From Aliivibrio fischeri ES114 (lineage in GTDB: Bacteria > Pseudomonadota > Gammaproteobacteria > Enterobacterales > Vibrionaceae): 32,000 bases of DNA. The stretch lies in the NCBI RefSeq assembly GCF_000011805.1, contig NC_006842.1; one strand, written 5' to 3'. This document shows positions 1-32,000 of this stretch, in pieces. The notes below the pieces were generated by a model, which saw only the letters and a list, made by a program, of their open reading frames with translations, made no database searches and was not told where the DNA came from. A program made the translations under genes and the position numbers. How positions within the stretch are numbered: position 1 is the stretch's first letter; each line of letters opens with the position of its first letter.

Positions 1-13
1 CCTTACGGACTCG

Positions 14-310
14 CTATTTTTTTTCAACTGAATAAAGCAATTCAACCGCATTCAAATATGAAAATGAGCTTTCTTTTCCTAAGAAAATCTTCTCAAAAGT
101 AAAGCCTTTAACGTATCTCTTTTTACTCAAATCATAAGTTAAATTACTTGGTTTTTCCTTTTTGTATTTAGTCAAAATCGCACTGGCCGTTGCTCTATGA
201 ATATGAAATTGTTTTGTAATAACATGAACATTCAATTCACCATAAAGATCAACATACGCATCAATAAATCTATATATAATAAGTTCTTGCAGCTCTTTTT
301 GTGACAACAT
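14..310 (-). CDS. Small putative DNA-binding protein (HTH-like segment ITKQFHIHRATASAILTKY), function unknown
   Basis: 98-aa ORF from the track. HTH-like pattern recognised by eye only. Repeated motifs lie in its upstream region (334-466). Confidence 0.45.
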   Translation of the reverse strand: MLSQKELQELIIYRFIDAYVDLYGELNVHVITKQFHIHRATASAILTKYKKEKPSNLTYDLSKKRYVKGFTFEKIFLGKESSFSYLNAVELLYSVEKK

Positions 311-333
311 TTTTGATTACCCTCAACGATAAA

Positions 334-466
334 AATATGTAGCTTTTTATTACTCATGAAAAATTAACAGCATAAAAATAATATGTAGTCATTTACTACT
401 TAACAGTATATATCAACACTAAATAAATGAGTAGTAAAAAACGATATAAATGTTAAATATTACATA
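334..466. promoter_or_regulatory. Cluster of repeated motifs upstream of ORF 14..310; candidate operators
   Basis: Direct copies of AATATGTAG at 334-342 and 380-388, each followed by a TTACT-containing T-rich segment. Inverted copies at 425-440 (aaatgagtagtaaaaa) and 459-466 (ttacatat). Confidence 0.3.
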
Positions 467-494
467 TCGCATTTAGCGCGTGATTTGAATTTAT

Positions 495-615
495 CCACAT
501 ATACACATGAGGAGAACTGGAAACCTTCAGGACTATTTCCAGCCGATTGTGGATATGTGGGTAAATTCTGTGAGCCGTTAGGCTCATTGGGGGCGAGACG
601 AAGAATGAGTCTCGC
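495..615. other. Cluster of three consecutive stem-loops, the first nested; candidate ssi, oriT-associated or sRNA structure
   Basis: Outer stem 495-507/548-560 (12 of 13 bp) encloses inner stem 517-523/536-542 (7 bp). Further stems at 571-576/581-586 (6 bp) and 593-599/609-615 (7 bp). All read directly from the sequence. Confidence 0.5.
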
Positions 616-620
616 GCGCA

Positions 621-647
621 AAAAAAAACCAATCCGAAGATTGGTTT
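621..647 (-). terminator. Rho-independent terminator of ardC (also hairpin plus T-run on the + strand)
   Basis: Stem aaccaatc 628-635 / gattggtt 640-647 with loop cgaa. On the - strand it is followed by a run of T (A-run 621-627 on +). It lies 8 nt after the ardC stop. Confidence 0.8.
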
Positions 648-654
648 TTCATCA

Positions 655-1671
655 TTATTTTAATAGCCATTGATGCGCTTTACTTGCTTGGCTTGCTGCT
701 TTAAAAATGAACTTCTTATCTCCATTCAAACGCTCTAACCAACTAACGATATAACTTTCATGCTGAACTTCTCCGACTATCCCTAAATCTGCACAACAAA
801 ACGCCGCCCCCAACTCTGCTATCAACTCTTCAAATGCATAATCTTTTGAACCAAAACTATTTTTTAAATCTCGATCTAAACGACTTTTATGACCAGTAGC
901 GTGAACAAGTTCATGCCATGCCGTTGCATAATAATCAGAAGAAGAATTAAAACGATCAACCATTGGCAACGTAATTTCATCATGTGCAGGAGAGTAAAAA
1001 GCACGAACACCGCAATGATTAATCTTTATCTCTGTATTATGGATCGCCTCTTCTACATAACTCAGTTTAACAAACTCACTTTTTTCTCTGGTTTCTTTTA
1101 CCGTAACCATTGGTTTTTCTATATTTTCCACCTGATCGATATTAAACACAGTAAAAGTTCTTAACATTGGGATAACTTCTTTATTCCCCTCTTCATCTTC
1201 CTTTTCCCAATTTTTATAATAAACAATTGTTGTCCCCTTTTGCCCTTTCATTACATTACCGCCTAATTCATTGGCTTGCTTATAGGTCAACCAATAAGGG
1301 CTAGTAAATCCTTTCTCGACCGTTTCACTCCAAAGCAATAAAATATTTATGCCAGAATAATTCGTTTTTGTTTTAAAATTCATTGGTAACATTGAACATT
1401 CATTGGTTTTATCCCAAGGACAAACCCAAGGCTTCACCCCATTTTCTAATGCTGCTATAACGCGATCTGTAACCATCTGATAAATATCTTTCGATACCTT
1501 AACCACCGCACGTTTTTTACCAAAGCTGCGCTTTTTACCCATTTCATTTTTGTTTGAGCCTGACTGCTCAAACGGGGATACGTTTGTCGCTTCTGTTTCT
1601 TTAGTGATTGTTGAGTTGATAGCAGTTGAATGAGTCATGGCTGTTTTTCCTATGGTTAAGTGAGTTTTCAT
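655..1671 (-). CDS. ardC: ArdC-type antirestriction protein (N-terminal ssDNA-binding ArdC domain plus C-terminal HExxH zincin metalloprotease) with a ~55-60 aa N-terminal extension
   Basis: Motifs KPWVCPW...NYSGINILLLW (ArdC N domain) and WHELVHATGH (HExxH). The start is uncertain: MKTH at 1671, or MTHS 33 nt downstream, which has the better SD. Confidence 0.9.
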   Translation of the reverse strand: MKTHLTIGKTAMTHSTAINSTITKETEATNVSPFEQSGSNKNEMGKKRSFGKKRAVVKVSKDIYQMVTDRVIAALENGVKPWVCPWDKTNECSMLPMNFKTKTNYSGINILLLWSETVEKGFTSPYWLTYKQANELGGNVMKGQKGTTIVYYKNWEKEDEEGNKEVIPMLRTFTVFNIDQVENIEKPMVTVKETREKSEFVKLSYVEEAIHNTEIKINHCGVRAFYSPAHDEITLPMVDRFNSSSDYYATAWHELVHATGHKSRLDRDLKNSFGSKDYAFEELIAELGAAFCCADLGIVGEVQHESYIVSWLERLNGDKKFIFKAASQASKAHQWLLK

Positions 1672-2019
1672 CTTCGTCGTCGCCTGACTGTTCGTTTTCT
1701 TGCCATCGTTCTATTGGACAAGGGCGCGAAGCGTTTATATACCCTTGATCAATAGGTTGTGGTGAGAAACGATTAACAGGAAGTAGCGAGACGATATGAA
1801 AAGTCACCCATAGGAAAAATAATGACTCATGAGAATGCTATCAGCGATTACAAGCACTTAAGAGACAGAAGTGAAAGCTCTTGCTTTTGGCTCTTGCTTT
1901 TGATGTTGCGATAAGGATTGTCTAGCAGGAACGTAGAGGCCGTTTAAGCTTTGCTTAAATACGGCATCACGTTATCGATAGGAGGAGTGAAACGACGAAA
2001 AGCCTGTTAAATCGCCCAA
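1543..2019. repeat. Copy 1 of the ~470-bp direct repeat (structured non-coding element plus shared 5' coding leader)
   Basis: Aligned by eye to 4826-5291. Flanks are near-identical, an ~83-nt core (1691-1772) is diverged, and copy 1 carries a 13-nt internal duplication. Confidence 0.9.
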
Positions 2020-2034
2020 ATTATGATATTTAAG

Positions 2035-2271
2035 CTATTCACGCTCGATGATCACCTTAAGGATCCGATTTAATAGAGTCATAGTATGATAAAAACCACA
2101 AATACTAAGTATTAAAGTAACTCCCAATTTAATTATATGAAACCACATATTTTCAAGAACTTGTTCACTACCACTACTGATCACTGAACATGCGAAAATA
2201 AATCCAAGAAAACAAATAAAAGTATAAACAGCAGCAAGCTTAAAAGAATGAAGCTCTTTAGATATATTCAT
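2035..2271 (-). CDS. Small two-TM membrane protein, unknown function
   Basis: ORF track 2035..2310. The start is moved to MNISK (2271), 2 nt after the stop of the upstream ORF. Two hydrophobic segments. Confidence 0.5.
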   Translation of the reverse strand: MNISKELHSFKLAAVYTFICFLGFIFACSVISSGSEQVLENMWFHIIKLGVTLILSICGFYHTMTLLNRILKVIIERE

Positions 2272-2273
2272 AT

Positions 2274-2729
2274 TTACATGCAGCCATATAGAGCGATACC
2301 TTGATGACAACGTTCAATAGCTTCACCAAGACTTGCAAACATTCCAAGACTACTAGAGCGATCCCACGCGCCACCAGTAAGACACCGCACATCATAACGT
2401 TTTCCCGTTGGCCATGCTTTTAACCAAGCATCCTTTAATTCTTTCTGTCTTTCATAAAACTGACTTTCAGTATCAAGTTTAATTTCGATGTCAATTGAGC
2501 TCATTCGCTTTACATAATCTTGATAAGATTCATCGCTATGCTCGTCAATTTCAATGAATGGTCGGCCATACCAATGCTCCCACTCTAAAGAATCACGGTC
2601 ATTATTTGGTGTAAAATTAAAAGATTCTCTTAGATGAGGATTAATAAAAATATCTTCAACTCTTTCACATGTTTGATTTTCTGGGTAGTGCTCAGGTAAA
2701 TAATCGTCTTTTTGATTTTCCATTTTCAT
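2274..2729 (-). CDS. Hypothetical acidic protein, unknown function
   Basis: ORF track 2274..2759. The MKMENQ start at 2729/2723 is preceded by AAGGAAGGA. No family recognised. Confidence 0.55.
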   Translation of the reverse strand: MKMENQKDDYLPEHYPENQTCERVEDIFINPHLRESFNFTPNNDRDSLEWEHWYGRPFIEIDEHSDESYQDYVKRMSSIDIEIKLDTESQFYERQKELKDAWLKAWPTGKRYDVRCLTGGAWDRSSSLGMFASLGEAIERCHQGIALYGCM

Positions 2730-2742
2730 TCCTTCCTTTTTC

Positions 2743-3072
2743 TCATTTGTTTGTTTCAAACAAACCGCCTATTTTTGGCTCTATACCGCAATCGTGAGAA
2801 GCATACACCACTTCACGATTGGTTAAAGCTTCCCCGCACAATATACAATTTTCATCAGCTTGTTGATCTAAGTGAAACTCTAGATCTACAGCTTCATTTG
2901 TTGATACTTTCCAGTACTCTTCAGAAAAAAAGTTTGCTTCACTATCTACCAAGCCATCTTTGTGAGGATATGCCGCAGCATATTGAATATTACCATCAGT
3001 GCTATTTTCCAAAATAGCATAACAATCAGGATTGTTTTTTAGAGCTTCTTCATACGTTTTATACGTAGACAT
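2743..3072 (-). CDS. Hypothetical protein with a CxxC...C segment, unknown function
   Basis: 109-aa ORF. GGAGA lies 7 nt upstream of the ATG. No family recognised. Confidence 0.55.
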   Translation of the reverse strand: MSTYKTYEEALKNNPDCYAILENSTDGNIQYAAAYPHKDGLVDSEANFFSEEYWKVSTNEAVDLEFHLDQQADENCILCGEALTNREVVYASHDCGIEPKIGGLFETNK

Positions 3073-3074
3073 AA

Positions 3075-3266
3075 TTATTTCTCCGTTTTAGTTTTCGTTA
3101 AAAACGAAAACAAAATAGTTCCGACTAACCAACCATTAAGCCCACTCATAGCCCCATTCTGCCAAGTGTCCCAATGAAAATTCACGGTTACAGCAGTAGA
3201 CAAAATAGCAACAACAAAAAAAACAGGAAGCACTAACAGCCAAGCCTTAAATTTAGAAAAACCCAT
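3075..3266 (-). CDS. Small two-TM membrane protein
   Basis: 63-aa ORF tightly packed between neighbours. Two hydrophobic helices. Confidence 0.45.
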   Translation of the reverse strand: MGFSKFKAWLLVLPVFFVVAILSTAVTVNFHWDTWQNGAMSGLNGWLVGTILFSFLTKTKTEK

Positions 3267-3292
3267 GATGATTGACCCCGTCTTTTTTCTGT

Positions 3293-3694
3293 TTAATTAT
3301 CTTCAACATTCTCAATATCATTGAGATTCAAAAGATCTTTATATTGACTCGAAGCATCAATTAAATCCGTAATAGAGATAACATTTGCGGCTAATAGCAT
3401 TAATTGCCATGCACAATAATTCATTGGTACGTGTTCCTTGCTATCAACATGCGTCTCCCAACGCCTAACCGCTTTACACCCTTTCTTACTATACGTTTTT
3501 CCTAATAACGAGCCTAATCTCGCTTGAGGATAACCAAGTAATTGCCGTAATGCTCTTACCTCTTCTGGTGTTGGTGGTAAATGACCAGGATGTGATAAAG
3601 GCAAAGAGCAAGGACGATTACGAAACGCCTCAACAGTGATGGCCGTAGAACTAGAATATTGCGCGTGTTTTTCACACATAAAATAAAACTCCAT
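3293..3694 (-). CDS. XRE/MqsA-like HTH protein
   Basis: Segment PTPEEVRALRQLLGYPQARLGSLLG...RRWE matches the usual XRE-type HTH pattern by eye. Confidence 0.55.
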   Translation of the reverse strand: MEFYFMCEKHAQYSSSTAITVEAFRNRPCSLPLSHPGHLPPTPEEVRALRQLLGYPQARLGSLLGKTYSKKGCKAVRRWETHVDSKEHVPMNYCAWQLMLLAANVISITDLIDASSQYKDLLNLNDIENVEDN

Positions 3695-3770
3695 TTGTAT
3701 TTATGGGCTGCGAAGCAGCCCAGCATTTTAGCAACGATAACGGCCAATAGATGGCCGTTACGATTAAAGG

Positions 3771-4268
3771 TTAGATCCAACCTCTTTTAGCAAAAGAGAC
3801 CGTTTCACCAACTCCTATCACAAAATGATCAAGCACTTTTACATCAATAAGCTCTAATGCTGATGATAATCGAGCGGTAATGCGTCTATCCGCATCGCTC
3901 GGCTCTGCAACACCTGACGGATGATTATGAGCAAAAATCACGGCTGCTGCGTTATAATGCAGCACAGATTTAAGCACTTCTCTTGGGTAAACCGAAGCAC
4001 TCGAAATTGACCCAACACTATGCTCAACAAATTTAATTAAACGGTGTTGGTTGTCTAACATTAGAATGGCGAAGACTTCACGCTCTTGATGAACAAGACG
4101 ATTAACACATAACTCAGCCGCTAAATCAGGAGACGTTAACGCAGATGTATTTCTGATCTTAACTTCAATAATTGAAGCCGCTTCTGCAAGGATCATTTTT
4201 TCATTTTCAGTAAACATAGATTTTTCTCGTTGTTGAGGTCTTGGATTATTCCCGACCAGTGCACACAT
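3771..4268 (-). CDS. radC: RadC-like JAMM-motif protein (YeeS/YkfG class)
   Basis: [24 protein letters not shown] signature. The alternative start MFTENEK at 4217 is plausible. Confidence 0.9.
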
Positions 4269-4314
4269 TATACCGCCCTTTAAGGGCGGTTAAAAGCTTT
4301 TATTTTATTTATTT

Positions 4315-4572
4315 CTATACAGACCAATAACGCCACATTTTTTCTAATCGTAATTGATTCTGTCTCGATAATGATTGAGCGTTCGCGTTCACTCTTAAAG
4401 CCATTCTCTTATGAACATTAAATGAGGTTAATGTGTTCTCCAATACGGCCATTTTTTCAAAATAAAATGCCTGTTTTGCCCCGTATTGACGAATACAATG
4501 TTCATCTAACGTTGGTCTTATTCTTCGGCCTAATCGTGAATATGCACGATAATTTTTCATGAAACTTTTCAT
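4315..4572 (-). CDS. Small basic hypothetical protein
   Basis: ORF track 4315..4686. The start is moved to MKSFMKNY (4572), 1 nt after the upstream stop, which avoids a 113-nt overlap. Confidence 0.5.
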   Translation of the reverse strand: MKSFMKNYRAYSRLGRRIRPTLDEHCIRQYGAKQAFYFEKMAVLENTLTSFNVHKRMALRVNANAQSLSRQNQLRLEKMWRYWSV

Positions 4573-4573
4573 T

Positions 4574-4954
4574 TTAATCTCTCGCCATATACAGCCAATC
4601 TTCATCATGCCCCAAGTGACAACCACCAATATAAATATTCCAAGAGCAAAAAGTGGCGTATTGAAAACTAATATCCAAAAAATCAATATCCGCTAACGCT
4701 TCGTATGTCCACCCATTTTCAGGAGGAGGCACAACCACAGTAAAATCATCGCCAATACTTTTCAGGATCAGATCATGCTTTCCAAAAACAGATAAAAAAT
4801 CTGGGAAATTTTCGCTCTTTAGACATTCATTTTTGTTTGAGCCTGACTGCTCAAACGGGGATACGTTTGTCGCTTCTGTTTCTTTAGTGATTGTTGAGTT
4901 GATAGCAGTTGAATGAGTCATGGCTGTTTTTCCTATGGTTAAGTGAGTTTTCAT
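4574..4954 (-). CDS. Hypothetical protein carrying the same 43-aa N-terminal leader as ArdC
   Basis: ORF track 4574..5092. The upstream part lies in the structured repeat. The start is placed at MKTHLTIGK (4954) by analogy with the ardC copy. Residues 1-43 are identical to ArdC residues 1-43. Confidence 0.6.
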   Translation of the reverse strand: MKTHLTIGKTAMTHSTAINSTITKETEATNVSPFEQSGSNKNECLKSENFPDFLSVFGKHDLILKSIGDDFTVVVPPPENGWTYEALADIDFLDISFQYATFCSWNIYIGGCHLGHDEDWLYMARD

Positions 4955-5291
4955 CTTCGTCATCGCCTGACTGTCCGCTCTCCTGTCATGGTTCTGCCTT
5001 ACAAGGGCGCAATGCGGCGAAGCGAACCCTTGTAAGGGAGGTTCTGATAGGAGACGGTTAACAGGAAGTAGCGAGGCGATATGAAAAGTCACCCATAGGA
5101 AAAATAATGACTCATGAGAATGCTATCAGCGATTACAAGCACTTAAGAGACAGAAGTGAAAGCTCTTGCTTTTGATGTTGCGATAAGGATTGTCTAGCAG
5201 GAACGTAGAGACCGTTTAAGCTTTGCTTAAATACGGCATCACGTTATCGATAGGAGGAGTGAAACGACGAAAAGCCTGTTAAATCGCCCAA
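4826..5291. repeat. Copy 2 of the ~470-bp direct repeat
   Basis: Aligned by eye to 1543-2019. The diverged core is 4974-5057 and contains an 11-bp perfect stem (4997-5007/5027-5037). Confidence 0.9.
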
Positions 5292-5434
5292 TATAGGCAT
5301 AAATACATCAAACTTTGCTTGCACAGCAATAAATTATTATTTGGATTGGTATTAACTGAAAACTTTAGGTTAGAATACAGACGGGTGCTTTTGGTTATCA
5401 ATCGAAAGCATGACACAAGTTTTGCAGACGGTAG

Positions 5435-5497
5435 ATAAACAAAAACCCCGAAAGTAAATTTTCATTAACTAACGAGGTTTAAGTGATGTACCCAACA
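5435..5497 (-). ncRNA. sok: Sok-like antisense RNA (predicted)
   Basis: - strand promoter: TTGCCT (5532-5527), 17 nt spacer, TAAGAT (5509-5504). Terminator stem 5473-5480/5443-5450 followed by TTTTTGTTT. The RNA is complementary to the mok SD and start region. The ends are estimates. Confidence 0.6.
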
Positions 5498-5536
5498 ATG
5501 CAAATCTTAGCCTCTATTTTGATAAGAGGCAAGTAA
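5486..5536 (+). CDS. mok: mok-like leader ORF, translationally coupled to hok
   Basis: GAGG at 5474-5477. The 16-codon ORF MYPTMQILASILIRGK ends (TAA 5534-5536) 1 nt before the hok ATG. Confidence 0.5.
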   Translation: MYPTMQILASILIRGK

Positions 5537-5537
5537 A

Positions 5538-5687
5538 ATGCTGAAAAAATCGGCGGTAACGAGTTTGGTAGTCATTTGCGTGACTATCGTAATAAGTCTT
5601 TGGTTAGTACGAGATTCATTGTGTGACATATCGTATCAATCAGGGAGCACGATAATAACGGCAACACTTGCTTACGAATCAAGGTAG
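5538..5687 (+). CDS. hok: Hok/Gef-family membrane toxin (49 aa)
   Basis: Own translation: MLKKSAVTSLVVICVTIVISLWLVRDSLCDISYQSGSTIITATLAYESR. It matches the Hok signature (TM helix, then SLCEIRYRDG...AYES). Below the ORF-track size cutoff. Confidence 0.85.
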   Translation: MLKKSAVTSLVVICVTIVISLWLVRDSLCDISYQSGSTIITATLAYESR

Positions 5688-5695
5688 AAGCTGGA

Positions 5696-5719
5696 CGGGT
5701 AGCTGGAAACAGCTACCCG
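5696..5719 (+). other. 3' stem-loop of the hok mRNA
   Basis: Perfect 10-bp stem cgggtagctg/cagctacccg with a GAAA loop. Downstream, agcaccc (5747-5753) is complementary to gggtgct (5383-5389) at the predicted 5' end, giving fbi-like pairing. Confidence 0.6.
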
Positions 5720-5758
5720 ATTTCAGGTTGTGAGGTACAGGCCACTAGCACCCATATT

Positions 5759-6025
5759 TTACTTTTTACTGACTTTTGAAAAGTAAACCTCAATTGAAGT
5801 AAATCCCAACGATTTAACAAAGGCACTTAATATATCTAATCTCCACGTTCTGAGTTCATCAACACGGCCGTGACGTATTGCATAACCAAGTTGATTGGTT
5901 TCATCGATACCAAATAATGAAAACTTATTGCTTTCATGGTTCGATTCTTGAGCTATCATAGAGCTGATAGTTTTAGTCTCAATAAGGCGTTTAAATTCAC
6001 CTTCTTTAATACGCTTAAATTTCAT
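5759..6025 (-). CDS. Hypothetical protein
   Basis: ORF track 5759..6046. The start is moved to MKFKRIKEG (6025), which is preceded by GGTGGA. Confidence 0.5.
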   Translation of the reverse strand: MKFKRIKEGEFKRLIETKTISSMIAQESNHESNKFSLFGIDETNQLGYAIRHGRVDELRTWRLDILSAFVKSLGFTSIEVYFSKVSKK

Positions 6026-6060
6026 ATCATTCCACCAATGAAACATATCCCCATAATGTA

Positions 6061-6085
6061 ATCTACATATTGATGATATGTAGAT
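6061..6085. promoter_or_regulatory. Perfect 10-bp inverted repeat atctacatat-N5-atatgtagat; candidate operator
   Basis: Read directly. It lies between ORF 6085..6282 and ORF 5759..6025. Its core CTACATA/TATGTAG recurs at 11636-11657 and 334-388. Confidence 0.5.
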
Positions 6086-6282
6086 TATCGACGTTCTGCT
6101 TTTGGGATGTATCCATACTTTTTGGCAAATTGCGTTACTTCATTAATAGGACGATATTTTTTAAATTCGTCATCTAAATAAATTGAAAACAATCGAATGT
6201 ACTCCTCATAAGAAGTGGCACTCTGTTTACTAGCAAAATCGGCTATATCTTCAACCTTGCGCATCACAGTTCGAGATAACAT
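6085..6282 (-). CDS. Hypothetical small protein
   Basis: 65-aa ORF. AAGGAG lies 7 nt upstream and overlaps the stop of the upstream gene. Confidence 0.5.
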   Translation of the reverse strand: MLSRTVMRKVEDIADFASKQSATSYEEYIRLFSIYLDDEFKKYRPINEVTQFAKKYGYIPKAERR

Positions 6283-6294
6283 AGATATTCTCCT

Positions 6295-7347
6295 TTAAGC
6301 GTAAGCATAACCATTTCGATATGAACGTAAAAAGCCAGCATGTTTCAAATCCATTAAAACAAAATTAATGGTTTCACGCCCTACTCCCTTAAATTTTTCA
6401 CTAACACCACGTTGACTAGGTTTCACCTCTTTTGCAAGAACCGCTTGTTTGATCTCAAAATAAACTTGCTCATTACATTTTAAATGATCATCGCTGAATG
6501 CTTCATGATGATTATTAATCAACTCAGAAACGCAGTCATTAAAATGTTCGTCATTAACCGCTTGTGAGTGTGTAAGCACTGCGCACGACTGCGCATCAGT
6601 TTGTGACTGCGTTTGAATAACATCAGACGGAATAAGCTCTAGCGCAGACGTTTTTTCATGACTGCTCACGACTGCGTTTGAGTGCGCGTGAGTGCGTTTC
6701 AGTGCATTAGAAACTAACACTAATAACCAACTCATTAATTCAAGCGCACCAGATGTGATGTAACTAATTAATAAACCGAATTTATCAAAGACAGTAGATT
6801 CACTAGGTAGTGTAGATTGACGCTGATATAACGCATCAATACGAACTAAAAGAGGTTCAACTTTTTCTAACGTTCTTTCAGATTTAGTAATAAGGTTTGC
6901 ACTTTGTTGTTTGGCCGCAAGAAGACGTAACTCGTCAACTTGGGTTTTATATTCTTTAATTTGTCGAGAAACGGCTTGATAAGCAGTACTATTTTTTTGA
7001 CTAGCAACAACACCTTGTTCTAAAGCAGCAACAGAAGCAGAGAACGAGACCAGGCTTAATGTCAGACTTAGAGCTAAAGCAAAGAACGCAGAAACGTATT
7101 GTTTTTGTGAAAACAAAAACAATACAAACATAGGAGTAGCACATTTAGCGAAATCAAGCACAATGCCTAATGTGGTCATTAATACAGGTTCGCCCATAGC
7201 TAACCCGATACCATACATAAACTGAGCGGTTAAAATAGCGGATAGGATAGCTGTTGCAATAGATAACACTATACAAACATATTTTAAAGGGTTAGCCGTT
7301 GCAATAGATAGCACTATACAAACGGATTTTAAAATAGTAGAGTTCAT
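6295..7347 (-). CDS. Polytopic membrane protein with a central coiled-coil-like region and a C-terminal winged-HTH-like domain, function unknown
   Basis: 350-aa ORF. The N-terminal ~110 aa are hydrophobic (about 4 TM). The Q/L/E-rich middle looks like coiled coil. The C-terminus reads SQRGVSEKFKGVGRETINFVLMDLKHAGFL. No family recognised. Confidence 0.6.
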   Translation of the reverse strand: MNSTILKSVCIVLSIATANPLKYVCIVLSIATAILSAILTAQFMYGIGLAMGEPVLMTTLGIVLDFAKCATPMFVLFLFSQKQYVSAFFALALSLTLSLVSFSASVAALEQGVVASQKNSTAYQAVSRQIKEYKTQVDELRLLAAKQQSANLITKSERTLEKVEPLLVRIDALYQRQSTLPSESTVFDKFGLLISYITSGALELMSWLLVLVSNALKRTHAHSNAVVSSHEKTSALELIPSDVIQTQSQTDAQSCAVLTHSQAVNDEHFNDCVSELINNHHEAFSDDHLKCNEQVYFEIKQAVLAKEVKPSQRGVSEKFKGVGRETINFVLMDLKHAGFLRSYRNGYAYA

Positions 7348-7446
7348 TTGTGATTAATTCCTATTGATTATATTGGTCACACTAAACCTCGGTATTGCTT
7401 GGCGGCTATCGAGGTTTAACTTTATTTATAGAATTGAATTTTCAAT

Positions 7447-7518
7447 GTATAGTTGTATAGTTGTATAGTTGTATAGTTGTATAGTTGTATAGTTGTATAG
7501 TTGTATAGTTGTATAGTT
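7447..7518. repeat. 9 perfect tandem copies of GTATAGTT; candidate downstream centromere site
   Basis: Counted directly (72 nt). The array abuts the parB-like stop codon. Confidence 0.85.
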
Positions 7519-7796
7519 TACCCGTTATATTTATCAATGATATAATTTAATGCTTCTTCTACAAGTTCAGGTTTACTTTTTCCCTTCACTTTCTTTTGCT
7601 CATAAATTACAGCCTCAAATTGATCCCATATATCATCTTGAACATATACCCCTCGGGTTGTTCTAGTTAATGTTTTTTTCTGTATAACTTTAATCATTCT
7701 AGGTGCATCTGGATTTTCTGTTTGATCCTTATTTAAATTATCTACAGCACGGTCTTCTTCATCTTTCATCCAATTAAATCGAGAGTCATTTGCCAT
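7518..7796 (-). CDS. Small ParB/ParG-like centromere-binding protein (C-terminal ribbon-helix-helix pattern)
   Basis: 92-aa ORF coupled to parA (TAATG overlap at 7796). The C-terminal strand-helix-helix pattern is RGVYVQDDIWDQFEAVIYEQ...PELVEEALNYIIDKY. Confidence 0.65.
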   Translation of the reverse strand: MANDSRFNWMKDEEDRAVDNLNKDQTENPDAPRMIKVIQKKTLTRTTRGVYVQDDIWDQFEAVIYEQKKVKGKSKPELVEEALNYIIDKYNG

Positions 7797-8371
7797 TATT
7801 TTACCTCTACTAAAATATGATTCATTACTTGTAAAAATTCACGACGGCGAGATTTTATCTTATAAGCTCTATTTAACGCATCATCAAAAATAGTTCTATA
7901 TTCCGTTGCTGCACGTCCAAATACACCACTAGATGGAATAACAAACGCACCACGATCTTTCATTGCCTCAGTCACTTCTATTTCATCTTTTCTATGATGA
8001 TTAACATCAGTCACAATTGTCAGAATTTTTCTATCTAATTTTGAAGCTCTTTTATAAGCATCAATATAAGTAGCATACTGATCTCGTGCTGGTTTAAAAG
8101 GCATAACTAAATACCCCCCCTCAGGAACCTCCCAATCGGCTGCTTGATGATCAAAAATAATAATATCAGCATCAGGTTTAACTTTCGGTATTGAACTGAC
8201 AACATCAAATGGTAAATTACCACCTTTAAAATAAAGAGTTGATGTACCTTGTGGATCTTGACAAATAACTAATGGTTTTTTCCCTAATTCAACAGCAGCG
8301 GCAGCAAGGTTTATTGTTATCATAGATTTACCTTGCCCTCCTTTAGGATTCCAAACGTCAATAATTTTCAT
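7796..8371 (-). CDS. parA: ParA partition ATPase, small type without an N-terminal HTH
   Basis: Deviant Walker A NPKGGQGKS. 191 aa. Synteny with a small partner gene and flanking repeats. Confidence 0.9.
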   Translation of the reverse strand: MKIIDVWNPKGGQGKSMITINLAAAAVELGKKPLVICQDPQGTSTLYFKGGNLPFDVVSSIPKVKPDADIIIFDHQAADWEVPEGGYLVMPFKPARDQYATYIDAYKRASKLDRKILTIVTDVNHHRKDEIEVTEAMKDRGAFVIPSSGVFGRAATEYRTIFDDALNRAYKIKSRRREFLQVMNHILVEVK

Positions 8372-8392
8372 TTATAACCTCACTCTATAGTT

Positions 8393-8616
8393 GTATAGCT
8401 GTATAGCTGTATAGCTGTATAGCTGTATAGCTGTATAGCTGTATAGCTGTATAGCTGTATAGCTGTATAGCTGTATAGCTGTATAGCTGTATAGCTGTAT
8501 AGCTGTATAGCTGTATAGCTGTATAGCTGTATAGCTGTATAGCTGTATAGCTGTATAGCTGTATAGCTGTATAGCTGTATAGCTGTATAGCTGTATAGCT
8601 GTATAGCTGTATAGCT
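8393..8616. repeat. 28 perfect tandem copies of GTATAGCT; candidate upstream centromere/operator
   Basis: Counted directly (224 nt). Degenerate copies flank it at 8385-8392 and 8617-8660. It starts 14-22 nt upstream of the parA ATG. Confidence 0.85.
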
Positions 8617-8688
8617 GTATAGTATCATAACTATACAGTTATACAACCGTATAGTTGTACAGTTTAAATATAAATTACACAGTTTGTT

Positions 8689-8788
8689 TTAATGTGCACC
8701 TTTAATGCACTACCTAGAATTAGTGCATTAAATGCTAAAAATAAATGTATAATGCACCAAAATAACAACACCAATGTATAGTGCACTA
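8689..8788. promoter_or_regulatory. res-like site: multiple copies of a TAATGCAC/GTGCATTA motif
   Basis: Perfect 12-bp IR tttaatgcacta (8701-8712) / tagtgcattaaa (8721-8732). Related half-sites at 8689-8700 and 8748-8758. Palindrome tagtgcacta at 8779-8788 overlaps the resolvase start. Confidence 0.5.
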
Positions 8789-9421
8789 TTGAATGCTGAT
8801 ATACGTATTTATGGGTACCTACGTGCCTCAACCGATGAGCAAGATGCATCGAGAGCAAAAAATGAGCTGATGTTGTTCGCGGAACAAATGGGATTTCAAG
8901 TTGCTTGCTGGTTTGAAGAAAATGAATCTGGAGCCCAACTTAAGCGGCCAGAGTTATTTCGTTTGCTTGATATTGCAATATCTGGAGATGTGATCCTGGT
9001 AGAACAAGTAGACAGGATAAGCCGGCTCAATACCCAAGATTGGGAAAAATTAAAGTTGATGATCAATAAGAAAGGGTTAAAAGTCGTTTCTCTTGATTTA
9101 CCGACCAGTTATCAGTTTATGAGTAACACAGATGACTTCACAGAACGAATGCTTTCGGCTCTCAACGGAATGATGCTCGATATGTTGGCCGCAGTAGCAA
9201 GAAAGGATTATGAAGATAGACGTCGGCGTCAAGCTCAAGGTGTTCAACGAGCAAAATTAGAAGGTAAATATAAAGGACGTCCAATTAACACGAAGCTGCA
9301 CAATAAAATAGAAGGATTACTAAGAGAAAATAAGAGCTATAGCCAAATTGAAAATCTACTTGGTTGCTCTAGACACACGATTTCGAAGGTGTCAAAGTTA
9401 ATAAAAAGTTCCATTGGTTAA
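8774..9421 (+). CDS. Serine recombinase (resolvase/invertase family)
   Basis: YGYLRASTDEQ catalytic-serine motif, VDRISRL motif, and a C-terminal HTH (SYSQIENLLGCSRHTISKV). The exact start is uncertain. Confidence 0.9.
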   Translation: MYSALLNADIRIYGYLRASTDEQDASRAKNELMLFAEQMGFQVACWFEENESGAQLKRPELFRLLDIAISGDVILVEQVDRISRLNTQDWEKLKLMINKKGLKVVSLDLPTSYQFMSNTDDFTERMLSALNGMMLDMLAAVARKDYEDRRRRQAQGVQRAKLEGKYKGRPINTKLHNKIEGLLRENKSYSQIENLLGCSRHTISKVSKLIKSSIG

Positions 9422-9429
9422 CAAACTCC

Positions 9430-9452
9430 ATAGCGTTACCTTGTAACGCTAT
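9430..9452. terminator. Hairpin between the convergent resolvase and dinI genes; candidate bidirectional terminator
   Basis: Stem atagcgtta/taacgctat (9 bp) with loop ccttg. T-rich sequence follows on the + strand. Confidence 0.55.
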
Positions 9453-9482
9453 TTGTTAATTTAGCTCATTTTCTTTTCATTC

Positions 9483-9713
9483 TCACACATAAAGCCATTC
9501 TTCTGCATCATTAAACATGTCTTCAATCAACTTATTGGCCGTTTCTTTATCATTTTTAGGGGCATAGATTTCTAAATGATTATTGGTGCCTTTTCTGATC
9601 CTAATACGTGCGTCAGGATAACGCTGCCACACACGACGTTCCATTTCTTGTTGAATTAGCATTGCCCCATTTGTTGGGAGTAAAGCGGAATTTAATATCA
9701 TTTCAATACGCAT
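9483..9713 (-). CDS. dinI: DinI-family DNA-damage-inducible protein
   Basis: 76 aa, MRIE...LP.GA...YPDA.I.IR...AEEW pattern like E. coli DinI. GAGG SD. A LexA box lies upstream. Confidence 0.85.
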   Translation of the reverse strand: MRIEMILNSALLPTNGAMLIQQEMERRVWQRYPDARIRIRKGTNNHLEIYAPKNDKETANKLIEDMFNDAEEWLYV

Positions 9714-9730
9714 AATAGCCTCATTAGCAA

Positions 9731-9746
9731 CTGTATATTTAAACAG
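9731..9746. promoter_or_regulatory. LexA (SOS) box CTGTATATTTAAACAG
   Basis: Matches the CTGT-N8-ACAG gammaproteobacterial consensus exactly. It lies 18 nt upstream of the dinI start codon. Confidence 0.8.
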
Positions 9747-10139
9747 TGTTTATTTTTATACGGTTCGTTACGAAAGTAAATATTTATCGATGCTCTTTCA
9801 TTTAAAAATGTGTTTTAACGCGTTAAAACCGTTTTTAAATACAAAGCGATGCACAGAAAGAGAGCTAAAATGGTCATGACTCGATGATGTAATAGGTAAG
9901 TAGGCCAGAGTCACCCACTACCACAACATTGCTTGTAAGCGCATAGGGAAAGAAATACCCCCTAATTAAAAGTAGCCTCAACCCTCGCCCTGCTAGAATG
10001 CTCTTAAGTGCGTTGGTTTATCAGAGTGTGAGTGAGTTTCCTGTCGGATGACAAAAGAAAGATCCAGCGCAGCCAGTAGGGTGATGCTCTGTTTATATGT
10101 GTTGAAATAGAACTGGCTGGGGGCCCGTTAATTTTCTTC

Positions 10140-10400
10140 TTATAATTTATTTGTGTATGAGGAGTTTATTGAAAATTAATGGGAGGTATTTTTATGCTTT
10201 TGCTCTTTGGTTTCTATTAAATATTTATTTAATTATTTATATAAATACTAAGTACTAATACGTAAGTACTCATAAGTGCAGCACTCTATTCGTTGCCTTT
10301 TTTAGGCTTTTTTTTAAAGATATTTTCTTGCACTACTTTTTATGTGGATAACAAAAATGAACTATCGAAAGATAAAAACCAACAAAAAATAACAAGGATC
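10140..10400. other. Candidate oriV: AT-rich tract with short repeats and a DnaA box, downstream of rep
   Basis: Very AT-rich at 10140-10330. TAAGTACT at 10249-10256 and 10263-10270, with the variant TAAGTGCA at 10273-10280. A DnaA box lies at 10343-10351. Confidence 0.45.
10343..10351 (-). promoter_or_regulatory. DnaA box (TGTGGATAA, the reverse complement of TTATCCACA)
   Basis: Perfect 9-mer match to the consensus, about 155 bp beyond the rep stop codon. Confidence 0.55.
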
Positions 10401-10504
10401 ATGCAAAAATGATGGGGGATAGAAAGCGATTATTCGCTAAAATGGTATAAACTCAAATTTTAGATGTGCGAATGCCTCCGCTTTCGCGGATACGTTAAAA
10501 AACT

Positions 10505-11332
10505 CTAATGAGGTGCAAGTTGTGGTAAGTAAGCTTCAAACACCGTAGTGACGCTCTGAGCTACGTTATTCAATTTATCGGCGTTAAATACGTCCTGAAC
10601 ACCAGACGCTAACGTTCTAAATGACATCCAAGAAAAACGTAACCCCTTTTGCTCTTGACGCTTACGAGACGCAATGATCAGCTCACAAATATTACTGTAG
10701 CGAACCACTTTTAAATCACTAAAGAAACGCTCTGAAAATTGTTTATAAGCTGGTGCGCTACGAACCGTACCTTCTTTCATATCGACGCAAACATTGACAC
10801 GCTCACTATGAAGATAACCGGCGCGTTTTAGATAGGAGATAGCTTTAGCAAACGACTTAGGTGAAATATAACGCCCAAAACGTAATGCATAATCTTCTTG
10901 CAGATGATCGTAACTTATCGGTTTTAAACCTGCTTCAGTAGGTAAACCAATGCGGCCACCAATTAGATCCGTATTCACAATGATACAAGCAAGCACGTTC
11001 GCAATAAGTCTTCGGCATTGAATATTATTCACTCCTTCACCGCCCCAGGCATTCAGTGCTGGGAAACGGTTTGGGTTATCTATAAATTCTTCACACGATT
11101 TTAAAATACGCGCGTATTCAGGCGGTAAGGTTTCCCATTTACCACTGCGCAACAAGCGACGAGAGCGAAAATCGAATTTAAAAGGACTCTTAGGCTTCTT
11201 TTTGTTTTCATCAGCAACAACAGAGCGATGAAGTTCAATCAGCTCATGCTTACGATTTTTACGTTTAGCACGATATTCAGCATCATATTGCTTTTTAATG
11301 TGAAGTTTAGAGAGAAGATCAGAATGCTTCAT
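10505..11332 (-). CDS. repA: Plasmid replication initiator (resembles IncFII-RepA-family proteins by eye)
   Basis: ORF track 10505..11365. The start is moved to MKHSDLL (11332), preceded by GAGGA at 8 nt. Basic N-terminus. Context: an adjacent AT-rich region with a DnaA box and an upstream leader ORF. The family assignment is from memory, not a search. Confidence 0.55.
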   Translation of the reverse strand: MKHSDLLSKLHIKKQYDAEYRAKRKNRKHELIELHRSVVADENKKKPKSPFKFDFRSRRLLRSGKWETLPPEYARILKSCEEFIDNPNRFPALNAWGGEGVNNIQCRRLIANVLACIIVNTDLIGGRIGLPTEAGLKPISYDHLQEDYALRFGRYISPKSFAKAISYLKRAGYLHSERVNVCVDMKEGTVRSAPAYKQFSERFFSDLKVVRYSNICELIIASRKRQEQKGLRFSWMSFRTLASGVQDVFNADKLNNVAQSVTTVFEAYLPQLAPH

Positions 11333-11426
11333 AAGACACATCCTCATCATAATGGTATAAAGCATAAGCTAAATCATTACGTTGACAGAGATTGCATCTT
11401 GATATTACAAAGAGGGATAAATTCAT
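11319..11426 (-). CDS. 35-codon leader ORF overlapping the rep start codon (tap-like); speculative
   Basis: Own translation: MNLSLFVISRCNLCQRNDLAYALYHYDEDVSYEAF. It ends 10 nt inside rep in another frame. The SD is weak. Confidence 0.3.
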   Translation of the reverse strand: MNLSLFVISRCNLCQRNDLAYALYHYDEDVSYEAF

Positions 11427-11542
11427 TTTAAGATTCTCGACAGTTATAATGAGGCTTGGGTGCGAAACCAAACACAGACACTTAATTTATAACAAAAGAT
11501 CTCAAAGATCAACCGATTGTTATTTCAACAAATTTCAGATAC

Positions 11543-11580
11543 AAAAAAAGCTGACCCTGTCGAGGAAATCAGCTTTTTCT
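11543..11580. terminator. Bidirectional rho-independent terminator
   Basis: aaaaagctga (11545-11554) / tcagcttttt (11569-11578). A T-run follows on both strands (7 T on the - strand). Confidence 0.7.
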
Positions 11581-11635
11581 GCGAATGCTATTCGATCAGA
11601 TTCGCGGTCTGACACATTCTAATTCTGAAACATAC

Positions 11636-11657
11636 ACTACATAGAAAACTATGTAGT
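11636..11657. promoter_or_regulatory. Perfect 9-bp inverted repeat actacatag-aaaa-ctatgtagt; candidate operator
   Basis: Read directly. It shares the CTACATA/TATGTAG core with 6061-6085. Confidence 0.45.
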
Positions 11658-11738
11658 AGCGTGCTATGTAATGCACGTTTATATCAGAATTGATGTTATA
11701 TTAATATTATCTTTTAAAATATTCAAGTCAAGTTTTCT

Positions 11739-12350
11739 TTATAAACATAAAGAAGAATACCATATCACTTTACCTAAAATTTCAACATCTTGGTAATCTT
11801 CATATATTTCATCATGATAGCTCTGATTATAACTTTTAAGTTTTAACCCATTATTATCTAAAGATATTAATTTAACTCGTATTAAGTCTCCTTGTCGGAT
11901 GACATACATTGATCCATCTCGAATTTGTTTTTTAGATGAATCAATAACAAGTAAAGCATCATCATTTAAGACAGGTTCCATACTGTCTCCATGAGCTGTA
12001 ATTGCTAACAAATCCTTTACATTAAAATATTTAAATAATGCTTTTGGCAAAGATATATAAGTTACATTTTTACATTCACACAGAAAACCATGACCAGCAG
12101 ATGCTTTAACTTGCTCATAAAATGGAATATCAACATATTCACAAATGTCATCTTCAGTTCCAACTAACCATTGAACTGTACAATTCAATACCTCAGCTAA
12201 TCTAACTAAATGTTCTCCTTTTGGGGTTGTCTCTTCTCTTTCCCATTGAGAAATGGCCGACGTAGTTACATTAACTAAATCAGCTAATTTACGTTGGCTA
12301 TACCTTAGAGCCTTTCTTTTTTCTTTTAATCTAATTGATATTTCTTTCAT
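11739..12350 (-). CDS. CI/LexA-like repressor: XRE HTH plus S24 self-cleaving peptidase domain
   Basis: N-terminal LRYSQRKLADLVNVTTSAISQWE. Ala-Gly candidate cleavage site (SAGHG). GDSMEP catalytic Ser motif and a downstream RVK Lys. Confidence 0.85.
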   Translation of the reverse strand: MKEISIRLKEKRKALRYSQRKLADLVNVTTSAISQWEREETTPKGEHLVRLAEVLNCTVQWLVGTEDDICEYVDIPFYEQVKASAGHGFLCECKNVTYISLPKALFKYFNVKDLLAITAHGDSMEPVLNDDALLVIDSSKKQIRDGSMYVIRQGDLIRVKLISLDNNGLKLKSYNQSYHDEIYEDYQDVEILGKVIWYSSLCL

Positions 12351-12405
12351 TTTATTATTTTAACTTTAATCAAAGTAAATAATCCTGTGTATTTTTCAAA
12401 CAAAC

Positions 12406-12442
12406 ATAAAGAAAACTTTACTTGAATTATAGTTTTCTTTAT
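12406..12442. promoter_or_regulatory. Perfect 12-bp inverted repeat ataaagaaaact-N13-agttttctttat in the divergent promoter region
   Basis: Read directly. The same 12-mer agttttctttat recurs at 11730-11741, paired with ataaagaagaat at 11746-11757. Confidence 0.55.
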
Positions 12443-12499
12443 ATTGTAGCAAATAATCATCCATACAGCCTTTAAAGGCTAAAACCATAAGGTTATTGA

Positions 12500-12679
12500 A
12501 TGAGAAAAAAGAAAGAAACCGTGGGGATTCATTTTCAAATGGACAAAATCACGAGTAACACGCTTGAAAAAGAAGCGCAAAAAACTGGACGTAGTAAACG
12601 ACAAGAAGCAGCCATTAGACTTGCTGATCATGTCGCCCGTTTTAGTGCTCTTAATGAATTTGAGTACATAGAAAAATAA
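12500..12679 (+). CDS. Small ribbon-helix-helix-like protein (59 aa), divergent from the CI-like repressor
   Basis: Own translation: MRKKKETVGIHFQMDKITSNTLEKEAQKTGRSKRQEAAIRLADHVARFSALNEFEYIEK. Strand-helix-helix pattern. AAGG lies upstream. Below the ORF-track cutoff. The 74-aa track ORF on the opposite strand is its shadow. Confidence 0.55.
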   Translation: MRKKKETVGIHFQMDKITSNTLEKEAQKTGRSKRQEAAIRLADHVARFSALNEFEYIEK

Positions 12680-12888
12680 TTTTTTTATCGTAATTAATCC
12701 CATATCGGGATGCTCTTTAAAAACTAGGGAACCTGTTCGCTGCTGTGCAGTTAAACACGCTATCGGTAAGCCACTTTTATGAGAAGTGTAAGACTTATTA
12801 GATCACTGAAAATGCGTTGAAAACAGCAGTAAGCCTATGGAAGTGCCTGCCGTGTGAATATCCACGTTCAGAGCGCCATAGCATTTTA

Positions 12889-12924
12889 TTAGGCAAGCTC
12901 ACTTGCATAAGCGAGCTTGCCTAA
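12889..12924. other. Perfect 12-bp stem hairpin ttaggcaagctc/gagcttgcctaa with a 12-nt loop
   Basis: Read directly. No T-run follows on either strand. It lies about 25 nt upstream of ORF 12950. Confidence 0.6.
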
Positions 12925-12949
12925 TCATCACGGATAAAAAGGAATGGTT

Positions 12950-13159
12950 ATGAGAATGACCCAAAATGAAATACGCGAAGCCGCACTTAATATTTCGCTC
13001 ATGCGTGAAGGCAATAAACCACGTACTGAACGTATCGATCGTGAAGCAAAACAACGCATCGATGACAAATGGTATCAATGGCAACTACGTAAAATTGAAG
13101 AAGGAGAATTAATATTATCGTCACCGCCTAATTACGGATTCACTCGACGATGCGAATAG
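12950..13159 (+). CDS. Hypothetical small charged protein
   Basis: ORF track 12944..13159. The second ATG has better spacing to AAGGA. Confidence 0.45.
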   Translation: MRMTQNEIREAALNISLMREGNKPRTERIDREAKQRIDDKWYQWQLRKIEEGELILSSPPNYGFTRRCE

Positions 13160-13436
13160 CATCACATGACGAACTCACTCAAGGATAGGTACTTGGTTTT
13201 AGTGTGTGACAATCACTAAACAAAAATCCGTCTGTTAATGGTCAAACCATTCGTGAAGCCAACACGTAACAATACACATACTTAATTGGTTGGGTGTAAG
13301 TCTTGTAAACACATATCGGTGTTGTCTATTGGCAGTAGGCAGAAAAACAGCAAGCATCCCGCTCGAATATATACAGTATCCAAGTATCTATCTTTGAGTG
13401 AGTTTTCTTTTCTATCTATGAATAAGGTCGCACAAC

Positions 13437-13937
13437 ATGAAAAAAGGCATATTACTTTCGGCAATTACATTACTTTCATTCACTGCTCATGCTGAACTAA
13501 TCAACGTTTCTTATGATTTTTCAAATGAGCATCAATTTGAATACACAACGCTTTTACCTACCTCTCAGCCCTATACACTGTCCAAAATAAAAGAGAAAAA
13601 AGTCATCACTCAGTGGCTCCAAACTGAAGAAGGACATTTCAGCCCTCTCTATCAAACGGTAACAGAAGGGGTAAATGTAAAAATCATTGCAAAACCGACT
13701 AATAACAAAAAAACCACCTATCAATTCGATGTGCAATATTTTGCGCCGCCTACAATCACTCGCAAGGTTGATAGCTTAAGTGGATTCGAAGTGAGTGTGG
13801 TAACACAAAGTGTCACCGCATTCACTGAAACACCAACGTTTATCGAAAATAAACCAGTTTGTAATGACGAAAAGTTCTGTGTCACCTTGATATCTCAATA
13901 TCCTGACGAAGAAACAGAAAACAACACCATCTTCTAA
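13437..13937 (+). CDS. Secreted protein of unknown function (signal peptide ...SFTAHA/EL)
   Basis: 166-aa ORF with a clear N-terminal signal peptide. Confidence 0.6.
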   Translation: MKKGILLSAITLLSFTAHAELINVSYDFSNEHQFEYTTLLPTSQPYTLSKIKEKKVITQWLQTEEGHFSPLYQTVTEGVNVKIIAKPTNNKKTTYQFDVQYFAPPTITRKVDSLSGFEVSVVTQSVTAFTETPTFIENKPVCNDEKFCVTLISQYPDEETENNTIF

Positions 13938-13946
13938 AGGCATAAT

Positions 13947-14213
13947 ATGACTATCCTCAAAGAAAATGAAATTGTGACCATTATCGATGCTGATTACGAT
14001 GGCTTTTTTAAAGTCATTTCTCCAAAAAACATCACTCAATCGTTAGTGAAAAGCAAAAAATTCATTTTAGTTGCACTGATTGAACCTATTGATATGGATA
14101 AATTCAAAGAGTTCTTGTTCAAACAAACGGGCATTGATGCCCGTGATGATCAAGAAAATGTCCACATATCCATTGAACCACACCGATTACAACTCGCAGA
14201 GTCCTTATCTTAA
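13947..14213 (+). CDS. Hypothetical cytoplasmic protein
   Basis: 88-aa ORF, 9 nt after the preceding gene. Confidence 0.5.
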   Translation: MTILKENEIVTIIDADYDGFFKVISPKNITQSLVKSKKFILVALIEPIDMDKFKEFLFKQTGIDARDDQENVHISIEPHRLQLAESLS

Positions 14214-14226
14214 GGGCTCTTTTTTT
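14198..14226 (+). terminator. Weak hairpin plus T6; possible attenuator before the pil genes
   Basis: agagtcc (14198-14204) / gggctct (14214-14220) with one G-T pair, then tttttt. Confidence 0.4.
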
Positions 14227-14248
14227 ACATCCAAAAAAGGACATCATC

Positions 14249-14602
14249 ATGAAACGATGGTTATTAGCTTTAAGTATGGCTATGACTTTACAAGCCAACG
14301 CAGAAACAATGGCCGTTAATATAGACACATTACAAATGCCAGTTCGTACCATTTTCCCTGCCAATATCACCCATGTTGAGCAAGCCGTTACATGGCTTAT
14401 TGAACCCATTGGCTATCGTATTCTTACCGATTACCCTGCACCTGAAAGTGCAAAATTACTGTTAGATAGACCTATCCCGATGGCCGCAAAAATGCACCGT
14501 ACCATGCCATTAGTCGATGCTATCCAATTACTTATCGGGGAAGAAAACACCATCATCCTTGATAACGAACATCAACTTATTACGTTCTCACGAGGTAACT
14601 AA
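14249..14602 (+). CDS. Periplasmic pilus-biogenesis protein resembling the N-terminal region of ICE/PAPI-type PilL
   Basis: Signal peptide ...LQANA/ET. The pattern TWLIEPIGYRIL...LLDRPIP...LVDAIQLLIG...LITFSR is recalled from PilL-family proteins. Not verified. Confidence 0.5.
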   Translation: MKRWLLALSMAMTLQANAETMAVNIDTLQMPVRTIFPANITHVEQAVTWLIEPIGYRILTDYPAPESAKLLLDRPIPMAAKMHRTMPLVDAIQLLIGEENTIILDNEHQLITFSRGN

Positions 14603-15333
14603 TGCGTAAACAACATCTACTTGCTACGTCATTACTGGTGATATTGTCAGGCTGTGCTTCTGAGCCAGAATATCAGGGAGATGGCGAATATTTTGAATTA
14701 ACCAATCGCCACGTTATTGAACGTGATCTTTCGGTATTTCGCTCTACAACCGTCATTAATACCAGTAAAGCGGCTGTCGCTCCAATTACTCAACCAACCA
14801 ACGATTACTATGAAGCCACCATTAGTCAAGGGGAGGCGTATAACTCAGCCGTTAAACGTTGGTTAAAGGCAGAAGGATACAGCAATATCGCATGGTCACT
14901 CAGCGACAATAATCGAGCGATCCTCTCTTCACCATCCACAAGCGAATTAATCTTTTCAGGCAGTTTAAAACAAGCTCTTGTTGAATTATCAGAGCATTTG
15001 CACATGCCAATTAACCTTATCGTCGATGAAAAGGCAAAAGTGGCAGGTATTTATGATTTTAATGACGATGTGCGCATTACTCATGTTCAAGGCGATTCGT
15101 TACGCCAAGTAACCAAACATTTAATTGAAAACTACGGTTTACGTTGGAACGACACCGAAGACAGTGCACGCAGTTGGCTTGTTGATACTAACTACCAGTT
15201 CAGCGCAGATTATTACATCATCACTCAATACGATGACATCTCCACAGCATTAGAAACTGTGCTTGAGGGTTATCCCGTTTACTCCGAAATTCTTGAGTCC
15301 ACAGGACAAGTATTCATTCAAGAGGAATTATAA
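14602..15333 (+). CDS. pilL: Lipoprotein, PilL/TcpQ-like
   Basis: Lipobox LSGC. The segment AVKRWLKAEGYSNIAWSL resembles the TcpQ-domain pattern. TAATG coupling on both sides. Sits immediately upstream of the secretin. Confidence 0.55.
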   Translation: MRKQHLLATSLLVILSGCASEPEYQGDGEYFELTNRHVIERDLSVFRSTTVINTSKAAVAPITQPTNDYYEATISQGEAYNSAVKRWLKAEGYSNIAWSLSDNNRAILSSPSTSELIFSGSLKQALVELSEHLHMPINLIVDEKAKVAGIYDFNDDVRITHVQGDSLRQVTKHLIENYGLRWNDTEDSARSWLVDTNYQFSADYYIITQYDDISTALETVLEGYPVYSEILESTGQVFIQEEL

Positions 15334-16772
15334 TGCGTAAGTTCTTATACGGCTCACTGGCTCTGCTTATGTTATCTGGCTGTGCCTCTCAAGAGTTTAA
15401 AGATAACCTCGCGTTTAACGACGCAATACATCAAAGCATCGGGGAGCAATCAAACTCGAAGTTGTATAAAAAAGTCAATTTCATTACAAAACCACCTATG
15501 GTTGTTACACCAATAGTGGAAAATGTGGATATGGAATGGCTAAAAAAACCAAGTAATGTGAACGCCATTGAATTACCACTCTCAGTGGTTCTTGAGCAAT
15601 TAATGAGTGATGTCAATATCCCGATTTATTTCTCAAAAGACGTTCAACCAAGTACACCTATCACATTAAATTTTTCATCTTCTCGTCAAGATGTTTTAAA
15701 TTCACTGTCTAAAGAATCAGGATATGGCATTGAATATAAAAACAACCGATTAGAAATATCAAAGTACATTACTCGCGTATTCACGCTTAACATGCCATCA
15801 GGAACCATGTCAGGGCAATTAGGCTCACAAGGACAATCGTCCAGTGAAGACAGTGCTCGCATTGAAGGGCAATATTTAAATGTTGAATATAAAGATGTAC
15901 AAATCGTTGATGAAATTGCAGCAAGCTTAGAAAAAGTGCTTGGCGGTGATGACATCGCTAAAAAGTCTATCTCGGTATCTCCTGCCTTATCGAGCGTGAC
16001 CGTCACCGCAACGATTGACCAAATGCAAGACATCGAGTACGTCATTGACCATTACAAAAAAGAGTTATCAAAACAAGTCATTCTTGACATCCAAATGATT
16101 GAGTTTCGCTCAAATCTTGGAACAGAGCATAGTATCGATTGGAATATCGTAAAAGATACAGGCAACGGCTTACTTCAATTTTTTGTTCCTGGTACTACAA
16201 CCATTTCTCAAGGTGCTGGCTATGGTCTTGCCTTCACAGGTAAAGGAAAATGGACAGGCACAGAGTCTTTTATCAGAGTACTTGAGCAACAAGGTAGCGT
16301 ATCAACACAAACCCCAATAACAGCAATGATTTTGAACAATCAGCCTGCAAAAATTACTCAACAAAATGTCATTCCTTACATTTATGAAGCATCAAGCGAA
16401 AGCAGCGAAGGCGTAATAAGTGCCAGTGTGACACGTAAAACAGAAGTTGAAGGGGTTGATATGATGGTGAACTCCATCATTCAAGATGAATACGTTTCTT
16501 TACGCATTTCAGGACAACTGCAAAAGATTTTTAACCGCTCAACGGAAAAAGTCGGTGATGTGAATCTTGGCATGTTAAGCACACAAAAATCTGAAATCAC
16601 GTTCGCAAACAAATTGCGTTACGGCCAAACCTTCGTCATTGCCTCAGTAAAACAAACCTCAAAAACTGCGGAGCAAACAAAAAGTTTTTGGACGGAATTA
16701 TTTGGGGGCACAGGAACCCGTAATGATACCGTTGAAACACTTGTGTTACTGACTCCACGCAAAGGCTACTAA
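15333..16772 (+). CDS. pilN: Type IVb pilus secretin lipoprotein
   Basis: Lipobox LSGC. The C-terminal secretin-like region starts near VILDIQMIEFRSNLGTEHSIDWN. Size and synteny agree. Confidence 0.8.
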   Translation: MRKFLYGSLALLMLSGCASQEFKDNLAFNDAIHQSIGEQSNSKLYKKVNFITKPPMVVTPIVENVDMEWLKKPSNVNAIELPLSVVLEQLMSDVNIPIYFSKDVQPSTPITLNFSSSRQDVLNSLSKESGYGIEYKNNRLEISKYITRVFTLNMPSGTMSGQLGSQGQSSSEDSARIEGQYLNVEYKDVQIVDEIAASLEKVLGGDDIAKKSISVSPALSSVTVTATIDQMQDIEYVIDHYKKELSKQVILDIQMIEFRSNLGTEHSIDWNIVKDTGNGLLQFFVPGTTTISQGAGYGLAFTGKGKWTGTESFIRVLEQQGSVSTQTPITAMILNNQPAKITQQNVIPYIYEASSESSEGVISASVTRKTEVEGVDMMVNSIIQDEYVSLRISGQLQKIFNRSTEKVGDVNLGMLSTQKSEITFANKLRYGQTFVIASVKQTSKTAEQTKSFWTELFGGTGTRNDTVETLVLLTPRKGY

Positions 16773-16780
16773 GGAATTTT

Positions 16781-17905
16781 ATGTCAACTCTTTCTTTAGC
16801 GACGTTCGTCATTCTGCCATCAGAAAAAGAACTCAAACGACATAGGAAATTATATCCTAGTCAATTTGAGCGTATTGTTGAAAATGGCGCCATGCTTCGA
16901 CGTTATTACTCAATGACTCCTGCTGTACTCTATGGGGAATTTATCAAGCAACACATTCAACCTCAAAACGACTTCGGTCGTTTTGTTTATATTGAACGCT
17001 TAGATGATGAATCCTCTTGGTACGGTGCTGCATTTGAAGACGGTCAATTACTGCATGAATACGTTGAATCATTTGAACAACTCATGCAAAACCTTGCTTA
17101 TGATTGCCATCTGGCCACACATATTTTCACCCCGACAATCTTTGATTCTATTTACTCACACAAATTGTCTGTTATTGAAAAGCTAACCGCTTCTCAAGAA
17201 ACGTATCAATTAGAGCGAATCAATGAGCATCACGCCGAAAAAATCATGGGAGGATTGATTTTAATCGTGTTGGCACTGTTTATTTCTCTGTACTTATTCA
17301 TGCCAAAACAAGAGCAACCTGTGAGCTCGAATGAGCCAATCATTGATCCAACCGCTCAATTTATTCAAAGCTACAACGATAAATTGATTGCATCAAACGT
17401 ATTAACCAACGCCATTCACTTATTAACAGAAACAGCCTTACTTCCAACACCAATGAAAAGTGATGCTGTCACGTTAAGTGGCAATACCTTAATCGCAACG
17501 TTAGATAAAAGCACCGTCAACGAGCAAACATGGAAACAGTGGCGAAGCAATGACACCACTCTTAACGCTTTATATGTTGAAGCAACAAAAGCATTTACCT
17601 TTCCCATTACAAGCATGGCGAAATGGCAACCTTTTGATGTAACGCATTATCTTCCAGCGTTTCTTGATGCGCTGAAATTGTTGAATATCACCGTAACAAA
17701 CCAACAATCCATTCCGCATGGTGACATTACCACTCACTCAATGCTGCTCACAATGAAGGGGGAAATAAGCAAAGCCCTGATTTTAAGTGAGCTCATTGAT
17801 AATCCAGCAATCACAACTAACGCACTAACGTTAACTCGTACTTCAACCGATGAAGTTTCATTAACTCTGTCTCTTTCTATACACGGGATCACTTATGGAA
17901 ACTAA
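16781..17905 (+). CDS. pilO: PilO-like pilus assembly protein (assigned by position; single central TM)
   Basis: 374 aa. TM GGLILIVLALFISLYLF. Falls in the canonical pilN-O-P-Q order. Confidence 0.5.
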   Translation: MSTLSLATFVILPSEKELKRHRKLYPSQFERIVENGAMLRRYYSMTPAVLYGEFIKQHIQPQNDFGRFVYIERLDDESSWYGAAFEDGQLLHEYVESFEQLMQNLAYDCHLATHIFTPTIFDSIYSHKLSVIEKLTASQETYQLERINEHHAEKIMGGLILIVLALFISLYLFMPKQEQPVSSNEPIIDPTAQFIQSYNDKLIASNVLTNAIHLLTETALLPTPMKSDAVTLSGNTLIATLDKSTVNEQTWKQWRSNDTTLNALYVEATKAFTFPITSMAKWQPFDVTHYLPAFLDALKLLNITVTNQQSIPHGDITTHSMLLTMKGEISKALILSELIDNPAITTNALTLTRTSTDEVSLTLSLSIHGITYGN

Positions 17906-18533
17906 GAAAAAAATAACTCTAGGTATTGGCGGTGTCGTCATCATATTGATGGGTTCATCAATTGTGATGGATATGTTCAGCAAGCCAACCACGCGAACCG
18001 CTCCTGTTACCCCAAAAGCCGTAGTAAGTAACACATCTTCATTTGCGCCTGAGTCCATTGAAGTAAAAACGGTTCAACCGATTATTCTTGAGCTATCAGA
18101 TAATGCCAACACGTTATTGAATGCGTTAGATTCAACGTACTTAAGCACCGTTAATACTCAAGCAAGTGAAGCCAAAATCAAAGAGCTCGAAAAACAAAAG
18201 CAACTCGACGATCTTGTGTTTGAGCTCACTTATGGTGAACGCGATGACCCCGAACCTGAGAAAAACTACTACGTGCAACCTGTAAAAACGGCACCGTCCA
18301 TTATTGACCGTCTACAAGTAAACAGCATCATTAATGATACGGCTTTTATTGATGTGTCTGGTCAAGTTATTCCCGTTAAAAAAGGGGATAACGTTGAAGA
18401 TGCAAAAATCACTCGCATCACCAAAAACACGGTTGTACTGACTCGTAACAATCAGTCATTTACAAAATACATTAAAGCTGCACCAATCAAAGTAGCGATT
18501 AAAAAGGAAAGCGAGGATGTTAGATCACAATAA
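17895..18533 (+). CDS. pilP: PilP-like pilus assembly protein (assigned by position; N-terminal TM anchor)
   Basis: 212 aa. Overlaps both neighbours. Confidence 0.45.
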   Translation: METKKKITLGIGGVVIILMGSSIVMDMFSKPTTRTAPVTPKAVVSNTSSFAPESIEVKTVQPIILELSDNANTLLNALDSTYLSTVNTQASEAKIKELEKQKQLDDLVFELTYGERDDPEPEKNYYVQPVKTAPSIIDRLQVNSIINDTAFIDVSGQVIPVKKGDNVEDAKITRITKNTVVLTRNNQSFTKYIKAAPIKVAIKKESEDVRSQ

Positions 18534-20070
18534 CATCATCCAATCGGATGAATTGAAATCCATCTACTTCTTACATCAAGATACGGTAATTACGCACAAC
18601 GGTGAAATCTTCACCTGTGATTTTGAAAGTCCATCTGTTGATAAAATTGATGCATTAATAAAAAAACACCCTGAACTATTGACCGATCCTTTCCGCTCAA
18701 TAACCGTCAAAAAAATAGAACGTACCGCAATTACTCACATCATTGAAGATATGTCGAGCTCAACTCACCATTCTTTAATCGATCATGAGTCCCTCAATGC
18801 AGTCGCTGAACGTGCCGTTGAGATATTACAAAATTCAGCAATGCGTGAAGTGTCCGACATTCACATCGAGTTATACGCGAAACAAACCCGAATTGAAGGC
18901 CGAATTGATGGAAGAATGGTGGCATTACAGCCTCCTGTTCCTGAGCACGAATATGGGAAGTTGTTGTTTGGCTATCTATTTAATGAGCTGGCCGTTGATA
19001 AAGACGATGATTTTTATCAAAACAAAATAAACAACGGACGAATTGAAATTGATCTCAATACCCCCGATGGATTACGCGAAACGCTTTGGCGAATTGGTTA
19101 CATTCCAGCCAAAGACAATGGCGGTCAAGCGACACTTAGATGGCTAAACAAAAATGAATCAGTTCCCCTACTAGATAACATTGGTTGGGAGACTGGACAC
19201 GTAAAAATCATGCGTGACTTTTCAAATAGTGCCTCTGGTATTTGTATCCTTGCTGGACAAACAGGCTCAGGTAAAACTACCACCATTGCCAGTATCATCA
19301 ATGAGTTAAAAGGAAAAGGCCGATCAATTAACACCTTAGAAGATCCTGTGGAATTTGACTTGGGAGTTATGCAGTCATCCGTCGTTAGTCAAAACGATGA
19401 TGAAGATCTGATGTTTAAATACGCGAAAGCCTTACTTCGTCACGATGTAGACATCGAATCTCACGGTGAAATGCGAGATATGAAAGATGCGATGAACGTT
19501 TGTCGTAAAGGGGAAACGGGGCAGATCATGTTTACCACCATGCACACCTCGTCAGCCATTGGTATTGGACATACATTAAATGAGCAAATGCACGTACCTA
19601 GTGCCTTAATTGCTGCACCGAACTTAATGAAGTTATGGATTTACCAAACCCTTGTTCGTACTTTATGCCCTCACTGCAACTTATCTCTTGATGACGTTAC
19701 CCCTCATTTAAATAACGATCAAAAAGAAAAATTAGATAAGTGGCTCACCGAACGTGACGACCATGTGTTGAAAGCCAATATGCGATTCAAAAATCCATCA
19801 GGCTGTGAGCATTGTAACGAAGGTGAAAAAGGCCGAACTACCTTGGTTGAAATGATCGTTCTGGATGATGAAGACCGTTTATTTATTTCAAATAAAGATT
19901 ATCTAGGTTGGTCAAAATCCTTATTAAAAAAAGGATTTAAACCAATAAGTGAACATGCCGCATTGAAAATCAAACGAGGTCAAGTTGATTTATTTACGGC
20001 AAATGAGCGAGTCAATGGATTGCTGACGAATAATTCAACCGATGTGTATCAACAACTGTGGGATGAATGA
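18517..20070 (+). CDS. pilQ: GspE/PilB-family pilus assembly ATPase
   Basis: Walker A GQTGSGKTT, Asp box LRHDVDIESHGEMRD, His box TTMHTSSA, and the CPHC...CEHC tetracysteine motif. Confidence 0.9.
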   Translation: MLDHNNIIQSDELKSIYFLHQDTVITHNGEIFTCDFESPSVDKIDALIKKHPELLTDPFRSITVKKIERTAITHIIEDMSSSTHHSLIDHESLNAVAERAVEILQNSAMREVSDIHIELYAKQTRIEGRIDGRMVALQPPVPEHEYGKLLFGYLFNELAVDKDDDFYQNKINNGRIEIDLNTPDGLRETLWRIGYIPAKDNGGQATLRWLNKNESVPLLDNIGWETGHVKIMRDFSNSASGICILAGQTGSGKTTTIASIINELKGKGRSINTLEDPVEFDLGVMQSSVVSQNDDEDLMFKYAKALLRHDVDIESHGEMRDMKDAMNVCRKGETGQIMFTTMHTSSAIGIGHTLNEQMHVPSALIAAPNLMKLWIYQTLVRTLCPHCNLSLDDVTPHLNNDQKEKLDKWLTERDDHVLKANMRFKNPSGCEHCNEGEKGRTTLVEMIVLDDEDRLFISNKDYLGWSKSLLKKGFKPISEHAALKIKRGQVDLFTANERVNGLLTNNSTDVYQQLWDE

Positions 20071-21086
20071 TGGCTAAATCAATACCAAAATTAAAGCAAG
20101 TCGCTTTACTGGAGAAAATCGCTCAGCTATCAAAAGCGGGTATCCATCAACGTAATATTGCAGTGCAACTCAGTAAATACGGGCATGGTGTTGAAAAAGA
20201 AATAGGTCAATCATGCCTTGATGCGATTGGCTCTGGACAATCTTTTTCTCATGGATTAGAGCACTGGATAAGCATAAACGCTTATCAAAGCTTATCCAGT
20301 GGGGAAGCGGTTGGTGAGTTCGTTCGCGGTGTACAAGAGGCGATTGAAGCACTTAATGTTGATGAAGCCAGTACTGGCGCATTATTCAAAGTACTCATTA
20401 AACCCATTGGAGGGTTAGGAGCCATACTCGGTATCAGTGCCCTACTCTCTAAATACGCTTACCCTTCATTATTAAAACAATTACCTATCCATCGTTGGGG
20501 CGGATTATCCCAATTCTCTTACGATTTTGGTTTATTTTGGCTCAACTACGGTGTTGTGGTCATTGTTTTAACTATTGGCTTAATAGGGTTTGTTGCTCTT
20601 ACCATTTCAAAAAACGGTAACTATCGAAAAGCATTCGATAACTTGCCTTTCTATAAACAATATCGACTGATACAAAGCGCGAACTTGCTTTCGTCTATTG
20701 CTCACCAAACCTTGGTTGGCAAGAGTTTGAAAAAATCACTATTGCACTACCAAAAATCAAGCTCTGCGTATTTATCGGCTCATATTCAAACCATGCTAAA
20801 CACGTTAGGAGGAGGTAAATCCAACGTAGGTGATATTTTTAACTCAGGTCTACTTCTTGATGAAGAGCACAGCACCTTAGTACTCCTTGGTGAAATAGGA
20901 AAAACACCAGAAACCTTGTACAAAAGCGCGCTCATTCATCGTGCAAAATTACTTACTGACGTTAATCGTCTAAAAACATGGGGCGACAACATCATCAAAA
21001 TTGGCGTAGGGCTTATTGCTTTCGTTGTTATTGGTGGTCTTCTTAGCCTTATCTTCAACATTGCCATGAATCAAGGGGCATTTTAA
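20067..21086 (+). CDS. pilR: GspF/PilC-family inner-membrane platform protein
   Basis: 339 aa with hydrophobic segments. ATGA overlap with pilQ. Synteny. Confidence 0.7.
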   Translation: MMAKSIPKLKQVALLEKIAQLSKAGIHQRNIAVQLSKYGHGVEKEIGQSCLDAIGSGQSFSHGLEHWISINAYQSLSSGEAVGEFVRGVQEAIEALNVDEASTGALFKVLIKPIGGLGAILGISALLSKYAYPSLLKQLPIHRWGGLSQFSYDFGLFWLNYGVVVIVLTIGLIGFVALTISKNGNYRKAFDNLPFYKQYRLIQSANLLSSIAHQTLVGKSLKKSLLHYQKSSSAYLSAHIQTMLNTLGGGKSNVGDIFNSGLLLDEEHSTLVLLGEIGKTPETLYKSALIHRAKLLTDVNRLKTWGDNIIKIGVGLIAFVVIGGLLSLIFNIAMNQGAF

Positions 21087-21581
21087 ATGACAACTTTTTC
21101 AACTGCTAAAAAACGTAATAAAAAACAACTTGGTGCTTTAAGTATCGATGGAATGATTTACACCAGTGCCATTATTATCAGCGTACTGTTTGTTATGTCT
21201 AAAGGACCAGCACTTTGGTATAAAATTAACACCGCAAGATTTTCAGCTCAAGCCTCTGAAATTGTTCAAGCAACTCAAGGGCGAGCAAACCTAGCAACCT
21301 TAACCATTGCAAAACTGTGTGCTCGTGATGCACTAGATAAAGGCATTTGTGGTACAGCAAATGACGGTCGTGGTACGAACCCATTTGGTGGCGATTGGAT
21401 TTTATCGGGTAATGCTAGCTCTTCTGCACTTATTGATTTAACCGCTACGCTACCAAATGATCAAAACAGAGTATTAGATCTTGCGGACTTAATGGCACCA
21501 ACAACTCGTTCTGGATGTACCGAAGCAACAGGCTGTTCAACCATTAAAACAACCGCAGACTCTGTTGTAATGACTTACTAA
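21087..21581 (+). CDS. pilS: Type IVb prepilin (major pilin candidate)
   Basis: Basic 16-aa leader ending KKQLG, followed by the hydrophobic ALSIDGMIYTSAIIISVLFV. Confidence 0.65.
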   Translation: MTTFSTAKKRNKKQLGALSIDGMIYTSAIIISVLFVMSKGPALWYKINTARFSAQASEIVQATQGRANLATLTIAKLCARDALDKGICGTANDGRGTNPFGGDWILSGNASSSALIDLTATLPNDQNRVLDLADLMAPTTRSGCTEATGCSTIKTTADSVVMTY

Positions 21582-21583
21582 TC

Positions 21584-22063
21584 ATGCGTCACCAACGCGG
21601 ATCATTTAGCGTTGGATTACTTCAATACCTTTCAATATCCCTCATTATTCTGGTGTTCTTCACTAGCTCATTACTTAATGTCTTGTCTGATATGCGCCTT
21701 GCAAAAGAGATTCATGTATCAGTTCAAGAAATAAGGCAAAAAAGCGCGTTGCACTACGCAAACCAAGTATTGCAAAGTCGCTGTTTGCCTCAAACCACAT
21801 TAACAATGGCGTTAATTGGAATACCAGATAATGACGGGTTGGCTAAGTATGATGTTAAGTACATTCAACGAGCGCAACCCAATAGCGCACCCTCTGGAAT
21901 AGAGATCCGTGCAACCTTACACGATAAAGAAATGGTTGAACGTGTTGCACGATTGCTATCCCCAACTCAACAAAACAACGACACCTTTATTTTTCATTTT
22001 CCATTAAGAAATCAGTTACATGATTGGCAACAATTAAATGTAAATAACGGGTGTATCAAATAA
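21584..22063 (+). CDS. Pilin-like protein (minor pilin candidate)
   Basis: MRHQRG followed by the hydrophobic SFSVGLLQYLSISLIILVFF. Confidence 0.4.
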   Translation: MRHQRGSFSVGLLQYLSISLIILVFFTSSLLNVLSDMRLAKEIHVSVQEIRQKSALHYANQVLQSRCLPQTTLTMALIGIPDNDGLAKYDVKYIQRAQPNSAPSGIEIRATLHDKEMVERVARLLSPTQQNNDTFIFHFPLRNQLHDWQQLNVNNGCIK

Positions 22064-22073
22064 GGAAACCAAA

Positions 22074-23030
22074 TTGAAAAAACAACGAGGCTTTGCTTCC
22101 ATTGTTTCGTTACTTATTGTTACTGCCGCTTTAATCATTGGTATTCAACAATGGTCTGCGTACAAAACAAAGCAACGCATCATAGCAACCAGTGAATCTT
22201 TTTATAACCGTGTGTTATTTATCAATGAACAATTTCATGCGTTCGCCCACGATAAATACTTATCTGGTGTAGGCATTAACACACAACATATTTTCCCATT
22301 CAAATTTATCGACTTAGAAGGAGATTATCTACCTACATGCTCAAATGAAGACAATCAGAAAGGGTACTGTTTTAAATACAATCAAACGCCTTGGGGGGAA
22401 ATAGCAGAGAAAGATTACGTTGTTGTTCCCGTTCCTAATGCTATTAGTCCTACCCACTATCGAGCTGAACTTACGCTGACATTGCCTGATAAAAACAATG
22501 ATGCATTGAAGTTTGATAGAGAGGCCACGATCCAATTATTCGCTCAACTTCCTAACATCACTTATGACGAGGTAAAAAACCAAATTGTTTTACGTATTGA
22601 ACGTCCAGATAAAGCACTGGCTTATGATTCATTAGTAAAACGAAGCGGTGATGATTCAACGTTATTAGGCGATTGGGATACAGGAGGCAACCACGCCATA
22701 ACCAACGCAAAAGACTACACAATCAGAAATAGCGACGGGAGTCAGCAATTAGTCAGTACAGGGTTAGTCAAAATCTTTCAGGTTAAACACGGGGATTTTA
22801 TAGATAAACCCAAATGTCCTGAGAACCAGCAACCCGATCTAACTTTAAGTCTTCACACTGTCATTATCTCCAACAAATACACCTTAACAGGCAGTATTAA
22901 GCCTTTCAGGTTGTCAGAAACCGCCACCCAATGGCAAGCAGGACTACAAGTTAGAGTAGTTCTAAATTCAACAGGTAAAGCAGACAAAATAACCACTGGA
23001 ATTATGACTGCTTTTGTTCAATGTAAATAA
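22074..23030 (+). CDS. pilV: PilV-like minor pilin/adhesin candidate
   Basis: MKKQRG/FASIVSLLIVTAALIIG prepilin-like N-terminus, large C-terminal domain, and position after pilS. Confidence 0.55.
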   Translation: MKKQRGFASIVSLLIVTAALIIGIQQWSAYKTKQRIIATSESFYNRVLFINEQFHAFAHDKYLSGVGINTQHIFPFKFIDLEGDYLPTCSNEDNQKGYCFKYNQTPWGEIAEKDYVVVPVPNAISPTHYRAELTLTLPDKNNDALKFDREATIQLFAQLPNITYDEVKNQIVLRIERPDKALAYDSLVKRSGDDSTLLGDWDTGGNHAITNAKDYTIRNSDGSQQLVSTGLVKIFQVKHGDFIDKPKCPENQQPDLTLSLHTVIISNKYTLTGSIKPFRLSETATQWQAGLQVRVVLNSTGKADKITTGIMTAFVQCK

Positions 23031-23043
23031 AAAAGGAAAGACC

Positions 23044-23466
23044 ATGAAAATGAAGAAAACACTCTTAGCTACCGTATTATTCGGATGCGTATTAAGCGGC
23101 TCAGTATTTGCGGAAAAAGTAACGTATGACAAAGCCGTTGCCGATGCACAAGCTTACCACGACTCATTACCTCAGTATGAAAACGCTATTGAGGGTTTAG
23201 GGCCAGATGAAACGGGTAGCACAACCGCTGGTGCAAACCAGATGGGGAAATGGGTAAATCTTGGTGCATCCAGCATAAAAAGCGCGGGAGCTTATACCAC
23301 TATGCTTGCACCTAGTGCCATTGGTAAATCCTGTATAAAAGGGGACAGAGGATGGATCTCCAAAACACGCGAAGAATGTATTATTTTTAATGGTGGTAGC
23401 ACATCATGTAGAAAATACCGAACGGAGCTAGACGCTGAAAACGGTTACAAAGCGGAATGCCGCTAA
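23044..23466 (+). CDS. Secreted Cys-containing protein, last gene of the pil operon
   Basis: ORF track 23014..23466. The start is moved to MKMKK after AAGGAAAG. Signal peptide ...SGSVFA/EK. 4 Cys in the mature part. Confidence 0.55.
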   Translation: MKMKKTLLATVLFGCVLSGSVFAEKVTYDKAVADAQAYHDSLPQYENAIEGLGPDETGSTTAGANQMGKWVNLGASSIKSAGAYTTMLAPSAIGKSCIKGDRGWISKTREECIIFNGGSTSCRKYRTELDAENGYKAECR

Positions 23467-23483
23467 TAACTAATAGTTAATTT

Positions 23484-23508
23484 AAGGAGGAGTTACTCCT
23501 CCTTTTTG
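23484..23508 (+). terminator. Rho-independent terminator ending the pil operon
   Basis: aaggaggag / ctcctcctt (9-bp perfect stem, loop tta), followed by ttt. Confidence 0.8.
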
Positions 23509-23638
23509 GTATATAACATTTGATCATAAACACCCTTTTCTTAGACCAAAAGATCATATTTAATTTAAATAAAAAACAGATACTTAAGTTATTTTTAATA
23601 GTATAATCAAACCTATAAATTGAATAGGAATTATAACA

Positions 23639-24670
23639 ATGAAAATCAAAAATATTGCGTTACTTATGGCTGGGTTATCCTTTAATGCACTGGCTATTGA
23701 AAACGGCACATCGGTGAATTGGAATAACTACGATGACATGGTCAAACTGTATTCTACTGATAACGCCCAAACTTGCTCAGGCACACTGATTGCAGGTAAA
23801 TACCTTTTGACTGCTGCGCACTGCTTAGTGCAAGACAACCCAACAACAAAAGTAAAATCAACTTGGGGGCAGCAATACACCGTCATTACTGACAATACGC
23901 ACCCTGATTATGATGTATTTAATGGTAATTGGCATGACGTGGCAATTTCTGAATTAAACCAATCAATTGATGCAAAAACTGTTCATTTCTTTGCTGATTT
24001 AACCAAAGATACGGTTAAAGAAAATGACGCATTGCGTGTTTTTGGCTTTGGTGCAACGGGCGAACAACTTAATTACGCATCATTAACTATGATTAATGAA
24101 GTTGGTGGGCCGCAAGACCGCTTAGATGGTAAAGTCATTACCAACGGTGCTGGTGATATTACTGGAGGCAATACCATTGGTGGTGATTCAGGCGGTGCAT
24201 GGCTAAATAAAAATAATACTATTGTCGCCACTCACAAAGGCGGAGATTGGTTAAACTCTGTTAGAGAAACCTACTCAACCAACTTGCATTACAGCAAACA
24301 ATTTATTTTAGATACGGTCAATGGTTGGCATTACCCAACGCTGGCGAATACTTCTAATGGCACCGCAACCATTACCGTTCAATCACTGCACGTAAACCCA
24401 ACAGTGGATACGGCTTACACCTCTGGTGATGCAACTATTACTGGCGGTACTTGTACAACAATGAGCTCGGTATCTGCATTTAAAACGTGTACTTATGAAA
24501 TCGAAAGCCAAGGCGGTATCGGTGCACTTCACTTAACGGATAATGAAACTATCTCAATCAATAAACCAACACCAACGCCTGAAACCTCTGGCGGTGGAGA
24601 AGAAGGCGGTAGTCTTGGATTCTTATCCCTAATCGGATTACTTGGCCTTGGTGTCATCAGAAGAAAATAG
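23639..24670 (+). CDS. Trypsin-like (S1) serine protease with a GlyGly-CTERM sorting domain (VesB-like)
   Basis: Signal peptide. TAAHC (His), DVAI (Asp), GGDSGGAW (Ser). The C-terminus SGGGEEGGSLGFLSLIGLLGLGVIRRK matches the GlyGly-CTERM pattern. Confidence 0.9.
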   Translation: MKIKNIALLMAGLSFNALAIENGTSVNWNNYDDMVKLYSTDNAQTCSGTLIAGKYLLTAAHCLVQDNPTTKVKSTWGQQYTVITDNTHPDYDVFNGNWHDVAISELNQSIDAKTVHFFADLTKDTVKENDALRVFGFGATGEQLNYASLTMINEVGGPQDRLDGKVITNGAGDITGGNTIGGDSGGAWLNKNNTIVATHKGGDWLNSVRETYSTNLHYSKQFILDTVNGWHYPTLANTSNGTATITVQSLHVNPTVDTAYTSGDATITGGTCTTMSSVSAFKTCTYEIESQGGIGALHLTDNETISINKPTPTPETSGGGEEGGSLGFLSLIGLLGLGVIRRK

Positions 24671-24866
24671 AATGAAACCACAACGAGGTAAAGAAAGACC
24701 CTTTATCGCATTGGAAATGACAGCAAAGCATGAGAAATACGGATTTACCTCATTGGAAACATTATCAACATGGAACTCAAAGATAAGCAAAAACAAAGAG
24801 ACTCATTTCACTTGTAAAAAAGAATCGACGTTGATTATCCCAAAATAAACAACACCGCTACCCAAT

Positions 24867-24897
24867 AAAAAGCAGACCTAATCGGTTTGCTTTTTTT
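24867..24897 (+). terminator. Rho-independent terminator
   Basis: aaaaagcagacc / ggtttgcttttt (one G-T pair), followed by a T-run. Confidence 0.7.
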
Positions 24898-24929
24898 ATT
24901 CCTGTTATTTACTCAATTGGATCACACTT

Positions 24930-25562
24930 ATGCTACTTCTTTTTTTAGAGCTGATATCTATTCCTATCATGTTGATAGCAATGTTCTTTTCCATTTATAT
25001 TATTCAAACCACACCATCAACCATTCATAATTTAAATCATCGATACCAAAAAACAGGAGGCATTGGTATTGCAATAATATGCACAACTCTACTTGGTTTA
25101 CCTGAGCCCAATTATTTATTGTATGGCCTTATTATCGGATTTTTGATTTTCCATTTTTTCTATGGGTTTAGTGTTACCTCCACGCGCACACAATCACTGG
25201 TTATCGTTCCATCGTTACTGAATAAACATCAAGTACAAGTTCATTTAGCTACCCTGTCACAACCATTTACTCGTAACGTGTATAACGATTTATTCTTAGT
25301 CATAGAAGAACTGAAAGCCACGAATGTTCGCACCGTGATATTAGTATCACCGATGTTTTCTAAAAAGACAGAATTACGAAATACCTTATTCTTTGAATCC
25401 ATATTGAAAAAACGAAACATTGCCTTAGAAAGTCATCCTGTTGCGTTCTACACAAAACCTTGGTCATGCTTCCTATTAGGCATTCAAAAATACCTATTAC
25501 AAATACCTAGTATCCAATCCTTGCCATTAACACGCTGGCATAAATACACACTGCACATTTAA
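24930..25562 (+). CDS. Membrane protein (3 N-terminal TM plus ~120-aa soluble domain), unknown function
   Basis: 210-aa ORF in an AT-rich context. No obvious SD. No family recognised. Confidence 0.45.
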   Translation: MLLLFLELISIPIMLIAMFFSIYIIQTTPSTIHNLNHRYQKTGGIGIAIICTTLLGLPEPNYLLYGLIIGFLIFHFFYGFSVTSTRTQSLVIVPSLLNKHQVQVHLATLSQPFTRNVYNDLFLVIEELKATNVRTVILVSPMFSKKTELRNTLFFESILKKRNIALESHPVAFYTKPWSCFLLGIQKYLLQIPSIQSLPLTRWHKYTLHI

Positions 25563-25672
25563 ACCTAACACGCCAAATCACGATTATCAGAATGATAATT
25601 GGGAATTGGGGTGCAACAAAGCGAAGCGACGTTAGTTCTCTTCAACCATCTTAAAGTAAAGGAAATATTTTT

Positions 25673-25981
25673 ATGAACACGACAGTTTCATACACTTCAT
25701 CACGGCCATTATTTATCATTTTATGTTTAGTAGTGTTGGTTTTTGCTCTTTTCCCTGAGTTAGCTCATGCTTCTGGTGGATTAAACAAAGTTAATGATTT
25801 TATGGAAGACTTAGCGAAAATTTTACGTGGTGCGTCCATCGTGACTGTAACCGTAGCCCTTATGTGGATAGGTTATAAATATCAATTCACTGATTGGGAT
25901 ATTCGAGAGTTTGGAAGAATACTCATGGGTGCGCTGTTAATCGGTGGTGCTGCTGAGATTGCTCGTTACTTTGTATCATAA
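25673..25981 (+). CDS. virB2: VirB2/TrbC-family T4SS pilin
   Basis: 102 aa. Long signal peptide ...ELAHA/SGG and two hydrophobic helices. Sits immediately upstream of virB3-virB4. Confidence 0.75.
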   Translation: MNTTVSYTSSRPLFIILCLVVLVFALFPELAHASGGLNKVNDFMEDLAKILRGASIVTVTVALMWIGYKYQFTDWDIREFGRILMGALLIGGAAEIARYFVS

Positions 25982-25992
25982 GGAGAGTAACC

Positions 25993-26295
25993 ATGTCTGA
26001 GCCGATATTTAAAGCCTGTACTCGCCCCTCAATGCTGTTTTCAGTCCCATTAGTACCGTTAATGCTCTCTAATGCCATTATCTTTTTAGTTGGCATGTGG
26101 GCGAACTACTTTGGTCTTGGACTGTGGCTCTTTATTCTTACTATTCCGAACTACTTAACTTTACGGTTTATCACCAAATTGGATGATGCCAATCTCAGTC
26201 TGTTAGGACTGAGATTTAAATGTCGTCGAATGAATCGTAATCGTTCTTTTTATGGGGCGACGGTATATAGCCCTTTACCATTTAAAAAGAGATAA
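25993..26295 (+). CDS. virB3: VirB3-family protein
   Basis: 100 aa. Contains KACTRPSMLFSVP. Two TM. Synteny. Confidence 0.8.
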   Translation: MSEPIFKACTRPSMLFSVPLVPLMLSNAIIFLVGMWANYFGLGLWLFILTIPNYLTLRFITKLDDANLSLLGLRFKCRRMNRNRSFYGATVYSPLPFKKR

Positions 26296-26298
26296 ACC

Positions 26299-28752
26299 AT
26301 GAAACCCACAAAATACGCAACGGCCATCAATCAAGAAGTATCACTTGCACACTACATCCCATACTCAAGTCATTTAACTGATTCGATATTGATCACCACC
26401 GATGGTGATTTGCTGCAAATGTTCCGACTCAGTGGTGTTGCTTTTGAAACAAAAGACAATGAAGAATTATCATTGTTACACCAACGCCTCAACACGCTAT
26501 ATAAAGGCTTATCAGAATCCGATGTCAGTTTATGGACTCACGTCATCCGTCGTAAAGTAAAACACACCATTAACGGTGAGTTTAACCAACACTTTGCAGC
26601 GCATTTTGATGCGGTATATAACGCGCAGTTTGGCGAAGAAATCATGACCAATGAGTTTTACGTCACGGTCATACAGCGTTCAACCGATAGACTCAAAAAG
26701 CTCAATCGTAATATTGACGCGATTAAAGCACGTTTAGTTGAGCGTATTGATGCTTTTACTGAAGTGACCGATTTAATAAAAAATAACTTAGAAAGTTATC
26801 ATCCAACATCACTGACCTGTAAAACCAATCAGCAAGGTACTGTTCTCTCTGAGCCATTAACCGTATTAAATTACTTATTGACCCACGAATGGGTCAACGT
26901 TCATAAACCAACGGGCGAAATTAAACACGCCATTGGTAATGCTTGGATAAAAATTGGCTCAGATACCATTGAGCTAAACTCAGTATCTAGTACGCATTAT
27001 GCACAAGGGATCGATATTAAAGAGTACGCTTCTCGCTCTTATAACGGATTGCTCAACGGATTACTTTATAGTGAGTTTGAATTTGTGCTCACTCAATCCT
27101 TTAGCTTATATCCACGAAAGATAGCTGCAAAGTTCATTAAGACTCAAAAAAGAAGAGGCAAAAGCTCAGGGGATGGAGCGATTACTCAGATACAAGATTT
27201 AGATCAAGCATCAAATGATTTACTCGATGGTCACTTTGCAATGGGGGAATATCATTTCTCATTACTTGTGTTTGGTGATTCCATTGATAACGTTCGTCAA
27301 TATCGTAGTGAAGCTCAAAAAAGTTTATCTCACTCAGAGTTACTTTGTGTTCCAATCAAAATCGCTACCGATGCGGCGTTCTTTGCTCAACTCCCTGCCA
27401 ATTGGGGGTATCGTCCTCGCGTGGTTGGTCTAACGAGCCGAAACTTCGCCAGTTTCTCACCTTTCCACAATTTTTTAATTGGGAAAAAAGAAGGGAATCC
27501 TTGGGGCGATGCGGTCACTCGTTTAAAAACCCTATCGGGACACCCTTTCTATTTTAATTTTCATTACACCCTCACAGGTGATGATAATTTTAATGAAAAA
27601 GTGGCTGGTAACACCCGAATGATAGGCATGACAGGAACGGGAAAAACCGTTGCTCTTGGCCTACTCTATTGCCAAGCTCAAAAATACGCACAACACAGCC
27701 CGTTTAGTACGGTATTTTTTGATAAAGATCGTGGTGCAGAAGTCATGATACGAGCACTTGGTGGTAACTACCTACGAGTGCAAAATGGCAAACAAACAGG
27801 GTTTAACCCTCTTCAGATGAACCCAACCCCACAGAATATTTCGTTTCTAAAACGTTGGGTTCGCCAGTTAGTAGAGTCAAAACAACATCCTCTAACAACG
27901 TTAGATGAACGCAGTATCAGCCAAGCGGTAGACACCGTAATGAGAATGGAAAAACCATTACGTCGATTAACCTTAATTAATCAAAACATTGCGGTTGGAA
28001 CCAGCAAAGAAGAGAGAGAAAACAGCATAAAAGCGCGGTTAGATAAATGGTGTCAAGGCGGTGAATTTGCATGGGTGTTCGATAATGATGTAGATCTACT
28101 CGATTTCAATTCAGCAACCAACATCGGCATCGATGGCACTGAGTTTCTTGATAATCACGATATTCGTACTCCCATTTGTTTATACCTACTGCATAGAATG
28201 GATGAAGTCATTGATGGCCGTCGATTCTTTTATGTCATGGATGAAGCGTGGAAATGGGTTAACGATGACGCTTTTTCTGACTTTGTCGGAAACAAACAAC
28301 TGACGATACGAAAACAAAATGGGTTTGGTGTCTTTGCGACACAATTACCCTCTTCTCTGCTTGGCTCACCTCAAGGTGCAGCGTTAATCGAATCATGCTC
28401 AACTGAGATTTATTTACCGAATCCAAAAGCAAAGCATGACGAATACGTAACTGACCTTGGATTATCTGAAAAAGAGTTTTCTATCCTAAAAGAGTTTGGA
28501 GAAAAAAGCCGTTTATGCCTGATAAAACAAGGCAATCAATCAGCTATCTGCTCACTCACAATGCCTGGTATGAGTAATGAATTAACTCTCCTTTCTGCAA
28601 GCTCTGACGAGCTGCCTCTCTTTGATGAATCAATCAAAGAAGTGGGAGAAAATCCTATCGATTGGATCCCAATTTTTCTGCAAAAAGTTCGAGAAGAAAA
28701 AGAACGTAAACAAGGAGTTCGTAATGAACAACATCACCCTATTGTGTCTTAG
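26299..28752 (+). CDS. virB4: VirB4 T4SS ATPase
   Basis: 817 aa. Walker A GMTGTGKT and Walker B FFYVMDEAW. Confidence 0.95.
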   Translation: MKPTKYATAINQEVSLAHYIPYSSHLTDSILITTDGDLLQMFRLSGVAFETKDNEELSLLHQRLNTLYKGLSESDVSLWTHVIRRKVKHTINGEFNQHFAAHFDAVYNAQFGEEIMTNEFYVTVIQRSTDRLKKLNRNIDAIKARLVERIDAFTEVTDLIKNNLESYHPTSLTCKTNQQGTVLSEPLTVLNYLLTHEWVNVHKPTGEIKHAIGNAWIKIGSDTIELNSVSSTHYAQGIDIKEYASRSYNGLLNGLLYSEFEFVLTQSFSLYPRKIAAKFIKTQKRRGKSSGDGAITQIQDLDQASNDLLDGHFAMGEYHFSLLVFGDSIDNVRQYRSEAQKSLSHSELLCVPIKIATDAAFFAQLPANWGYRPRVVGLTSRNFASFSPFHNFLIGKKEGNPWGDAVTRLKTLSGHPFYFNFHYTLTGDDNFNEKVAGNTRMIGMTGTGKTVALGLLYCQAQKYAQHSPFSTVFFDKDRGAEVMIRALGGNYLRVQNGKQTGFNPLQMNPTPQNISFLKRWVRQLVESKQHPLTTLDERSISQAVDTVMRMEKPLRRLTLINQNIAVGTSKEERENSIKARLDKWCQGGEFAWVFDNDVDLLDFNSATNIGIDGTEFLDNHDIRTPICLYLLHRMDEVIDGRRFFYVMDEAWKWVNDDAFSDFVGNKQLTIRKQNGFGVFATQLPSSLLGSPQGAALIESCSTEIYLPNPKAKHDEYVTDLGLSEKEFSILKEFGEKSRLCLIKQGNQSAICSLTMPGMSNELTLLSASSDELPLFDESIKEVGENPIDWIPIFLQKVREEKERKQGVRNEQHHPIVS

Positions 28753-28846
28753 CCTTTTATTATTAAGCGGCTGCTCTAGCGTCTCACCACACGCTCAACC
28801 ATCCTATCAACAAGCTCCGATTGAGGTGATTAATGATGCTCAATAA
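28724..28846 (+). CDS. 40-aa lipoprotein (VirB7-like by size and position)
   Basis: AAGGAG SD. MNNITLLCLSLLLLSGCSS lipobox. Overlaps the virB4 end and the virB8 start. Confidence 0.55.
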   Translation: MNNITLLCLSLLLLSGCSSVSPHAQPSYQQAPIEVINDAQ

Positions 28847-29516
28847 AAAAGAACAAGCCGCTTTATTTGAAGGCTCTGAGGCTCTGGATTTTGAAGCATC
28901 AAAAATGTTAATGGTCGCTAAATCAGAGAATCGAGCGTGGAACATAGCAAAAGGCGCATGTGCTCTCACGTTTTTATCATGGTTAGCTTTGATCTTTCTT
29001 ATGCCACTAAAAACGGTTGTGCCTTACGTCGCAATGGTGAATGAAACCACAGGTCATACACAATTACTGACAACCATCACCGAAGAGACCATTAGCAAAC
29101 AAGATGCCCTTGATGCTTATTGGGTGGCCTACTACGTGCGTAATCATGAAACTTATGATTGGTACACCATTCAAGACAGTTATGACAACACACTGTTACT
29201 TTCTAGTGACGAGGTTGGCCGTGATTATGCTGGACTCTTTGAAGGCAATAATGCCCTTGATTCGGTATGGGGTAAACGAGTGAAAGCTCAGGTTCGTTTA
29301 CTCAGTAAACCTATCATCAAGAATAACATTGCTACGGTACGATTTGAAAAAACCATTAAATCCGTCGATGACACAGGAAAAGGACAACCGACGGTATGGA
29401 TAGCAACACTTGCTTATCAATACAAATCAGACCCACTAACAGAAGAAGAACGCCTTAAAAATCCATTAGGATTTCAGGTGGTCAGTTATCGATTAGATCC
29501 CGAACTTATGGAATAG
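28833..29516 (+). CDS. virB8: VirB8
   Basis: 227 aa with an N-terminal TM. Periplasmic domain contains DAYWVAYYVRNHETYDW. Confidence 0.85.
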   Translation: MMLNKKEQAALFEGSEALDFEASKMLMVAKSENRAWNIAKGACALTFLSWLALIFLMPLKTVVPYVAMVNETTGHTQLLTTITEETISKQDALDAYWVAYYVRNHETYDWYTIQDSYDNTLLLSSDEVGRDYAGLFEGNNALDSVWGKRVKAQVRLLSKPIIKNNIATVRFEKTIKSVDDTGKGQPTVWIATLAYQYKSDPLTEEERLKNPLGFQVVSYRLDPELME

Positions 29517-29522
29517 AATAAT

Positions 29523-30431
29523 ATGAAAGCCTCGATTTGGTTATTAAGCTGTTTTGTTTTTACCCCTTGTTTTGCTCTAAACATCCCCGTTCAATCTCCC
29601 CTAGACTCCAACATTCAATACTCAACTTATCAAGCTAATAACGTGGTCGAAGTTACCGCTTACATCGGTATGGCTTCACATATTGTGTTTGATAAATCAG
29701 AAAAAATTGAATTGGTTCAATCTGGTTTTTCAGAAGGATGGGAATTTATTAAAAATGGAAATCATCTTTTTATCAAAGCGCGTTCAGTGCCAAGCACTGA
29801 AACGATCACCGATCATTTAGGTAACGTGACCACAAAAGAGATCTTCATTACTCCGTCGAAAGAATGGGAGACCAACTTAATTGTGGTTACAAGTAAACGC
29901 AATTACACCTTCCTTCTTACGTTAGGAAAAGGGGATAAAGGACGCAGACAAAACACCTACCGTTTGTCGTTTCAGTATCCAGAAGAGAAAGCCGTTCAAG
30001 ATAAGATTGTCGCGGATATTGCCGTTGAAAAAACAAAACTGGCTAAAGCCAAAATCGATACTCACTCTGAGCCTGAGATCAGAAACTGGAAATACGTACA
30101 ACAGGTCGGCAAAAATTCCAGAAACATAGCCCCGTATCGAGCATGGGATAATGGTCGCTTTACCTATTTATCATTCAAAAAGAATAGCGAGATACCGGCT
30201 ATTTTTATGGTATCTGAAACGGGACAAGAAACCCTTGTCAATATCAACATTGATATTAACGATCCTGATACGGTCATCATCCAACGTATTGCAAAACAAT
30301 TTGTATTACGCCTTGATGATTCCGTTGTCGGTATCACCAACAAAGGATTCAATACGTTAAACGTCAACAATGATACGGGTAGCACCATTAAGAACGTGGT
30401 CAGAGAAGTAAAAGGAGTGGATACACCATGA
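29523..30431 (+). CDS. virB9: VirB9
   Basis: Signal peptide. 302 aa. Typical N-terminal pattern and synteny. Confidence 0.8.
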   Translation: MKASIWLLSCFVFTPCFALNIPVQSPLDSNIQYSTYQANNVVEVTAYIGMASHIVFDKSEKIELVQSGFSEGWEFIKNGNHLFIKARSVPSTETITDHLGNVTTKEIFITPSKEWETNLIVVTSKRNYTFLLTLGKGDKGRRQNTYRLSFQYPEEKAVQDKIVADIAVEKTKLAKAKIDTHSEPEIRNWKYVQQVGKNSRNIAPYRAWDNGRFTYLSFKKNSEIPAIFMVSETGQETLVNINIDINDPDTVIIQRIAKQFVLRLDDSVVGITNKGFNTLNVNNDTGSTIKNVVREVKGVDTP

Positions 30432-31618
30432 CAATTGAGCATTTAGAAGGTGAAGCACTTTCTATCCCAAGTACAAACTCAAATCAAAGAGATAAGAAAC
30501 ACGTTCTTCTCTTTTTGATTATTTGTGGTTTTATCTTAAGTTGTTTGATTTGGTTTATCTTTTTCAATTCTAGTGACAAAGAAAGCGTATCAGCACCAAC
30601 GCAACCAAGTATCAATACATCCACTCATAAAGCGTCAACACCTCAATCAAATAAAACATTTGAGTGGAAACCATCTGAGCCATCACAACCTGAGCAAAAG
30701 GACGTTGAAGATACGAGCACAGAAACAAAGGAAAAGATTGTTGATACACCGCCCGTAGCTCCTGTATCGCAACCTTTACCACCAAACGGCCAACTAAATA
30801 GTTATACGCCAAAACGAACCGTTGCACAGATAGACAAAAGCAAATCATCAATGTCTTCTGGCTCTCAAGGCTCAGAAAACGGATTGCAATTAACACCACC
30901 ATACCCAACGTATCCAAGCGTTCCGACCACTGGCACACCATCGTCATTTTTCAATACTCAAGAAAATGACAATGAAAGCAACAACAGTCAAAGGATCACT
31001 TCGTTATTAAACACCAGTAAAACTGAAAATTCCGTTGCCGCCGTTTTATACAACCGTGATTACTTACTGGCAAAAGGGGCGTACATAGATTGCGTTCTTA
31101 ATACCAGTATGAACTCTACCGTTGCAGGGATGACAAAATGCACCTTGACTCGTGATATTTACAGCGATAACGGTAACACCTTATTGATCGAGCGTGGCTC
31201 AGAAGTCACAGGGGAATATCGAGCTAACCTATCACAAGGACAAGCAAGGCTGTTTGTTCTATGGGATAGAGTAAAAACCCCTCACGGTGTCATTGTTGAT
31301 TTGGCATCACCAGCAACCGACAGTTTAGGTGCAGGAGGCGTGAACGGTTACGTTGATACGCATTTCTGGGAGCGATTCGGTGGCGCCATGATGTTATCTC
31401 TTGTTGACGATCTGGCTGGATACATGGCAACGAATGGCGGAAAAAGCATTAACAACTTTGAAAACTCCTCCAATGCTGCGCAAGATATGGCAGCAGAGGC
31501 ATTAAAAAACACCATCAATATTCCACCGACGTTCTACAAAAACCAAGGTGAGCGTATCGGCATTTTCATTGCTCGTGATATTGATTTCTCCAAGGTCTAC
31601 CGCTTAAAGGTTCAATGA
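30428..31618 (+). CDS. virB10: VirB10/TrbI
   Basis: N-terminal TM, Pro-rich linker, and a C-terminal TrbI-like domain (LFVLWDRVKTPHGVIVDLASPATDSLGAGGVNGYVDTHFWERFG). Confidence 0.9.
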   Translation: MTIEHLEGEALSIPSTNSNQRDKKHVLLFLIICGFILSCLIWFIFFNSSDKESVSAPTQPSINTSTHKASTPQSNKTFEWKPSEPSQPEQKDVEDTSTETKEKIVDTPPVAPVSQPLPPNGQLNSYTPKRTVAQIDKSKSSMSSGSQGSENGLQLTPPYPTYPSVPTTGTPSSFFNTQENDNESNNSQRITSLLNTSKTENSVAAVLYNRDYLLAKGAYIDCVLNTSMNSTVAGMTKCTLTRDIYSDNGNTLLIERGSEVTGEYRANLSQGQARLFVLWDRVKTPHGVIVDLASPATDSLGAGGVNGYVDTHFWERFGGAMMLSLVDDLAGYMATNGGKSINNFENSSNAAQDMAAEALKNTINIPPTFYKNQGERIGIFIARDIDFSKVYRLKVQ

Positions 31619-31620
31619 AT

Positions 31621-32000
31621 ATGACAATAGGCAAAGATACCACCATCAATCACTTATTTAAGCCTCTTAATGAATGGCTTGAAGATGAAGACATTACTGA
31701 AATTGCCATCAATCAACCAAATGAAGTGTGGATTGAAAAGCACGACCAATGGACATCTTATTCTTGTAACGCGCTTTCATTTGACCATCTCAATTCAATG
31801 GCGACAGCGGTCGCCTCTTTTTGTGATAACAATATTTCAGTCAGTCAGCCAATTTTATCAGCAACGTTACCCAAAGGAGAACGTATCCAATTTGTTATAC
31901 CTCCAGCGTGTAGCCCGAACACGGTAAGCATCACCATACGAAAACCTAACATTGCTCAACGCACCTTAAAAGATTATGTACGAGACGGCTTTTTCAATCA
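31621..32000 (+). CDS. virB11: VirB11 ATPase, N-terminal part (truncated by the window end)
   Basis: Own translation: MTIGKDTTINHLFKPLNEWLEDEDITEIAINQPNEVWIEK... This is the typical VirB11 N-terminus. The ORF runs off the window, so it is absent from the track. Confidence 0.8.
   Translation, partial: MTIGKDTTINHLFKPLNEWLEDEDITEIAINQPNEVWIEKHDQWTSYSCNALSFDHLNSMATAVASFCDNNISVSQPILSATLPKGERIQFVIPPACSPNTVSITIRKPNIAQRTLKDYVRDGFFN

Follow-up and report, generated by a model that had tools for sequence, protein, structure and literature searches.

Two conserved hairpin elements heading ardC and a radC-containing gene block of Aliivibrio fischeri ES114 are candidate single-stranded DNA promoters

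Genomic context of the repeated elements

The window analysed here, a stretch of 32 kb from Aliivibrio fischeri ES114 (contig NC_006842.1), contains two gene blocks on the minus strand that are each headed by a copy of the same element, as seen in the repeat alignment, the DNA folds and covariance-model matches. Copy 1 (1543-2019, functional strand +) heads ardC (655-1638, - strand), whose product consists of an ArdC N-terminal domain (Pfam PF08401, 9.5e-44) and a zincin-like metallopeptidase domain (PF18818, 5.7e-46). Copy 2 (4826-5291, +) heads seven ORFs (2035-4921, - strand; from the ORF list and the annotation of pES657-44), a block that runs from the ORF at 4574-4921 through radC (3771-4268, -; RadC PF04002, 9.1e-43) to the ORF at 2035-2310. 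The first-pass annotation had described this cargo as typical of plasmid leading regions, and ArdC, DUF3560, RadC and DinI bear this out.

Pairwise alignment and repeat search agree on three blocks within the two direct repeats of about 470 bp that had been proposed at 1543-2019 and 4826-5291, and the alignment reproduces their reported anatomy: the left 148 nt (1543-1690 and 4826-4973) differ at one position, the ~83-nt core has diverged, and the right ~235 nt contain two differences, with copy 1 also carrying a tandem duplication of 13 nt there (GCTCTTGCTTTTG, 1867-1879 and 1880-1892). Beyond 1543/4826 and 2019/5291 identity is at background at once. A covariance model of the element family matches copy 1 at 1667-1801 (145.7 bits) and copy 2 at 4950-5086 (144.9 bits). 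None of the curated Rfam 15 models matches either copy, the sole Rfam 15 match near the elements being sok (5383-5548), which adjoins copy 2.

The left end of the repeat is coding. Alignment of the copies and the open frame define a shared leader of 32 codons, MTHSTAINSTITKETEATNVSPFEQSGSNKNE (1543-1638, - strand), which is fused to ArdC in copy 1 and to an unrelated protein of 115 aa in copy 2 (4826-4921). Its reading frame is open through all 32 codons in each of 15 homologues, and the ArdC domains start only at residue 50. The start codon ATG (1636-1638, -; 4919-4921 in copy 2) lies in an invariant GTCATGG and coincides with the annotated start in 10 of 13 annotated homologous loci as well as in the copy-2 gene of pES657-44.

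Secondary structure and the folding strand

Each copy is predicted to be a single imperfect hairpin of about 290 nt, followed by a 3' domain of about 140 nt. Minimum-energy folds and homologue covariation place the main hairpin of copy 1 at 1587-1874 (+), with the 5' arm at ~1587-1720, the apex at ~1721-1744 and the 3' arm at ~1745-1874, and that of copy 2, by the same folds and by pairs compensated relative to copy 1, at 4870-5159 (+). The left 148 nt, previously taken as merely shared coding sequence, actually form the 5' arm, which holds the ardC start codon and its Shine-Dalgarno sequence AGGA (1648-1651, -). On the 5' side lies a small hairpin, CAAACG-GGGATA-CGTTTG (1569-1586 and 4852-4869, +), with compensatory changes at six of six pairs. 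The 3' accessory domain (1875-2019 in copy 1 and, from alignment and conserved motifs, 5160-5291 in copy 2, both +) is 99% identical between the copies; its motifs are kept in Vibrionaceae and Shewanella, and Klebsiella has other sequence there. In the family alignment the apex carries GCGAAGC (1726-1732 and 5017-5023, +), an instance of the GCGNAGC DNA mini-hairpin motif (PMC13037366) that at least 23 of 31 family members share, with any of the four bases at N.

Folded as single-stranded DNA, the full elements reach -104.8 kcal/mol (copy 1, z = -12.7) and -104.7 kcal/mol (copy 2, z = -11.0), stabilities matched by none of 100 shuffles. When 300-nt windows are slid along the entire 32 kb (1586 windows), they rank as the top two (-75.0 and -80.3 kcal/mol; mean -30.4, sd 8.6), and the published stability threshold for ssDNA promoters of -75 kcal/mol (PMC12672017) is reached by the + strand only. 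Both elements hence display a long, unusually stable one-strand stem-loop, a trait of ssDNA promoters. The same hairpin is predicted in all 15 homologues (z -4.7 to -14.6), and in each the + strand folds more stably than the complementary strand. The sub-ranges 1672-2019 and 4955-5291, singled out earlier for folding, also fold better than shuffled sequence on the + strand (z = -6.2 and -5.1). A pairing of aacagg (1775-1780) with cctgtt (2003-2008), which had been suggested to close a large domain, is absent from the minimum-energy fold, where 1776-1779 pair with 1688-1691 instead.

The hairpin is conserved as a structure. Over 56 pairs, 94.7% of the cells are paired compared with 34-45% in slid controls, 39 pairs have been altered on both sides, and none of 500 shuffles scored as high; the covariation is upheld on 30 sequences, including loci outside the model-building set. 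Even between the diverged cores of copies 1 and 2, nine pairs have changed on both sides with pairing kept. Wobble pairs reveal which strand folds: on the + strand we counted 53 G·T against 4 A·C (a second count gave 87 against 9), and the bias persists when the other strand is used to derive the structure, at 18 against 10 (18 against 4 for the shared pairs). G·T thus lies far above A·C, which identifies the template strand of the genes as the folding strand; that the folding strand is the template of the downstream genes is also a trait of ssDNA promoters.

These counts bear on the possibility that the structure acts in RNA, as an mRNA 5'-leader hairpin or as antisense RNA, and regulates translation, stability or inter-operon termination with no role for ssDNA. 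A read-through mRNA would indeed fold very stably (-111 kcal/mol) with Shine-Dalgarno sequence and AUG sequestered, and promoter-like sites occur on the - strand upstream of each copy. The wobble test, however, favours the other strand: with G·T pairs on the + strand, the mRNA-sense hairpin has A·C mismatches, and as DNA its stability is lower by about 15 kcal/mol. Moreover, no + strand promoter that could yield a full antisense RNA was found left of the hairpin, and the apex is a stability motif specific to DNA. We therefore consider a purely RNA-level function quite unlikely.

Promoter-like sites near the apex

A conserved sigma70-like site (TTG, 16-18 nt, nAnnnT) is predicted on the 3' arm near the hairpin apex. 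In copy 1 the predicted -35 is TTGATC (1745-1750, +; PWM scan) and the predicted -10 AACGAT (1768-1773, +; PWM scan, fold and conservation of A1769 and T1773); in copy 2 the placement of fold and promoter gives TTGTAA (5030-5035, +) and GACGGT (5053-5058, +). The PWM scan puts the -35 at one alignment column in most homologues, and within the family its TTG is kept in 30 of 31 members, the A of the -10 in 31 of 31 and the T in 30 of 31, at spacers of 16-18 nt. The -35 TTGnnn sits within an invariant CAAGGG/CCCTTG stem, and a conserved TTAA bulge occurs right at or after the end of the -10, formed in copy 1 by T1773 and 1774-1775. The base that pairs with the position 6-9 nt beyond the -10 puts the predicted transcription start at 1685-1688 (-; 4968-4971 in copy 2), within an invariant CTGAC of the template (5') arm. 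To the earlier proposal of a promoter by analogy to Frpo we add the correction that the predicted site occupies the top of the 3' arm.

The -10 hexamer itself is weak (GAYGRT) and its conservation is restricted to two key bases, which lie within or beside the stem, so that another constraint may account for their conservation. The template arm near the predicted start is also more conserved than the promoter-bearing arm, which the promoter model does not predict.

Alternatively, the hairpin could mainly be an ssi-type priming signal for the complementary strand, used by DnaG or by RNA polymerase as primase, with any effect on expression incidental. GCGNAGC mini-hairpins are present at the phage G4 origin and in RSF1010 ssiA, Frpo was originally reported as a promoter of primer RNA, and the folding strand is the predicted transferred strand. 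The invariant CTGAC/CTG of the template arm, too, resembles primase start triplets. Priming leaves unexplained, however, why the copies without exception head genes in one orientation, why ribosome site and ATG are fixed in the arm and why all 15 homologues maintain an open frame, and as the main function it appears unlikely to us. The priming and promoter roles are mutually compatible.

Family distribution and transfer polarity

Covariance model and BLAST place the family, as anticipated, on conjugative or mobilisable plasmids and ICEs, with some 490 carrier plasmids besides the ICEs of E. coli, spanning Vibrionaceae, Shewanella and Enterobacteriaceae; some carriers are typed as non-mobilisable. 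All 13 annotated homologous loci have the following gene on the template-compatible strand, and in 12 this gene overlaps the 5' arm.

Long imperfect palindromes in more than one copy per replicon might also be selfish, MITE-like repeats or functionless by-products of recombination, and a relative with a single copy is what inter-repeat recombination would leave. Yet the copy number is low (median 1, maximum 4 per E. coli genome) and the copies are confined to conjugative elements, position and orientation are fixed relative to the gene start, and extensive compensatory evolution and invariant motifs extend across all three groups. Nor did we find a transposase near the covariance-model and BLAST matches. 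A MITE or IS-derived palindrome, the origin that the first-pass annotation had named as speaking against its model, was therefore rejected on the grounds of low copy number (1-4 per genome, on plasmids and ICEs only), constant gene-heading and lack of transposase, and we regard a functionless repeat as hardly credible.

In a 98%-identical relative, a conserved oriT-like motif of two inverted repeats followed by CCTAT lies some 4 kb to the left of where the window begins, and two other plasmids share it, likewise oriented. In pVIBHAR, pLH24-3 and pES657-44 it is located on the element strand, 3-5 kb upstream of the nearest copy, with the relaxase on the trailing side, while the orientation of the relaxase operon relative to the motif differs between plasmids. 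By analogy with known oriT architecture, the position of the motif left of the window implies that the + strand is likely the transferred strand; the earlier proposal of this polarity, with oriT left of ardC, agrees with side and strand of the putative motif in these three plasmids. For pPBPR1, the MOBC plasmids and the ICEs no polarity was found.

The hairpin could also form on the lagging-strand template or as a supercoil-driven cruciform and serve as a replication-coupled promoter, priming site or protein site without any link to conjugation, given that any long palindrome may extrude once single-stranded and that some carriers are non-mobilisable by typing. Orientation follows the oriT-like motif and gene direction rather than the replicons, which vary highly among carriers, and the cargo of anti-restriction and SOS-modulating genes is typical of plasmid entry; a cruciform, in addition, would give no one-strand bias of G·T over A·C. 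This makes an origin in replication or supercoiling very unlikely.

Proposed mode of expression

The computational tests named beforehand all favour a single-strand promoter. Considering the observed structure, covariation, folding strand, promoter-like positions, gene association and distribution, we propose, with a probability of roughly 0.7, that each element is an ssDNA promoter cassette active on the transferred strand during conjugation. Probably, ardC and the second gene block are switched on in this way before the plasmid turns double-stranded.

Upon entry of the + strand into the recipient, the imperfect palindrome of ~290 nt would snap into a hairpin, nucleated by the hyperstable apical GCGNAGC mini-hairpin, and its upper stem would rebuild a sigma70-type promoter with the 3' arm as non-template strand. 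The conserved bulge would take up the final -10 base together with the discriminator, and small internal loops beyond might ease opening. We infer that host RNA polymerase would initiate at ~1685-1688 (copy 1) or 4968-4971 (copy 2) and copy the 5' arm leftward, into ardC or into the radC-containing block, respectively. With ribosome site, ATG and the first 32 codons all within the 5' arm, a translational lock might be added, in that the ribosome site would be free only in transcripts begun inside the hairpin (the transcript from the predicted +1 is unstructured in RNA folds, z 0.07), and later read-through transcripts off duplex DNA would include both arms and so hide it. Synthesis of the complementary strand would remove the hairpin and leave the weak promoter facing away from the genes, so that expression stops.

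Comparison with known single-stranded DNA hairpins

The suggested likeness to Frpo/ssi elements holds for the design and does not extend to homology with Frpo. As in Frpo/ssi class 1, a hairpin of ~300 nt would reside in the leading region on the transferred strand (a placement that is predicted here), the promoter would be rebuilt on the 3' arm directly 3' of the apical loop, a near-identical pair a few kb apart leads blocks of early genes, a hok-type locus is nearby and extra small hairpins occur on the 3' side. In contrast to the GC-rich Frpo, the Aliivibrio element is AT-rich and has a GCGNAGC apex; its arm holds ribosome site, start codon and 32 codons, whereas the F hairpins are entirely upstream of the genes, and the cargo of its family is ArdC/DUF3560 rather than ssb, psiB and ygeA. 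Samuel et al. assign class 1 membership by BLAST at E < 1e-6 to five known sequences (F Frpo1/2 and ColIb ssi1-3), to which our elements have no recognisable homology, the sequences being dissimilar by eye. The family covariance model found no match at E ≤ 1 in the 19-kb leading region of F, which indicates that the element is not a Frpo homologue, and motif searches gave chance-level matches only. The 18 listed sequences of Samuel et al. contain no clear homologue, Frpo*2/4 sharing a few short motifs.

Class 2/3 promoters (pESBL, F), located upstream of klcA/ardA and of M.EcoGIX (PMC12672017), and Frpo'/Frpo* are likewise non-Frpo hairpins that drive anti-defence genes off the incoming strand, with -35/-10 on the 3' arm, 5'->3' on the T-strand; the promoter geometry matches the Frpo' candidates (Samuel et al., 2024) and the F class-2 element. 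Motif search and covariance model nevertheless revealed no similarity to the F class-2 element (L002, about 6400-6750) or at the class-3 position upstream of the methylase operon, and membership in class 2/3 (PMC12672017) was rejected for want of sequence or structure similarity to the klcA/ardA and M.EcoGIX hairpins. The class 2/3 promoters are backed by 5'-RACE, and those of the present family are predicted from sequence.

By motif searches and covariance model, similarity to experimentally validated ssDNA promoters was not found, and we interpret the element as an ssDNA promoter of a putative new sequence class, one with the ribosome site and 32 initial codons included. Whether it is a fourth class, a portable cassette of promoter, ribosome site and 32-codon leader with palindrome-locked read-through, spread over plasmids of three groups and the ICE of the E. 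coli yersiniabactin island, where it would drive ArdC, seems to us an even bet; if so, any gene fused behind the cassette would be expressed only while the DNA is single-stranded.

The promoters of the phage N4 virion RNA polymerase and the G4-type and RSF1010 ssiA priming sites are also ssDNA hairpins with GCGNAGC-type caps that resist SSB. Their stems are short (5-8 bp), unlike the ~290-nt Aliivibrio hairpin, and they are served by dedicated polymerases or primases and have no sigma70 -35/-10 arrangement.

A pair of repeats that each fold into one hairpin

The first 7.3 kb of the window are 98% identical to the Aliivibrio fischeri plasmid pES657-44, which is typed as conjugative, MOBP and MPF_T. 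Repeat search and pairwise alignment recovered two direct repeats of ~470 bp exactly as described in the first-pass annotation, copy 1 (1543-2019) heading ardC and copy 2 (4826-5291) heading a radC-containing block. The two copies of this element differ by one mismatch in the left 148 nt and two in the right ~235 nt, where copy 1 also carries a 13-nt tandem duplication, and between these two parts lies a diverged core of ~83 nt. The sub-ranges previously proposed to be structured do fold as ssDNA better than shuffled sequences (z -6.2 and -5.1), but much greater stability is reached by the full elements (-104.8 and -104.7 kcal/mol for copies 1 and 2, with z -12.7 and -11.0), because the left 148 nt, which had been read as coding sequence common to both copies, make up the 5' arm of one imperfect ~290-nt hairpin on the + strand (1587-1874 and 4870-5159). 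The pairing of 1775-1780 with 2003-2008, cited earlier as an example of the structure, is absent from this fold. When the whole window was scanned in 300-nt sliding windows following the method of PMC12672017, the elements were the two most stable segments (-75.0 and -80.3 kcal/mol vs. a mean of -30.4, sd 8.6), and the -75 threshold of that study was reached on the + strand only. In the apical domain, 22 of the 35 columns that differ between the copies lie at paired positions, and nine pairs are altered on both sides with pairing kept; this makes the copies distinct alleles of a single structure between homogenised arms.

A conserved domain of ~140 nt lies on the 3' side of each hairpin. These accessory domains (1875-2019 and 5160-5291) are 99% identical and are conserved, with a covarying small hairpin, in Vibrionaceae and Shewanella, while Klebsiella copies have other sequence in their place.

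Covariation and the folding strand

All 15 homologues compared (mean column identity 54%) adopt the same hairpin, with z between -4.7 and -14.6, and in each of the 15 the + strand is more stable than its complement, by 5.6-18 kcal/mol. Since the MAFFT alignment of the full hairpin was unreliable in the indel-rich mid-stem, covariation was left uncounted there and was assessed at the base, the apex and the model-aligned apical domain. In the reliably aligned helices, 94.7% of cells are paired vs. 34-45% with slid partners, both sides have changed in 39 of 56 pairs, and none of 500 shuffles reached the observed score. An enlarged set of 30 distinct aligned sequences gave 94.7% paired vs. 36-44% slid. 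Within the window, a covariance model of the apical domain recovered these two copies and no others (scores of 145.7 and 144.9 bits), and it also retrieved copies in ten genome contigs outside its building set. G·T pairs outnumber A·C mismatches by 53:4 in one count and 87:9 in another, and the bias persists if the structure is instead taken from the opposite strand. Selection has therefore acted on the fold of the + strand, the template of the genes, and not on that of the mRNA.

At the apex is the motif GCGNAGC, in which N is taken by each of the four bases across the copies. This is the hyperstable DNA mini-hairpin of the priming sites of phage G4 and RSF1010 and of the ssDNA promoter of phage N4 (PMC13037366). 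The element may have a priming role alongside the proposed promoter role.

A predicted promoter and a leader encoded in the hairpin arm

In most homologues, a PWM scan located a sigma70-like site at identical alignment columns, immediately 3' of the apical loop and on the + strand. The predicted -35 (TTGnnn; 1745-1750 and 5030-5035) has its TTG within an invariant CCCTTG and is separated by a spacer of 16-18 nt from the predicted -10 (nAnnnT), which reads AACGAT at 1768-1773 and GACGGT at 5053-5058. The TTG and the T of the -10 are each present in 30 of 31 copies and the A of the -10 in all 31. This T forms a conserved bulge with the next 2-3 nt, followed by a 4-bp helix and two small internal loops, so that irregularities fall at the very place where the helix would have to open. 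The predicted promoter shares its arm and direction with the Frpo' candidates of Samuel et al. and the class-2 element of F, a class for which 5'-RACE support has been reported (PMC12672017). A first guess, TTAACA-16-TATGAA (1774-1801), was abandoned: its -10 is unconserved in homologues, and the site described above, 29 nt upstream of it, is better conserved. Inspection by eye gave no fit of the conserved motifs to a sigma54, a sigma32 or a conventional - strand promoter.

From this site we infer that transcription would start opposite 1685-1688 in copy 1 and 4968-4971 in copy 2, inside an invariant CTGAC, which would leave a 50-nt leader ahead of a conserved SD (1648-1651) and ATG (1636-1638). 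The next gene lies on the strand templated by the folding strand in all 13 annotated homologous loci, and overlaps the 5' arm of the hairpin in 12 of them. The annotated start is an invariant ATG within this arm in ten of the 13, as well as in the copy-2 gene of pES657-44, and the frame is open over 32 codons in 15 of 15 homologues, two of which carry a 12-nt deletion that keeps it. The products are unrelated, comprising ArdC, whose own domains start only at residue 50, DUF3560, which is among the leading-region-enriched families of Samuel et al., and several hypothetical proteins. The shared ATG and open frame therefore mean that unrelated proteins share a leader encoded by the hairpin arm. 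A protein search with the 42-aa leader, a query too short for the database, returned only two short matches. RNA beginning at the predicted +1 is unstructured (-8.5 kcal/mol, z 0.07), whereas in read-through RNA the SD and AUG are buried in a duplex of -111 kcal/mol, which suggests that transcripts initiated in the hairpin would be the only translatable ones.

Distribution of the element

BLAST located the element at 867 places in 492 plasmids, with hosts including Klebsiella, Escherichia, Vibrio, Salmonella and Shewanella, and carriers including IncR/IncF resistance plasmids of Klebsiella and plasmids of shrimp-pathogenic Vibrio. An enterobacterial subtype accounts for 478 plasmids, usually with two copies ~1.4 kb apart that head ardC and a neighbouring gene. 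Among 5426 complete E. coli genomes the element is present in 289 (median one copy, maximum four), with chromosomal copies at 205 places. The latter sit in the yersiniabactin-island ICE, where they head ardC directly past virB, the coupling protein and the MobC relaxase, and this element-bearing ICE occurs in ~4% of the complete genomes; in the chromosome of E. coli ACN001 (2.07-2.09 Mb) the order is fyuA, virB T4SS, coupling protein, MobC relaxase and element-headed ardC. Low copy number, fixed gene association and distribution are at odds with a MITE or IS, the alternative raised in the first-pass annotation. Likewise, readings in which the element acts at the RNA level, is coupled to replication or is a selfish repeat are disfavoured by strand bias, gene association and distribution.

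In both Klebsiella IncR plasmids examined (pK245 and INF157 unnamed3) a group II intron (ltrA) is inserted ~230 nt right of the element, at 6565-8052 in the plasmid labelled L007 and 3565-5052 in L015. Group II introns often target ssDNA stem-loops.

Transfer polarity and a candidate oriT

Relaxase orientation alone gave conflicting polarities for pVIBHAR as compared with pES657-44 and pLH24-3. The conflict was resolved by an oriT-like motif shared by all three plasmids, in which an inverted repeat TTCAAAGGG...CCCTTTGG is followed by a second one, GGCAC...GTGCC, and then by CCTAT(C/A). In each plasmid it adjoins the relaxase operon, upstream of stbA/stbB-like genes, and its strand and side always match the + orientation of the element. 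Relative to this motif, pVIBHAR has its relaxase operon in the opposite orientation to that of the other two plasmids. Ahead of the relaxase is a NikA-like gene. The candidate oriT lies outside the window, at 45937-46030 in pES657-44 and at 120-190 and 6990-7080 in the two other Vibrionaceae plasmids (L013 and L020, respectively). On the transferred strand of characterised oriTs, the nick is 3' of the repeats, and the nick core of RP4 is CCTATCCTG/C (nick at the slash). On that reading the + strand would be transferred and the relaxase would enter last, and the predicted nick would lie ~4 kb left of window position 1, which would place the elements ~5.5 and 8.8 kb into the leading region. The shared candidate motif is thus consistent with the earlier proposal of + strand transfer from an oriT left of ardC.

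Two locations within the window were rejected as oriT: an inverted-repeat cluster at 487-640 forms a conserved module of its own, which in relatives is distant from the relaxase, and an RHH gene with a palindrome (12500-12925) has matches in four Aliivibrio plasmids only. A third candidate, ATCCTG, occurs in the window at chance frequency. The A. salmonicida plasmid pVSAL320 is rearranged by IS elements and is uninformative on polarity.

Relation to known single-strand promoters

Rfam contains no match to either element, sequence comparison revealed no similarity to Frpo1/2, the class-2 element or the class-3 position of F, and the covariance model has no match at E <= 1 in the F leading region. 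An ssDNA promoter ahead of ardC in Gram-negative plasmids is absent from the searchable literature. The element would thus be Frpo-like in its working, but it stands outside both the Frpo sequence family and classes 2-3. In design the parallels are close: F carries a pair of copies, 92% identical and ~5 kb apart, with an early gene block behind each and a hok-type locus in the vicinity, and the window likewise has a nearby hok/sok locus (5383-5687).

Fold, covariation, strand and gene association thus support in silico the single-strand promoter interpretation put forward in the first-pass annotation, with its anatomy corrected, and we consider a single-strand promoter cassette of a new sequence class the most likely function (probability roughly 0.7). 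Early expression off the incoming strand supplies anti-restriction and SOS-damping proteins before host defences act. To our knowledge, only a handful of ssDNA promoters have been tested, all from IncF/IncI plasmids, and a separate family, if real, would extend the principle well beyond these models. It would also provide a sequence and structure model for locating leading regions and transfer polarity in unannotated elements, and would point to a built-in translational lock, by which expression could be limited to the minutes that follow entry. Precise targets for mutagenesis are offered by the invariant bases.

Neighbouring features

The non-coding module at 487-640, just 3' of ardC, is strongly structured (DNA fold z -9.9), with a 16-bp-stem hairpin, a terminator-like stem and two small hairpins. 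Conservation extends to 109 Vibrio/Aliivibrio plasmids. In pMBL96 and pLH24-3, the two relatives checked, the module is again found directly 3' of the first gene that an element heads, and it may be a priming signal or a terminator.

The hok/sok locus (Rfam sok 87 bits, 49-aa Hok ORF) is next to copy 2 on its right. It is on the + strand, opposite to the leading genes, and hok lies right of the element in four other plasmids too. In pVSAL320 (9183-11092) ardC is followed by a single element and then hok, the expected product of recombination between the two repeats of the window, so that the radC block looks prone to gain and loss.

Long arrays of the 8-nt tandem repeat TGTATAGY (7405-7580 and 8319-8662) flank parA-like genes (7518-8371) and are probably centromere or iteron sites; they give spurious Rfam microRNA matches and a strong fold on one strand. 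A 350-aa ORF (6295-7347) without a Pfam match has two 44-nt direct repeats, 89% identical, at its 5' end (7245-7333) and could be a replication initiator with its binding sites. Between a cI-like repressor gene and the pilus/T4SS genes, a small RHH (TraY/NikA-like) ORF (12500-12679) is followed by a perfect palindrome of ~36 nt (~12890-12925), which could be an operator or a second transfer-related site.
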